Assembly (NCBI GenBank): GCA_965197905.1
Contig: CBDAOB010000003.1
Location: forward strand, 608,001-672,000
Length of the DNA stretch: 64,000 nt
DNA from: Candidatus Latescibacterota bacterium
GTDB taxonomy: Bacteria > Latescibacterota > UBA2968 > UBA8231
Direction of reading: 5' to 3'
The notes beneath the pieces were generated by a model that saw nothing but the letters and a program-made list of their open reading frames with translations, ran no database searches and was not told the DNA's origin. Of this stretch, positions 1 to 64,000 are shown piece after piece (positions within the stretch are counted from its first letter, which is position 1; each line of letters begins with the position of its first letter). A program made the position numbers and the translations under genes.

Positions 1-297
1 GTGTGAGTCAACGCTTTGACGGAGTTTATTCGTCTGGATTCGGGCAGCGCGTGCAGCGCTTGAGCAACCACAAGCAGAACGAGTGAGGTTGTCAACCTCG
101 TTCCGCTCAAGAGCGCACGCCAAGTGTTATTCGATCGTCCCATAACCCGCTTGTCTCGACAATCTACTAGAATTCAACCAACACTCTCACGGCTAATTTC
201 GTGCCAGGGGGTTGCGCTACTAGACCCCCCAATTTCCGGTGGGAATCGATTTTGCTACTTTTTCGAGCAGATTGATCGTCATGGAGACAACTCGCAG

Positions 298-1778
298 ATG
301 GTAACCACCTTGCTCACCAAGGCAAACCTGCTCCTAACCAGCTGGTTTGCAGGGAGGATCAAGAACAAGATCCTCTTGTCGGTTCTGAGCATTTTTGTCG
401 TATTGTACGGTGCCACGCTAACCTACGTCTACTACCGCATAAAGGCGGATCTGTTGGAGTCCGCCCGCATCGAAGCGGTCAGCACCAGCCAGATCCTCGC
501 CCACTCGCTGTACAGGAACTACGAAATAGAAAACGACATCCGCTCGATTCAGATCGATGTGCTCAGCGCCAAGAAGGACAAAGGCAATATTCTGGAGATC
601 AACGTCATCAACCGGGATTTGGAGGTGGTCAGCAGCACAAACGAAGACAACCTGTTTGACCGGTTCGATAGACAGGCATATGTGGACGCCATTGATAACC
701 GGAGCTCGGTGTTGGTGATCGAGGCCGGAAACGAACCTTTTATCAACGTCGTCTATCCAGTCTCGGCCGGACTATCGGAGAAGAATTTTGCCACCGGTGC
801 GATCGAGATCAAAACCGATCTGAAGAGCCAGTTCGAGAATCTGCAACGCATTCAAATTAATACCGTCTTCGCCGGAATCGTCATCATTATCGCCATCGTT
901 GTGGTTATCAACGCCATCTCCAAATCGATAACGAGACCGATTCAGATGCTTTATTCCGGCATGGGCGTAGCCAACGAGGGGGACCTGGATATCAAGGTCC
1001 CGGTTGTGAGCAAGGACGAAGTCGGATACCTGACCTCTTCCTTCAACAGCATGATCGGGTCCATCAAGGAGTCGAATCAACAGCTGAAAGAGAATGCCGA
1101 AAACCTGGCAGCCCTGAACGCCAAGCTGATGGAGATGATGAAGTCCTCCACCCGGTTCGTGCCCGATCAGTTCCTCCAGTCCCTGGGGAAAAACGACATT
1201 ACCGATGTCCAGCTGGGCGACGCCACCCTGAAGAGCATGACGGTTTTCTTCATGGACATAAGGAACTTTCCGAGCATGTCGGAGAAAATGAATGCCCAGG
1301 ACAACCTGATCTTTCTCAATTCGCTCTTGGAAAGCATCCTGCCCACCATAGAGCGCAACCGCGGATTCATCGACAAGTACGTTGGTGACGCCATCATGGC
1401 CTTGTCCCCTTCCGTCCAGACGATGCCGTCCTTGCCGCCGTCGGGATGCGGGAACAGCTGGCGATTTTCAACGAGGGGCGTGGATCGCGAGGAGACGCCG
1501 CCGTCGATCTGGGCATCGGGATCAATTCGGGAGAGCTGATTCTCGGCACCATCGGCTCGCCAAACAGAATAGATACCACGGTCATCGGCAATACAGTGAA
1601 TGTGGCTTCGAGAATGGAGAGCCTGACCAAAACCTACAACGTGCCGATCATTCTCCCGGAGCAGGTCTTCAACGATCTGGAGCCAGCCACCCGACGCGAT
1701 TTGGCAGTACAGGATCTGGGACCCGCCAAGATAAAAGGAATCGACCGGGAGGTTCGGCTTACCGGCGTGATCTGTTGA
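298..1778 (+). CDS. Membrane-bound class III adenylate cyclase (2 TM, periplasmic sensor, HAMP, cyclase domain); split by a 1-bp frameshift near 1404
   Basis: HAMP motif (TRPI..L...DEVGYL..SFN.M); cyclase motifs FFMDIRNF and DKYVGDAIMA in ORF 124..1539; GIGINSG...DTTVIGNTVNVASRME in ORF 1446..1778. The K (DKY) and D (DTT) residues indicate ATP specificity. One added base restores LFPFRPDDAV. Confidence 0.88.
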
Positions 1779-2463
1779 AACGGAGAGCGTCTAGCTCCAA
1801 CGTCAGCATCGCGCCCGATCCGGTCGGTTGTATTGTCAGGCTTCTCGACTCGGTCAGGGTTACCGAATTGCCCACCACTCCCCCTATTGCTGCCCCCACT
1901 ATGACATCGGAGAGAAAATGACGGTCGTCCTGAATCCGGCCGGCGGCAACGAAACAGCTGAATATGTAGAGTGGTATCCCGACGTCTCGCCCGTAGGTGC
2001 GATGCAGAAAACGGGCAATCGCCACGCTGTTCGCGGTATGACCTGAAGGGAAGGAGAGCTTGTTGCTACCATCCGGTCGCTCGCGCCCTATCGTCACCTT
2101 GATGGGCGCTACCGCCAGTTGCGTCAACACGAGGGTGCGCAGCAAACCCGAGCCGAGTTCGGTCAAGTGACTCCTGCCCGTCGCTTTACCTGCGCTCCAG
2201 ATTCCCAAAGAGACGGGAAGATTGAAGATGCTGGAGCCGTATATGTTCGAGACGCTCGTCGGCCGGTCCAGAATCCGGGATTCCCTGACACCGCTTCGAA
2301 CATCGTCGTCCCAGCTCTGCGCAAATGCCGCCACTCCCAGTCCGGTCGACAGCACGCTGAAGTTTTCGCGGGTACCGATATTGTTCAGGTCCGACCTGAG
2401 GCCGGTTGCCTGGACACCGCTCACCAATACCATGAAGCAGATCGCAGATCTTGCCAACATCAA
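1759..2463 (-). CDS. PAP2-family phosphatase with N-terminal signal peptide
   Basis: PAP2 motifs K.TIGRERP, SFPSGH, R...DRHFLSD. Confidence 0.88.
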   Translation of the reverse strand: MMLARSAICFMVLVSGVQATGLRSDLNNIGTRENFSVLSTGLGVAAFAQSWDDDVRSGVRESRILDRPTSVSNIYGSSIFNLPVSLGIWSAGKATGRSHLTELGSGLLRTLVLTQLAVAPIKVTIGRERPDGSNKLSFPSGHTANSVAIARFLHRTYGRDVGIPLYIFSCFVAAGRIQDDRHFLSDVIVGAAIGGVVGNSVTLTESRSLTIQPTGSGAMLTLELDALRFNRSRR

Positions 2464-2566
2464 TCGAATCTCCTCAAGGACGAATTGTCAGCGCTGAAAA
2501 TCGATCGTACGCCCAATGATGAGCGCTGCCATTTGCCGCAGTTGTAGAGCAGAGTCCGCGCCGAAG

Positions 2567-3262
2567 CTACAGATCCACCTCTTGCTGTCCCATTACCAAG
2601 GCTGCCTTGTTATTCCCTGAAGCAACCTGCACAGCGTGCAGAAAGGTGGGCGGCTCGGCATCCCGCTTGAGCATGACCACGTAAACGAACTCTTGTAGAA
2701 CGCCGCCGGCGACCGACTCCATCGCCACCAGACGCGCCTCGGTGAGGAACTCCTGAAACACCGGTTCGAGAATCGCCTCATGGTCGCTGCCGGGCGCCAT
2801 TCTCAGTCTCAAGATGCGTTCGGTTACCTTCTTGCTGAAGAGGTCGAGCTTGTACATCACGCCGAGGACAGCTGCAAACACGGCGGTGGCGAACGTGGCC
2901 AACATGTAGAATCGGGTGCCGCACGCCATACCGATAGCCATGACCAGAAACATAAAACCCACATCCCTGGTCTCTTTGACCGCGTTGCGGAAACGGATTA
3001 CCGACAGCGCTCCTATGAGCGAGAATGCTCGCGCGATATTGGATCCTATGATCAACATGATCAGCGCCGTGACCATGCCCATTATCACCAGTGTCTGGGC
3101 GAAGGATTGGGCGTACGAGGTGCCCTGATGTGTGGCCCGGTAGACCAGGCCCATTATCAGTGACAGCACGAATCCCAGCGACAACACCAAAGCGACATCG
3201 GTGAATGTGAAGATGCTCGTCACATCCTTGAATCGCTCCATCTCTTTGATCATCTCATCCAA
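2567..3262 (-). CDS. DUF4956-family membrane protein (MgtC-like TM region plus C-terminal ACT-like domain)
   Basis: Signature IGSNIARAFSLIGALSVIRFRNAVKETRDVGFMF; adjacent to a VTC gene as is typical of the family. Confidence 0.9.
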   Translation of the reverse strand: MDEMIKEMERFKDVTSIFTFTDVALVLSLGFVLSLIMGLVYRATHQGTSYAQSFAQTLVIMGMVTALIMLIIGSNIARAFSLIGALSVIRFRNAVKETRDVGFMFLVMAIGMACGTRFYMLATFATAVFAAVLGVMYKLDLFSKKVTERILRLRMAPGSDHEAILEPVFQEFLTEARLVAMESVAGGVLQEFVYVVMLKRDAEPPTFLHAVQVASGNNKAALVMGQQEVDL

Positions 3263-4019
3263 TTTCGGGCACCTCGTCGAATGTGTCGGGTCTCGGTCCG
3301 GGATTGAGCAGATCTAGCTCCAAAAGCCGCTCTGCGCCAGCACAGTACTTGCTGTACCGCCTCAACGTGCACTGGTGGCGGGCCAGCAGATTTGCAAGCC
3401 AGATCGGAACTGCGTTGTTCGCTTTTACCTCCATTATGACCATCGAGGCTGTCACGAGGCGGTGTTGCGCCATCGAGGTCGATAGCCCCGAACTGGCGCT
3501 CGCTACCCAAAGAGAATCGTCGAAGGTAACTCTGAGACCCGGTTCGTACTGACTGCCTACGAAAGCGGTGCGCTGGTAACCGACGACACACGTGGGCTGG
3601 AGCTCCAACGTCCGGGCAAGAAAAAGAATCTCCTCCGCCGCCGCCCGATCAGCTTCATCGGAAGGGCTCTCCGTGTATCGAGCGGAGCACAGTGCGTAAG
3701 CATCCTCGAGCGGCAATACGACGCGCCTTTTTTGAGTGGTCCGATTGATGCGTTGTTTGATCTCGATGAAAACGGGGCCTCCCTCATCTTCACCGTAGCG
3801 GCGAATTCGAAGCTTGCGGCGAAACTTTATCCCCTCTCGTTTCGACCGCATGAACGACAGATCAGGCGTATCGTAATAGAGGCTCGAGATGTTGTAGGTA
3901 CCCTCGGCGGTACCGTGGGAGTCGGGCTGCATGTTCCGCCGCAAGTCCTCTTGGATTTCGGGTAGTCGTTGAGCCGCGATGACATATTTCAGCTCGAAAC
4001 GGTTGAACCTCTTTAACAT
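3255..4019 (-). CDS. VTC-domain polyphosphate polymerase (CYTH/TTM fold)
   Basis: RFELKY, SLYYDTPD, RRKLRIRRY, FIEIK, YQRTAF, RVTFD, MEVK and YSKYC motifs. Confidence 0.92.
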   Translation of the reverse strand: MLKRFNRFELKYVIAAQRLPEIQEDLRRNMQPDSHGTAEGTYNISSLYYDTPDLSFMRSKREGIKFRRKLRIRRYGEDEGGPVFIEIKQRINRTTQKRRVVLPLEDAYALCSARYTESPSDEADRAAAEEILFLARTLELQPTCVVGYQRTAFVGSQYEPGLRVTFDDSLWVASASSGLSTSMAQHRLVTASMVIMEVKANNAVPIWLANLLARHQCTLRRYSKYCAGAERLLELDLLNPGPRPDTFDEVPEIG

Positions 4020-4022
4020 GCC

Positions 4023-4574
4023 TTATCTAAACTCCAACATCATAGGACGCGCGCCGGTCGAGTCGCTCTTCTTCGTCTTCTTCTTCACAGCTCGCTGGAC
4101 GGACACCTCGATAAGTTGTGGAAAGTGACCGTCATCCGGCAAGCGCCAGGAAAACGCCTCGTCATTCTTGGTCTCTCCTGAAACAGTCGAGGCGGCAGTC
4201 CTCATCTTCATTTCTATCCTTTTCCCAGTGGTCGTAGAGATCAGCAACCTCCCGTCAGCGAGGGGAGACCGACGCACGGCGTAGGCGTATCCCAGATCGA
4301 CAACACCGCCCAGGTTGGAGGATATGATGCCGCTGTTGGCATCGTCCAACATCGTTCTGGCTAAGTCTGGGTAGCTGTTCAGCACATCCTGGAAGAGATC
4401 GAACTCTTCACGTGATAGCTGCTGACGTTCACCCAGCTCAAGCTCCAGGTGCATCGTCCATACCTCTTCCAGTGGCGGCGTTCGCAACCCCCAGGCGATG
4501 AAGACCACGCTGCAGACAGCAGTGGCAACCAGCAGCAGAAATCCTGAACCCGGCCGTTTTCGATACGGAATCAT
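4023..4574 (-). CDS. Hypothetical single-TM membrane-anchored protein
   Basis: N-terminal hydrophobic helix (FLLLVATAVCSVVFIAWGL); translationally coupled between the CotH and VTC genes. Confidence 0.65.
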   Translation of the reverse strand: MIPYRKRPGSGFLLLVATAVCSVVFIAWGLRTPPLEEVWTMHLELELGERQQLSREEFDLFQDVLNSYPDLARTMLDDANSGIISSNLGGVVDLGYAYAVRRSPLADGRLLISTTTGKRIEMKMRTAASTVSGETKNDEAFSWRLPDDGHFPQLIEVSVQRAVKKKTKKSDSTGARPMMLEFR

Positions 4575-7430
4575 CACAGTTTGGGTCTCCGGCCGTATCG
4601 AGTCGCATAAACCCCGAATTCGGACCATTCGGGCAGTCCCAACACATTTCGGGCGAGATGAGCCAGGGCCCCGTTGGTGGGTAACGCCCGACGAATCTGG
4701 TCAACCTCGATCCGGCTCCCGCGGGCTCGTTTGATCACCTGCTTGCAGGCGACCGCGAAAAGATCGTTGGCACCTATGCTGCTGTCGCCGGTGTAGTGGG
4801 TCTCTCTCCATTTGGTCTGGAGCGCGGTGGTGGTGCCGTATATCAGGCTGCGGGAGATTCTGACGTGTGAGTCGTTTTTCGAGAGCACTCCGGTTTCGCT
4901 GTCGCTGAGAAAGAGACCATGGGCATTCACTTCGCTCTCTTCGCCGACGGATACGGCGTTGCTGGTGCAGGACTGCAGAATACTGTCCGAAACAATAAGG
5001 TTGACCCCCATCAAGTCGAGACAATCGTCGCCGGCCCCAAGCACGTGAAGCCCGCGAATAGCTCCCTGGGTAAACTCCAGATCGACGCCATCGATAGGAG
5101 CTTGCTGGATGTCTACCTCATTCAACCGCAGGTTTTTCACGTAGGTCGCGTGCAGTACGTTCTCGGCCTCGCTGATGTCGTAGAAGCTGACCCCTTCGAC
5201 AACGATATCTTCGGTGTCGTAGATGTTGAGCAAGCTCGGGTAGTCGACTCCGATCTTTCCCACCTTCGTACCGCCTGCGATGTGCATCTGCTTGAGCCGC
5301 GAACCTGCGGACGCGGGACCCTGTATGGCGATGCCTCCGAATGCCGCCCCGGTCTCTGCGGGTCCGACGACGATTGGGTGCGCGACCGTGCCCTCACCGG
5401 TAACGCGGCCATGGAATACGAGACTGGCGTTTTCGCCCATGGCAATCTTCGTGTCGGGAGCGATGATGACCTGCTGGTGCGACCGGTAGACTCGAGTCTC
5501 GGGAACCTTCACGATTCCAGGACCCAGCTGAACGATCTCGGGCGACGGTTGGACTCGATAGCTCCAGGGATGCGCAGATCGCTGTCCCGACGCGAAGCTC
5601 GGAACGCTGTCCGCGTGAGGCAGTGTATCTAAGGTGTGTGGATAATCTGTCCGCTCGACCAACAGCGCCAGCCGACTCGACCCTCCGGTGACTCGATTGT
5701 CGAGAACCAGCGCCACTTCCTGGGGCGGGCAGTCGCACCGCAGCAGGTAAGAAAAGGTTCGTGACTCATTGACCACCCTCACCGTGCCCCGTTTGGGACG
5801 CGGCTCGGCGCGATCGACCACCCGAGCTCCCGCCAGCAACTGCCGATGACGGCGCAGTGCCGTGGTGCGGCCAATAACGCCGGAGGCGACGACGGGATCG
5901 ATCGCGACATCGAGAGCGCCGTTTTGATTCAGATCGGCTCTGAGCTCGAACGGCCCCGAGCAGGATGCACTCACTGTGATTTCCCGCAGGTCATGGGCTC
6001 CATGACCAGTGACGCGAAGGTCGAGTCGCGCGACGGCCGCCTCGACCAGGCCGGCAGTGCCGCTGATGTTTGGGCGTTCGAGGGTGTCCAACAGGTAACG
6101 GACCCGGCGGCTGTAACCATGTATCTCGTCTCGCGCGGCCAGGAGCCACTTGGAGGCGGTCATGGGACGCACCATGAAGCGATGAAAGCGGGAGACCCTT
6201 GGCAGCAGCTTGTAGGCGTCCCAGTAGGGATCCGGCCTGCAGGTCCGGAGCCATTTCTTTGAACAGCTGATTGGCACGAGTGCGGATGTTCGGTACGGAA
6301 GCCTGATTTGACAGCAGAGAGAAGACAGTGCTATCCCGCAATGCCAGGTACCCCGGGGTCATTTTCAGCCTGATCAAGAGCGGATGATCGATATAGTTGA
6401 ACTCGGGGTCGTGTTTGAATCCTCTGAAACTCCAGGCTATCGGTTCGAACTTGCCGCGGTATGGATCGAAATAGAACTTGTGGTTGGAGAAGTAGTCGTG
6501 CTCACTGCCACCGAAGACGACATCGAGTGCATCGAACATGGCGTAGCGATGAAGATCGATAGTTCGTTCGGCATACTCGGCGAACGCGAGGAAACTCGCC
6601 TCCTGCACGGCTCCAAGCAGCTGATCTAGGGGTCCGAAATCGTCGCCTTCTCCGCCCGACTGTTTCGCCACCTGTTTCCAGCCCTTCCGGGAGAAAAAAA
6701 GACTGCCTACTTGCAGGGTGGAGTCGACGAGACCCGTATCGCCGGAATAAAGGGCACCGGGCATGCGCCGACCGCGTCGCAGAAGCCCTTCGACCGGTTG
6801 CGCAGCGTACCGATAAACGCCCATGTCGTTGTTGTTCAATCGGAGTCGGACCACGTCGTACTCGGGAGTGAGCAAACCCAGTTCGCGAGAAACGTCCAGA
6901 ATGATCTGCTCTTCCAGACCGAACGGAGTGGGATCGTTCACGAGATTGAAGATGCGAGTACCGTCGATGAGATCGCCGCGATCCAGGCGCACCTTCATCG
7001 ATTTCTGCGGCCCCAGCCAGTGCCAGGGTTTGCTGCCCCGATAGCGAACTCTGACTTCCCGCATGGTCCCGTCCTTTCGGACGAACGCGTCTACGTACTG
7101 TCGCGCCTCTTTGCCAGCCAACTGACGATTCAGGCCGTCGAGGTTATCCCGAGTCAGAGAAAGAGCAAAAGTAGGCAGGGGGTTCGATTCCGGACGGGCA
7201 GGGAGAGAGATGCGGCGTAGATCGCGGGTCAGTTCGTCATGCAGCGCGATCTGAAATAGTTCGACGCTCCATGGGACCTGTTCGCCAGAGGCGCGGCCGT
7301 AGCGATCGATCTGCGCATAGGCAGACCAAGCGTACCAAGCAACCGCAAGCACCAGCGGCAAACTCAGCAGTATTCCGCTCGGAGGACTGAGTTTGTAGAG
7401 TCGGTATCCTGGACGACTCGTGGGTCCCAT
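4574..7430 (-). CDS. CotH-kinase-family protein fused to a C-terminal right-handed beta-helix; split by a frameshift near 6232
   Basis: N-terminal TM; CotH-like RYRG...QKSMKVRL, V.LRLNNNDMGVY, N.KFYFDPY.GKFEPIAW; beta-helix repeats (DGVDLEF, GDDCLDLMG, AVSVGEES, GVLSKNDS). ORFs 5991..7430 and 4574..6277 join at QA/DPYW. Confidence 0.82.
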
Positions 7431-7468
7431 GGAACGTCTCTCTTAGCTTGCGCTCTGGTGCAACGGAA

Positions 7469-8535
7469 TTAGAACCGAACCAGGGACCACAGGTAGAATC
7501 TGCCGGTATCGACAGCGCCCCTGAATTCGTAGTTCATCAATACGCGAAAATCCTCGTTCCGTTCGCCATAATACGCGCCCACGGTGACGCGGACATCCTG
7601 CGTATCGTTGATCGAATCGTAGCTGAGTACCGGTCCGATCCCTCTGGATGACTTGCCGACGAAGGTCATGTAGTACCCGTGAATCGTTTCTTTGTCGCCC
7701 CTGTCCTTGTGTTTTCCGATGGCGAATTCGCCGTTCAGGTCGAAGCGGTCATGATCGAGAAAGAAATCGGTGCCGGCGCGATCGAATTTTACGAAGTAGC
7801 CGCCATCATAAATAGGATTGTTGCTGGTCTCGAATTTGTCACCATGAGCGGCGCTCGCGCCCAGAGTCCATTTGTAGCTTTCTTTCCGGAGAGTCCTACG
7901 CGACCGGACAGATTCTTGGCTTTGTTGTCGTCGCGCTGGGCGTTCATCCCAGCACCGTTGACAACCGAAAAAGCGTAGTCCAAGCGGGCTCCGCCACCTT
8001 TGGGCCCCTTGCCGATCAGGGTCACGCCGATGTCGCGGAGGTTTATGCCGCGAGAGAGTTCGTCCGCCATCTCGGGGCGGTTGACCACGTACAACCGACT
8101 GGATGAACGCTGATTGATAAAGCCGAACTTCACCTTGTGCTGGCCCAACCGCAGGGTATGCCTCTTGTTGAGCTTGACGTTGAAGAAGGCGTCGCGCAGG
8201 GTGCCGGCGTGGTCCGGTGCCCGGGGATCGACGTCGATTTCGTAGGTAATGCGACTGTTGACCCTTCCTTCCACACCGACGCGGGCCCGCTGGACCCGGA
8301 AGCGGAATTCGCCGCCGCCGATGGGATAGTTGAAATGGTTCTGCATATATCCAGTCACTTTCGGCTCGTCTCCCACTTCGAGTTCCTCGTCGACCTCGCT
8401 GATGGCGAAGCCGCGGCTACCGATGCTGGCAGTCAGCAGAAGTGCCAGAGCAGCTATCCCGCGTACGCCGCGGCGACCGGGAGCGCGAACAGACTGGCCC
8501 CGGAGCTCCTGCAAAACCCTCAATCCTCGGATCAT
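7469..8535 (-). CDS. OprO/OprP-like phosphate-selective porin; split by a frameshift near 7880
   Basis: Signal peptide; FRVQRARVGVEG, LRDAF, GQHKVKFG, RDIGV, NGAG.N..DDN..K...GRV motifs; the second frame continues SYKWTLGAS...YLWSLVRF with a terminal Phe. Confidence 0.8.
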
Positions 8536-8656
8536 GATTACTGCTCCTCCCTTTAGTCACGGCGACGCCGTGATGGTGGTATGCCGCCCCAGGAAACCGT
8601 GGTCGACCTTTGGACGCGACGTGTCGCGATTGCGTTACAGACATGTGACGGCTATC

Positions 8657-8671
8657 GCAAGATGCGTGCCG
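8657..8671 (-). promoter_or_regulatory. Sigma-54 (-24/-12) promoter of the porin-CotH-VTC operon
   Basis: Minus strand CGGCACGCATCTTGC = GG-N10-GC, about 120 nt upstream of the porin start (SD GGAGGAG). Confidence 0.8.
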
Positions 8672-8817
8672 ATTGTCGGGCCGCGGCACGGAGTGGATCT
8701 TCAGGGTAATGGTGACCTGCTCCCACTCAGAGCGAAGGTCGAGAGGTCGATTCCTGCGGAAACGGGGCGATCGCGGGGGACAGGCCGGTTGGCAGAGGGG
8801 TGTGGTGCAGAAAGGAG

Positions 8818-8851
8818 CGCTAATTTTTCAGCATCTGCTCAAAATTAAGCA
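8818..8851. promoter_or_regulatory. Tandem imperfect palindromes; putative upstream activator sites for the adjacent sigma-54 activator
   Basis: CGCTAATTTTTCAGCA (8818-8833) and TGCTCAAAATTAAGCA (8836-8851), about 150-180 bp upstream of the -24/-12 element. Confidence 0.6.
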
Positions 8852-8853
8852 CC

Positions 8854-10002
8854 CTAAAAGATGTATTCGGGGCCGACAAAAATGATGTGATCGAAGTAAT
8901 CTTCCACGTCAGAGGTCGATGCGTTCATCCGAAACAGATATCTCGTCTTGATGTTCAGGTTCGGCTTCCACTTGAACTTGAGGAATGATGAGGAGAGAAA
9001 GAGCCAGTCGGTTCGTTTCGGTATGATGATTCCTCCGTCATCTTCGTCCTCCCAGCTCTTGTGAATCAGCTCCTCGTATAGAGAGATGGAGGTCCGGTCG
9101 TTGAAGCGATAGGTGTAGAGCAGGGTGCCCTTGTGTTTGAGCAGATCGAACTCAGCGTCGATATCCTGGCTGTCTTCGTGTCCTTCGACCTCTCCGATGC
9201 GTCGGGGGTCAAACTCCGAGTTGTCCCTTTGCTGCATCAGGGTTCCACTGAAAACATGGCGGTTTGACATCAGCCAGTCGAATCCGGCCCGAACTGTTCG
9301 CCTCGAACCATCTTCCAGAATCTGCGATGGATCTGCCTCGTCGGTGTTGGCCGTGCCCTCGTACCACTGGAGATCGACGGAATAGTAGGTGGTCAGCTTG
9401 AAGCTCCACGTTGTGCGCACTTCCACGAAACCTCCGTTAACCGAATAGTCGAGCCAACGGGATTGTGGATAGCGCGTGCGGATGTTCTCCAGACCCACTT
9501 GAACCTGCCACAGCGGTGACAGGGTGCGTTCATAGGAGAGGATTCCAGTGTGGCGCAGGAAATCGAAATCATCGTCGTCCGGCACGGCGAGATACCGCAC
9601 TTCACTCGAGAGATTTAGGGCGTCGGCTCCGGATCGACGGGTAAGGGACAGGTGCGTGCGATTGAAAAACCAGTCTTCGGACCGATGCTCGGTGTGAAAG
9701 TTCGCATGACCGGTATAGCTAAGATCCAGCCACCAGTTCGGCCCCCAGGTTTGCTCCAGGCGGAGATTGGCCGTGGGTTCGGCGATGAAGGCGTCCTTCT
9801 GATCCTGCCCACTCTTCTTCTCGTCCACCAGGTCGAGATTGGAGTTGAACTTTCCATAGATGCCCGCCGAACCAGACACCTTGAGAGCGTCTGCCTCTCG
9901 AGCGTTGTCATCGGTGGTGCCAGCCTGCGCCTGCCCTTCAAGGAGAAAGACGCAAGGAACGAGAACCTGCAGACATGCTGATAGACCGCGATATGGAATC
10001 AT
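8854..10002 (-). CDS. Outer-membrane beta-barrel protein of unknown function
   Basis: Signal peptide ending AQA; alternating aromatic/polar strands; acidic loops; C-terminal GPEYIF. Confidence 0.75.
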   Translation of the reverse strand: MIPYRGLSACLQVLVPCVFLLEGQAQAGTTDDNAREADALKVSGSAGIYGKFNSNLDLVDEKKSGQDQKDAFIAEPTANLRLEQTWGPNWWLDLSYTGHANFHTEHRSEDWFFNRTHLSLTRRSGADALNLSSEVRYLAVPDDDDFDFLRHTGILSYERTLSPLWQVQVGLENIRTRYPQSRWLDYSVNGGFVEVRTTWSFKLTTYYSVDLQWYEGTANTDEADPSQILEDGSRRTVRAGFDWLMSNRHVFSGTLMQQRDNSEFDPRRIGEVEGHEDSQDIDAEFDLLKHKGTLLYTYRFNDRTSISLYEELIHKSWEDEDDGGIIIPKRTDWLFLSSSFLKFKWKPNLNIKTRYLFRMNASTSDVEDYFDHIIFVGPEYIF

Positions 10003-10586
10003 CGATTTTCATCCTCTTGGCGTCGGAGGTGCTCTGCCGTTCGATTGTATTCCTGCAGCAGGTCTTGCAGGCGCGTTAGTTCCACCTTTACCAACGAGAG
10101 CGATCTTGTCAGTCCCTGTACGCGTTGAGCCGCAACCCTGCGACCCTCGCGCATGTTGTGCAGGCGTTGTTGAAGCTGGAGATCGCCACCTCTCTGAACC
10201 TTTGCCAGGTCATCCAGCACCTCGATCTGGATTGCGAAGGACCCCTGGCGATCGGTCCATTCCGCCATCGCGGAGGTCAGCCGAATCTGCTCCGCCATCA
10301 GTGCGTCCAGACGGTCTTTAATAATGTCTGATTTCTCGAGGATATCATCGGGGCCATCCAGTTCCCTGAGGGTGATAGCGGCGGTCAGGTCGCGCCAGCT
10401 CAGCCAGGCAAACGCCGGATCTCGAGATGCGCGCGTGGAGTCGATCGCGGTCGCAGGTTTGATGGCTGCCCTCGATGAGGAATCGGAAGCCACCGAGTCG
10501 ACCACCGCCGACTGCGCCGTCAGCGTAGACGCTCCGAAACAGACCACCGCCGTCGTGGCAACGATGTAGGCGATAGGACGTGTCAT
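9999..10586 (-). CDS. Secreted coiled-coil hypothetical protein
   Basis: Signal peptide (MTRPIAYIVATTAVVCFGASTLTA) then heptad-rich helices; stop overlaps the downstream start. Confidence 0.65.
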   Translation of the reverse strand: MTRPIAYIVATTAVVCFGASTLTAQSAVVDSVASDSSSRAAIKPATAIDSTRASRDPAFAWLSWRDLTAAITLRELDGPDDILEKSDIIKDRLDALMAEQIRLTSAMAEWTDRQGSFAIQIEVLDDLAKVQRGGDLQLQQRLHNMREGRRVAAQRVQGLTRSLSLVKVELTRLQDLLQEYNRTAEHLRRQEDENR

Positions 10587-10596
10587 CACGCGATGG

Positions 10597-11979
10597 TTAG
10601 TCTTCGATGCCGTACTTCTTGAGTTTGTAGCGCAACCGATTGCGATCGATGCCGAGCATCTTCGCAGTGCGCGCCTTGACCTTGTCGGACTTCTCGAAAG
10701 CATGAAGGATGAGTCGCCGCTCGTAATCGTCCATTTCCCGATCGAAATCCACATCTCCCTCCGGCATCGAAAGATTGGTTTGGCGGCCGCTATCGAGGCT
10801 CACGGGGAGCGCGTCGTCACCGATTTCATCCGTTTCGCTCAGAATCGCCGCCCGCTCGATGACATTCTGCAATTCGCGGATATTTCCTGGCCAAGCGTAT
10901 CCCATGATGATCTCCATCGCCCGCCGCGAAAGACCGCTGATATTTCGCTTCAGGCGGGCGGATTGAAATCGGCAAAAGCTCTCTACCAACGCCGGCACGT
11001 CCTCCATTCGCGCGCGCAGGGGAGGAAGCGAAATGGAGATCACGTTGAGTCGGTAGTAGAGGTCTTCGCGAATCTGACCTTCCTTGACCGCCACCGTCAG
11101 GTCCCGGTTGGTAGCCGCGATAATGCGGCTGTCGAGATGCAACGTTTTCGTACCTCCCACCCGCTCGAACTCACGCTCCTGCAGCACGCGAAGCAGCTTG
11201 ACCTGGATATCCGGGGGAATCTCGCCCACTTCATCCAAAAACAGGGTGCCCTTGTCAGCCAACTCCAACCGCCCCAGCTTGCGCGACACGGCTCCGGTAA
11301 AAGCCCCCCTTTCGTGACCGAAGAGTTCGCTTTCCAGGACCCCTTCGGCGTAAGCGGCGCAGTTTGCGGCGACGAACGCGTCGCCGCTACGGGGACTCTC
11401 CCGGTGTATGGCGCGCGCCACCAACTCCTTGCCCGTACCGCTTTCCCCGTGGATCAGCACCGTCGAATCAGTGGGAGCCACCTTGCGAATGTCATCGAAT
11501 ACCTGATTGATCGCCTGGCTGTTGCCGACGATCTCCCCCATTCCCAGTGGATTGGACTCGTCTTCGAAGGAGGCAATGCGGGCGTTCATCCGCTCGAGCT
11601 CCAGCACCAGCTCGCGCTGAGCCGTGGCGCGCTCGAACTTCACCCTTAGTTCCTTGTCATCGTACGGTTTGGTGAGGAAATCGAAGGCGCCAAGCTTCAT
11701 GGCCTCAACGGCGGTTTCGACGCTGCCGAAGGCGGTAACGACGATGACGATCACCTCGGGCCAGCGACTCCGCACCGTGCGCAGGAGCTCCATTCCGTCG
11801 AGATTCGGCATGCGAAGATCGGTGACCAGAAGATCCACCGTCTCCTCCTCGAGAACGGAAAGCGCTTGCACCCCGTCGTAAGCGGCGGTACTGGTGTGGT
11901 TCCAGCGGTTCACCAGCGCGCAAAGCGTCTCGGTCGTGGTTCGGTTGTCATCGACGATAAGAATGTTGGCCATCTTCAA
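10597..11979 (-). CDS. Sigma-54-dependent response regulator (REC-AAA+-Fis HTH; NtrC/AtoC/ZraR family)
   Basis: ILIVDD, DLRMP, GESGTGKE, ESELFGHERGAFTGA, LFLDEVGE, WPGNIREL, C-terminal HTH. Confidence 0.96.
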   Translation of the reverse strand: MKMANILIVDDNRTTTETLCALVNRWNHTSTAAYDGVQALSVLEEETVDLLVTDLRMPNLDGMELLRTVRSRWPEVIVIVVTAFGSVETAVEAMKLGAFDFLTKPYDDKELRVKFERATAQRELVLELERMNARIASFEDESNPLGMGEIVGNSQAINQVFDDIRKVAPTDSTVLIHGESGTGKELVARAIHRESPRSGDAFVAANCAAYAEGVLESELFGHERGAFTGAVSRKLGRLELADKGTLFLDEVGEIPPDIQVKLLRVLQEREFERVGGTKTLHLDSRIIAATNRDLTVAVKEGQIREDLYYRLNVISISLPPLRARMEDVPALVESFCRFQSARLKRNISGLSRRAMEIIMGYAWPGNIRELQNVIERAAILSETDEIGDDALPVSLDSGRQTNLSMPEGDVDFDREMDDYERRLILHAFEKSDKVKARTAKMLGIDRNRLRYKLKKYGIED

Positions 11980-11982
11980 ATC

Positions 11983-13470
11983 CTAACTGGGCGAGAGGCG
12001 ATCGGCCGGCAGATGAATTGTGAATCGGGCGCCTCCTGCGGGTAGATTGTCCGCCTGGATTCGGCCGCCGTGCTCGACTACGATTTTCCGCGCATTTGCC
12101 AGACCCAGTCCGGTGCCGTCGGCTTTGGTGGTGAAGAAAGGATCGAAGAGATGCGGCAGAACGTCCGGCTCGATGCCGGAACCCGAATCTTCGGTTATGA
12201 AGTCCAATCCACCATCGTCCTCGGAGCGGCTCAAATAAACCTTCACCTTTCCCCCATCTGGACAGGCCTGGATGGCGTTCATGACGATATTGAGCAAAGT
12301 CTGTTCCATGCGCAGGCGATCGATGGAAATCGCCGACCGTCGATCGACTTCCGCCAGTTCGAGGGTGACGTTTCTGGTGCTCGCCTCTACGGCGGCCACA
12401 TCGATTACGGTGACGACCAGATCGGCCGCCACCACTTGGTCGCGTATCAGGGTCACCGGACGAGCATAGGTCAGGAACTCTTCGATGAACCGATTGAGCT
12501 TGCCGATCTCGTAGTGCAGCGTATCGATCGTTTTCCGGTGACCAGGCTCTTTCTCCACACCGAGCTGCTCGTCGAGCAGAGCGATCAGCAGTTTGATGGA
12601 GTTGAGAGGGTTGCGAATCTCATGAGCCACGCTGGCCCCCATCTCCTTGAGGGCGGCGTCCCGCGCTCGCACCTGCTCCGCCATGCGGTTTATCGCCTCG
12701 CCCAGTATTCCCACCTCATCTCTGGAATTCACCGAGGCCCGGGCTTGATAATTCCCCGCCCCCAGGCGCTCGGCCGTGAGCGCCATCTGCCGTACAGGAG
12801 AGGTGATGCTGCGCACGAACAGCAATGCCAGCAGACAGGCCCCCGCGATACAGAGAAAAGTGATGAGGTAGAGGCGCGAGCGCATCTGCGAGATGAGCGC
12901 CAGCTCGCCGGCGCCGGCATCCACCCCCACGATGGCAGCCAGCTTTCCGTGTGCATCGGTGACGGGAGCGTAGGCCGAAATGAAGAACTCGTCTCCTGCG
13001 GCGAGGTATCCAGTGGTGTTGACCGAGCCTCCCGCCGCGAGTTGGTCGCGCATGACCCTGGTCAGGTGCGGAAGATCCACGCGACTTCCGATCAACCTGT
13101 CGTCTATGTCCAGCAAGCTGAAGCCGTCAGGGCGAAACAGGCCGATGCGCGCAACTCCGGTTGCCGCTTGAATTTCCTGCAGCTTCTCCTTTTCCCGGCG
13201 CACCATTCGGGTCTGGTCATCGCCGACGCGAATAAGCTGCAGCCGTTCGATCGGCGTGCTCTTGGCGCCGATGCGCGCGATGTACTGCAGCTTGCGCCCC
13301 ACCTCCCTCTCCAAATGCCCTTTGGCGGTGTTGAAGAAAAGGAGCCCGATCCCACCGGAGATCAAGAGGATTATGAGGATGTACTGGAGCAGCTGTTTGG
13401 CATAGATGGACCGGCCCATGAATTGCCACCACCTGGGGCCCGAATGCCTCTCCATCACCCTCGGCGTCAC
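11983..13470 (-). CDS. Membrane sensor histidine kinase (periplasmic sensor, HAMP, HisKA, HATPase)
   Basis: Two TM; AHEIRNPL H-box; NAIQA, DSGSGI, FDPFFTTK, GTGLGLA. Confidence 0.95.
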   Translation of the reverse strand: MTPRVMERHSGPRWWQFMGRSIYAKQLLQYILIILLISGGIGLLFFNTAKGHLEREVGRKLQYIARIGAKSTPIERLQLIRVGDDQTRMVRREKEKLQEIQAATGVARIGLFRPDGFSLLDIDDRLIGSRVDLPHLTRVMRDQLAAGGSVNTTGYLAAGDEFFISAYAPVTDAHGKLAAIVGVDAGAGELALISQMRSRLYLITFLCIAGACLLALLFVRSITSPVRQMALTAERLGAGNYQARASVNSRDEVGILGEAINRMAEQVRARDAALKEMGASVAHEIRNPLNSIKLLIALLDEQLGVEKEPGHRKTIDTLHYEIGKLNRFIEEFLTYARPVTLIRDQVVAADLVVTVIDVAAVEASTRNVTLELAEVDRRSAISIDRLRMEQTLLNIVMNAIQACPDGGKVKVYLSRSEDDGGLDFITEDSGSGIEPDVLPHLFDPFFTTKADGTGLGLANARKIVVEHGGRIQADNLPAGGARFTIHLPADRLSPS

Positions 13471-13472
13471 CG

Positions 13473-14561
13473 TCAGCTCGCAACCAGGTCGAAGGCGGAT
13501 TCCGCCCTCGGTTTCCCGTTAACCATGATCTGTATCACGTGTTTCCCCGAGTAGTGTTTTCTAGTTGAGAAATCCTTGAAGAGCTGTGTCTTGCTGAGTT
13601 CGATCGCTTCGCCGGGTCCCAGATCGATCTCGGTGAGCTTGAACACCTTCGGACTCGAATTTCCCGATTTCTTGACGTATTGAACGACGTAGTCGATAGA
13701 GAGTTTCTGGGTACGCTTCTTCGTCGACTTGAGCGAAACGTGGAAACGTAGTGAAGATCCCAGGCGCAACCGCTTCTTGCTCAGAACCAGCGGACCTAGT
13801 GCAACTCTTGGCCGGGCTGCGAAACCCAAAAACGGAAACGCCCGCGGATGACCCGCTTTGACCAGGGTCCTGGCCGCCCGTTTTATGATCCAATTAGTGC
13901 GGTCATCAGTTCGATCCCACGATGATACGAGATCGAGCGTCCACTCCGGGTGGTTCCTGGATATGTCATTGAGATGGTTGGCAACCGACTTTCGCACGTA
14001 CAGACTCTCGTCGGCGCGGAGGTTCTCCAGGATGGGTTTGGTCAGCGACGGATCGGCGATGAACTCGGCTAGGTTGAACGACCAGGGTAGTCTTGGACGG
14101 CTACCCTCGCTGGAAAGCCGGCGCACGTGGTGATTCTCGTCTGTGGACCATCTCTCCATTGCGGCGAGGGTGCGTTTTCGATCGCGAATCAGAAACTCGC
14201 GAACGGCGAATTCAGAGGAGGGGTAGACGGTTAGGTACTTCAGAGCCTCCAACGACTCTTCCAAGCGGTCCAGTCCGTAAAGACCGACGAAATCTGGACA
14301 GAACATACCGGTGAACTCGCCTTCGTAGAGCGGGGCGACCTCGAAGAGTAACCGTAAGGCTTTGTCGTAGCTTTGGGGTAGAAAACGATGGCAGGTGACC
14401 GTCGTCCGACGCAGACGCTGCTTTAACTCTAGCTTCTCCAGGTCGATGATGGCCGTCGCATAGAAGGACTTGCGATCAAACGACGGTTCGATCTTGCCGA
14501 TAGCGGTGGCAAGTCCCCGCTAGAACTCGGGATTGAACCATTCCTTCAGTTCCGTGGGCAT
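13473..14561 (-). CDS. DNA alkylation repair enzyme (AlkC/COG4335-like HEAT-repeat glycosylase); in-frame TAG at codon 14 (14520-14522)
   Basis: SSEFAVR, HVRRLSSEGSRPRLPW, YVRKSVANHLND; the frame extends upstream through one TAG to MPTELKEWFNPEF. Confidence 0.85.
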
Positions 14562-14570
14562 GTGGAGACA

Positions 14571-16492
14571 CTAGACCGATCGCCGCATTTTCTCCGTTAA
14601 GAAACGCACCTTCGGCACGATGGCTTTTGCCAGCTCCGAGAATTCATCGAGCTGAATCAGGCTCTGATCCAGGAATCCGTGAGGCAGGAATCGGGCGTTT
14701 TCCGTCAGTTCCGCGGAGGCCAGATTGCCGACCAGCGGAAACTTGCAATGCCTCGGGAATGGATAGATGGCCTGGCCGATGATATCCGCCATGCCGACGA
14801 GAAAGGTAAACGAATTCTCCAGGTGGGGTCGATGGTGGTAGAGGACGACATTCGCCAGTTCGTCTCCCAATCCCCACTTGCGCACCAGAATTTCGCCGAC
14901 CACAGTATGGCTCAACCCTCCGGCGACGGTGCGTTCGACGTCGGCCATGGGAACCTTCCACTCCCGCTCCTCCAGTTCTTTCACGATGAGGGAGAAGAGC
15001 CCGGGATACGACTGCACCATGACCCCCTTGCCGATGTCGTGTAGGATACCGCCCACGAACGGATTCTCGCGCGGGTGGTCGAGCTTCAATCTTCCGGGTA
15101 GGTCGATCTCACGCATCGCCTGCACCGTCTCGTCCCCCAGTCCCAACGCCTGCAACGTGCTGGCAGATTTCGGATCCGCTTCGTCCAGGGGGATAGACAG
15201 AATGTAGGCGGCGAATCCGACGGCCAGGTTGTGCAACCAAAAATCCTCCAGGTCGAAGCCGACCTCGGACACCGCTTCGAGGGTTTGGCGCATCGCCTCG
15301 CTGGCAACCATCCGGCGACGCTTTCCTTTCCCAGGAGAATGACGGCCCGGTCTACCTCGGTGACACTGCTAACAAAACCGTGCGACAGAGAGTTGGCGTG
15401 GCGCAGAATTGCGGCGCAGGTCAGGGGATCCACCTTGATGATCTTGATCCAGTCGCGCAGATCGCTGTCCGGATCCCGCGACAGTAGAAGTATTCGTTCG
15501 TAGACCTGAGGCAACGGCGGGAGGGTGGTCATCGTGTCCAGGTCGTTTACCACGCGACGGTGAATCTCTTGGGGGGTAAGCACTTCCTTCTTGCCCCCGA
15601 CGGTCGCGTTGCGGTCTTGAGCCACGTAGTTCTCGATTAAGCCGGTGAATTTGGCGGTGTCCAGGGAAGAGCGTTTCGCCGTCTTGACGCCGAGTTTCCG
15701 CAGCCCGGTTCGATGTGTTTTGGGAACGTCGTCCGGGTTGTCGTACACCAGCATGACCGCCACGTCTTGCGACTTATTGATGGCGAGCAGGCGAACGATC
15801 AGGGTAGGATTGCCACGACAGCCGGTGGAAAGCAGGATCAATCTCACCCATTTCTCGGCATTCCCCTTCCGCATCTGGCTCATGATCTCGGACGTGCTGT
15901 CCTTGATGACGTATCCGATGTGAACGTCCGTGCGAGACTGGTTGTAGAGGGTGATGGCACTTCCGGCATTGCTGAAGTACTCAGCCACGCGGCGATGCTC
16001 TGGTGCGGAAAGCTCCGTTAGGGACTCGACGGCATCGCCAAACACGATGTGCGGGCTTTCAACCTGCAACATCGAGGCCGTCTGCTCATCCCAAAGTCTC
16101 TGCAGTGTGCGTTCCGCCAGTGCACGGCGATGCCCTCGATGCAAAGAGGCGATCTTCCGTTTCAGGGCTTCCGCCTTCACGGGCCGTACCAGAACCGCTT
16201 CGATACCCAGCTGCGCCGCGCGCACGATGTCCGATTTCTCGGCCCGATCCGCCACCAGCAGAATCGGCAGGCTGTTGCTCTTTTCCTCGCCGCGGATCTG
16301 TCTCACGAACTCCGAACTGACGTTTCCCAGCCCGCTGGTTTCCGCGAGGACCAGGTCGAAGGTCGAGTCGCGCAGGCTGCTCCATGCATCCTCGAAGTCG
16401 TGGACGAGAGCGGGGTTCATCTTCCAATCCTGGAGCCATCCTTGCACCTCAGGACTGGTAACACCCTCCTCCCTGAACAACAGTACATCCAT
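14571..16492 (-). CDS. Receiver-like plus HDOD-domain signalling protein; frameshift near 15311
   Basis: N-terminal atypical REC (FDLVLAE, PILLV, VRPV); HDOD TLPPLPQV, DPLTCAAILRHANS, FWLHNLAV, GILHDIGK across ORFs 15086..16492 and 14571..15311. Confidence 0.85.
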
Positions 16493-16730
16493 TTTCTAAC
16501 GCCTAAGTTGTTAATAATTATAGCCTTGGAAGATAAATGGCTAGCGGGAAAAGTCAAGTATTTTCGAGCTTGGGCGTCCCCACAGCACGCGAATATCGAA
16601 AGGCTGTGTGACTCCGACGCCGCTCATACCAAGGTTGGAAAAACATTCTTTGCACCTTTCGGTGGATGTGTGCGGCAAGCCGGCTCCCTAGATTGCCGCC
16701 AGTTACCGTTCAAATTCTCAGGAGGGAACT

Positions 16731-17420
16731 ATGGCACGCATCATGATCGTCGGATTCGGCGATGAAGGCACGGATATGGCGGCAACGTTGGCGGCGAGTT
16801 TGGGACCAGTCGCCCGAATGGAGGGGATCGAAGGTAATCCCACGCCACCGCCGGGTACCGAGATTGTTGTTTTGGATGGAGATCGAGAGGGCGGAGATCC
16901 TCTGCAAGCCGTGCGCTATTGGGGCGCGAGCGGGATGGACCCAATCCTACTCTCGAGCGAGTTGTCGGTCGACACGGTTTTGGGCATGATGCGGGCAGGA
17001 GCTCGGGAAATTCTTCAGAAACCCGTGGACATGGAAGAGCTGGAGGGGATCTTGGTCGCCATGCTCGAGCGCCGTCGTCCCACGATTCACGGCCTGGCTC
17101 GGCGCATCGACGCGTTCGTCCTGCGCCACGCCGGACGAGAGGCGTTTTGCCTGCGCGACGTCGGACGCCGGTTCAACATCAGTCCCGGCTACGCCTCACG
17201 GTTGTATCGCCGGTACGTGGGCACCTCGTTTCGCAGCCGATTGCTGGAGGTCCGGGTCCGACGCGCGAAACAGCTGATAGAGCGAACCGACGATCCGTTC
17301 TATCTGGTTGCCGAACGCTGCGGTTTTCGCTCGTCCGGGCGACTGACGGAGGCCTTCCGCCGGGTTGAAGGGATGCCGCCGAAGAGCTACCGCGAGATTT
17401 GCCGGGTCAGTTCGCGTTGA
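16731..17420 (+). CDS. AraC-family transcriptional regulator with a degenerate receiver domain
   Basis: C-terminal AraC double HTH (ISPGYASRLY, VAERCGF, AFRRVEGMPP.SYR); SD GGAGG. Confidence 0.85.
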   Translation: MARIMIVGFGDEGTDMAATLAASLGPVARMEGIEGNPTPPPGTEIVVLDGDREGGDPLQAVRYWGASGMDPILLSSELSVDTVLGMMRAGAREILQKPVDMEELEGILVAMLERRRPTIHGLARRIDAFVLRHAGREAFCLRDVGRRFNISPGYASRLYRRYVGTSFRSRLLEVRVRRAKQLIERTDDPFYLVAERCGFRSSGRLTEAFRRVEGMPPKSYREICRVSSR

Positions 17421-17601
17421 TTCGTGCTTCCTGCCGCCGCCGCCAGATTCTTCGCTTGCGCACGTACGGGGTCTCGATGCCGTGACGCCGACACGCCCTT
17501 CCGAAACTGCGCATGTCGATGCCAAGTGCTGCGCTCGCCTCCTTGTTAGTTTTATAGATTCTGGCAGCCCGTTCGAGCAGTGGTCTGGCGGTCTCTCGCA
17601 T
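17407..17601 (-). CDS. Small basic HTH-like protein (64 aa)
   Basis: LERAARIYKTNKEASAALGIDMRSFGRACRRHGIETP resembles a Fis-type HTH. Confidence 0.55.
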   Translation of the reverse strand: MRETARPLLERAARIYKTNKEASAALGIDMRSFGRACRRHGIETPYVRKRRIWRRRQEARINAN

Positions 17602-17864
17602 TGAAGGTACCCTTCGTTGATGTCGCAGCGCCCCTTTGGCGCCGCCGGTGGGAGATCGAGGCTCTGTTCCATTACCCACCTTCACGGATGCACTTTCGCA
17701 TAAGTGCACGATGAACGGGATTCGTTGCGATTTTTGTGAAGAAATTCTCGCCGCAGCCGATGCCCGGAAGGAGGAGCAGGCGGAACCGGAACGCTTACCA
17801 GGGGTCTAATGATCGGAACTTGATACCACGTAATACTTACCATACATATACGTGGCGGTTAGTG

Positions 17865-18215
17865 ATGCAGAATCAGGATAAGCAGACCAAGAATACGATT
17901 GTAGTCGAGATACACGGCAGGAAGTACCGTATCGCAAGCTCCGACTGCGAGCGGATAGAGCAGGTAGCTGCCTGTCTGAACGACAAGATTCGCGAGGTCG
18001 CCACCCGACCAGGATACGGCGATATTTCGCGCACGATCGTACTCGCCGCTCTCGAGCTGACGGCCGAGCTATTTCAAGCCCAGCGAGAGAACGAACAGCT
18101 GTTGCACAAGGCTCACGAGAGCATCAGCCGCTTATCGCGCCTCATTGATCAACGCGGCGATCTCCTCTCGATGACCTCGAAGTGGATCAACCAGCACTCC
18201 GAGACCACCTCTTAA
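17865..18215 (+). CDS. zapA: Cell division protein ZapA
   Basis: IVVEIHGRKYRI, VAACLNDKIRE, VLAALELTAEL followed by a coiled coil. Confidence 0.85.
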   Translation: MQNQDKQTKNTIVVEIHGRKYRIASSDCERIEQVAACLNDKIREVATRPGYGDISRTIVLAALELTAELFQAQRENEQLLHKAHESISRLSRLIDQRGDLLSMTSKWINQHSETTS

Positions 18216-19267
18216 ACCCCGTGCTCCGTCCCTAACGACTGCAATACGGACCAGACCTCGGGCGGCAGCGGTATGCCCGAACGACGACGCTCCCTCATCT
18301 TCTCGAATTCCAGCTCTCCCGGCAGTTTTACCCCGCTGCTGGCCGCTGCAGGTTTGGATGAGGTTACGTAAGCGGCCAGCTCTTCCGCCTGTTGGCGAAA
18401 CTCGTCGGGGGACATGAACGATTCGATGCGCAACGCGAGAATAAATAGGTTGTTCGAACCTGTATATACGTTGCCTTGGGCCCAGGCGGGAGCGCCCAGC
18501 ATGCTGCTGAGAATCTGTACCATGAGAGAGATGCCGTAGCTCTTATAGCCCAAAGACCCTCCGAACGGCAGAATAGCTCCAGCCGCGGTGCCGTCCGGTG
18601 CATAGAGATCGGCCGGATTCGTGCTATACTCTCCGCTCTCGTTCACCAGGGTCATCTCGGGAAGCATCTGACCTGTTTCGCGCAAGAAACGAACCTTCCC
18701 TTCGGGCACCGAGGAGGTCGCGAAATCGACGACCATCGGGTCGCTCTGTGTAGGCGCTCCGAAGGCGATCGGGTTGGTGCCAAGCCGTCCTTCGCGGCCG
18801 CCGAAGGGTGCCACCCAGTGGCCCTCGCCGGCGGCCCCACCACACGCCAGGGCAACGCAGTTCTGACGCGCCGCCATCTCCACGTAGGCACCCAGGCGCC
18901 CCACATGGCAACAGCGCCGCAGCACGGCACAGCCCGCCCCGGTCGATTGCGCTTTTTCGATCGCCGTGGCGGTCGCTCGGCGGCCGCCCACCTGACCGAA
19001 GCTCCACTGACCGTCCAATACTGCGTTCGTGGCCGAGCAATCCTTAACCAGGACCTCGGCACCAGGAACGATGCGGCCGTTCTCTATGTCCTGCACATAC
19101 TGCGAGACGCGCAAGACACCGTGGGACGGCAAACCCATGAGATCCGCTTCCACCAGCATTTCGGCCACCGTGCGGGCCTCGTCGTCTGAGGCGCCGAGTC
19201 CGACAAAAATTCTGCCGACAAGCAGCTCCAGCTGATCGTGCGGCACGACTTCGAAGTTCTCTTTCAT
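18212..19267 (-). CDS. Ldh_2-family (type-2 malate/L-lactate) oxidoreductase
   Basis: ADLMGLPSHG, HVGRLG, GTNPIAFG, D.ATS, GYKSYG, LPGE. Confidence 0.92.
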   Translation of the reverse strand: MKENFEVVPHDQLELLVGRIFVGLGASDDEARTVAEMLVEADLMGLPSHGVLRVSQYVQDIENGRIVPGAEVLVKDCSATNAVLDGQWSFGQVGGRRATATAIEKAQSTGAGCAVLRRCCHVGRLGAYVEMAARQNCVALACGGAAGEGHWVAPFGGREGRLGTNPIAFGAPTQSDPMVVDFATSSVPEGKVRFLRETGQMLPEMTLVNESGEYSTNPADLYAPDGTAAGAILPFGGSLGYKSYGISLMVQILSSMLGAPAWAQGNVYTGSNNLFILALRIESFMSPDEFRQQAEELAAYVTSSKPAAASSGVKLPGELEFEKMRERRRSGIPLPPEVWSVLQSLGTEHGV

Positions 19268-19274
19268 CTACGAT

Positions 19275-20828
19275 TCAGTCCTCAACGGGCGCATCGACGG
19301 TCTGGGCTGCAATGCTCTGCAGTGCAACTCGGCGCTTAAAAGCCATCTCCACCAGCGGCACGGCGTGACGTTCTGATTCCCATAGCTCAACCGCTGGATA
19401 TTCGTCAGCCACCAGCGATAGCTGGAGCTCGTCGTCGGTCCAGTGTGCAACGATATCGTCCACCGCGGCGTTGCGACCGCGCTCGAGGAACTCCGCCAAC
19501 CGCAACATGGCGGCCAGACAGATGAGCAACTTGCCGTCCTTCTCCTCGAGCAGGCCCCGGTACTCGGCGTAATCGGGGGTGCCTTTCCGATGGTAGCGGG
19601 CGATCAAACCGATCAGCGCGATCTCGCGGGCCGAGAAGCCGGGCAGACCGTTAATATTGATCAGGGTCTGGGAATGTTTGTGATGGCCATGATACCCAAC
19701 GAGCGTGCCGATATCATGCAGCAGGGCGGCGGCGTCGAGAAGCTCGCGTTCCGAGGCTCCGTAGCCATGCAACGGGGTGAGCTGCTCGAAGATGCGGTCG
19801 GCGAGATAACGGACGTGGTTTGCATGGGGCTTTTGGTATTCATAGTTGCGGGCGATGTTGAGAACGCTGAAGCGCCGCATGTCCGCATTTACCGGATACG
19901 GCAAATGCTGCCAGAAGTGTTCAAAGAAAACCCCCTCTCGCAGACCTCCCCTCGATATGGTCACGTCCCCTACCCCCAATCGGCTCATAACGGTGCCCAA
20001 CACCATGGCGCCCGGAAGGATGATATCGGCTCGGTCACTGCTCAGCCCTGGTATTCGCTGGCGTTCCGCCAGGGAGAGATCTCGCAATAACGCAATGCTT
20101 TCCTCCACTGATGACAGCGTCAACGACATCCCGTGAAAGGTTTTGAGGGGGTATGGTTGTCGCTCCACCTCCATGCCGGCAAGGTTGCGGATCGTTCCTC
20201 CCAAGCCGATGAGCACCCGGCCTTTTTTACGCTTGAGCCAGGACAGGGACTCCAGCTGCCGTTCGATCTCCTGGGTTAGCGCCTGGAGCTCGCTCGCCCT
20301 GATCAGATCACCGCGAACAAAACGCTCGGTCAGATCGAGGGCTCCAAGTTTGAGCGCCTCACCCCGGTGGAAACGTCCACGGCGCACCTCGCTCAGCTGC
20401 GCGCTGCCACCACCGATATCGAGGACGACCGCTTCATCTGCCGGAACCTCGTTGAGCGCTCCGAGCACCCCATAATACGCCTCTTCATCGCCGGTCAGTA
20501 TCCGCAGCGTCAAACCCAATTCACGCTCGACGCGCTCCGCAAACTCGGCGCCGTTGGCGGCTTCGCGCACGGCGCTGGTTGCAGTGGGCAGCACCAGATC
20601 TACGGCAAAACTCTGGCAGAATCGACTGAACAACCGCAACGTCGAGAATGCCCTGGTCATCGCATCTTCGCTGAGACCGTCGTCGGTCATACCCTGCCGC
20701 AGCCTTACCACCTCGCGAATTTCGTCGTCGAGACGGAAGGAGTAGCCTGGCACAGCGTGCATCACAACCAACCGGGCAGTGTTCGAACCCAGGTCGATTA
20801 TGGCCACCTTCATGGGTTTGGGGGGCAT
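19275..20828 (-). CDS. ppx: Exopolyphosphatase / pppGpp phosphohydrolase with C-terminal HD domain
   Basis: AIIDLGSNT, ATSAVREA.N, DIGGGSAQ, GGTIRN, RADII, GLREG, LHDIG, HHKHS. Confidence 0.93.
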   Translation of the reverse strand: MPPKPMKVAIIDLGSNTARLVVMHAVPGYSFRLDDEIREVVRLRQGMTDDGLSEDAMTRAFSTLRLFSRFCQSFAVDLVLPTATSAVREAANGAEFAERVERELGLTLRILTGDEEAYYGVLGALNEVPADEAVVLDIGGGSAQLSEVRRGRFHRGEALKLGALDLTERFVRGDLIRASELQALTQEIERQLESLSWLKRKKGRVLIGLGGTIRNLAGMEVERQPYPLKTFHGMSLTLSSVEESIALLRDLSLAERQRIPGLSSDRADIILPGAMVLGTVMSRLGVGDVTISRGGLREGVFFEHFWQHLPYPVNADMRRFSVLNIARNYEYQKPHANHVRYLADRIFEQLTPLHGYGASERELLDAAALLHDIGTLVGYHGHHKHSQTLININGLPGFSAREIALIGLIARYHRKGTPDYAEYRGLLEEKDGKLLICLAAMLRLAEFLERGRNAAVDDIVAHWTDDELQLSLVADEYPAVELWESERHAVPLVEMAFKRRVALQSIAAQTVDAPVED

Positions 20829-20921
20829 CGCCTTGGAGAAAATCGTTGAGTAAACGGAAACTGGGTCACGGAGGAGGTAAGCCGAAACTGCCAACTGTTC
20901 TGTGGTAAGGGGAGAGACGAA

Positions 20922-21287
20922 TCAATTCAAAAGCTGGTGCACGGTATCGATCATCTGATCGATCTTGATCGGCTTTTTCAGGACGGCTTCGACGGCGCCA
21001 GGCGGGATGATGGTCGCCTCGTCGTCGACCCAGCCCGAGACCACTACGATGGGCACATCCTCACCTTGATCGCGCAGGTACACCAGCATGTCCTCACCGT
21101 CCACGAGACCAGGCATGTGCAGGTCCAGAAGAACCAGGTCCACCGCATGTTCTCGCAGAACCAGGAGCGCCTGCTGGGCATCTTCGGCAACAAAAATTTC
21201 GTAACCGACCCCCATCAACACCCGAGAGAAGAGACTGCGGATATCCTCTTCGTCGTCGACGACGAGAATCTTTTTGGCATCGCTCAT
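20922..21287 (-). CDS. Single-domain response regulator (CheY-like)
   Basis: ILVVDD, LLDLHMP, VVSG, KP. Confidence 0.9.
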   Translation of the reverse strand: MSDAKKILVVDDEEDIRSLFSRVLMGVGYEIFVAEDAQQALLVLREHAVDLVLLDLHMPGLVDGEDMLVYLRDQGEDVPIVVVSGWVDDEATIIPPGAVEAVLKKPIKIDQMIDTVHQLLN

Positions 21288-21384
21288 ATAGGTTGCTCCC
21301 ATGGACCCTGCAAAACATGCGACAAATTCGGTCGACCTGCAATACGACCCGGACTGGCTGACCGGATGGAGTGGTCCTCTGCCC

Positions 21385-21413
21385 TTGACACTCCTCGCCG
21401 GCTGACCTATCTT
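21385..21413 (+). promoter_or_regulatory. Sigma-70-type promoter of the HU/IHF gene
   Basis: TTGACA-N17-TATCTT. Confidence 0.6.
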
Positions 21414-21470
21414 ACCACCGCTTTATAAGTTGTTATTTATCAGCCACTAATGATGAGATGGAGGGCAGCT

Positions 21471-21770
21471 TTGTCGACCGTGACAAAGAGAGAGCTCGCG
21501 CGTTCGGTAGCTGAAGCTATCGGAAGCTCCCACAATATGGCGATGGGCATGGTGGACAGTCTTTTCGAAGCCTTGCGAGACACGCTGATCGAGGGAGACC
21601 GCGTCGAGATCCGGGGTTTTGGAGTGCTTGAAGTGAAGGATACCAAACCGAAACCCGGGGCGCGCAACCCCCGAACGGGCGAAACGGTGTATGTCCCCGC
21701 CCGGCGCAAGACTCACTTCAAGCCGGGAAAACAACTCAAGGAAGCCCTCCACTCTCAAAGAGTGGAATAA
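21471..21770 (+). CDS. HU/IHF-family nucleoid protein
   Basis: TKRELA, VEIRGFG, ARNPRTGE, FKPGKQLK; TTG start with SD GGAGG. Confidence 0.95.
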   Translation: MSTVTKRELARSVAEAIGSSHNMAMGMVDSLFEALRDTLIEGDRVEIRGFGVLEVKDTKPKPGARNPRTGETVYVPARRKTHFKPGKQLKEALHSQRVE

Positions 21771-21780
21771 CATCCCCTTC

Positions 21781-22590
21781 GTGTCCGATCGGCTCAGCGG
21801 CGAGCAGGCCAAATTCTTCTGGGAAGAGGGGTATCTGCACCTGGGTCGGGTCCTAGACGAGAGCCAGCTGGGGACGCTGCAGCAGCGCATCGACGCCATC
21901 ATGTTGGGCGAGGCGGATCTGGATTACGACCGGATCATGATGCAGCTGGATCCCCATGCCGCCGGCACCGATAAACTGCCTCCACAAACCCTCGGTCACA
22001 AAGGTTCGACCCTCTCCTATCGCAAGATAGAGAATCTGGAGTACGACCCGCACTTCCTGGCTTACCTGCAGCGGCCGCTCTTTGCAGCCATTTGCGCCGA
22101 GATCTACGGTGCGGAGGTTCCTGTCGTCTGTCTTCGGGCCATGTTCATGAACAAGCCTGCCCATCTCGGCTCCGACCTGCCGTGGCATCAGGACCGGTGG
22201 AACAGGTTCGATCGGGACCCCCTGGTTACCGTGTGGACGGCCCTGGACCGTTGTACGGTTCACAACGGGTGTCTGCAGATCGTACCCCGCTCCCATCGCA
22301 GCATCATAAATCCGGGGCGTGAAGGAGGGTTTATCACCCCCGAGCAGCGGGAACAGGTGCTGGCGACCTTGAAGCCGGTCTTTCTGGAGCTGGAAGCGGG
22401 CGAGGCGGTCCTTCTGCACAACTATACTCTGCACACCTCCGCGACGAACCGAACCGATGAGCCGCGTCGCGCCTTCAGCGTTTGTTATATGGACGCCGCC
22501 ACTGTGGCCTCGAACGGCGACACCTTCCCGGTGATTTTTGGGGAAGGCGCCCTCGATAGGAATCTGCTGGAGTCAGCGTCCCCGACCTAG
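21781..22590 (+). CDS. PhyH-family Fe(II)/2-oxoglutarate dioxygenase
   Basis: PWHQD, VWTALD, NGCL..VP.SH, LHTS..N....RRA. Confidence 0.9.
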   Translation: MSDRLSGEQAKFFWEEGYLHLGRVLDESQLGTLQQRIDAIMLGEADLDYDRIMMQLDPHAAGTDKLPPQTLGHKGSTLSYRKIENLEYDPHFLAYLQRPLFAAICAEIYGAEVPVVCLRAMFMNKPAHLGSDLPWHQDRWNRFDRDPLVTVWTALDRCTVHNGCLQIVPRSHRSIINPGREGGFITPEQREQVLATLKPVFLELEAGEAVLLHNYTLHTSATNRTDEPRRAFSVCYMDAATVASNGDTFPVIFGEGALDRNLLESASPT

Positions 22591-22633
22591 CGTCGCGGGC
22601 ACGCTGACCACAATTCCGTCGACCGATTCCAAG

Positions 22634-23644
22634 CTATTCGCGCAGTCGTTCGAGCATCCAGGGAATGCTGCGTTTGCCTGAGATTTCATGACCTCCGCCG
22701 TGGGCGTGGATCCCCAGGTGGGACTCAGGCTTGTCGAACAGATCGTAGACCTCGCGCAGCTGCCGCACCAAATTCCGTGCATCCTTGACCGGAAACATCT
22801 TGTCGTTCCGTCCCGTATCGAGAAACAGCGGCCGCGGGGCGATCAGAGCCGCCAGATCCACATGCTCGAAATATTTAGCCAAGTCTCGCATATGACCACA
22901 GGTGCAATGCGGTCGATCGAGAAAACTGTTCAAGTGGGTGGAGAGATAACCGCCGACACAGGCCGCTCGCAATCGGGTCTGCAACGCAGCCAGAAACAGG
23001 GTCATTTCGCCCCCTAGCGAGAGCCCCATCACTCCGATTCGCCGCTTCACGACCGTTGGTTCCTCTTCCAGCAGATCGAGGGCGCGCACCAGATCCCAAT
23101 AACGAAGCCCTATTAATGTGTGTCCCACCATGTTGAGCCCATGCACCAGAACGTTGTAGGTCACCCGATCATCCCTTAACGCCCGTTCCCCGAAACCGAT
23201 CTGCTCAGGGCAGAGAACCACGCAACCGGCCTCTGCAAAGGTGCGGCCGAAACCACGATAGATAGAATTGGGATCGATCGACTCGTCCTTGCCACCCCCG
23301 CTGTGGCCGTGCAGACAGAGCACGCCCGGGGCCCGCTGAGGACTGCGTTTCGGAGTGAGCAGATAGGCGACAGCCTGCAGACCAGGGCGCGTCCAGTATT
23401 GCAAGCGCTCCATCAGATAGCGGGGTCCTTCCTCGACCACCCGGCGTTTTAATCCGAATCCGATCCGTTCCGCAGGCAACTCACCGAGGATCTTCTTCAG
23501 CCGCACCCGCGCTCGGCGCTGCCACGAGTCGAAAGCCGTCTTGGATGCGGCGTCGTACGGAAGCTGACGAATGTTTTCAGAGACGATTTGGCGATAGAGG
23601 TCGACGATCTGTCGATCCAGGCCGGTGGATTTGCCGGCCGTCAC
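22634..23644 (-). CDS. Alpha/beta hydrolase (dienelactone hydrolase / Abhydrolase_7-like)
   Basis: LCLHGH, GFGER, GLSLGG nucleophile elbow, APRPL, GGGH. Confidence 0.88.
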   Translation of the reverse strand: MTAGKSTGLDRQIVDLYRQIVSENIRQLPYDAASKTAFDSWQRRARVRLKKILGELPAERIGFGLKRRVVEEGPRYLMERLQYWTRPGLQAVAYLLTPKRSPQRAPGVLCLHGHSGGGKDESIDPNSIYRGFGRTFAEAGCVVLCPEQIGFGERALRDDRVTYNVLVHGLNMVGHTLIGLRYWDLVRALDLLEEEPTVVKRRIGVMGLSLGGEMTLFLAALQTRLRAACVGGYLSTHLNSFLDRPHCTCGHMRDLAKYFEHVDLAALIAPRPLFLDTGRNDKMFPVKDARNLVRQLREVYDLFDKPESHLGIHAHGGGHEISGKRSIPWMLERLRE

Positions 23645-24174
23645 GAAGATATTTCTGCCAACAGAGGATCCCCGGGGGCCACCTCGCTCAAGCGCGATCG
23701 GAGCCGGCTCGTCTGATCCTGCAGCTTCTTGATGTCCTTGTTCATACCGCCTATGCGCTCGTAGAGACCTTTGATCAAGCTTACTTGCATGTGGCTGATG
23801 ATCTCGGGATCTTCCTCCAGCAATGACTGAAGCTGCCCCGCCTCGAGCTCGAACACAACGCTCGCTTCCTCCACGACCAGTCGCGTTTGTCGGGACTGAC
23901 CGGTCAGCACGCCCATCTCACCAACGATTCTCGGAGGTGCTATCTGGGCCAACTTTTCGCCGCCGTTGGATTCCAACCGCAACTTGCCTTCGACCAATAC
24001 GAGCAAGCGATCATCGACCGTGTCGGGGTTGCACAACACTTCGCCAGTTGCCAGCTCCCGTTTCGAGCTGAGGTCCAACAGACGTTTAATCTGATGAAGA
24101 TCCATGTCACGAAGGAGGGGTAAACCCATCAATCTACTGACTAACTCCTCATCGTTTGTTTTTTCGCTCGACAT
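23641..24174 (-). CDS. Stand-alone cyclic-nucleotide-binding protein with C-terminal coiled coil (no HTH)
   Basis: LVEGKL, VGEMGVLTGQSR phosphate-binding cassette. Confidence 0.8.
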   Translation of the reverse strand: MSSEKTNDEELVSRLMGLPLLRDMDLHQIKRLLDLSSKRELATGEVLCNPDTVDDRLLVLVEGKLRLESNGGEKLAQIAPPRIVGEMGVLTGQSRQTRLVVEEASVVFELEAGQLQSLLEEDPEIISHMQVSLIKGLYERIGGMNKDIKKLQDQTSRLRSRLSEVAPGDPLLAEISS

Positions 24175-24315
24175 AGTGCATTTTCCTTCCGAATGAGTAC
24201 CAATAGTACTAACTTTTCTCGCTAACTCCAACAAAAACCAGTACCTTAAGCGCTTGACCAAGCAATGCGGCAATGGATTGACCGGAGTCGTCGACTTGAT
24301 TGCAGGAGCTGACAG

Positions 24316-25689
24316 ATGAGCACCGTGCATCCGCCAAGCGAGTCGAAAGCCCCCGCCCACCTTCTTGACGACGACACCATGGCGCGGTTCATCGAGCGCG
24401 GATTAGTCTCCTTCGAACCCGAGCTACCCGGCGACTTCCACGAGCACATCCATCGACAAACCGTCGCTGCATGCGCATCGGGAAACCCGGGCAACAACAT
24501 CCTGCCCCTGGTTCCTGAGCTGCAGACGATTGTCGACGAACCCCGGGTCCGCGGCGCGCTAGCCAGCATATTGGGACCGGATTATGCAATGCACCCCCAC
24601 CGCCATTGTCACGTGAACCTGACCGGAAGTGACGGTCAGCGTTTGCACAAAGACGCATTTTCGGTGCGTTACCACCGCATCCATGAGGCGCTGGTGTTCT
24701 ACTACCCTCATAACGTCGATGCAGACATGGGGCCCACCGCGGTTGTCCCGGGGAGTCAGTACCACGGCAAGCAGCTGGATGAGGAAATGCCATCCGAGCT
24801 ATTGGTGTGTGGCAAAGCCGGCACGGTCACGGTAGCGCATTACGACCTCTGGCATCGGGGGACGCCCAATCGTGCCTCCGCCGATCGGTACATGATCAAG
24901 TTCCTGTTCACGCGGATGTCGCAGCCACATTCACCCAGCTGGAATTCCAGCAACGAGTCATGGCCTCGAGACTCCGTCTGGAAGGATCTGCATTCTACGA
25001 TTTGGGACTGGCACCGTGGACAAGCGGGCAGCGCCGAGCTCGACAACGGCGATGACCTGGTCCCCCTGCTCGAACAGCTCGAAGACGAGAACGAATCGAC
25101 TCGGCTGCGAGCAGCTTACCGGCTCGGTCGTATGGGTGAATCGGCTGTTGGGCCGCTTGGCGACAAGCTGAAGTCAGCGGATGAAGAGATTCGGCATGCG
25201 GCCGGGTACGCTCTCAGCGCCATAGGCCCGGCGGCGACCGAGGCGGTTGTATCCGCCGTGCAGAGTGCGAGCCCGGTAGACCGCACCATCGCCGTCGAGG
25301 TGCTGGGCAACATCGGAGAAGCAGCGGCGACCGCGGTTCCACTCTTGATCCGAATTCTGTCCACGGGATCCACCTCTGAAAAGGGTAGCGCGGCGGACGC
25401 ACTGGGTAAGATGAACGGCAGCGCCATGCCGGCGTTGCCGGCCCTTTCGAGCGCCTTGAGCACCGAGGAGGAAAACGTCAGGGGCCCTGTCGCCTTGGCC
25501 CTGGCGCGGCTGGCACCCGACACGGCCGAGACGATCCACACCCTGGAAAGAGCACTGGGGGACTCGAGCTGGTACGTTCGCGGAGGGGCGTTGGAAGCCC
25601 TGGAGCGGATCGGATCGGCGCATGGGCAAAGAGTGCTCACGGGACATATGCGCACCGCCCGCTGGTGTCCGGACGCCTCCAGATCGTGA
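24316..25689 (+). CDS. PhyH-like dioxygenase fused to HEAT/PBS-lyase repeats
   Basis: LHKD, MGPT.VVPGS, LWHRG..N; C-terminal repeats (RLRAAYRLG, RHAAGYAL, AADALG, VRGGALEAL). Confidence 0.85.
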   Translation: MSTVHPPSESKAPAHLLDDDTMARFIERGLVSFEPELPGDFHEHIHRQTVAACASGNPGNNILPLVPELQTIVDEPRVRGALASILGPDYAMHPHRHCHVNLTGSDGQRLHKDAFSVRYHRIHEALVFYYPHNVDADMGPTAVVPGSQYHGKQLDEEMPSELLVCGKAGTVTVAHYDLWHRGTPNRASADRYMIKFLFTRMSQPHSPSWNSSNESWPRDSVWKDLHSTIWDWHRGQAGSAELDNGDDLVPLLEQLEDENESTRLRAAYRLGRMGESAVGPLGDKLKSADEEIRHAAGYALSAIGPAATEAVVSAVQSASPVDRTIAVEVLGNIGEAAATAVPLLIRILSTGSTSEKGSAADALGKMNGSAMPALPALSSALSTEEENVRGPVALALARLAPDTAETIHTLERALGDSSWYVRGGALEALERIGSAHGQRVLTGHMRTARWCPDASRS

Positions 25690-25711
25690 GATTGAGGTAC
25701 TATCCCGTTCC

Positions 25712-26677
25712 ATGGTGAGCGATCCCTACATAGCGCCTGACCCCCCCGACCTGACCCGGATTTTGCCCCCGGCAGGTTTTCGCCAGCACCGAATCCTTCT
25801 GGGTCGGACGAGGGATATGGCCATGTCCTTCTGGGACAACGGCCGCGATGACGCCGATCTCTCGTTGCTCCTGGTGCACGGCCTGTTCGACAGCAAGGCC
25901 TCGTGGCGTCACCTATGCCCTCGACTGCATCCACGTTTCCGGGTCGTGGTCCCTGATCTACTTGGGTTCGGGGATAGCAGCAAACCGTCGCTGAAGGATC
26001 ATCCCGAAGAGTACCGGTATTCCGTTTCGATGTTTGCCCGTCACCTGCGGCTGTTGATCGAAGGTCTGGGACTTCGCCAGGTGTTGTTGGTGGGCAACTC
26101 TCTCGGAGGCGCCGTGGTGCTGGAGTCGATCCGCGCCGCGAATGCGCTATGCCCGGACCTGTGCGGCATCGTGCTTATCGCGGCGGCGGGATATCCCCAG
26201 CGATTGCCGGGGAATATTCGTCAGCTGGGCTGGGGGGCCAGCGCGCTTTTACAGAAGAGTCCCCTGTCTTTCCTTTTGGACCGCGCGGGCATCACACGAC
26301 ACTTTGTCGATCGCACCTACCGGCGCGCGTTTCACAAGACCGCGAGGATCCCGTCGGAGTCGGTGGCGGAAACCGTGCGCATTCTCAGATCCCCGAATGC
26401 GCTCTACGCCTGCCATGCGGCAGCCCGCGCGATTTCGTTCCACGACTGGGAACAGGCGACCGCCCGCTTGGAGCAAATTCAGTTGCCGACGTTGATCATC
26501 TGGGGAGAACGGGATCCGGTGGTGCCGCTAGCGAACGGAAATCGTTTTGTTCGGGACATTCCCCGGGCACAGCTTCGCCGCGTCGGCTCGTGCGGCCACA
26601 CACCACAACTAGAAGCGCCCCGGCTCGTTGGCAGGTTGATCGGAAACTGGATTGAAGATGAACTGCGGGAATGTTAG
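25712..26677 (+). CDS. Alpha/beta fold hydrolase
   Basis: LVHG, PDLLGFGDS, GNSLGG, IWGERD, GHTPQLE. Confidence 0.9.
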   Translation: MVSDPYIAPDPPDLTRILPPAGFRQHRILLGRTRDMAMSFWDNGRDDADLSLLLVHGLFDSKASWRHLCPRLHPRFRVVVPDLLGFGDSSKPSLKDHPEEYRYSVSMFARHLRLLIEGLGLRQVLLVGNSLGGAVVLESIRAANALCPDLCGIVLIAAAGYPQRLPGNIRQLGWGASALLQKSPLSFLLDRAGITRHFVDRTYRRAFHKTARIPSESVAETVRILRSPNALYACHAAARAISFHDWEQATARLEQIQLPTLIIWGERDPVVPLANGNRFVRDIPRAQLRRVGSCGHTPQLEAPRLVGRLIGNWIEDELREC

Positions 26678-26684
26678 TTGCGGA

Positions 26685-27542
26685 TCACGCGTGCACGGAA
26701 TCGTTGATCTGCTCGGCCATATCGTGGGCGGTTTTCTCGAGGCTCTGCAGTGCGGTATTCTCGGCATCCTCACTGCTCGAGCCGACGGTCGTGTGCAGTA
26801 CGACCTTGTTGTTTCCCATTAGATCGATGACCTGACAGTCGGCCTGCAGCACCTGCCCCGCTTCGAGGGTCGATCTGACCAGGGCCACCTTGTCCAATCT
26901 TCCGAGGTCCCCCAGCTTCAAGTACTCCCTCGATCTTAGAACCACAGTGAGCGCGACACCTCGGAGTTCGAGTTTCTTGGTGAGATCGGTTCGCTGCACG
27001 ACGTTGAAACCCATGACGGAAAGCTGGTCCGCGAGGGTGTCGGGCAGAAAGAGATCGTCTGGCTCCTCGATTCGTTCGGGAAGTATAGCGATGGCATCGC
27101 TGGCGGCGATAGAGCCGGTTGACGTAGTGTGGGTTTCGACCTGTGCGACTTCAGGGGTCTCCGGGGCCGACTCGGTCATCGCTTCCGTAGGCACTGGTTC
27201 GTCGGCGGTTGCGAACGCCGGCTCCTCATCGTGCGAGTAATCCGAATCCTGACTTTCCCCCTCCTCAGCTTCCAGTTCCGCTTCCAGTTCGCGCATTTCC
27301 TCGTTCAAGTCTTCGATCTCACCGCCAATCTCGATTTTTCTCTTTTCGTGAAACGAATGCATGTTGTCGATCGCTTCACGCCGCTCGTGGACGATGGTGT
27401 AGTTGTGCTGCACCTCTTTCAGGCGTCTCAAGAGACTGTCAAGATTGCGCTCCATGCGACCTATGGAAACAGTGCAGAGAACCTTGATGCCGAATACGGC
27501 GAAAACTAGCACTCCACTGAGGGGTCCGCCGATGTATTCCAT
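26685..27542 (-). CDS. Membrane-anchored coiled-coil protein with an acidic linker and a possible CsgG/TolB-N-like C-terminal domain
   Basis: N-terminal TM, heptads, acidic/Pro/Thr linker, then AIAILP...LADQL...GFNVVQR; SD GGAGG. Confidence 0.6.
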   Translation of the reverse strand: MEYIGGPLSGVLVFAVFGIKVLCTVSIGRMERNLDSLLRRLKEVQHNYTIVHERREAIDNMHSFHEKRKIEIGGEIEDLNEEMRELEAELEAEEGESQDSDYSHDEEPAFATADEPVPTEAMTESAPETPEVAQVETHTTSTGSIAASDAIAILPERIEEPDDLFLPDTLADQLSVMGFNVVQRTDLTKKLELRGVALTVVLRSREYLKLGDLGRLDKVALVRSTLEAGQVLQADCQVIDLMGNNKVVLHTTVGSSSEDAENTALQSLEKTAHDMAEQINDSVHA

Positions 27543-27730
27543 GAAACCTCCAAAATCGAACGTAACTGATCGAGTGGGGCGATACAAGCTCGGTCTAGGC
27601 GGGGAAGTCTGCGCGCGTTCTATGAGCGCTTGGCCCTCGCGCAAATCATGAACTTGTGGATAGCTCAGCCTTGCAACCTTACCTTTTTTCGCACTGAACC
27701 GCCTCGCACTGCGAAAATCTGAGGGAAGTC

Positions 27731-28927
27731 GTGCCCGCATCGAAGAAGATACTCTTGATAGGTGGCGGCATAGTCGGGTTGGCGACCGCCTTCAAGATCC
27801 TCCGCTTGTTACCTGACAGCACCGTTTGCGTTCTCGAAAAGGAGGACGGCGTAGGCAAACATCAGAGCAGCCACAACAGTGGTGTGCTGCACGCCGGTCT
27901 CTACTATACACCTGGTTCCCTCAAAGCGCGCTTGGCAGTAGACGGCATCAAGCAGATGGTGGCGTTTTGTCGCCAGTTCGACGTCGCCCACGACGTCTGC
28001 GGCAAACTGGTGGTCGCCCACGACCAGAGCGAGGTCGAACCATTGGAGCGCTTGCTACAGCAGGGTGCGAGAAACGGTCTTCACGATCTCGAGATCCTAA
28101 CACGGGAACAGATGCTGGACCTGGAACCGCACGCTGGTGGTCTGGCAGCCCTGCGCGTCCCCGAGGAGGGCATCGTCGACTACCCTAGGGTCTGTGCCGT
28201 TCTGGTTCAGCAGATCGAGCGTATGGGAGGCCGCGTCGTGACCGGCGCTCGCGTCGAGCGCTTGGTTGCCACCAACGCCGGGTGGACGGCCGAAACCCCG
28301 CTCGGCGACTTTGCCGGAAGTCATCTCGTTAGCTGCGCTGGCTTGCAGGCCGATCTCGTCAGCGAGATCGCAGGTGAGAAGCGCGAGCTTCGCATCATCC
28401 CGTTTCGCGGGGAATTCTACCAGCTCAAAGCCGACCGCGAGCATCTTGTAAGAAATCTCATCTATCCGGTGCCGCGGGTTGGTTTTCCGTTTCTCGGCGT
28501 GCACTGCACCCGGCTAATCAACGGTGGCATCGAAGTGGGACCCAACGCGGTGCTGGCAACGGCTCGGGAAGGATATCGAAAAACCGATCTGAACCTAGCG
28601 GAAGCTTTGGATGCGTTGGGTTATCCCGGACTCTGGCGGTTTATCTACCGCAACCGCAAAATGTGCGCTTTTGAGCTTTCGCTGTCATTGAGCAAGAAGA
28701 GATTCTGCACTGCCTTGAGGCGTTTGATACCGGAGCTTGAGGTGGGCGATCTGGTCCCGGGGCACCGTGGGGTCAGGGCACAGGCGATGACCCCGGGCGG
28801 TGAGCTGGTATACGATTTTACCATCATTGAGCGGCCGCGAGCGCTCCACCTTCTCAACGCACCTTCACCGGCCGCAACCGCTTCGCTTGCCATCGGCGAG
28901 GAGATCGCCCGCCGCCTTCTCGCTTGA
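27731..28927 (+). CDS. lhgO: L-2-hydroxyglutarate oxidase
   Basis: IGGGIVG, HQSSHNSGVLHAGLYY.PGSLKA, PFRGEFY, PFLGVH, GVRAQA, NAPSPAAT. Confidence 0.93.
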   Translation: MPASKKILLIGGGIVGLATAFKILRLLPDSTVCVLEKEDGVGKHQSSHNSGVLHAGLYYTPGSLKARLAVDGIKQMVAFCRQFDVAHDVCGKLVVAHDQSEVEPLERLLQQGARNGLHDLEILTREQMLDLEPHAGGLAALRVPEEGIVDYPRVCAVLVQQIERMGGRVVTGARVERLVATNAGWTAETPLGDFAGSHLVSCAGLQADLVSEIAGEKRELRIIPFRGEFYQLKADREHLVRNLIYPVPRVGFPFLGVHCTRLINGGIEVGPNAVLATAREGYRKTDLNLAEALDALGYPGLWRFIYRNRKMCAFELSLSLSKKRFCTALRRLIPELEVGDLVPGHRGVRAQAMTPGGELVYDFTIIERPRALHLLNAPSPAATASLAIGEEIARRLLA

Positions 28928-28984
28928 GACTGGCCCAAAGACCCGAAATAAACCGGAGTGTCCCAACTGATGGTGACACTCGCG

Positions 28985-31351
28985 TCAGGGCGTCTCCGAG
29001 TGGGATTCGATTTCCTCGATGGTCGTGCTCACCACGTCCACGGCGGTACCACCCGACCGCACCTCTGCCAACCGCTCTAACAACCGATGCAGTGCTTGGA
29101 CCTCTCCCTGAGATCGGTAGAGAGCGGCGAGCTGTGCCGCGATTCGGCAGAGGTCAGCGACCTGACCCTGATCCAGGAATCGCACCTCCCGCTGCATGAC
29201 CTGGTGCCACACATCCGCCGCCTCATCCACGCGACCCATTTTCTGTAATACGACGCCCAGGTTGGAATGGATTCGCAGGTTGTCGGCGTCGAGGGCTCTG
29301 GCATTCGCGTAAGCCTCCCGCGCCGCGTTTAATCGTCCGGCTGCGTAGTTGGCGTTTCCCAGGGTAAAATAGATCTGACCGTTTGCGGCGCCGGCTGCCA
29401 CCGCCGCACCCAGCAGGTGTGTCACCTTTTCGTATTCGCGGTCGGTGAACAAAAGCTCCGCAAGGCCGGTGTAGGGTCGATGGTTAGTGGGTGCCAGGTC
29501 AATGGCCGTGCTGAAGGAGGCTGCCGCCGCTTTGCGTTCTCCGGATTGAAGCAACAGGTCTGCCTGCAACAGCAGGAGATCCGCCGTGGGCCCAATGGCA
29601 ATAGCACGTTTTGCCATGCTTGTCGCTTCCTCGGTCTTGCCGCTGTTCATGAGGCTTCGTGCCGCCCAATAGAGGATCTCGCGGTCTTGTGGCCAACGAC
29701 GGATGGATGCCGTGGCAACGGCTGCCGCCTTGTCGAAATCGCCGAGGGCGTAGGTCGACCCGATAATTCCCATGACCGTGATCCGCTTTTCGGGTTGGTA
29801 TCTCAACGAGATGCGAAACGCCTCGAGGGCGCGGTCGTAACTTCCCTTCTGGTAGTACCCCTTTCCCATGTTGTGGTAGAATCCGGCCAATCGCTCTCTG
29901 GCATTCTCCCCCGAGGTTTCTAGCTCGATCACGGCGGTCTCTATTCGCCGTCGACCGATGTCGCGGAGAGCGGGTGCCGGGGCCAACGACTCGATGACAC
30001 CTTGCAGCGCCTGCAGACCCGCACTCTGCGGAAATTCAGCCAGACCGCGCCGGAGATGCTCCAGGTAACCCGATCCTGTGGTCATGCTCAAACTGACCAG
30101 GTACACGAAAGCCGGCTCACGGGGCACGAGGTCGCTTCCCCTGCCGAGGGCGGTGTTCAATTGCTCCAGACTGCTCTCGGTTTTATTGATCACCATGTGG
30201 TGACGCGCTGCCAGGTAGAGGGAGTAGGCCAGGGCGTTTCTCAACGCTACCGTCGAGGCCATTAGTATCACGAGGATGGCACACGTTTGGAGAGCCTCGC
30301 TGACGCGCCGGCCGACCCGCTTTGCAGCACCCATCGTTGCGATTTGCAGACACCAGGCGAGGACCACGCTCGTTCCAGCACTCGGAAGATAGAGATACCG
30401 CGATGCAACCTCGGTTGAGCTGGTCGAGAACAACAAAGCCGCGGCAATCGGCCAGGAAGCCCATATGCGGATCTCCGCGAATCGCCATGCGATCCCCAGT
30501 AAGAGCCCGAGGACCAATAGTCCGAAGTACGGTTCCCAACTGTAGAAGAAGTGCGCGGGCACCCAGAACCAATGCGCGGTGCTGACTAGGCGCCCCACGA
30601 GCAGGAGGAAGTAACTCGTCACTTGAGCTGCGTTCAGACCGTCTACGGCCTGGACAACCTGAGGCGCGTCATGGTAGAAAAGCAGCAGCCAGCAGACGGA
30701 GCCCGCCAGAACAACCGCCAGTGGCAGCAGTGTCCTGACGCTCTTTCGTGCGGTCTGGCGTTGCTGACAGGCGAGCAGGTAACATGCCGGCAATACCGCC
30801 GTGGCCGCGACGTGCGACAGCGTGCCGAGGAGAGCCGCACCGTAGGTCGCCGCCAACCACCAACGTGTGGTGCCCCGAAGATATTCCCGGTAGCAGAGAA
30901 GAGTCGCGAGGGATCCGATGAGGGCGAGCGGATAGGCCAGCGCCGACACCCAGTGAACGGCCCGGAAATGCCCGGCATGCAGGAGAAAGAAAATCCCCGC
31001 CACCAACGCGACGCGCAGCTGCAGTCCAGAGCGCCAGGTGGCCACAGCCAGCAACGCGCTGGCCACTATATGCAGCGCTATGTTGAGAAGGTGGAACGGA
31101 GCGCTGCCGTCTCCCCAGATCCTGAATCCGAGATAGAAGACCAGCTGGGTTGCCGGTCGCCCCGCAAGTTCCAGCTCCGGAGAGAGGATCTGCGAAAAGT
31201 CCCCCACCATCTTGGAGCTGTTTTCAAAATATCCAACGTCGTCGGTATCGACGGGCAGGTCGGCCACCCCACTCAGCGCCAGCCAGGTCATGAGGATAAC
31301 AACCGGAACGAAGAGCATCAGGGTCTTCGGAAGGATACCGTCCAACCCCAT
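28985..31351 (-). CDS. TMTC-like GT-C membrane glycosyltransferase with C-terminal TPR repeats
   Basis: DD after TM1, GRP, FHLLNIALH, EAV.W-like (RAVHW), RYLYLP, multiple TPRs. Confidence 0.8.
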   Translation of the reverse strand: MGLDGILPKTLMLFVPVVILMTWLALSGVADLPVDTDDVGYFENSSKMVGDFSQILSPELELAGRPATQLVFYLGFRIWGDGSAPFHLLNIALHIVASALLAVATWRSGLQLRVALVAGIFFLLHAGHFRAVHWVSALAYPLALIGSLATLLCYREYLRGTTRWWLAATYGAALLGTLSHVAATAVLPACYLLACQQRQTARKSVRTLLPLAVVLAGSVCWLLLFYHDAPQVVQAVDGLNAAQVTSYFLLLVGRLVSTAHWFWVPAHFFYSWEPYFGLLVLGLLLGIAWRFAEIRIWASWPIAAALLFSTSSTEVASRYLYLPSAGTSVVLAWCLQIATMGAAKRVGRRVSEALQTCAILVILMASTVALRNALAYSLYLAARHHMVINKTESSLEQLNTALGRGSDLVPREPAFVYLVSLSMTTGSGYLEHLRRGLAEFPQSAGLQALQGVIESLAPAPALRDIGRRRIETAVIELETSGENARERLAGFYHNMGKGYYQKGSYDRALEAFRISLRYQPEKRITVMGIIGSTYALGDFDKAAAVATASIRRWPQDREILYWAARSLMNSGKTEEATSMAKRAIAIGPTADLLLLQADLLLQSGERKAAAASFSTAIDLAPTNHRPYTGLAELLFTDREYEKVTHLLGAAVAAGAANGQIYFTLGNANYAAGRLNAAREAYANARALDADNLRIHSNLGVVLQKMGRVDEAADVWHQVMQREVRFLDQGQVADLCRIAAQLAALYRSQGEVQALHRLLERLAEVRSGGTAVDVVSTTIEEIESHSETP

Positions 31352-31376
31352 TTCAACGCGATTCCCCGAACCCACG

Positions 31377-32276
31377 CTACCCGCAGAGACGTCTGTATTC
31401 GCGGTGCACTTCGGCATGGAGATCGGCGGTTGCTTCCGGGGTCTCGGCGTAGCCACCCGAGAGGAGCAGAACCATTGGAATCTTGGCGTCTAGCCCGGCG
31501 CGCAACACCAGGCGCTCGCGCTCCCTGATGCCTTCGTGGCTCAAGTCGAGACGTCCGTAGCGGTCGCCGGACACCGGGTCCACCCCCGCCAGAAAGAAGA
31601 TCAGATCCGGCGCTGCCGTAGCAATCACGTGCGGCAAATGGTAGCCCACTTGCTCCAAATAGGTCTCGTCGCCGGTGGCATCGGGCAATGCCACGTCCAG
31701 CGTCGACTCCGCTTTGACGAACGGGTAATTGCGTTCTCCATGCATCGAAAATGTATAGGTGCCGGGATCGTCCCGGAAGATGGCGGCGGTGCCGTTCCCT
31801 TGATGTACATCGAGATCGAGTACCAAAGCCCGGGCGATTCGCCCCTCGCGCTGCAAGACTCGAATGGCAACGGCCACATCGTTGAGCACGCAGAAGCCCT
31901 CACCGTGTCCGGCGAACGCGTGGTGGGTCCCCCCGGCCAGATTCGCGGCGACACCATCCTCAAGCGCCATGCGGGAGGCATTGACCGTACCCTGGACGGC
32001 GAGCCGAGATCGCCTCACCAGGGCGGGCGACCAGGGTAGCCCCATCTTGCGTTCCGCCTTGCGATCGAGGGTTCCGCTCCGCAGGCGATCCAGATAGTCG
32101 GTCGTGTGCACCAATGCCAGATCATGCCAGGATGCCTCGGATACCGCGGTCGAATTCGCACCGTTGATCAACCCCTGTGCCGTGAGGATCTCGAACAAGG
32201 CTGGAAACTTCCGCATCGGAAACGGGTGACCGTCGGGGAGTTTCACATAATATCCTTCGCAATAGCTGACTCGCAT
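31377..32276 (-). CDS. Histone-deacetylase-family protein (class IV / HDAC11-like)
   Basis: HPFPM.KF, GGTHHA, GFCVLND, DLDVHQGNG, AGVD, GGY. Confidence 0.93.
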   Translation of the reverse strand: MRVSYCEGYYVKLPDGHPFPMRKFPALFEILTAQGLINGANSTAVSEASWHDLALVHTTDYLDRLRSGTLDRKAERKMGLPWSPALVRRSRLAVQGTVNASRMALEDGVAANLAGGTHHAFAGHGEGFCVLNDVAVAIRVLQREGRIARALVLDLDVHQGNGTAAIFRDDPGTYTFSMHGERNYPFVKAESTLDVALPDATGDETYLEQVGYHLPHVIATAAPDLIFFLAGVDPVSGDRYGRLDLSHEGIRERERLVLRAGLDAKIPMVLLLSGGYAETPEATADLHAEVHREYRRLCG

Positions 32277-32432
32277 TCAGCGCGCCTCGTTTAATGTGTT
32301 GTCGCAGAGATAAGTTGACAAAATTCGGCCGCTCGAGGCGCGCGGTTCGCAAGGCCGCTGAACGAGTCGGACTGGTAGAGTACGGCGAGCGAAGTCAACG
32401 CGGCGAACCGCGATGAATCGGCGGCAGTATGT

Positions 32433-32448
32433 TGACAGATTTCTGTCA
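32433..32448. promoter_or_regulatory. Perfect 7-2-7 palindrome, putative operator
   Basis: TGACAGA-TT-TCTGTCA upstream of the HDAC gene. Confidence 0.4.
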
Positions 32449-32455
32449 CAGCACA

Positions 32456-33358
32456 TTAGGTGCCGGAACCCAATACAGACCGGAGTGCCGAATCCAAGCG
32501 CGCGTGGGCGAAGGAAAATCCTGTCTCTGATAAACGTTGAGGGACGGCGCGAGTACTGGACAGGAGGAGCTCATTCGCCATCGCCCCCAGAACGAGGCGC
32601 AAGACCCATGCAGGAGCGGGCAGAATAGCCGGTCGCCGCAGTGTCGTGCCCAAACATCGAGTAAACTCGGCATTGGTGACCGGGTGGGGAGCAACGAGAT
32701 TCACCGGACCCTGCAGGCTTTCGTCCTCGATGATGTGGCGTATCGCTGCCACCGCATCAGACAGCTCGATCCAGCTCAGGTACTGAGTGCCGCTACCCAG
32801 CCGTCCGCCGAGCCCCAGCCTGAAGGCGGGAAGCATACGTGACAGGGCACCCCCAGCTGGACCGAGCACCATTCCGAATCGAAGAGACGCGACTCGCATC
32901 CCATACGCAGCGGCGGCGTTCGCCGCTCTTTCCCACTCCTGGCTGAGCGCCGCAAGAAAGTCGTCTCCCGCCGGACTTTCTTCGGTCACTATCTGATCGC
33001 CGCAGTCGCCGTAGAAACCTACCGCCGATGCGTTGATCAGAACCGCCGGTGGATGCGACATCTCGCGAAACGCGTCGCATAAGGTTGTTGTGCTAAGCAC
33101 CCTGCTTTGCCGCAGACGATCGCGCCGTTTTGCGGTCCAGCGACCCGAAGCCACGTTTTCACCTGCCAGGTTAACCACCGCATCCAACTCGAACGGGTCC
33201 AGAGCGGGCAAGACGCCTGCCGCGGGATCCCACTTCATAGACGAGCTCTCCACAGCTTCCTGGCGCGTTAGGGTCTTGACCTCGTGGCCGTCCTGAGCCA
33301 GCGAAACCTTCAAGGCGGTTCCGATGAATCCGCTGGAACCGGCAACCAGTATCTTCAT
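32456..33358 (-). CDS. TIGR01777-family NAD-dependent epimerase (YfcH-like)
   Basis: GSSGFIG, VNLAGENV, SAVGFYG, RFGMVL, WIELSD, GPVN.VAP.PVTN. Confidence 0.92.
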   Translation of the reverse strand: MKILVAGSSGFIGTALKVSLAQDGHEVKTLTRQEAVESSSMKWDPAAGVLPALDPFELDAVVNLAGENVASGRWTAKRRDRLRQSRVLSTTTLCDAFREMSHPPAVLINASAVGFYGDCGDQIVTEESPAGDDFLAALSQEWERAANAAAAYGMRVASLRFGMVLGPAGGALSRMLPAFRLGLGGRLGSGTQYLSWIELSDAVAAIRHIIEDESLQGPVNLVAPHPVTNAEFTRCLGTTLRRPAILPAPAWVLRLVLGAMANELLLSSTRAVPQRLSETGFSFAHARLDSALRSVLGSGT

Positions 33359-34497
33359 GCCCTGGAACCCGTCTCGATTTTTGGAAGCACCTCCCGCAAG
33401 ATCTCGGCGAACTGGCGGCGCTCCTCCATCGTGCCCACGGTAACCCGAATGCACCGGTCCAGCGGGGCGATTCCAGGCATTCGCACAAACACCCCTTCCT
33501 GCAACAGAGCCGCCTGAAGGCCCCTTGCCCGGACGCCATTGCCGATGTCCAACGCAACGAAGTTCGTCCCCGATGGAAGCGCCGGCAGCCCCAGCTCCGC
33601 GCCCAGAGCGCGGTACTCCTCCCTGCCGCGGCGAACCTCGGAGACCACCCAATCCACGAAACCCTGGTCGCCCAGTGAAGCCAGGGCACCTTCCTGGGCA
33701 ATCCGGTTCACCCCGAACTGGTTGCGAATCTTGTTGAGCGCAGTGACCACCTCTTCGTGGGCAATGGCGTACCCTATGCGCGCACCGGCCATTCCGTGGG
33801 CTTTGGAGAAGGTGCGCAAGCGCACTATCCGCGGATCGTCCGGTTCCAGCTCCCACCGGGATTGGGGCGGGGCGAATTCGCAATAGGCTTCGTCGAGAAT
33901 CATTACGCAACCGGCGGGTAGGCGAGCGATCGCCTGTCTAATTTCGCCCGCCTCGTTCCAGGTCCCCATTGGGTTGTCGGGATTGGCGATATAGACCATA
34001 CGCGCTCCGGCCGAGCCTGCTGCATCAAGCAGGGCTTCAGGATCTTCGCGGTCGTTCTTGTAGGGGACGGCGATCAGCCGGCCGCCGAACCCGTGCACGT
34101 GATAACTGAAGGTGGGGTAGGCACCGTTGGAAGTAACCACCGGCTCACCCGGCGATACGAACAGGCGCACAGCGAGGCCGAGAAGCTCGTCGATTCCGGC
34201 CCCGACCGATATCTGGGAGGGATCAACCCCATGATGCCGGGCAAGCTCGGTCTGTAACGCGAAACACTCTGGATCGCAGTACCAGGCCGAGGTTCCCAAG
34301 GCGCGTGACATCGCCGCGCGCGCCCGGGGTGAAAGGCCAAAGGCGCTTTCGTTTGCTCCCAGACGGACCCTGAACCTGCGGCCCATCTGGCGTTCCAGAG
34401 CCTCTGGTCCGACAAATGGCACCGTGGCCGGTAACGCCGCTATCAGCTCGGTGAATGGAAGATCTCCTGGCAACTGACCTTTCCTGTTTGAATCCAC
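33355..34497 (-). CDS. PLP-dependent class I/II aminotransferase (HisC-like)
   Basis: LGANES, NPDNPMG, DEAY, RTFSKAHGMAGARIGY. Confidence 0.9.
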   Translation of the reverse strand: MDSNRKGQLPGDLPFTELIAALPATVPFVGPEALERQMGRRFRVRLGANESAFGLSPRARAAMSRALGTSAWYCDPECFALQTELARHHGVDPSQISVGAGIDELLGLAVRLFVSPGEPVVTSNGAYPTFSYHVHGFGGRLIAVPYKNDREDPEALLDAAGSAGARMVYIANPDNPMGTWNEAGEIRQAIARLPAGCVMILDEAYCEFAPPQSRWELEPDDPRIVRLRTFSKAHGMAGARIGYAIAHEEVVTALNKIRNQFGVNRIAQEGALASLGDQGFVDWVVSEVRRGREEYRALGAELGLPALPSGTNFVALDIGNGVRARGLQAALLQEGVFVRMPGIAPLDRCIRVTVGTMEERRQFAEILREVLPKIETGSRA

Positions 34498-34653
34498 GGC
34501 TTCAACCTTCTATCCTAAGGAAAAACCTATGACGTCGACACCGCGATTGTGCCACTGTCTTTCCATGCGCACGAAGCTCACCGCGCTTCCCTTGCTCCGC
34601 GCCAATGCTCTCTGCAGCTACCTCTCACGTCATAACCGCGGGGTTGCCTGAGC

Positions 34654-35343
34654 TTGGCGCCGAGACCTGAAGTGGATCAGGAGCGTCAGGTTTACGGGAT
34701 TCGAGTCCTGAAACCAGGCCATCCATCTCTGCGCAAACTCAAGTCCGCCAATATTCCCACGGCTCAGGGATTCAAGTACTGGAGCGCGACATGGCTTCTC
34801 CTGCACCATCTGAAGTCGGCGCAAATGGCTCCCGGGGCTCAGGTGTTGGACATCGGCTGTGGGTGGGGGTTCGCCGGCATCTACTGCGCCGTCCGCCACA
34901 CCGCGCAGGTAACCGCCGTCGATATCGACCCACGGGTTTTTCCGTACCTCGAGCTCCATGCTCAGCTCAACAGCGTCGCCATCGCGACTGTCGAGGCGGC
35001 GTTCCAGGAGATCGGTGAAAATTTGCTGCTGGGCAAGCAGTGGATGATCGGCGCCGACATCTGTTTCAAGGAAGAGATGATCGAACCGCTGTTGGCACTC
35101 ATCGAAAAGGCCATCGCGGCGGGGGTGCTCGAAATCGTTATTACCGATCCGGGAAGACCGGCGTTTGAGCGCCTAGCCGCCAGATGCAGGGACCAGATGG
35201 GAGCTCGATTCGAGGATCTGGCGAGCACCGAGCCCCTGGTAGACTGGGGCGGAAACCCCCTTCCTCTTCGCGGCCGGCTGCTGGCTATTTCGGCAGAATC
35301 AACAAAAAAGCGCGACGCAAAACAGGTGCGTCGCGCTACGTAG
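34654..35343 (+). CDS. Class I SAM-dependent methyltransferase (Methyltransf_16 / protein-lysine MTase-like)
   Basis: G.KYW, VLDIGCGWG, GADIC, DPGR. Confidence 0.82.
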   Translation: MAPRPEVDQERQVYGIRVLKPGHPSLRKLKSANIPTAQGFKYWSATWLLLHHLKSAQMAPGAQVLDIGCGWGFAGIYCAVRHTAQVTAVDIDPRVFPYLELHAQLNSVAIATVEAAFQEIGENLLLGKQWMIGADICFKEEMIEPLLALIEKAIAAGVLEIVITDPGRPAFERLAARCRDQMGARFEDLASTEPLVDWGGNPLPLRGRLLAISAESTKKRDAKQVRRAT

Positions 35344-35373
35344 ATCGTGTCTGGGCCGTCCCCGCGGGGTTGA

Positions 35374-35586
35374 CTAGGTCACTGGAACCACGTCTTGGGC
35401 TTGCGGGCCTTTCTGGCCTTGAGCCACCTCAAATTCCACCTGCTGACCTTCATCCAGGGTTCGATACCCTTCGCCGCGGATGCAGCTGTAATGCACAAAC
35501 ACATCCTCGGCGCCTTCGCGGGCAATGAACCCGAATCCCTTTGAATTGTCAAACCACTTTACGGTGCCGGTCTCGCGCTCAGCCAT
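35374..35586 (-). CDS. cspA: Cold-shock protein
   Basis: GTVKWFD..KGFGFI, DVFVHYS, GPQA. Confidence 0.96.
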
Positions 35587-36021
35587 GACCGTTGACCCCC
35601 TTTCTGTGCGGGATATAGGTGCTACAGAAGTTCATTACCGCTACAGGTAGGGGACTACTTGAAGCTTCTTAGAACAACTGCCAACTACACCCATTCTGAC
35701 CCATGAAATATAGCTTACAAATTCAAAAAAGCCAGCAATTCGTGAGACCCGAAATTGCCCAATTTAGTGCCTGCCAACCTGAGTTGCTTGCACCATAGAC
35801 TTAGGACTTATGTAGTTGTTTATAAACATGTTATGCGTTTCATCCCGCAGCCGCTATACGAATTTGCATCTGGTTTTTTGGATAAAATTTCCTGTTTTCG
35901 TGAACCTGTGACACGCGGCAATCGGGGCGTTCATGAATTGCCCGCGGGTCGATTGTGGGGTTTCTTTTACCTAGATTCTGGCCGCAAGCGGATACGCCAA
36001 CTTACGAGGGAGGAGCATTGA

Positions 36022-36783
36022 ATGGGCACTAGATGGGACCTGGAGGACCTCAACCGGGCGTTTGCGCGGCAGGGTTTTGTGGTGTTGAGGCAGTTTTTCG
36101 ACGCCGCGAAAGTGGTCGAAATCAACCAGCGTATCGAACTCTACATCGACACGATCCTGCCTGACTTACCGCAGGAGGCGGCGTTCTACGAGGATCTGGG
36201 CGACGCTTCGACCCTCATGAGACTTCAGGGCATGGAAGACCACGACCCCTACTTCGGAGAGTTGTATGAGAATCCGGATATTCTCGCCCTGGCAAAAACG
36301 TTCATGGGCGACGAGGTGGAAGCGCAAACGACCCAATGGTTCACTAAACCGGCTCGCCTTGGCAGCGAAACACCACCGCATCAGGATGGCTTCTACTTTA
36401 AGCTGGTTCCGAATGAGGCGGTGACCCTGTGGCTTGCACTAGATCGCGTCGACGAGGGAAACGGATGCATCCGCTTCCTGCCCGGTTCCAACCTGCGGGG
36501 CATGCGTCCTCACCAGCTCTCGAACGTGATCGGGTTTTCCCAGGGTCTGACCGACTACGGGGAAACCGACCTGGAGGAGGAGGTTCCGGTGACTCTGGAA
36601 CCGGGTGACTTGACTGCCCACCACTGCATGACCGTACATCGGGCTGACGCCAACAAATCCGAGCGCCCCCGTCGAGCCCTTGGATTCGTTTTCTACGCCG
36701 CTGGAGCCAAAAAGGATCTCGAGCTGGCCGAAGAGCAACAAAAGCAGGTCATGGAAACCTGGAAGCGAGAGGGCAAGATCTAG
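36022..36783 (+). CDS. PhyH-family Fe(II)/2OG dioxygenase
   Basis: TPPHQD, WLALD, NGC..F.PGS, HRADAN...RRA; SD GGAGG. Confidence 0.9.
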   Translation: MGTRWDLEDLNRAFARQGFVVLRQFFDAAKVVEINQRIELYIDTILPDLPQEAAFYEDLGDASTLMRLQGMEDHDPYFGELYENPDILALAKTFMGDEVEAQTTQWFTKPARLGSETPPHQDGFYFKLVPNEAVTLWLALDRVDEGNGCIRFLPGSNLRGMRPHQLSNVIGFSQGLTDYGETDLEEEVPVTLEPGDLTAHHCMTVHRADANKSERPRRALGFVFYAAGAKKDLELAEEQQKQVMETWKREGKI

Positions 36784-36837
36784 TGTCCTGTCGCGGAGCG
36801 CCGCGTCCGAGTTCGCTGGGGACTCTGAACTTCCTGT

Positions 36838-37659
36838 CTACCCCGCCAGACCGGTGGTGATAAGAAAGCTCTTTAGCTCTTTCTCATAAGGCGCTTGCGA
36901 GTGGTCGAACCAATCGCCATGCCTGCCGGATACCTCGAGGAAAAAACGCGGTCCTTTCGCCGTGTCGAAGAGCCGTCGTCCGTGTGCGAACGGTATCAGG
37001 TCATCCCTAGGCCCGTGGACAACGAGAATCGGACACTGCGTGCCTTGCAGGCTTTCGATGGTGCTGTAACGAAAACGAGCGAGCTTCCGCGCCGGGAACA
37101 TGGGGTAGAGGTCTGCCGCCAGATCGGGAATGGATGTGAAGGTTGCTTCGAGGATGAGCCCTCCAGGATTGAACTTCGACGCGATGTGCGCCGCCATCGG
37201 TCCACCCAGAGACAGCCCGCAAACCAGAATCCTGTCCGCAGGGACATCGGCTTTGGCGATCAGGTGATGCCACGCGGCTTCGGCATCCATGTAGGTTCCG
37301 GCCTCCGATGGACTGCCTCCGCTACGCCCGAATCCGCGATAGTCGAAGACGAAGACATTTAGACCGAGTCGGTTGAAGGACTCGATTCGGTCGATCAGGT
37401 TGGAGACGTTGCCGGCGTTGCCGTGGCAAAAAAGCACGGTTCCGGCCGGGTTTTCATGTGGGACCCACCAGCCGTGGAGATCGGTGCCGTCAGCCGCCGA
37501 CAACTCGATGTCCTCGAACGCCAGTCCAATGCTCTGGGGCGTGCGGCTTAATAGACGGTCCGGGGCGTACACCATGTACCCCTGTAAGACGAATAGTGCC
37601 GCACCAAATATTGTGTACGCCGCGGCGGCCAGCAGAACCAGGTAGGCGATAAACTTCAT
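36838..37659 (-). CDS. Membrane-anchored alpha/beta hydrolase (ABHD13/Bem46-like)
   Basis: HGNAGN, DYRGFG.S.G.PSE.G, GLSLGG, HG..D. Confidence 0.9.
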   Translation of the reverse strand: MKFIAYLVLLAAAAYTIFGAALFVLQGYMVYAPDRLLSRTPQSIGLAFEDIELSAADGTDLHGWWVPHENPAGTVLFCHGNAGNVSNLIDRIESFNRLGLNVFVFDYRGFGRSGGSPSEAGTYMDAEAAWHHLIAKADVPADRILVCGLSLGGPMAAHIASKFNPGGLILEATFTSIPDLAADLYPMFPARKLARFRYSTIESLQGTQCPILVVHGPRDDLIPFAHGRRLFDTAKGPRFFLEVSGRHGDWFDHSQAPYEKELKSFLITTGLAG

Positions 37660-37847
37660 GGGACGGTATCTCTGCTATACGAGTGAGGTCGGAGGTTGGA
37701 CAAACGACAACCAGGAGACATCGCCTGGATGGCGTTCGAATATAGAAACTAGTTGCTACGGCCGCTTCGCCGGGTTTATTTTCTTGCGGTCTCTCAGCTG
37801 TGGTAAACGCTTTCTGAAAACTCAAACAAACGACAGCAAGGCGTAGA

Positions 37848-40040
<2,193 letters not shown>

Positions 40041-40098
40041 CCGAAGCGAAACCTCGCCTAGATCCCCCACACGCTAGCGTTCCACAACGCGACTGAGA

Positions 40099-40788
40099 TC
40101 ACTTCCGTCGTCGAGTTAGAAACTGCTTCTCCAGCTCATCGGCGCCGCGGATCGTCTGTTTGAACCAGGTCAGTCTCAGCTCCTGCTTCTCCACCTCCGA
40201 AAGCTGCCATTCGACGCCGCTTTCGCGCATCTGCTGTGTCAAGCGGCTGAGGATAAGAGCGGCGCAGACCGAGATATTGAAACTTTCCGTAAAACCGAAC
40301 ATGGGGACGTGGACAGCACCATCGGCCGCTTCCGCAGCTGTCGCCGTGAGACCCACTTCCTCGGTACCGAACAGAACCGCCGTCTTGATCGAAATGTCCA
40401 CGTCGGCGATCGTGGCAGCCTCGGCGTGGGGCGACGCCGCCAACAGGCGATAACCGCGAGTTCGCAGCTCGGCCACACAACGCTCCGTATTGTCCGTTTC
40501 GAGCCGATTGTACTTGTGAAGGGTAAGCCATTTGGAGGCCCCCATGTCGACATCAGGGCTCACCCGATAGACGTTCCGGTCCTCGATGATGTGAACGTCT
40601 TGGAGGCCGAAACAGTCGCAGGACCTGAGCACGGCACTGGCGTTGTGGGGCTGGTATAGGTCCTCGAGGACGATCGTCAGATGGCGCGTCCGCTGCTCCA
40701 GGACCTGGTCGATGCGGGCGCGCCTTTTCGCCGTGACGAACTGGGCGAAATATTCCACCAGAGCCGAAGGTGAGGGGCTCTCATTCAT
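40099..40788 (-). CDS. trmH: tRNA (guanosine-2'-O)-methyltransferase, SpoU/TrmH family
   Basis: [32 protein letters not shown]. Confidence 0.88.
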
Positions 40789-41761
40789 AACCGTCGGGAT
40801 GCCGGCATTGCCAATCCCACGCGCTGCGGAGGATCTCCTCCAGACCGGGGATCCCGGGCGTCCAACCCAGGAGCTCGCGCGCCTTGTCGGCGCAGGCTAC
40901 CAGGGTGGAGGCATCGCCCGGTCGGCGGTCTTCCATGCGATATTCAATCGCGGTGTCCGTAACCCGTCGAGCCGTCTCAATCACCTCCAGCACGGAATAT
41001 CCGCGGCCATTTCCCAGGTTGACGAAATCGGATGCGCCCCCTTTCCGCAGGTACGTCAGGGATCGGAGATGGGCATTTGCCAGATCTGCGATGTGGATGT
41101 AGTCACGCACCGCGGTACCGTCCGGCGTATCGTAGTCCTCGCCGTAGACCGAGAGATGGGGAAGTGTACCTGCGGCCACCTTGAGCACGTTCGGCACCAG
41201 GTGGCTCTCCGGCTCGTGATCTTCCCCGTGATCGGCGGTCGCCCCGGCCGCATTGAAATATCGCAGCGCCACGAAGGACAAGTCGTAGGCGACGCTGTAG
41301 CTGGAGAGAATCCGTTCCATAAAGAGCTTGCTCCAGCCGTACGGATTTTCGGGCGACTGAGGGTGGGTTTCCTCCATCGGGAGCGACTGCGGCTCGCCGT
41401 AGGTGGCACATGTGGAAGAAAAAACCACGTGACGCAAACCGGCCAGCAGCAGTTGATCGAGCAGTGCGATGCCTTGCTGAACGTTGTTGGCAAAGTAGAG
41501 TGCTGGCTCCCGCACCGACTCGGGGACGTAGGCCAGCGCGGCGAAGTGCACACATGAGTCGACCGCATGTTCGCGGGCAATGCGGCCTATCAGCTCGGGA
41601 TCGCCTACCGACCCAACGTAGAGGGGCACGTCGTCGTCGATGGCAGCACGGTGACCGCGGTGCAGATTGTCCACTACCACCACCTCCTCGCCTCGGGCTT
41701 TCAACAGCGCCACGGTGGCGCTGCCGATATATCCACACCCTCCTGTTACCAGCACTGCCAT
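40781..41761 (-). CDS. galE: UDP-glucose 4-epimerase
   Basis: [13 protein letters not shown]...[34 protein letters not shown]. Confidence 0.95.
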
Positions 41762-41835
41762 AAGCTCGATCTCGCCTCCTTGTCAAAGCTGCTTGTGGAC
41801 CAAACAAGCACGGCCTTTGAGGGGCGTCAAGCCGA

Positions 41836-41864
41836 TTGACAAACCGCACCGAGCTAGCGATAAT
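41836..41864 (+). promoter_or_regulatory. Sigma-70-type promoter
   Basis: TTGACA-N17-GATAAT upstream of the 41957 gene. Confidence 0.55.
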
Positions 41865-41956
41865 TGGGCCCTGCTCAACTCCCCCGACCTATCCTCCTCC
41901 TCACCCGAATTATACTGGTTTAGATGGTTGCAGTCGGCCAAAAAGCCCTGCGCGCC

Positions 41957-43683
41957 ATGCTGCCTCGTGATATTCACAAGGCTATATGGCGGCGCCTCGC
42001 ACTGCGGTTGGAGCACGGCGAGGTGCTCATCACGACGGGCGACTACATGCGCGTTCTCGAATCGGAATATGCCGCGCTTACCGGTGCGCCAGCAACACCG
42101 AATGTCGCGGGCGTCTTGCGACAGGCGATCGAAGTATACAACCACCGACATCCCGAAGCGTACGTGGCCCGCGGCGTGGTCAACTGCGTCAGCAAGGCAT
42201 TCCGCACCGGGGTCCGCCGCCTCGCATGGGACCCGATGAAGGTACAGTCGTCCGGCCCCCCAGCATCGTCCGGTTCAAGCGCCGGGAAAGGGTCAGGTCC
42301 TTCCTGGAAGACGTCCGCGTTCCGACGGACCGCATCGACCCTCGAGAGTGTATTCGCGTCGCGTTGGCGGACACCTCGCCGAGAGCGATTCCCTCCGCAC
42401 GCAATACATCGTCACCCGTCATTCTGAGCGATGATGTGAGGTTGGCCCTGCAGGCCGGCATGCTGGAGCAGGGCGAGATCAACGGTCGCCTGACGACCCA
42501 GCGGCGCCGGCGCGCGGCCCTGCGCGATGCGGAAGAGCGAAAGGTGCCCGGTCGAATCGAGGTTTTGGTCGAGCTTGGCCGCCTCTCCGCCGAGGATGGC
42601 CGAACCATTCAGGAATTGCAGCAGCTTGATCGGGACGTGGGGCCAGACTTGGCAGACGCTGCCCCTACCGGCGGTTTAGAGCTACTGCCCCCAGCCGAGC
42701 AAAGCATACTCAATGCCAAGATCAGGGGAGCCATCGAATACGAGGTGGGATATCTGGACATCTTCACCTCCTTGCAGCGCATCGGCACCGAATATGACGA
42801 AGCGCTCGCCTTTCTCGTCGGTCGGGATACAAACGGTTCATGTGAGGAGATCGCCGCCGAACTTGCGGGGCGCAGCAGGATCATCGACCGCTTGAACATG
42901 CTTGCGGATCGCGTCGACGGTGAGGTCAGCATGCTGGCGGTAGGGTTGCCTCCGTACGACAATCCCGAACTGAACGAGGGCGCCAGTAGCGAGCCAGATG
43001 AAGCCGTGTCCTTCGTCAAGAGTTTCAGGGAATTCGGCCTCGACGAGATCTCCGACCAGTTGTGTTCGGCCAATCGCGATGAACGAGCGCGTCCTGTGGC
43101 GGCGATGAACCGGATCGTGTCCGTCCTCCGCCAGCTCGCGAAACCGACTCCGCTGCGTCTCGAGGTGCGGGCGCTGAAGGTGCGGCAGAAGGTGGACGAC
43201 CTCTTCCGCTCGGGCGACGAGCCCAAGGCATTGCGTCAGGAGGCTCAGAGCATCTTTTCCATGCGTCTGCGGCGGATGTTCCCAGACCTTGCGGCGGAGG
43301 AACAGAGTGCCATCGAATCTCGCGCCGTGGAGCTGATCGACGGCGTCGAAGCAGCCATTGCTGAAGAGAGCCGGATGCGAAGGAGCCGTGCTCTCGAGAC
43401 CGCGGGCGGCTCGCCAGATCCGGAGACCGAAGCGCCGCACGCCGACCAGGGTTCGCTTACGCCCGAGGAGGTGCAGCAGGGAGCACTGATCGGTCGGGTC
43501 GAGACCCGCATCGCTGGCGAAATTCGCGCCATACCTCAGGTGATCATGGTCGATCCGGGCCACCCGGACCACTTTGTGGTCGGCCAGCGAGATGAAAACG
43601 GCAGTCTGATTCCGGCGCTCCGCCACGGATCGCGCAGTAGGGTCCGAAAGGCTCGCGACGGCTCCTGGCGCGTCGTTACGTGA
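41957..43683 (+). CDS. Large alpha-helical hypothetical protein; frameshift at a C6 run near 42256-42261
   Basis: ORFs 41924..42427 (MLPRDIHKAIW...) and 41986..43683 join as SSGPP/SIVRFKRR; no recognisable domain. Confidence 0.6.
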
Positions 43684-43954
43684 GCCAAGAGTTCTCTCCA
43701 CCTGAGATCTCTTCACCACCGCACCACCGGTTCCACGGATATGCGTTGGAGTTGTCGCCTAGGGTGACCTTGTCCTGCCAGAGACGTTAACTTCTTGTTT
43801 TACCTCAACTAAAGTGCCTCGCATGGGAAATGTTCCGCCCCTCCCGGAACTCAACCCAAGCTCTGTCTTTGTCGATATATCCATGTATATTCTATATATT
43901 ACGTGATTCTCGTCACAGTGAAGGTAACCGGAATCCTTATCGTTTAAGGCGAAA

Positions 43955-46147
43955 ATGGGCAAAATTCTCAACCTATTCGGCCTTACGACGCGCGAAGAGC
44001 TGCAAGCGGCGATCAAGCGGAAAAACCGCTGGCATCGACTGGTTCGGGACGTTTTTGCGCGGTATTACGTGAAGTTCCGGGAAAGCGATCTCGGCCACAT
44101 GCCCGAGCTCCCGGTCAAGTACTCGTCCGAGTGGGAGGAGGAGATCAGGCAGGAGATCTCTGAGTTTCACGGCCTCGACCTGGAATCGGTGGGCGAAGTC
44201 CTGGAGGCGTGCGGTTTCGGCACGGAACGCTGGGAGAGGCTCAAAGATGCCGGGGTTGCCGGTCTCGACACCCTCATAGACGAGCACATTTCGAATCTAG
44301 GCACCGTCTCCCCCGAGCGCGTGGAGGAGCTACTCAGTGAAGAGTTGCTGCTGCTTCTCCAACGCCGGCCCCACTTGCTGCAACAGTTCGCAGAACGCTT
44401 CGACGAAAAATCCGGACGCTACAATCCCACCGAAGATGAAATGCGAGAGAGTCAGGCCTACCTAGATCTCGAGCAAAAAATCAACGATGCGCAGATGGAA
44501 CTGCGGAAGTTCCGCAGCGGTGGACGGCGCGCGGTAGACCAGCTCAAGGTGTACGAAAAACAGATCGAAGCGCTAAAAAGCGAGCTATTCATGCGCCGCA
44601 AGGAGGAAACCGGCGACGCGGATGCCGGCCTTGGCGGATTCCCCTCCCTTTCCGACCTGGGCGGAAGCTCCGAAGAGGATCTCAGCGGATTGTTTGCGGG
44701 AGGCAGCGGCCCCGGGGCTGGACTCGAGGATAGGCAGATCGGCTCCAACGGGAAGACTGGGGATCAGGACGAGCTTCGACAGCTTCAGAGCGAACTCAAG
44801 ATGCGCGAGCACACCATCGGTGAGCTGCAGGAAAAACTGGAAAAGCTCGAGTTTCAAATGCAGTCGTCGCAGATATTGGATGGTGTCGGATTCGCAGATT
44901 CCGCCGGGAATGGCGCTGGCGAGGTAGCCGAGGACAGTGCGGAGGATAATGACGCCGACCTCCAGGTAGAGCTCAAGAAACGCGAGCATACCATTGCCGA
45001 GCTCGAGGAGAAGGTCCAGCAGCTGGAGCTCCAGCTGCAATCCTCGAACCTGCTCGGCGCCGGCGACGCCGAGGCCGATGTCTCCGATGTACTCGATGAT
45101 ATGGAGATCAGGGAGACCGCGATTCCGGAGGTGGAGTCAGAGAAGACGGTCGAAGAAGCTCCGGCCATGAGCAACATCCAGTACCTGAACGAGCTGAGAT
45201 CCAAGGACCATGCCATTTCCGGCCTCGAAGACAAGGTGGCCAAGCTGGAGTACCAGTTACAAACATCCCAGATGATCAGCGCCGATGACGTCGAAGTGGC
45301 CGATGACCTCGATGGACAGGCGGAGCAAGTCGTGCAACTGAAGAAGACCATCCACGCCCGCGAGCACGCCATCGAAAATCTCAGGGAGGAGCTGGGTCAG
45401 CAGGCGGAGCTAAACAACGTGGCCAAGGAGTTGAGGACCGAGCTCAAGGTCAAGGACCATTCGATTCGGGATCTCAAGGATCAACTGGAGAAATTCGAAA
45501 ATCAACTGGGTGGGGCGCGGGAGAAACTGCTGGCCGAAGTCAACAAGCTAGCCTCGCTGGCTGAAGGAGATGTGCAGTTCAAGCCCTCCGCCGAACTGGA
45601 TGGAATGGACGCCAACGAGCTGCTGGATTACGCCCAGGATATCGCCGAGGATCTGGATGTGCGCAAACAATCCTTGGAAGAGGGAATACAGGGGATCGAT
45701 TCGGTCAAAAGCAGCTACGAGGAAAGCAAACAAGCGTTTGAGGCTCAACAACAGGAGATGGAACAACAGCTAGAGGAGATGCGGACCGAGCTCGAGAACT
45801 ACGCCCAGAATCAAGAGCAGAAAAGCGACGAGGATTCAGGCAGCTCGATCGAGGCGGGCGGTGAGCCGAAGGAGGGCGACGAAGAAACCGAGAATGTCAT
45901 TCAGACCCAGCGCGATCAGTTGCAGCTCCTCGCCGGTCGCATGAAGGATATGATCGCCAGCAACAAGAGCCTGCAGCACGCCAATCAGAACATGTACACC
46001 GAGTTGGAGGCTGCCATGCACAAGCTCATGCCCCTACGGCGACAGATAGAAGATCTGCAGAAGAACCGGGAAGCCCTCGAGCAGTACATCCGGGAAAAAC
46101 ACGACCGCACCTTCACCCTCAAGAAATTGCAGCGCGGCGACGCCTGA
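43955..46147 (+). CDS. 730-aa acidic coiled-coil protein with internal repeats
   Basis: Long uninterrupted ORF, E/Q/L/K-rich heptads, no TM or ATPase motifs. Confidence 0.8.
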   Translation: MGKILNLFGLTTREELQAAIKRKNRWHRLVRDVFARYYVKFRESDLGHMPELPVKYSSEWEEEIRQEISEFHGLDLESVGEVLEACGFGTERWERLKDAGVAGLDTLIDEHISNLGTVSPERVEELLSEELLLLLQRRPHLLQQFAERFDEKSGRYNPTEDEMRESQAYLDLEQKINDAQMELRKFRSGGRRAVDQLKVYEKQIEALKSELFMRRKEETGDADAGLGGFPSLSDLGGSSEEDLSGLFAGGSGPGAGLEDRQIGSNGKTGDQDELRQLQSELKMREHTIGELQEKLEKLEFQMQSSQILDGVGFADSAGNGAGEVAEDSAEDNDADLQVELKKREHTIAELEEKVQQLELQLQSSNLLGAGDAEADVSDVLDDMEIRETAIPEVESEKTVEEAPAMSNIQYLNELRSKDHAISGLEDKVAKLEYQLQTSQMISADDVEVADDLDGQAEQVVQLKKTIHAREHAIENLREELGQQAELNNVAKELRTELKVKDHSIRDLKDQLEKFENQLGGAREKLLAEVNKLASLAEGDVQFKPSAELDGMDANELLDYAQDIAEDLDVRKQSLEEGIQGIDSVKSSYEESKQAFEAQQQEMEQQLEEMRTELENYAQNQEQKSDEDSGSSIEAGGEPKEGDEETENVIQTQRDQLQLLAGRMKDMIASNKSLQHANQNMYTELEAAMHKLMPLRRQIEDLQKNREALEQYIREKHDRTFTLKKLQRGDA
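44780..45510 (+). repeat. Five degenerate protein-level coiled-coil repeats (EL[KR]x[RK][ED]HxIxxL...)
   Basis: ELKMREHTIGELQEKLEKLEFQMQSS, ELKKREHTIAELEEKVQQLELQLQSS, ELRSKDHAISGLEDKVAKLEYQLQTS, TIHAREHAIENLREEL, ELKVKDHSIRDLKDQL. Confidence 0.8.
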
Positions 46148-46149
46148 GC

Positions 46150-46950
46150 CTAGGCCGCAACCCAATGGCGCAGCAGCGGTTTTACCTTCTCCGGGAGTTC
46201 GTCGAAAACGGAGCGAGGTAAGAGCTCTATCGCCGGCCAATCCAAGCCGCGCTCCTCAACCATGCGCGAGCGCTCGTCGGAGCCTTCGCGCCACAACTCA
46301 AGATTCAACCACCAGGGCACGTACAGCACCCGTATCATGGACCGCAGCGTTTTGGAGTCATTGACCGGGCGGGCATGCCAGACGCGGCTGTCCAGCATGA
46401 GCACGGTCCCCGGACGTCCACTGACCTGTACCTCGCCGGGGAATGGCTGCCGATTGTCGAAACCGATGTCGGCCGTCGGATTGCGAGGCTGCTTGTGGGT
46501 CCCGGGCAGAACGAGGGTTCCTCCCGTTTCGGGCGTGAACGGAGTCAACATCCAGATCGTCGTGATCATCGCACATATGTCGGGGTACGGCGCCAGAAAT
46601 CGGCCGGGGATGGACTCGTCCTGAGAAAATGGCCAGTCTGCATGCCAACGCCCGCGGTCGGCGAAGATGTCGCTGTTGTAAAGCGTCTCCATAACCCGCA
46701 GATCGGCACCGAGGAACGCTTCGCAGACCTCCATCACGCGAGCATCCGCCAAGTAGGGAGCGAAGGATTGATCGAAATTTAGAATAGCCCGGGTCTTCTT
46801 GCCCGGTTGAGATTCATCGGTGCCGAACGAATCCAGGGGCGTAGGAGCGTCCTCGATCCTTTGGTAAAGAGATTGTGCCTCATCCTCTGGAATAACATCC
46901 TCCACGAGGCACCAGCCGCTTATCCTCAGCTGATCTATCTTCGATACCAT
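46150..46950 (-). CDS. PhyH-family Fe(II)/2OG dioxygenase
   Basis: WHAD, IWML..FT...GGT.VLPGTH, DSRVWH. Confidence 0.88.
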   Translation of the reverse strand: MVSKIDQLRISGWCLVEDVIPEDEAQSLYQRIEDAPTPLDSFGTDESQPGKKTRAILNFDQSFAPYLADARVMEVCEAFLGADLRVMETLYNSDIFADRGRWHADWPFSQDESIPGRFLAPYPDICAMITTIWMLTPFTPETGGTLVLPGTHKQPRNPTADIGFDNRQPFPGEVQVSGRPGTVLMLDSRVWHARPVNDSKTLRSMIRVLYVPWWLNLELWREGSDERSRMVEERGLDWPAIELLPRSVFDELPEKVKPLLRHWVAA

Positions 46951-46976
46951 CCCATTTCCTCCTCGACACAAGCTAT

Positions 46977-48017
46977 TTAGGGAGCAGTACTCGTGCAATC
47001 GGCCGACTCGGATTGATATGCGACGTTCGGTGGCTCCCTGAAAAAACGGCGGAACCGACGTATTCTGAAGGATACAGGCATCCCCGCCAGCTCCAGATCA
47101 ACGGTTGCACCGGCGGTGAGCCGCCGGGGAGGATCTGCGATCTGGATGTGGCCTGAGCGTACCCCGCCCGCGGGAATCATCTGCGTCGGACTTGAAGAGC
47201 CCGGCCGGACCCCTAATCGGAACTCCATCGACGACCCGGTCCGATTCTTTACGTAGTAGTAGATTTCAAAGGGCAACTCCCGTGCTACGACACACCAAGC
47301 GGTCCAGTCCATCCGGGAGACGGCAGCCACGTACCGACGACGCCAGTCGATTCTCACGTCCATCTTCACCCGGGACCGGTTCCAGCTGTAGACGAACGTA
47401 TCCGTACGGCAGCTGATTGCATTGTCGTCATCCCCCGGCTCGACTGCGAGCAAACCGTCGAATAGGTCTCCCTGCGAAAGACAGTCCTTGGCGGCGTCGT
47501 GGTGAAAAATCGCCGGGAGGAAATTCTCCAAGCGGTTCCCGAAGGGGGAAGCCCGACGAAAACCCAATCGCCGCGGTTGCGTCGGATCCACGGTTGCGCC
47601 AGAGGATGGTGTGGCCTCCAACCCTTCGAAATCGCGGTTGCAGCACCCTCGTAAAGAGGCTTTGGTCACCTGCCAGAGTGACGATGAGATCGGCCCTCCT
47701 AGAGCAATGGCTCTCATCACGCCTGTCCGACCGTCTCCGGCTTCGTCTACAACCCATGCCAATGCGCACATGTCGTCGTCGTGCCACCCGGCCCAGGCAC
47801 TGAACTGATGAAATCGAAGATTTGATTCTACCAGCCGCCAACCGGTGTCCGGCTCTCCGAAAACCCAATCTGATCGGCACAGTCGATGAAGAAACCGCTT
47901 TACTGCGGGTGCATCCTGATTCGTGAGCGCTCGAAGTCGTGTCACCAGATCGTGCTGGGGCCAAGGGTGTGCGCTTTGACAAGCAATCGCCATACCCGCC
48001 GCAGTCTGGAGAGTCAC
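46977..48017 (-). CDS. Hypothetical protein, possibly with a degenerate GNAT-like N-terminus
   Basis: Long ORF filling the gap; LRALTNQD.PAV and RLGF resemble GNAT elements; start uncertain. Confidence 0.45.
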   Translation of the reverse strand: MTLQTAAGMAIACQSAHPWPQHDLVTRLRALTNQDAPAVKRFLHRLCRSDWVFGEPDTGWRLVESNLRFHQFSAWAGWHDDDMCALAWVVDEAGDGRTGVMRAIALGGPISSSLWQVTKASLRGCCNRDFEGLEATPSSGATVDPTQPRRLGFRRASPFGNRLENFLPAIFHHDAAKDCLSQGDLFDGLLAVEPGDDDNAISCRTDTFVYSWNRSRVKMDVRIDWRRRYVAAVSRMDWTAWCVVARELPFEIYYYVKNRTGSSMEFRLGVRPGSSSPTQMIPAGGVRSGHIQIADPPRRLTAGATVDLELAGMPVSFRIRRFRRFFREPPNVAYQSESADCTSTAP

Positions 48018-48170
48018 AGGTTGTAGAGGGGGCTATCGACGACCAGGGACCCTACCGTTGTCACCGGTACGACACACAGCTTCGAATCGCGAATTTAGCT
48101 TGCCCCCCTATTTCTTCGGCGTTACTATTCCCTCGTTGTCGGCCTCCTCGTATTCCGTGAGCAGAAGCAT

Positions 48171-48584
48171 ATGAGCAAAAAATCTACAGACGTGGATCTG
48201 GTTATTCCTATGATTCCAGAAATGGAATTGACTGCCTCTAAGACGGCGGAAGCGGTAGGAAACTTTATGCGCCTGGACGCCGACCAGATTGACGAAATAA
48301 AAATCGCCTTGATCGAAGCGTGCATTAACTCCTTCGAGCATAGTCAGAGCCAGAATCGTCGGGTCAACATCAACTTCGAGATCAGTTCCGAGCAGCTCTC
48401 GATACAGATCTCCGATGAAGGGCAGGGGTTCGATCTCGACAAGGTTCGCACTGAGATCAAGGATCGTCGCGATCGGAATGAGAAGCGGGGTTGGGGTCTG
48501 AAGATCATGCAGGAGTTGATGGATGAGGTGCGCGTCGAATCGGGCGACAACGGCACCACCATCACCATGGTCAAGTACCGGTAG
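48171..48584 (+). CDS. RsbW/SpoIIAB-like anti-sigma Ser/Thr kinase
   Basis: ALIEACINSFEH, ISDEGQGFD, RGWGLKIMQELMDEV. Confidence 0.9.
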   Translation: MSKKSTDVDLVIPMIPEMELTASKTAEAVGNFMRLDADQIDEIKIALIEACINSFEHSQSQNRRVNINFEISSEQLSIQISDEGQGFDLDKVRTEIKDRRDRNEKRGWGLKIMQELMDEVRVESGDNGTTITMVKYR

Positions 48585-48670
48585 CACATGGCAGGCGGGT
48601 ACACCCATGTTGCGACGCCGCGAATGTCCCGTTTTCGAGGATTAAAAATCAGAAGCAGGAGCGCATAGTA

Positions 48671-49021
48671 ATGGCAGAGAACACCGATGTGAGAGGCCGC
48701 CACGAGAGTGGGTTGGGCGTCGTCGATGTCGTCGGTTACATCAATAACGTCGGCGGAGAAAAGGTCGTACAAACCTGTGATGAACTCGCTACTCAGGGTG
48801 TCTCGAGCTTTATCCTCAATCTCGATGGCTGTACCATCGTCAACAGTATTGGAGTTTCTTTCCTGATCGAGCTTGTGGAGAAGGTGAAAGACGACAGCGG
48901 GCGGCTGGCGTTTTGTTGCGTTTCACCCACCATCGCCAAAACGTTCAGGATAATGGGGCTTCTGCAAAACTCCACGGTGCACGAAACCGAAGCGGAGGCA
49001 CTCGAGTCGCTCAAGGGGTGA
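48671..49021 (+). CDS. STAS-domain anti-sigma-factor antagonist (RsbV/SpoIIAA-like)
   Basis: ILNLDG...VNSIG (phosphoacceptor Ser retained), FRIMGL; SD AGGAG. Confidence 0.88.
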   Translation: MAENTDVRGRHESGLGVVDVVGYINNVGGEKVVQTCDELATQGVSSFILNLDGCTIVNSIGVSFLIELVEKVKDDSGRLAFCCVSPTIAKTFRIMGLLQNSTVHETEAEALESLKG

Positions 49022-49022
49022 T

Positions 49023-49955
49023 ATGGCGTCTACCTCGAGCAAATCGCTGGTTCAGGTCCTCAAGAAAATACCCCTATTCAACGGCCTTTCACCTTCTCAG
49101 CTGCAAAAGATTCTGACGTTCTGCGCCACGCGTAGCTATTCACCCGAAGAAGTCATGTGTGAGGTCGGCTCGCACAGCGAAGAGATGTTCGTTCTCTTGA
49201 GCGGCACCCTGTCGATCGTTACCCGCGAGGGGTTGCAGGTCGCTACGCTAAAACCGGTGACGACCGTAGGTGAGGTAGGAGTGATCACACGGCAACCTCG
49301 CTCCGCCACGGTGGGTGTGATCGAAAAGTGCAATACCCTCATCCTCAAGCGAGGCCAGTTCGAGCATCTTCTGCGGGACAATCAGGACATTCAAGTCGTA
49401 GTCTATCGCAACATTATCGATATACTTGGGCGGCGTCTGATAAACGACAACGTTCGCATGCGCGACTACCTACTCGAAAAAACCAGATTCGAGTCACAAA
49501 TACGGGAGGAGCGGCGCCGGACCTCAGCTGCCATACGCTTGTTGATGGAGCGTGCGGCGATGGAGAAGGACCAGGCAGAAGCGCAAATCACTGCCGTAGC
49601 GGAAAAGGAGATTCCGACCATCCTCGTGGTGGACGACGAAGTCAATGTGCGCAAGGTGATCAAGCGGATCCTGGCCGATTTTTTCAGCGTCCTCGAAGCA
49701 GGAAATGGGGAAGAAGCTCTGAGCGTGATCGAAGAGCAGCAGCCCGATCTAGTTATCACCGACATAAAGATGCCGCAGATGGATGGTCTGGTGCTGCTCG
49801 ACAATATGCGCGATCGATTCCCGAACATTCCCGTCCTCGCCATCTCGGGTTATTTCGACGATGAAGAGATTGAGGGCAAGGGATTCAACGGCTTTCTGCA
49901 CAAACCTCTGCAGATGGACGAGCTGAGGGGGCTGGTCGACGAGAATCTCAACTAA
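49023..49955 (+). CDS. cNMP-binding domain, coiled coil and receiver-domain fusion
   Basis: IPLFNGL, VGEVGVITRQPRSATV; C-terminal ILVVDD, TDIKMP, ISG, KP. Confidence 0.88.
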   Translation: MASTSSKSLVQVLKKIPLFNGLSPSQLQKILTFCATRSYSPEEVMCEVGSHSEEMFVLLSGTLSIVTREGLQVATLKPVTTVGEVGVITRQPRSATVGVIEKCNTLILKRGQFEHLLRDNQDIQVVVYRNIIDILGRRLINDNVRMRDYLLEKTRFESQIREERRRTSAAIRLLMERAAMEKDQAEAQITAVAEKEIPTILVVDDEVNVRKVIKRILADFFSVLEAGNGEEALSVIEEQQPDLVITDIKMPQMDGLVLLDNMRDRFPNIPVLAISGYFDDEEIEGKGFNGFLHKPLQMDELRGLVDENLN

Positions 49956-49991
49956 GCACACCGTGGACTTTTGGGAAATTTTGGAGGATCG

Positions 49992-51293
49992 ATGTCCCCG
50001 CACACAGACGGGAGCGCTGCCAATGAGGAGCTGACAGAGCTCAGGCGCCAGTTGACCGAGAAGGTGCAGCTGCTGGAATTCGGCCGCCAAATCGGCCAGA
50101 TCGCTCTGGCCTCCGCCGACGTGGATGAGGTGCTGGACAGCTTGGCACGGCAGGTCATCGAAACCGGGTTGTTCGACGTCCTGATGATCGCGCTGGTCGA
50201 CGTCAAAGCTGATAGGGTGGTCCCGGTCAGGTCCTGGATGCGTGACCAGAACGGGGACTCGGACCGAGCTTCCGTCTCTGCACTAAACGAATTGACCAGT
50301 CCGCCGCTCCTGGTCGATTTGGCCCGCACTGGCGAACTCCAGATCATCGAGAATTGGGACGGACCCCGGCACGGCGTGCCGCTTGGCCCCAATCCCTCCG
50401 AAGCCGACCAGGTGGCCTATTTCATTCCGGTGAAGCAGGGAGATCGGGTATTGGCTTTACTTGGAACCACCAGTCCGGCGGCGCAAAAAGCCGATGTGCT
50501 GCGCCGCGTCGAAGCGGTTCAACCAGTTCTTTCCCATATCGCCGTAGCCCTGGAACACGCCCGCCTCTACGGGGAGGTGCAGGCGCACACCACCGAGCTA
50601 GAAGTGGTCAATTGGCAGCTGCAAAGCGAAATCCTCGAGCGCCAACGTTCCGAAGAGCTCATTCAGGCGGCACTCGCAGAGAAAGAGGTCCTGCTCAAGG
50701 AGGTTCACCACCGGGTGAAGAACAACCTCCAGGTCATTTGCAGCATGCTCGATCTCCAAACGGAGTACATGAAGGACCGGCAGCCCCATGAGATTCTGCG
50801 GGACACCAAGAATCGGATTCGCGCCATGGGTTTGATTCACGAGAATCTCTACGGCACCCCCGACCTCGAGCTCATAAACTGCGAGGATTACATCCGCAAC
50901 TTGGTGATGAACCTCTTCGTCTCCCACGGCGCCACCCCGGATTCGGTGGTGGCCCGGTTCCACATCGACGTCGAGGGACTCGACGTGGACACCGCAGTTC
51001 CTTGCGGGCTCATCGTCAACGAGCTGGTTACTAACTCGCTGAAGTACGCTTTCTCTTCGGGGAAGGGTGAGATTCTCGTCGAGCTCCGCCGTCAACAGGA
51101 GGGTCGGTTCGGTCTGATGGTCAGCGACGATGGCGAGGGCTTTCCGCCGAAACTGGACCCGGCAACCAGCGAGTCCCTGGGGCTCAAGCTGGTAACGAGC
51201 CTGGGCAAACAGCTGGGCGGCGCTGTCACGTTCGAGACCATCAGTGGAGCCCGGACTCGAATCGACGGGATGAGCTCGAAGGCTGTCAGCTGA
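49992..51293 (+). CDS. Cytoplasmic GAF plus HisKA_2 histidine kinase
   Basis: LLKEVHHRVKNNLQ, GLIVNELVTNSLKYAF, DDGEG, SLGLKLV; SD GGAGG. Confidence 0.92.
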   Translation: MSPHTDGSAANEELTELRRQLTEKVQLLEFGRQIGQIALASADVDEVLDSLARQVIETGLFDVLMIALVDVKADRVVPVRSWMRDQNGDSDRASVSALNELTSPPLLVDLARTGELQIIENWDGPRHGVPLGPNPSEADQVAYFIPVKQGDRVLALLGTTSPAAQKADVLRRVEAVQPVLSHIAVALEHARLYGEVQAHTTELEVVNWQLQSEILERQRSEELIQAALAEKEVLLKEVHHRVKNNLQVICSMLDLQTEYMKDRQPHEILRDTKNRIRAMGLIHENLYGTPDLELINCEDYIRNLVMNLFVSHGATPDSVVARFHIDVEGLDVDTAVPCGLIVNELVTNSLKYAFSSGKGEILVELRRQQEGRFGLMVSDDGEGFPPKLDPATSESLGLKLVTSLGKQLGGAVTFETISGARTRIDGMSSKAVS

Positions 51294-51316
51294 CGCGGCT
51301 TGCGCCCAAACCACCT

Positions 51317-51538
51317 TTGGAAAAGATTAGAAGTGTCGTGCCCGCCCGGAACAACACCGAGCTATCCGACTCTAAACTCAACGAGAGCGTGGGCCAATGT
51401 TTTGCCTGTCGCCACGTCCGCCGAATTCAGTCGCAGCGAGGAAGTTCGTTCTTCCTCTGCCGCCGATCGCTTACCGATGCCAACTATCCGAGATACCCTA
51501 TCCTGCCCGTAGCCGATTGCGCCGGGTTCGAGGAGTAG
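51317..51538 (+). CDS. Small four-cysteine protein (putative metal-binding)
   Basis: GQCFACRH...GS.F.LC...YPRYP.LPV..C.GF; start uncertain. Confidence 0.6.
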   Translation: MEKIRSVVPARNNTELSDSKLNESVGQCFACRHVRRIQSQRGSSFFLCRRSLTDANYPRYPILPVADCAGFEE

Positions 51539-51601
51539 CCCGACATGAAAATGCGCCCGGGTTGGTAACACAGCCAGCGCGCAAACCTCGGGAGCGCGTC
51601 A

Positions 51602-51925
51602 ATGGGTAACAGACTGTTGGCGATGGCCGCGATTCTCGTGGTGGTATTGGGGGGGTTGTGGTTCGCCCACCAGGCGTTCATGACGCGCCATTGGGAAGAG
51701 TTCAACGCGGCAGGCGACCGCGCATTCGGCAGGCAAAACTATCCCTACGCCGAGAAGATGTATCGCGAGGCACTGCAACGCGCCGAGGCACTGGACCCGC
51801 AGGACGCCCGGGTCGTCAAGAGCCTGACCGCCCTCCACCGTCTTTACAAAGCGCAGGGGAAAACGCTGCAGGCCGACAGCCTGCTCGCCCGCGCCAGGGC
51901 TCTTCGCGCCAGCAGAAAACGCTAG
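51602..51925 (+). CDS. Small TM-anchored TPR protein
   Basis: N-terminal TM; AEKMYREAL, SLTAL..LYKAQGK TPR-like motifs. Confidence 0.7.
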   Translation: MGNRLLAMAAILVVVLGGLWFAHQAFMTRHWEEFNAAGDRAFGRQNYPYAEKMYREALQRAEALDPQDARVVKSLTALHRLYKAQGKTLQADSLLARARALRASRKR

Positions 51926-51930
51926 GGACC

Positions 51931-52661
51931 CTAGCGTTTTTTCAGCTGCGCTCCCAGCTCCGCGATCATGCTCATGGATTCCGCCCGGGCTGCTGCCAGT
52001 CCAGGGGAGGTCGGTGAGTCACCGCGAACAAAGTCAAGGATCACCTGTTCGGCCGCCACGAAATCGGCGCACGCATGGGCCACCTCCGAGCCGATGCCGT
52101 TGGGTATCACGGTTACACCGTTGCAGTCTCCGTGCAGCAGGTCGCCTGGAAAAACGATGATTCCCCCAACGGCCACGGGTACGGCCAGGTCGACGATGTG
52201 GGCATATCCATGTGAGCAGATAGCCCCGTCGCTGAAGGCCGGAAAACCCATCTCTCTGACCTGATCTAGATCTCGTGCGGCACCGCTGGTGATCAATCCG
52301 ACAGCTCCGAAGGCCATATAACAGCTGCACATCACGTCACCGAAAGTCGCAGCCACGGAGGGAACATCCATATCCTGAACTACCACGACGGGGGGGCCGT
52401 TGACCTTGGAAAAAGCGTCCACCTGCCTGTCCAAACCGGCGTGCACGTCGCCGTCCCGAGCCGGAACAGCCCCGCGGTAGGTGGACGTGGCGGCGTAGCC
52501 GACCATGGGGGCATCTCGGGGAAGCAGGATTTTATGCGGGCGTCCATATAACCCACGTTACGGGGTTGAAGCTCGAAGAGTTCAACTACGTTGCAGATCG
52601 TCGGCGTATCGTATTTGCGCAGCAAATCCAGGTCTGCCGCAGATAAACCTTTGTCAGTCAT
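51931..52661 (-). CDS. RraA/HMG-aldolase-family protein; frameshift at a homopolymer near 52507-52511
   Basis: DTPTICNVVE...FPEMPP/MVGYAAT, GDVM, GAARDL, PGDLLHGD.NGV. Confidence 0.88.
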
Positions 52662-52828
52662 TCGGTGCTCGTTTCCTGGTCGGTGGATTGTAGTTGGCAA
52701 GTCGAGGCGAGTGCAAGATAGTTCGGCTCAATTGCACTGTCAAAACGGATTGCTTGCACGGTGGATTGGCTCGCGTATCTTGATATCGAGTACACGAATG
52801 CGCAGGTCCTAACCAAAATCGGGTGACT

Positions 52829-52972
52829 GTGCTCGACCTGTTCGACAGCTCGAAATTCTCCGCTCTGTTCGGCGTTGTGGTGGCTTGCTACATATTGCGT
52901 GACGTGGTGCGGCTGATCGACACGCTCGTGCGCGAGGCACTCGGACTCAGACCGAAGAAGGCGGGGAACTGA
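52829..52972 (+). CDS. Putative 47-aa single-TM small protein (below the ORF-track cut-off)
   Basis: MLDLFDSSKFSALFGVVVACYILRDVVRLIDTLVREALGLRPKKAGN; ends 5 nt before the next ATG. Confidence 0.45.
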   Translation: MLDLFDSSKFSALFGVVVACYILRDVVRLIDTLVREALGLRPKKAGN

Positions 52973-52977
52973 AGCCG

Positions 52978-55125
52978 ATGGGAGACTGGAACGACGGACC
53001 GAGTGCGGACCGTGAGCGCCGCACCTTGCTGGTGGTGGATGACGAGGAGTCGATCCGCCTCATGCTCGAGGACATCCTCGGAGTTCGTTACCGCGTCCTG
53101 ACTGCCACCGACGGGCTGGACGCGTTGAAGGTGCTGGAAAGCGGTGAAGACCACATCGACCTTGTCATCACCGACCTGCGCATGCCCCGCATGGACGGCC
53201 ACGATCTCGCCACCACCCTGCTCAGCGATTATCCCCACCTGGGTATCTTCGTGATAACCGCCCACGGCACCATCGATACGGCGGTGGAGGCACTCCAGGG
53301 TGGGATTCACGACTACATCACCAAGCCGCTGCCGGCCAATTTCAGCGAGATCTACGCCAAGTGCGAGCGTTTTTTCCAGATGCGCGACCTGCGGACGGAG
53401 CAGGAAATGATGCAGCGCCAGCTTCTGGAGCTCTCCTATTTTCCGCGCTCCAACCCCCACCTGGTATGTCGCGCCTCGTTGATCGCAGACGATGTAATGT
53501 TGTTCCCCGCAAACGACCGCACGGCCGGCGTATTCGGCGACGCGGCGGGACTCGCAGAAGGAGAAGGTCCGTGCCGTCTGTCCCTGGGATCCCTGGCCGA
53601 ACTCTTTCCGGTGGATTTTGTCGACATCTTGAAGCGCATCGTCGGCACCGACGAGGTGGTTGAAATCGACGGCGTCCGATGGGGGGAGCGTTTTCTACAG
53701 CATACCTACACTCCCTTCGTTGACAACCGCAGCGACATCTTCATCGACCTCACGGACGTAACCGAACGCCGGCTGGCGGAGGCCTCGGTGCGACAGAGCG
53801 AAAAACGGTTCCGCAGCATTTTCGAGCAGTCGAACGACGCCATCTTCCTGCTGGATCCGACCAACGAAGAAATCCTGGATGTCAATCCGAAGGCCTGTCG
53901 TATCCTCGGCTATGCGCGCGAGGAGCTGTTAAAACTTCCAATCTCCGCGATCCATCCCAACGAGGTTCACCGGATGCAGGAATTCTGTGGCTCCGTTCTA
54001 AAGGACGGACAGGGATGGACGGAGGATTTGACCTGCACCACGATTCGCGGTCAGTCTCTTGCCGTGGAAATCTCCGCTTCGGCAGCCAATATCGCAGGTC
54101 GAAGTTGTATGATCGCCATGGTCCGCGACCAGACGGCCAAGGTGCGGACGAGCCAGGTTCTGGCGGACGAGGTCCAGGCGAACTACAACTACGAGGAGAT
54201 CATCGGTGATAGCGGCGCCCTGCGAGAGGTGCTGAACCAGGTTGGGCTGGTGGCATCGACCGATACCTCGGTTCTCATCCTCGGGGAGAGCGGTACGGGC
54301 AAGGAGCTGATCTGCCGCGCCCTCCACCATCAGAGTCCGCGAAGCGCCGAGCCGCTGATCAAGATGAACTGTGCCGCAATTCCCTCGGGATTGATCGAAA
54401 GCGAGTTGTTTGGCCACGAGAAGGGAGCCTTCAAGGGAGCCGTGGCTCAAAAACGCGGACGCTTCGAGCTGGCACACGAAGGCACCATTTTTCTCGACGA
54501 GATCGGCGACCTGCCCGTGGAGACCCAGCCGAAGCTCCTGCGTTTACTCCAGGACCAGGAGTTCGAGCGGGTTGGAGGCACGCGCACCATCGAAGTCAAC
54601 GTGCGGATCGTCGCCGCGACGCACCGGAATCTTGAGGAGATGGTTCGCGAGGGAGACTTTCGCGAAGATCTCTTTTACCGCCTGAACGTCTTTCCCATCC
54701 GCCTGCCTCCCCTGCGCGAGCGCCCAGAAGACATTCCGCTCCTGGCCGCTTATTTTGCCCAGAAAGCGTGTGCCGCGATGGGAAAATCGACCGGCAGGAT
54801 CAGTGACCAGGCGCTGCGTCGCTTGCAAGGCTATCCATGGCCGGGGAACGTGAGGGAATTGCAGAACATCATCGAGCGCGGAGTGATTCTCAGCCAGGGA
54901 ATGGATCTGGATGCGGAGCACATTCAGGTGAAGCCGGTGATTTCGGCCGCGGATAATGCCGGCATCCAGACTCTGCAAGAAATCGAGAAGAGTCACATCG
55001 TCAACGCATTGCGAGCCGCCAACGGCAAGGTGAGCGGCAAAGGAGGTGCGGCCGAGCTCCTGGGGCTCAAACCAACGACCCTGGGTTCGCGCATGAAAAA
55101 ACTGGGTATCAGCGCGGATTCCTGA
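52978..55125 (+). CDS. Sigma-54-type activator: REC-(PAS-like)-PAS-AAA+-HTH, FhlA/HyfR-like C-terminus, GAFKGA variant
   Basis: LVVDD/DLRMP, FRSIFEQSNDAI, GESGTGKE, ESELFGHEKGAFKGA, WPGNVREL, GGAAELLGLKPTTL.SRMKKLGI. Confidence 0.93.
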   Translation: MGDWNDGPSADRERRTLLVVDDEESIRLMLEDILGVRYRVLTATDGLDALKVLESGEDHIDLVITDLRMPRMDGHDLATTLLSDYPHLGIFVITAHGTIDTAVEALQGGIHDYITKPLPANFSEIYAKCERFFQMRDLRTEQEMMQRQLLELSYFPRSNPHLVCRASLIADDVMLFPANDRTAGVFGDAAGLAEGEGPCRLSLGSLAELFPVDFVDILKRIVGTDEVVEIDGVRWGERFLQHTYTPFVDNRSDIFIDLTDVTERRLAEASVRQSEKRFRSIFEQSNDAIFLLDPTNEEILDVNPKACRILGYAREELLKLPISAIHPNEVHRMQEFCGSVLKDGQGWTEDLTCTTIRGQSLAVEISASAANIAGRSCMIAMVRDQTAKVRTSQVLADEVQANYNYEEIIGDSGALREVLNQVGLVASTDTSVLILGESGTGKELICRALHHQSPRSAEPLIKMNCAAIPSGLIESELFGHEKGAFKGAVAQKRGRFELAHEGTIFLDEIGDLPVETQPKLLRLLQDQEFERVGGTRTIEVNVRIVAATHRNLEEMVREGDFREDLFYRLNVFPIRLPPLRERPEDIPLLAAYFAQKACAAMGKSTGRISDQALRRLQGYPWPGNVRELQNIIERGVILSQGMDLDAEHIQVKPVISAADNAGIQTLQEIEKSHIVNALRAANGKVSGKGGAAELLGLKPTTLGSRMKKLGISADS

Positions 55126-55156
55126 TCCCCATTCCGGCAACAACCATTTTCGTCTT

Positions 55157-55205
55157 CGAAACACGTCCAGGCACTTCCGAAATATCGCGACTTCCCGAAA
55201 TACCG
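55157..55205. promoter_or_regulatory. Three CGAAA(T/C)A-based repeats; putative activator binding sites
   Basis: CGAAACACG (55157), CGAAATATCG (55178), CGAAATACCG (55196), about 105-150 bp upstream of a -24/-12-like element. Confidence 0.5.
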
Positions 55206-55309
55206 TAACTATCGCGCTTTGAGCAGAAACGGTTAGTCGGCTCCTGTTCTCGCTCTTAATAGTTGTTATTACACGATTTAAGTAGAACAGATTCGTTCGG
55301 CTACGTCAC

Positions 55310-55325
55310 TGGCACGTTTGTTGTT
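55310..55325 (+). promoter_or_regulatory. Sigma-54-like promoter of the ECF sigma gene
   Basis: TGGCACGTTTGTTGTT: perfect -24 element, -12 element TTGT instead of TTGC. Confidence 0.6.
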
Positions 55326-55372
55326 ATCGGAGTGCCAGGAAGTATCGAGCAGAAACTGATCTGGAGGTAGTC

Positions 55373-56020
55373 ATGACTCTTGCCACCACAGCTAGCATGA
55401 CCGCGCCGGTCGCGCTGCCATCGGCCCCCGGTTTCGTCGAGGAAGAGCAGCTGATCGAAAACACTCGGACAGGCGATTTACGGGCGTTCGAGCTGCTGGT
55501 GGAGCGCTATCAACCGCGCGTGAATCGTGTAACCATGTCGGTGCTGAAAAATACCGCCGACGCGGAGGAGGTGGCTCAGGATGTATTTCTGACCGTCTTG
55601 GGCAAGATCGAACACTTTCGCGGCGATTCCAGTTTCTGGACCTGGGTTCACCGGATCGCGGTCAACTCCGCGTTGATGCGTCGGCGACGCTTGAAAACCA
55701 ATACCCACATGTCGTTGGAGGAAGTCATGCCTTCCTTCGACGAGCGAGGTTACATAAAGGGGAGTGTCGTCGACGGGTCGCACGGCGCACGCGACTCCGC
55801 GATCCAGGAGGAAGAACGGGTGCGCATCAAAGAGGCGGTTTCGCGCCTCGAGTACAAATACCGGATCGTGTTCGTGCTGCGGCAACTTGAGGATTTGTCC
55901 ACCGAAGAAACAGCTCGGATATTGGGTCTGACGACGGCAGCCGTAAAATCCAGGTTGCACCGGGCACGCCTCTTTCTGAGGTCCGACCTCGCCGATTACT
56001 TCGCTGAATACCTCAACTAG
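55373..56020 (+). CDS. ECF (group 4) RNA polymerase sigma factor
   Basis: AFELLVERY, DAEEVAQDVF, F.TWVHRIAVN, VKSRLHRAR; SD GGAGG. Confidence 0.94.
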   Translation: MTLATTASMTAPVALPSAPGFVEEEQLIENTRTGDLRAFELLVERYQPRVNRVTMSVLKNTADAEEVAQDVFLTVLGKIEHFRGDSSFWTWVHRIAVNSALMRRRRLKTNTHMSLEEVMPSFDERGYIKGSVVDGSHGARDSAIQEEERVRIKEAVSRLEYKYRIVFVLRQLEDLSTEETARILGLTTAAVKSRLHRARLFLRSDLADYFAEYLN

Positions 56021-56035
56021 CGCCGCCCCAAATAA

Positions 56036-56076
56036 AAAGAAACCCCCCGATCGCCGGAGCGTTCGGGGGGTTCTTT
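56036..56076. terminator. Bidirectional intrinsic terminator between convergent genes
   Basis: AAAGAAACCCCCCGA ... TCGGGGGGTTCTTT stem, flanked by A and T tracts. Confidence 0.8.
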
Positions 56077-56095
56077 CGTTCGCCTCAGCCCTGCG

Positions 56096-57427
56096 TCACA
56101 TACACTGTTCCACCATGGCTTTGATTTCACCCACGGCCGCGGCGGCCAGCTCGTTCTTCAGCACTTCGACATCAGCCGATTCCATGTTGAGCTTTTTCAG
56201 CACTTGCCGATGGTATTTTCCGCTGTCGCCCGGAAGGTAGCCCAGGCCAAGATCTTTGCACAGGTTGTTGGCCATATGAATCAGGCAGGCCAGATCGCTC
56301 GGATCATCCCCCAGTCCATGATGGCTGCCAAGAACGCTTGAGAGCTCTTCGCCCAGATTGGTGTAGGTAGCCAGCAGTCGCCCCACCTGCTCATGGCTGG
56401 CCAGATCACCCAGCTTTGCCTCCGCCTGACGAAAGGAGCTGCTGTCCTTTTCCACATGCTGCAGAACCCGCTCGAACCATTCCCAGAAGAAGAAGCCGAG
56501 CACCAATTTCCCGATATCGTGCAGCAGGGACCCGATCCAGTATTCGTTGAATTCGATCGCGCCCTTCAAAGACAGCTTCTTTTCCATGTAGAGCTGGTCG
56601 GCAATGATGGCGGTTCCCACCGAGTGTTCCCAGAATCTGCGCAGATCGAAGTCGCTCTCCTGGGGTTTGACCAGGCTGTTGATCATCTTTATCTGCTGAG
56701 CGATCGCTCCCACCTTCTTGAGTCCCAGGCGAACGATGATCTCGCTCATGGTCCAGCTGCTCTGGCGGCCCGTGGCGGAGAACACCGGCGACTTGATCAC
56801 CTGGAGCAGTTTCATGACAATGGCCGGGTCGGTGCAAAGAAGCTGCTCCAGCTGTTCCGTCGTTGTATTGGGGTCGTTCACCAGGCGCATGATGCGCATG
56901 ACGATCTCGGGTAAGGTGGGCAGCGTGTTCAGGCTCTTTAGGCGGCGCTCTACCTTGAGCTGGAACGCTTCGTAGGGCACCTTCTCTACGTCTTCGAACA
57001 GGTCGCCGATGCCGTTCTGAACCAGCGCTTGGGCGGCGACGTTTTGCAGCGCTTCGTCGGAGTGGCTGAAGGCGCGCTCCCAGGCGCAGAAGTAGACATT
57101 GCTCATGTCGGCGCAAATCTCCTGCTGGCGGCCGACATTCTTACCGGGCATAACCATGAGTACCGGAATCTCACTACCTTGCCCAAGGTCAGCTATCCGG
57201 GGACCATCCTTTATCTCGTGGTTTTGCACGACGAAAACGCACTGAACGCTCTTGTCCACATCGCGCATGATAGCCGCGCCCCGGTCCAGATCCTGCGCTA
57301 CCATGATCGACATCCCGTACTGATAGTTCAGCATCAGGTTCAGCGATTTGGCCAAAACCTGTTGCGGTTTGCCGTCCTGCTGGACGATCAGTCCGTACTC
57401 CACTCCCCCCGCATTGTCAGCTACCAT
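56096..57427 (-). CDS. HDOD-domain protein with a degenerate receiver-like N-terminus
   Basis: TLPTLPEI, DPAIVMKLL...SP, FWEHSVGTA, LLHDIGK, H...G..L. Confidence 0.88.
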   Translation of the reverse strand: MVADNAGGVEYGLIVQQDGKPQQVLAKSLNLMLNYQYGMSIMVAQDLDRGAAIMRDVDKSVQCVFVVQNHEIKDGPRIADLGQGSEIPVLMVMPGKNVGRQQEICADMSNVYFCAWERAFSHSDEALQNVAAQALVQNGIGDLFEDVEKVPYEAFQLKVERRLKSLNTLPTLPEIVMRIMRLVNDPNTTTEQLEQLLCTDPAIVMKLLQVIKSPVFSATGRQSSWTMSEIIVRLGLKKVGAIAQQIKMINSLVKPQESDFDLRRFWEHSVGTAIIADQLYMEKKLSLKGAIEFNEYWIGSLLHDIGKLVLGFFFWEWFERVLQHVEKDSSSFRQAEAKLGDLASHEQVGRLLATYTNLGEELSSVLGSHHGLGDDPSDLACLIHMANNLCKDLGLGYLPGDSGKYHRQVLKKLNMESADVEVLKNELAAAAVGEIKAMVEQCM

Positions 57428-57606
57428 CAGCTCTCTTTCAAATGGTGTAAATTTTCAGGATAGCATCGGCTCGCGGTCAATAATAAAACACGAAAGTACT
57501 CTCGTATCAATTCCCTGTTCGATCCTGTGCTTGTAGGTGATCCAGCAGCCGACTATCTTGGAGTGCGGCGCTTCCAGATGCTCATTTAATCTGTCGAATC
57601 TGAATA

Positions 57607-58899
57607 ATGTCCCCCCGCATACTGCTGATAAATCCACCGATCTACGATTTTACGGCGTACGACTTTTGGCTCAAGCCGTACGGGCTTTTGCGGGTTGCCG
57701 GTCAGCTACGTCACGAGGCCGATCTGGTTCTCTTCGACTTCCTGGACCGGTTGCATCCCGCGGTTGCGCCCGATCTCCAAAAGGACCGTTGGGGCAGGGG
57801 CCGGTTCGTTGCCGCCGAGATCGAGAAACCACCGGTCCTGGAAACGATTGCGCGTCGCTACTACCGCTTTGGCCTGCCTCGGTCCCATCTACGAAACCTG
57901 CTGGCATCGAGCGGCCCTTTCGACGTTGCCCTGATTCAAACGGTTATGACCTACTGGTATCCGGGCGTTGCCGAGGTCATCGAAGAGTTGCGCCGTTTCA
58001 GTCCGAAAACACTTATCGTCCTGGGCGGCAACTACGCCACGTTGTGCCCTGAGCACGCCGCCGGCCTCGGCGCCGATCTGGTAGTAGAAGGCGACGATCT
58101 GGATCCGCTGGCCCAGCTCCTCGAATTAGATCTTAAGAGCAAAGCACTCCCGTACTGGGAGGGTTATGACAGGTTGGAAACGGGGGTCTTGAGGCTTACC
58201 GAGGGCTGCCCTTTCCGGTGCACCTACTGTTCGGTGCCTCAAGTTCAGCCTCAGTTTCGCGGCCGGCTCGAAGCGGCGCTGGCGGAGTTCGACCAACTGG
58301 TGCGCCGCGGTGTCCACCGCATCGCCTTCTACGACGACGCCTTACTCTTTCGGCAAGACCAGTTGCTGCTTCCGTTCCTGGAAGCGGTCGCAGGTTGCAA
58401 CTCGGGTATCGAGCTGCACACCCCCAATGCGCTGAATGCCCGCTTCGTCACCCAGGAAGTCGCCCGGACAATGGTTGGTGCTGGTTTCGGTTCGTTCTAT
58501 CTCGGCTTCGAGAGCAGCTCCTACCAGTGGCAACGAAAGACCGGATCGAAGGTGTATTCCTCAGAGCTGGCGGACGCCGTCGACCGCCTGTTGCGGACGG
58601 GAGCAAACCCCGACCAGATTACCGCATATCTGATCATTGCACACCCGGCCGGCGATCAGCAGCAAGTGGAGGAATCGATGCAGTTTGCCCGGGAAATCGG
58701 CATTCGGGTTATGCTGTCGGAGTTTTCCCCGCTGCCGGGAACTCCAGATGGGGAAACGTGCCGTCAGTGGGTCGATCTGGATGAGCCTTTATGGCACAAC
58801 AAGACGGCGTTTCCGCTGGTGTTTCTAGGTCGGGAAGAGGTGAATCGGTTGAAGAGGTTGGCGCGGCAGCTTAACCAGACCCTGGTGCCGGCGGCTTGA
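57607..58899 (+). CDS. B12-binding radical SAM protein
   Basis: LLINPPIYDFTAYDFW.KP.GLL, VMTYWYPGV, LGGNYAT, GCPFRCTYC (CxxxCxxC), FYDDAL. Confidence 0.9.
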   Translation: MSPRILLINPPIYDFTAYDFWLKPYGLLRVAGQLRHEADLVLFDFLDRLHPAVAPDLQKDRWGRGRFVAAEIEKPPVLETIARRYYRFGLPRSHLRNLLASSGPFDVALIQTVMTYWYPGVAEVIEELRRFSPKTLIVLGGNYATLCPEHAAGLGADLVVEGDDLDPLAQLLELDLKSKALPYWEGYDRLETGVLRLTEGCPFRCTYCSVPQVQPQFRGRLEAALAEFDQLVRRGVHRIAFYDDALLFRQDQLLLPFLEAVAGCNSGIELHTPNALNARFVTQEVARTMVGAGFGSFYLGFESSSYQWQRKTGSKVYSSELADAVDRLLRTGANPDQITAYLIIAHPAGDQQQVEESMQFAREIGIRVMLSEFSPLPGTPDGETCRQWVDLDEPLWHNKTAFPLVFLGREEVNRLKRLARQLNQTLVPAA

Positions 58900-58918
58900 G
58901 CCCCTGTTGAACGGTGCA

Positions 58919-59641
58919 CTATATGAGGGTTTCGGCGTCGTCTTCGGGTGCATAACCCAAAAGATCACGGGCATTCTGAATGTCCCAATAGGCCCGTTTG
59001 TTGCCGGAGATACCGTAGAAGATGCCGAAATTCAGCTCCACCTCGATGCTGCGCCATACCAGCTGCACGCAGTCGCGATAACTCAACCAGGTAGAGAGAA
59101 AGCGGTCGCTGGGTCTGTTGCGTATGAAATCCTCCTGCTGAAAGGAGCCGATCCGCAAACATATGACCTCGAGCCCGAACCGGTCGACATAGTAGCGGCC
59201 CAGATCCTCGCCGAACGCCTTGCTCGCCCCGTAGTAGCTGTCCGGCCGCGCCGGCATCTCCGAGGTGGTAAACACCCCTTCCTCCTCATAGATCCCGGAT
59301 ACGTGGTTGGTGCTGGCGAAAACGATCCGTTTGACCGCGCGGCGGCGCGCTGCCTCGTAGAGGCAGTATACGCCCTGGATATTCGCTTCCATCACCGATT
59401 CCCAGCTGGCCTCCACCTCCGGCTCCCCCGCCAGATGCACGATGGCGTCGACGCCATCCACCACCTCCTCCATGTGGGGAAGGTCGGTGATGCTGCCGAC
59501 GAACACTTCCTCGCTGCCGTCGGTAACGGGCACGTTTCTGTGATACATCAACCGAAGGTCGTAACGATCACGCAGACCTTCGTGCACGGCGACCCCGATC
59601 TTTCCGGCGGCACCGGTGATCAAAACCTTCTTACCCGCCAT
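58919..59641 (-). CDS. NAD-dependent SDR, uronate-dehydrogenase-like
   Basis: TGAAGKIG, FASTNH, RPDSYYGASK, LRIGSF, STWLS.RD, GISGN...WD, LGY.P.D. Confidence 0.85.
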   Translation of the reverse strand: MAGKKVLITGAAGKIGVAVHEGLRDRYDLRLMYHRNVPVTDGSEEVFVGSITDLPHMEEVVDGVDAIVHLAGEPEVEASWESVMEANIQGVYCLYEAARRRAVKRIVFASTNHVSGIYEEEGVFTTSEMPARPDSYYGASKAFGEDLGRYYVDRFGLEVICLRIGSFQQEDFIRNRPSDRFLSTWLSYRDCVQLVWRSIEVELNFGIFYGISGNKRAYWDIQNARDLLGYAPEDDAETLI

Positions 59642-59834
59642 CGAAATCCCGGGCGGCGATCAGGCTCCAGAGCAGTCCCACAACGATCACTGTGCCGAAG
59701 GCGAGACCCACGAACCACAGAAGCCGCCGCACCCGGCGCAGACGCTTGCGGCGCCATGGCTTGGGAATGCCGCCCATCACATGCGCTAGTCGTCCGTTCA
59801 CGTGAACCTGCTTGAAGGCTGTTGCGACCCCCAT
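59631..59834 (-). CDS. Small single-TM protein (67 aa)
   Basis: SD AAGGAG; Arg-rich segment followed by a hydrophobic helix; fills an operon gap. Confidence 0.6.
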   Translation of the reverse strand: MGVATAFKQVHVNGRLAHVMGGIPKPWRRKRLRRVRRLLWFVGLAFGTVIVVGLLWSLIAARDFDGG

Positions 59835-59845
59835 TTTGTCTCTCC

Positions 59846-60493
59846 TTATCGAGAAGCCCAGCGAATGCCGCGGCGTTGGATCTCGGTTACCTCGAACTGA
59901 TCGAACTCGCTCGCCTTGTGACCCAGCGAGGAATAGAACACTCTTCCCTCGCCCCAGTGCCGCTTCCAGATCACCGGCATCACGGTGCCATTGACCCAGG
60001 GATTGCTCTCTGTTTGAAAGGTGGTAGTTGCCAGCACTTCGTTGCCCGGATCCGTGTGCATGTAATACTGCTCCGAGCGCACCGAAAAATCCGCGATTCC
60101 CTCAATGATCGGATCGTCGGTAGCAACCATGTTGACTTCGTAATCTTTGATGCCGTCCGGATGGTCCATGAACTGCCCTCCCACCATGTACTGGTATCCC
60201 AGGTGCTCGCGGAAGGCGTCGGCCATGCCCCCGTGCCAGCCGGCAAGACCAACTCCTGCCGCCACCGCCCTGCTCAGCCCTTCGAACTGATCGGCATCGA
60301 TGACACCCATGGTCCAGATCGGCGTGATAACACTTAGATTCGCCAGCAACGCCGCGTCTTTGAAGATGTCCAAGCTGTCGGCGACGGTGACCTCGAACTC
60401 CTCCTCGACCAGTATCCGCGCCCACAGCTCGGCGCATTCCTTCGGCTCGTGTCCCTCCCAGCCTCCCTGTACGATCAACGCCTTCTTCGACAT
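59846..60493 (-). CDS. ThuA-like domain protein
   Basis: KALIVQGGWEGHEP, GWHGG, GGQF..HP, SEQYY, WGEGRVFY.SLGH. Confidence 0.92.
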   Translation of the reverse strand: MSKKALIVQGGWEGHEPKECAELWARILVEEEFEVTVADSLDIFKDAALLANLSVITPIWTMGVIDADQFEGLSRAVAAGVGLAGWHGGMADAFREHLGYQYMVGGQFMDHPDGIKDYEVNMVATDDPIIEGIADFSVRSEQYYMHTDPGNEVLATTTFQTESNPWVNGTVMPVIWKRHWGEGRVFYSSLGHKASEFDQFEVTEIQRRGIRWASR

Positions 60494-60624
60494 CTGCACC
60501 CCAATTTCTGCCATTTGGTGTAGTATCTGTTCAGGTCAAATTCCTGTCAAACGGATGTTGCCTCTGCCGAAGCAGATGGTATTATTGCACCCTGGAGACA
60601 CTAAAATGACAAGCGAGGAACGAC

Positions 60625-61701
60625 ATGGCTGCGTCAGATAAAAAAGCGCGACTGGGATTTATAGGTGCTGGATGGTGGGCAACCGCCAATCACATGCCCG
60701 TGCTCTCCGAGAGGGACGACGTGGAATTCGCCGGCGTCTGCCGCCTCGGAAAAGAGGAGCTGGCGCGGGTCAAAGAGAGATTTGGCTTTACCTATGCCAC
60801 CGAGGATTACCTCGATCTGCTCGACAACTGCGAGTTGGATGGGGTGATCGTCGCTTCGCCCCACACGAAACATGCCGAGCACGCCAGCGCCGCCCTCGAA
60901 CGAGGTTTGCACGTGATGTGCGAGAAACCGATGACCATCCATGCCGCGGACGCCCGCCAACTGGTCGCGACCGCCGCAGACAATGGATTGCATCTGATTA
61001 TACCCTATGGCTGGCACTACAAACCTTTTATACAACAGGCCAAACAACTGATAGACGATGGACGACTGGGGCCGATCGAGTACGTCCTGTGCCACATGGC
61101 ATCGCCGATCCGCAGCTTGCTGGACGGCCGCGGCATGATGGTGCCGGACGGCGGCGGTCAATCGGGAGAGACCCTGTTTGAGCCGACCACCGCAACCTGG
61201 GCTGACCCCAAGGAGGCGGTGGGCGGCTACGGGTACGCACAGCTACCTCACTCGCTTGGCATGTTGTTCTGGCTCACCGGCCTGGAGGCTAAGAGCGTGT
61301 TCAGTCTGATGACGGCCCCAGAATCACAGGTGGATCTCTACGACGCCATTACGGTGCGCTTCACCAACGGCGCCATCGGTACCGTAAGCGGCGCCGCCAA
61401 CGTGCCGTTCGACCGCCCTTTCCATGTGGACCTGCGTCTCTTTGGACCGGAAGGCATGCTGCTGTTGGACTGCGAGCGGGCGCGCCTCGAGCTGCGGCGC
61501 TACGACGGTGACCATGTGGTTGCGGATGTGGATCCAGACTCGGGAGGGTACGAATGCACCGGTCCACTCTACAATTTCGTGGATCTGATTCTTGGCAAGA
61601 CGAAGGAGAATTTCGCCCCCGGCCTGGCCGGTATGCGCGCCATTGAACTGGTAGATGCTGCGTACCGTTCGAACGCATCAGGGGTTGAGGAAAACGTATA
61701 A
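60625..61701 (+). CDS. Gfo/Idh/MocA-family oxidoreductase
   Basis: GFIGAG, ASPH..H, HVMCEKP. Confidence 0.92.
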   Translation: MAASDKKARLGFIGAGWWATANHMPVLSERDDVEFAGVCRLGKEELARVKERFGFTYATEDYLDLLDNCELDGVIVASPHTKHAEHASAALERGLHVMCEKPMTIHAADARQLVATAADNGLHLIIPYGWHYKPFIQQAKQLIDDGRLGPIEYVLCHMASPIRSLLDGRGMMVPDGGGQSGETLFEPTTATWADPKEAVGGYGYAQLPHSLGMLFWLTGLEAKSVFSLMTAPESQVDLYDAITVRFTNGAIGTVSGAANVPFDRPFHVDLRLFGPEGMLLLDCERARLELRRYDGDHVVADVDPDSGGYECTGPLYNFVDLILGKTKENFAPGLAGMRAIELVDAAYRSNASGVEENV

Positions 61702-63215
61702 CCCTGCGAAATCCTACGACTGAAAACGCGGCGTCGATAGGCCGCTGGCCGACCGTAACTCTAACGCTGACCTGTGCTCTCTTTCTCTTCGGGGCAAGTT
61801 CTGCGAGCTCCGGGGACGAAGCGAAGTTGCGTTTCGCCGCCGCCGAAACCGCCGATGCCCGGGCCGCCGCTGCGGTCCTCGAGGAAGCGTATGGTCGTTT
61901 AGGCATTGAGATCGAGGTCGAATACCTCAACGGCAAGCTGGCCCTCGCCCGCGCCGACTCCGGCCTCTACGATGGCGACGCCCAGCGTATCGACGGCATC
62001 GCCCGACGTTTCCCCAATCTGATTCAGGTTCAGGTTCCGGTTAATTATCTCGAGGGAGTGGCGTTTGCCAACCGGGGCGATACCGACGTCAGCGGCTGGC
62101 ACAGCCTGCGGGACTATCGGGTCGGGATCGTGAAGGGGATACTGTTTGCCGAGGAGGGCATCCAGGGGATGGAGGTATCGCGAGCTGCATCATATGAACA
62201 GCTCGTTGGGCTGCTCATGCAGAACCGGATAGACTTAGCCATAATGCCCCGCGTAAACGGTCTTGTGGCGATCCAGGTTCCAAAGGAAGTGTCCGAGAAT
62301 AGGAGTGACATTCAGGCATCAGGCGCCGTGCTCGAGACCCTGTTCCTGTACAACTATCTCAATGCCAGGCACGAGAATCTCGTGCCCAGGGTGGAGCGTG
62401 TACTTAAAGAGATGCTTCTGGACGGAACAACGAAAAGGATACGGCATCAAGTTTACTCCGGGCTACTGGATCTCGATGCGGCGGGGCTGCCCACCAGAGC
62501 CACGCGGCGTAAGCCGGCATCACCTCCTGACTCCACTTCCAAATCCGGTTTCGAACCTCAAACCGGAACGCTGAAGCGACTCGTCATATCGACACCAGCT
62601 CTTTCCGTTACCAGCGCCGCCGCCATGGACGTGTTACGCGAGGCGTATGGACGGCTCGGCTACAAATTGGAGATGCGCCATCTAAGCTCCGCAAGCCACG
62701 CGAACGCCGGTCTGGTAGACGGGGAACTCATGCGCATCGGCGGGCTCAGCCGACGGTTCAAGAACCTCGTGCAGATACCGATTCCGGTGAACTACACGCA
62801 GGTGGTTGGGTTCGCGACAAGACTGGACGTACATATACGCGGATGGTCTAGCCTGAGACCGTACCGACTTGGAGTTATCGATGGTGTCCTGCTCACGGAG
62901 CAAGAGACCCGGGGTATGGACCGGCGTTTCGCCACGACTCCCGATCAGCTGGTCCGATGGCTCTCGGATGACCAGATAGACATAGCCGTCTTGCCGCGGG
63001 ATACGGGCTTGCTGTCCGCGGTTGAGCAAGGCGTTTCCGAGGTTCGGGAACTGCCGGGCGTGCTGGAGACGGTATTCGTGTACCACTACCTGAATACGAA
63101 ATACAAACACCTCGTCCCGGACTTGACACGGGAGCTAAAGGTGATGCTCCTATCTGGCGAGACACGGAGGCAACGCACGCAGTCATACACTCGTCTGCTG
63201 GACTCCCGTTCATAA
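61698..63215 (+). CDS. Tandem two-domain substrate-binding protein (SBP family 3-like); probable true start upstream of 61827
   Basis: Two similar halves (VLEEAYGRLG...DG...RI.G..RRF.NL.Q..VPVNY...L..Y.YLN..H..LVP); the frame is open upstream to 61698 and encodes a signal peptide. Confidence 0.82.
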   Translation: MTLRNPTTENAASIGRWPTVTLTLTCALFLFGASSASSGDEAKLRFAAAETADARAAAAVLEEAYGRLGIEIEVEYLNGKLALARADSGLYDGDAQRIDGIARRFPNLIQVQVPVNYLEGVAFANRGDTDVSGWHSLRDYRVGIVKGILFAEEGIQGMEVSRAASYEQLVGLLMQNRIDLAIMPRVNGLVAIQVPKEVSENRSDIQASGAVLETLFLYNYLNARHENLVPRVERVLKEMLLDGTTKRIRHQVYSGLLDLDAAGLPTRATRRKPASPPDSTSKSGFEPQTGTLKRLVISTPALSVTSAAAMDVLREAYGRLGYKLEMRHLSSASHANAGLVDGELMRIGGLSRRFKNLVQIPIPVNYTQVVGFATRLDVHIRGWSSLRPYRLGVIDGVLLTEQETRGMDRRFATTPDQLVRWLSDDQIDIAVLPRDTGLLSAVEQGVSEVRELPGVLETVFVYHYLNTKYKHLVPDLTRELKVMLLSGETRRQRTQSYTRLLDSRS

Positions 63216-63220
63216 GAGCT

Positions 63221-64000
63221 ATGGAAAAGCGAGTCACACAGGGCCAGATTCAGTTTCGCTCCATCGCCATTCTAATTGCGGTTGTGGTGGCGGTCACCGC
63301 CTGCGGTTTCCACGTAGTTTACCAGCAAACACTGGAGGCGAGAAAGTCACAGCTCGAGGAACTGGTCCGCTCCCAAGGGCGGCTGATGGAGGCAGTTGGC
63401 AAGTTCAACGCGTTCTTCCAGAGCGGTTCCGAGGAAGGCGCGAGCTTTGCCGCTACCCTCTCTCAGATCAAGGAGGCTCACCGTAAGTACACCGGTTTCG
63501 GTGAAACCGGCGAGCTTGTGCTGGCGCGAAAGCAAGGCGACCAGATCGTGTTTCTGCTGCCCGTGCGCAGCAGGGATTTCCAGATTCCGCCGCCGGTCCC
63601 GTTCGAAGGCGAGATGGCAGGACCGATGCGGATGGCCCTCTCGGGTCATTCGGGTGTCATCGAAGCCCTGGATCATTCGGCGCACGAAGTGCTAGCGGCG
63701 TATGAGTACCTGCCGTTCATGGAGCTGGGGCTCGTGGCCAAGATCGACAAGTCGGAGATCCTTGACCCGTTTGTTGATGCGGCGCAGGTCTCGGGAGCCA
63801 TAGCCTTGATTGCTGTCTTGATAGCGACCCTGCTGAACGTGCGCAGTATCGGGCCTTTGATCCGCAGTATAACCGAGCGGGAAGAACGCATAAGCCTGCT
63901 GTTGGAGTCCACCCCCGACGCCATGGTCATCGTGGGCGAATCCGGTCAGATCGAGATGGCGAACAAGCGTGCCGAGACTGTCTTCGGCTACCGTCGCGAG
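63221..64000 (+). CDS. Membrane sensor protein (Cache-like periplasmic domain plus PAS), truncated by the window end
   Basis: Read manually: MEKRVTQ..., TM1, GFGETGELVLA, EVLAAY, GLVAKID, TM2, LLESTPDAMVIV...ANKRAETVFGY. Confidence 0.85.
   Translation, partial: MEKRVTQGQIQFRSIAILIAVVVAVTACGFHVVYQQTLEARKSQLEELVRSQGRLMEAVGKFNAFFQSGSEEGASFAATLSQIKEAHRKYTGFGETGELVLARKQGDQIVFLLPVRSRDFQIPPPVPFEGEMAGPMRMALSGHSGVIEALDHSAHEVLAAYEYLPFMELGLVAKIDKSEILDPFVDAAQVSGAIALIAVLIATLLNVRSIGPLIRSITEREERISLLLESTPDAMVIVGESGQIEMANKRAETVFGYRRE

Follow-up and report, generated by a model that had tools for sequence, protein, structure and literature searches.

A recently frameshifted copy of a conserved VTC-DUF4956-porin module in Latescibacterota, intact copies of which likely thread a phosphate polymer out through the cell envelope

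In the eukaryotic VTC complex (yeast Vtc4/Vtc3/Vtc1; PDB 3g3q, 8i6v, 7ytj), polyphosphate (polyP) synthesis requires nine residues of Vtc4, and the inactive Vtc2 and Vtc3 are without an equivalent of one of these, K458 (10.1101/2023.01.27.525886). In bacteria, a VTC-DUF4956-CotH gene trio has been published beside Gram-positive pel loci, with no mechanism proposed (10.1101/768473; PMC12345266; PMC2879425); examples are S. intermedius SIR_1592-1594 (PMC12345266) and C. perfringens NELoc-2 (PMC2879425). According to the S. intermedius report, loss of the DUF4956-like or the CotH gene cut aggregation by more than 50% in one medium, loss of the one and of the other shifted Pel levels in opposite directions, no drop is reported for the VTC gene, and the trio was not found outside pel loci (PMC12345266). 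The membrane protein MgtC of Salmonella is described as acting by binding other proteins such as PhoR (PMC6658541). The Bacillus cereus CotH kinase (5jd9/5jda) serves as the structural reference for the CotH fold. Synthase-dependent alginate export employs Alg8/Alg44, the periplasmic protein AlgG, and AlgE.

We analyzed a 64,000-nucleotide stretch of DNA from a Candidatus Latescibacterota bacterium (the window), which carries a diderm version of this trio. Six co-oriented genes, arranged as the first-pass annotation states, are encoded on the minus strand, and five of them (porin, CotH, VTC, DUF4956 and PAP2) score above the curated Pfam cut-offs. They are listed below, preceded by a co-oriented upstream block (8854..13470).

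11983-13470, minus strand: HAMP histidine kinase (Pfam)
10597-11979, minus strand: sigma-54 response regulator (Pfam)
9999-10754, minus strand: exported helical protein
8854-10002, minus strand: 382-aa predicted outer-membrane barrel
7469..8535, minus strand: outer-membrane porin gene of the Porin_O_P (OprO/OprP) family with signal peptide (Pfam PF07396, E 9e-13)
4574..7430, minus strand: N-anchored protein with CotH fold, beta-rich middle domain and right-handed beta-helix (Pfam PF08757)
4023..4574, minus strand: 183-aa single-pass anchored protein of no named family (hydrophobic segment 12-30)
3255..4019, minus strand: stand-alone VTC domain, a Vtc4-like triphosphate tunnel enzyme, intact (Pfam PF09359, E 4e-48)
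2567..3262, minus strand: DUF4956 protein with five predicted membrane helices and a C-terminal ACT domain, intact (Pfam PF16316, E 1e-14)
1759..2463, minus strand: signal-peptide PAP2 acid phosphatase (Pfam PF01569, E 2e-15)

The annotated tight packing was confirmed: 38 nt separate the porin and CotH genes, the CotH stop overlaps the ATG of the small anchored gene, 3 nt separate the latter from VTC, VTC and DUF4956 overlap by 8 nt, and PAP2 follows after 103 nt. A scan of the locus for promoters and terminators gave signals at chance level. The upstream block is retained near VTC, DUF4956 and porin genes in genomes G002 (the kinase does not fall within locus L001) and G015, as judged from L001 synteny and loci L118 and L170, and is possibly regulatory and outside the module core. 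The locus is flanked by an adenylate/guanylate cyclase gene and this two-component block, with no contiguity to pelDEAFG. It shares with the Gram-positive pel accessory genes the three-gene core, the reading of DUF4956 as MgtC plus ACT, and a secreted CotH protein; unlike them, it has no pel genes, includes a porin and an anchored adaptor candidate, and fuses a beta-helix to a CotH fold from which the W-D Asp is missing. In contrast to the S. intermedius report, many of the loci examined here carry the trio although none of their annotated neighbors is pel-like.

Five genes, for the Porin_O_P porin, the CotH-fold/beta-helix protein, the anchored protein, VTC and DUF4956, form a core whose linkage is kept across Latescibacterota, Myxococcota and metagenome loci. 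VTC directly follows the small anchored protein in 20 of the 20 loci marked by that protein, a Porin_O_P porin (by porin profile search and Pfam) lies near it in 13 of 14 judgeable loci, and VTC directly precedes DUF4956 in 59 of the 64 metagenome loci with at least 300 nt upstream; the genomes behind these counts are related to one another, and certain profiles scored the very loci used to build them. Contig scanning with a single protein query yielded only 5 loci. The ORFs of the collected loci included none in which VTC and DUF4956 are fused. The survey upheld the expected synteny of porin and CotH/beta-helix genes with VTC and DUF4956; PAP2, which the first-pass annotation had cast as a recycling member of the system, fell away. 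The PAP2 acid phosphatase motifs Kx6RP, PSGH and Rx5Hx3D are all present (residues 122, 139 and 176), and homologs occur in 31 of 76 family genomes, adjoining VTC in 3. Its presence in only 2 of 14 loci rules it out as a core gene and marks it as accessory and lineage-restricted.

The window itself holds a recently frameshifted copy of the conserved five-gene module. With the sister genome L001 as reference, a 4-nt deletion near 7877 splits the porin gene, and a 1-nt insertion near 6232 splits the CotH gene; as encoded, the CotH protein ends without the half that forms the beta-helix, and the porin lacks its C-terminal strands. The L001 porin ortholog is intact at 366 aa, and the unbroken CotH/beta-helix protein is 951 aa long. 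The annotated beta-helix of the CotH fusion was confirmed on the unbroken protein of the sister species. Gap-free contigs span the porin break in X1-X4 and the CotH break in X1 and X2 (X1-X4 are two samples from two studies, and one sample may be the source of the window's DNA); one X4 contig is without the CotH insertion, and a strain about 98% identical (X5/X6) has both frames unbroken. Since the breaks recur in contigs of two samples and are absent from this close strain, they are real and recent, and assembly error is ruled out. The dN/dS values of the five module genes against the sister genome are 0.07-0.17. In the window's genome the last two steps of the route discussed below, those of the CotH/beta-helix protein and the porin, are disabled. 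With two genes broken, this copy is a poor test object; intact porin-type copies are found at L003, L038, L165, L174, L176 and L178-L180, and as the variant is compact it is amenable to heterologous expression from these.

The VTC protein carries an intact Vtc4-type active site, which bears out its annotation as a polymerase at the level of sequence. The Pfam VTC profile covers residues 6 to 232 of 254, a profile search matches the Vtc4 structure 3g3q (E 3e-9), and K11, R71, R73, K88, Y148, R150, E197, S223 and K224, invariant in 119 sequences, align with the nine Vtc4 residues K200, R264, R266, K281, Y359, R361, E426, S457 and K458. It resembles the yeast complex in this homologous tunnel domain and in being linked genetically to a small membrane protein that has several helices and conserved basic residues. 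Unlike yeast Vtc4 it stands alone, with no SPX or membrane part and no hydrophobic segment found in the chain, and nothing in yeast corresponds to its partners in the periplasm and outer membrane. The source genome also encodes PPK1 and PPK2, which means that the usual cytoplasmic polyP store does not require VTC. One residue speaks against polyP synthesis: the bacterial enzyme keeps a Glu (E9) at a Vtc4 Thr position, which fits ExExK, the motif of hydrolytic tunnel enzymes.

The partner of VTC is predicted to be MgtC-like in architecture, with five helices and an ACT domain, rather than a Vtc1-type subunit; each yeast subunit contributes three helices to a pentamer. The modeled ACT part matches two C-terminal domains of MgtC, 7qa5 at Z 8.3 and 2lqj at Z 8.2, in a tie with other ACT domains, while the Pfam MgtC match (E 0.0016) stays below cut-off at 19.2 bits against 31.4. 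The Vtc1/3/4 membrane domain was not among the matches listed for the DUF4956 model, which were filled by ACT-type matches, and an ESM Atlas query returned only single-family DUF4956 clusters. R78, R90, R92, K96 and R99 are invariant in 118 sequences. When VTC was modeled together with two copies of DUF4956, the predicted complex scored 0.01, which counts neither for nor against an interaction. DUF4956 shares with MgtC the membrane domain plus ACT domain and a link to phosphate handling, and the abstract on MgtC mentions no VTC partner (PMC6658541).

The fact that MgtC, the characterized protein closest to DUF4956, acts by protein binding and not as a known channel counts against passage through DUF4956. 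An account with no translocation at all can draw on the MgtC-like architecture with its ACT domain: DUF4956 would be an MgtC-like membrane regulator, VTC would act in the cytoplasm as a triphosphatase or make polyP locally, and the pair would adjust envelope enzymes or a two-component system to phosphate status; two-component genes flank many VTC/DUF4956 loci, the window's included. The uneven S. intermedius phenotypes are consistent with it, and the opposite Pel effects, with no drop reported for VTC, fit a linear pathway poorly. A 305-aa DUF4956 class with no adjacent VTC (L133-L135) likewise counts against the explanation that we prefer, in which DUF4956 passes polyP. We nevertheless judge the regulatory account improbable, for it leaves unexplained both the swapping of three outer-membrane barrels and the adaptor and TolC genes that stand between DUF4956 and VTC with no other pump.

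These outer partners bear on direction. HlyD-like adaptor and/or TolC genes accompany the VTC-DUF4956 core in 39 of 45 phylum regions, and DUF2490 does so in three myxobacterial loci; adaptor plus TolC in the absence of another pump indicates an outward direction. In the window's variant the porin was correctly annotated as OprO/P-like (Porin_O_P 48.6 bits against a cut-off of 20.9, with a hydrophobic signal segment), the gene being split here. The 183-aa anchored protein has no Pfam or NCBIfam match and no usable ESM Atlas match, and has 228 relatives among 50%-identity representatives. It is the marker of the porin-type module and likely a periplasmic adaptor, an equivalence with HlyD-like proteins that is positional, there being no detectable relation (best E 0.08).

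OprO and OprP are uptake pores, a point against the export reading. An inward module can also be envisaged: external polyP or pyrophosphate would be captured and trimmed by the porin, the beta-helix protein and phosphatases, short chains would enter through DUF4956, and VTC would hydrolyze or re-store them. The porin family, the PAP2 gene of the window and E9 of VTC agree with this, as do PiT and PhoU-like genes at L054 and L056, a Na/Pi cotransporter, purple acid phosphatase and phytase-like propellers at other loci, and the indirect promotion of phosphate uptake by MgtC (PMC6658541). We consider uptake unlikely by a wide measure: in most loci of the phylum the core is connected with TolC and HlyD-like adaptors, and the secreted kinases and dikinases found as partners would consume phosphoanhydride, not supply it.

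The CotH-fold/beta-helix protein was examined through its L001 ortholog, the model of which has a pLDDT of 93 and matches B. cereus CotH 5jda with a TM of 0.81 on the target (Foldseek E 1e-15); the profile matches 5jd9 at E 1e-14. An N-terminal anchor or signal segment precedes the fold, so the domain is predicted to be extracytoplasmic, as first proposed. Much of the kinase site is retained: the putative catalytic Asp and Asn (PKA D166 and N171 equivalents) are D312 in 115 of 121 rows, an assignment made across a catalytic loop one residue shorter than in 5jd9, and N316 in 112; at the adenine-stacking positions residue 228 is Tyr or Phe in 117 rows and W333 is kept in 84. The Asp after Trp245 of B. 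cereus CotH, which we take to be the metal-binding residue (PKA D184 equivalent), is replaced by Ser, Gly, Asn or Ala, and a second Asp by Arg. The position after the stacking Trp is Asp in only 5 of 121 rows (Glu in another 5, Ser in the window), whereas the other CotH domains found at VTC loci have Asp there in 30 of 31 cases; R336, two residues on, is present in 114. An ordinary kinase is therefore doubtful in this clade, and the fold is probably a scaffold. Also unlike B. cereus CotH, the protein has gained a membrane anchor, a middle domain and the beta-helix.

In the model, the beta-helix superposes on AlgG 4nk8 (Z 28.6, rmsd 2.0, 265 aligned), and 119 of 121 rows have all of a set of six acidic residues. 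AlgG as best match, with the acidic residues kept, supports a role as periplasmic track; many other beta-helices score just 1-4 Z units below AlgG, and sharing a fold does not reveal function, which counts against such a role. By analogy only, the module recalls alginate export in having an inner-membrane polymerase, a periplasmic beta-helix and an outer-membrane porin; it differs in that the porin is of another family and VTC is the only polymerase-type gene, with no glycosyltransferase. The clade might instead, in line with the first-pass annotation, be an active kinase fed by polyP that has reached the periplasm, acting on a glycan held by the beta-helix or on a protein, with Arg replacing the metal site. 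The intact kinase fold, the conserved D312, N316, stacking aromatics and R336, the resemblance of the beta-helix to polysaccharide-acting enzymes, and the glycosyltransferases that adjoin CotH/beta-helix loci L051 and L053 all speak for this. We give it a small probability, given the rarity of the post-Trp Asp in this clade alone, the second, lipoprotein-type CotH gene at L165 and L173, and the absence of glycan-synthesis genes from the partly annotated flanks of small-protein loci.

Elsewhere the core keeps other exported partners. Of 40 loci, 24 have CotH and 8 have Cthe_2159 (one locus has both); CotH proteins with T9SS-type tails occur as well, and a close subfamily of exported dikinase lipoproteins is confined to VTC-bearing genomes (31/31, against 29 of the other 270). 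The dikinase was considered as a CotH substitute in L045 and rejected, the same order in L178 running on into porin and CotH/beta-helix genes. That exported phosphotransfer or polyanion folds (CotH, Cthe_2159, dikinase) recur as partners supports the export reading. The exported species might be a smaller phosphoanhydride (ATP, PPi or triphosphate) that fuels ordinary extracytoplasmic kinases, as the metal-binding Asp of most partner CotH domains and the ATP-grasp and His motifs kept in 19 of 19 dikinases would suggest; against this, VTC retains every one of the Vtc4 polymerase residues, the equivalent of K458 among them, and we think it very unlikely.

Taken together, we tentatively favor, at a little short of even confidence, an intact module that synthesizes polyP, moves it across the inner membrane by way of DUF4956 and leads it to the porin, with the CotH fold probably serving as scaffold. 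VTC, at the inner face of the inner membrane, would polymerize the gamma-phosphate of ATP. A DUF4956 oligomer would provide membrane passage by way of its invariant basic residues, standing in for the yeast channel built from Vtc1/3/4 helices, with the ACT domain as control point. The 183-aa protein would act as adaptor, in the gene slot held by the HlyD-like protein in sister modules. The CotH-fold/beta-helix protein, with Arg beyond the vacant metal site, may then bind the chain, which would be channeled or trimmed along the AlgG-like acidic groove, not used in ATP kinase action. The porin would form the outer exit, as TolC or DUF2490 would in sister modules, PAP2 being a local extra. A broader scheme, possible but rather unlikely, would make VTC-DUF4956 a polyP synthase-translocase that supplies phosphoanhydride energy beyond the cytoplasm through TolC, an OprO/P-type porin or DUF2490, the porin variant using an alginate-like track of metal-free CotH and beta-helix, and that feeds polyP-run exported kinases and dikinases.

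Intact copies of the module thus likely export a phosphate polymer across the cell envelope along a putative bacterial route. If this is true, it would provide bacteria with polyphosphate in the periplasm and at the surface without the need for PPK, would explain the phosphoryl donor for secreted CotH-type kinases of non-sporulating bacteria, and would give functions to DUF4956 and to the unnamed adaptor family.

The six genes of the minus-strand run in the window (G000:C3:608001-672000) are separated by tight junctions, and five are named by Pfam (Porin_O_P, CotH, VTC, DUF4956 and PAP2). The first-pass annotation gave their co-orientation, order and identities correctly, and overlooked breaks in two of them, the porin and CotH. 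The features in and beside the locus are:

8535-1759, minus strand: porin, CotH-fold/beta-helix, 183-aa anchored small protein, VTC, DUF4956 and PAP2 genes
124-1778, plus strand: adenylate/guanylate cyclase gene with a HAMP domain, pointing towards PAP2
8854-10754, minus strand, upstream of the porin: two genes without a Pfam match, one for a predicted outer-membrane barrel of 382 aa and one for a helical exported protein
G000:C3 around 606600-607800, immediately to the left of the window in its genome (L001:13020-14195): a 392-aa exported protein

Relative to the nearest locus, L001 from a genome of the same genus (G002; DUF4956 identity 95%), 4 nt are missing from the porin near 7877 and 1 nt is inserted in CotH near 6232. 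The porin break lies inside gap-free contigs of sequencing runs X1-X4, and the CotH break inside those of X1 and of X2; the four runs represent two samples, one possibly the source. The CotH insertion is absent from one X4 contig, both frames are whole in X5/X6 (one sample, ~98% identical) and CotH is whole in X10. Against G002, dN/dS is 0.07-0.17 for the porin, CotH, the small protein, the 3' part of VTC and DUF4956, comparable to the 0.06-0.22 of flanking genes; the module genes were kept by purifying selection until recently. Nearby, the cyclase gene is broken by a 1-nt loss near 1404, a break that is polymorphic because X3 and X4 contigs carry the intact allele. The 392-aa protein, split in G000 by a 1-nt insertion and retained near the module in G015, has no Pfam or NCBIfam match and a weak porin match; the 382-aa barrel adjoins the porin in G015 too (L118).

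Damage is present in all five Latescibacterota genomes seen with the window's DUF4956 subtype (G000, G002, G012, G006 and G015). Besides the split porin and CotH of G000, in G002 VTC contains a 16-nt duplication, DUF4956 has lost its stop and PAP2 its 5' half through one deletion, and an ORF that we take to be transposase-like has been inserted. In two drafts, judged on assembly sequence alone, DUF4956 lies in two frames, together with a two-frame CotH tail (G012) or with no adjoining VTC (G006). VTC, DUF4956, PAP2 and the porin are all intact in G015; a search with the window-type query found no CotH/beta-helix gene there, and the small-protein gene was not found in its loci L118/L170. Every matched gene in ten loci from other lineages is single-frame and stop-free. 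Split genes number 4 of 12 around the locus in G000 vs 2 of 44 elsewhere (p 0.016, region picked post hoc). The window's copy is decaying.

The module itself is real and conserved. The 183-aa protein, unmatched in Pfam, NCBIfam and Atlas, has 228 relatives (50%-identity representatives) and is a marker of the porin-type module, occurring in 6 of 401 sampled genomes from the phylum of G042, a Polyangiaceae MAG, and in 5 of 301 from its order. VTC follows the marker in 20/20 loci (L039 and L040 counted as one; L045 and L177 apparently close kin), and adjoins it in all eight new loci selected irrespective of VTC. A CotH/beta-helix gene, complete or partial, is present in 16 of the 20, the remaining four contigs stopping earlier, and a Porin_O_P gene lies near the marker in 13 of 14 sufficiently long loci: it was not found in L004, is on the opposite strand in L179 and falls below the Pfam cut-off in L003. 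The neighbourhood survey proposed in the first-pass annotation thus upholds porin and CotH as partners. PAP2, its third proposed partner, occurs in 2 of the 14 marker loci whose downstream sequence reaches 2 kb, the two belonging to a single genus, and beside VTC in three of 76 family genomes, 31 of which have homologs; it is accessory. In L038:10090-12120 a PDZ domain is fused ahead of the module's porin, and DUF3108-like lipoproteins (L003:10706-11392, L045:5226-5912, L047, L049, L178, L179, L189, L190) come after DUF4956 or adjoin VTC in many myxobacterial loci.

The metagenomic survey covers the best 80 of 539 confirmed DUF4956 loci, a few of them duplicates. VTC lies immediately upstream in 59 of the 64 with at least 300 nt upstream; the 40 with at least 2 kb downstream contain CotH (23), Cthe_2159 (7), both (1), a PD40 propeller (2), none of these three (7) and PAP2 (1). 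VTC occurs in 41 of 168 genomes of the window's phylum, and 45 fetched regions contain DUF4956 in 44, HlyD-like and/or TolC genes in 39 and CotH in 32, as counted with profiles partly derived from those very loci (examples Pfam-confirmed). Several have adaptor and TolC between DUF4956 and VTC and no other pump; others have an HlyD-like gene immediately before VTC, the small protein's slot in the window. Some neighbouring CotH proteins bear T9SS-type tails (below Pfam cut-off). Elsewhere, a PD40 propeller follows VTC-DUF4956 in L054, L056 and L064, with PhoU-like and PiT genes further on in the first two. A longer DUF4956 class (about 305 aa; L133-L135 in G035, G033 and G004) has no adjacent VTC and is flanked by Omp85-family and phytase/apyrase-like beta-propeller genes. 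In another module type (L157, L167, L168) a ~350-aa unannotated protein with a signal-like start, resembling a metallophosphoesterase by appearance only, follows CotH/beta-helix, beside glycosyltransferase-like genes in L157.

The VTC protein matches the Vtc4 structure 3g3q (E 3e-9). Equivalents of all nine Vtc4 residues that bind triphosphate or metal (10.1101/2023.01.27.525886) are invariant in 119 VTC sequences, and the K458 equivalent, absent from Vtc2/Vtc3, is present. E9 is retained in place of a Vtc4 Thr, and VTC may therefore act as a hydrolase. Export of a smaller phosphoryl donor is the least probable of the alternatives in our estimation. G000 also encodes PPK1 and PPK2. The enzyme is homologous to that of eukaryotes, whereas the DUF4956 membrane partner appears non-homologous to the yeast one. 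DUF4956 is modelled (pLDDT 80) as five helices and an ACT domain, and R78, R90, R92, K96 and R99, invariant in 118 sequences, would line a pore. In structure comparison of the ACT part, MgtC C-terminal domains tie with other ACT domains. MgtC works via PhoR (PMC6658541). We consider it unlikely that the module is purely regulatory.

An intact CotH ortholog (model pLDDT 93) comprises an anchor, a CotH fold matching B. cereus CotH (5jda, TM 0.81), a middle domain and a beta-helix closest to AlgG (Z 28.6, rmsd 2.0, 265 aligned; next match 27.2). CotH retains counterparts of PKA D166, N171 and D184, with adenine sandwiched by Y142 and W245 (PMC12189002). Across L001 and the best 120 of 185 matches (121 rows), 115 rows have D312, 112 have N316 and 84 have W333; 5 have Asp directly after the Trp, and 114 have Arg in place of the second Asp. 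The post-Trp Asp is kept in 30/31 other CotH domains from VTC loci. In the beta-helix, 119 rows show D780, D783, E785, D801, D805 and E830, the remainder being gaps, so selection maintains the acidic groove fully and the kinase site partly. The kinase assignment of the first-pass annotation holds for the fold; these residues make a standard kinase improbable for the window-type protein, and we consider an active polyphosphate kinase unlikely.

An exported PPDK_N protein (a dikinase), with a lipoprotein signal in most cases, occurs in nine small-protein loci and, in fourteen loci selected for linkage, beside TolC-, DUF2490- or porin-type modules; its His motif is kept in 19/19. Of the 301 genomes of G042's order, 31 carry its close subfamily (E < 1e-150) and all 31 have VTC, vs VTC in 19 of 83 with distant matches only (unpublished G650 among the 83) and 10 of 187 with none; these genomes are kin, and a VTC locus supplied the query. 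Immediately after the dikinase, VTC loci can encode a DUF2252 protein with a signal-like N-terminus (L187:4589-5905, L192:7650-9155), possibly a further exported phosphotransferase.

The analysis establishes gene content, linkage, residues, folds and lesions; synthesis, passage, direction and the role of each periplasmic part are inferred. Polyphosphate would run from VTC through DUF4956 to the anchored adaptor, the CotH-fold/beta-helix guide and the porin. We favour this export track over four alternatives, with slightly less than even confidence. OprO/OprP are uptake pores, and some loci have PiT, Na/Pi and phosphatase genes at their flanks; both count against it, as does MgtC-PhoR. Import by the module appears improbable. 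Also counted against it, S. intermedius deletions of SIR_1592 (DUF4956-like) or SIR_1594 (CotH) lower aggregation by >50% in artificial sputum medium and alter Pel in opposite directions; the text reports no fall for the VTC gene SIR_1593, for which figures or supplements may give values (PMC12345266). The trio adjoins pel loci (10.1101/768473) and C. perfringens NELoc-2 holds VTC and CotH genes (PMC2879425), with no transport mechanism in the accessible text of either; that of PMC10657179 deals with eukaryotic VTC only. Titles and abstract openings, in a literature set with few subscription papers, yielded no description of bacterial VTC-DUF4956 polyphosphate export or of a porin-type version. 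The first-pass core idea is plausible, with PAP2 accessory, the CotH probably no standard kinase and the window's copy in decay. In the most economical reading the core would be a polymerase-translocase making a product that is required beyond the cytoplasm; its partners are exported folds for phosphotransfer or polyanion binding, and the outer-membrane component is interchangeable.
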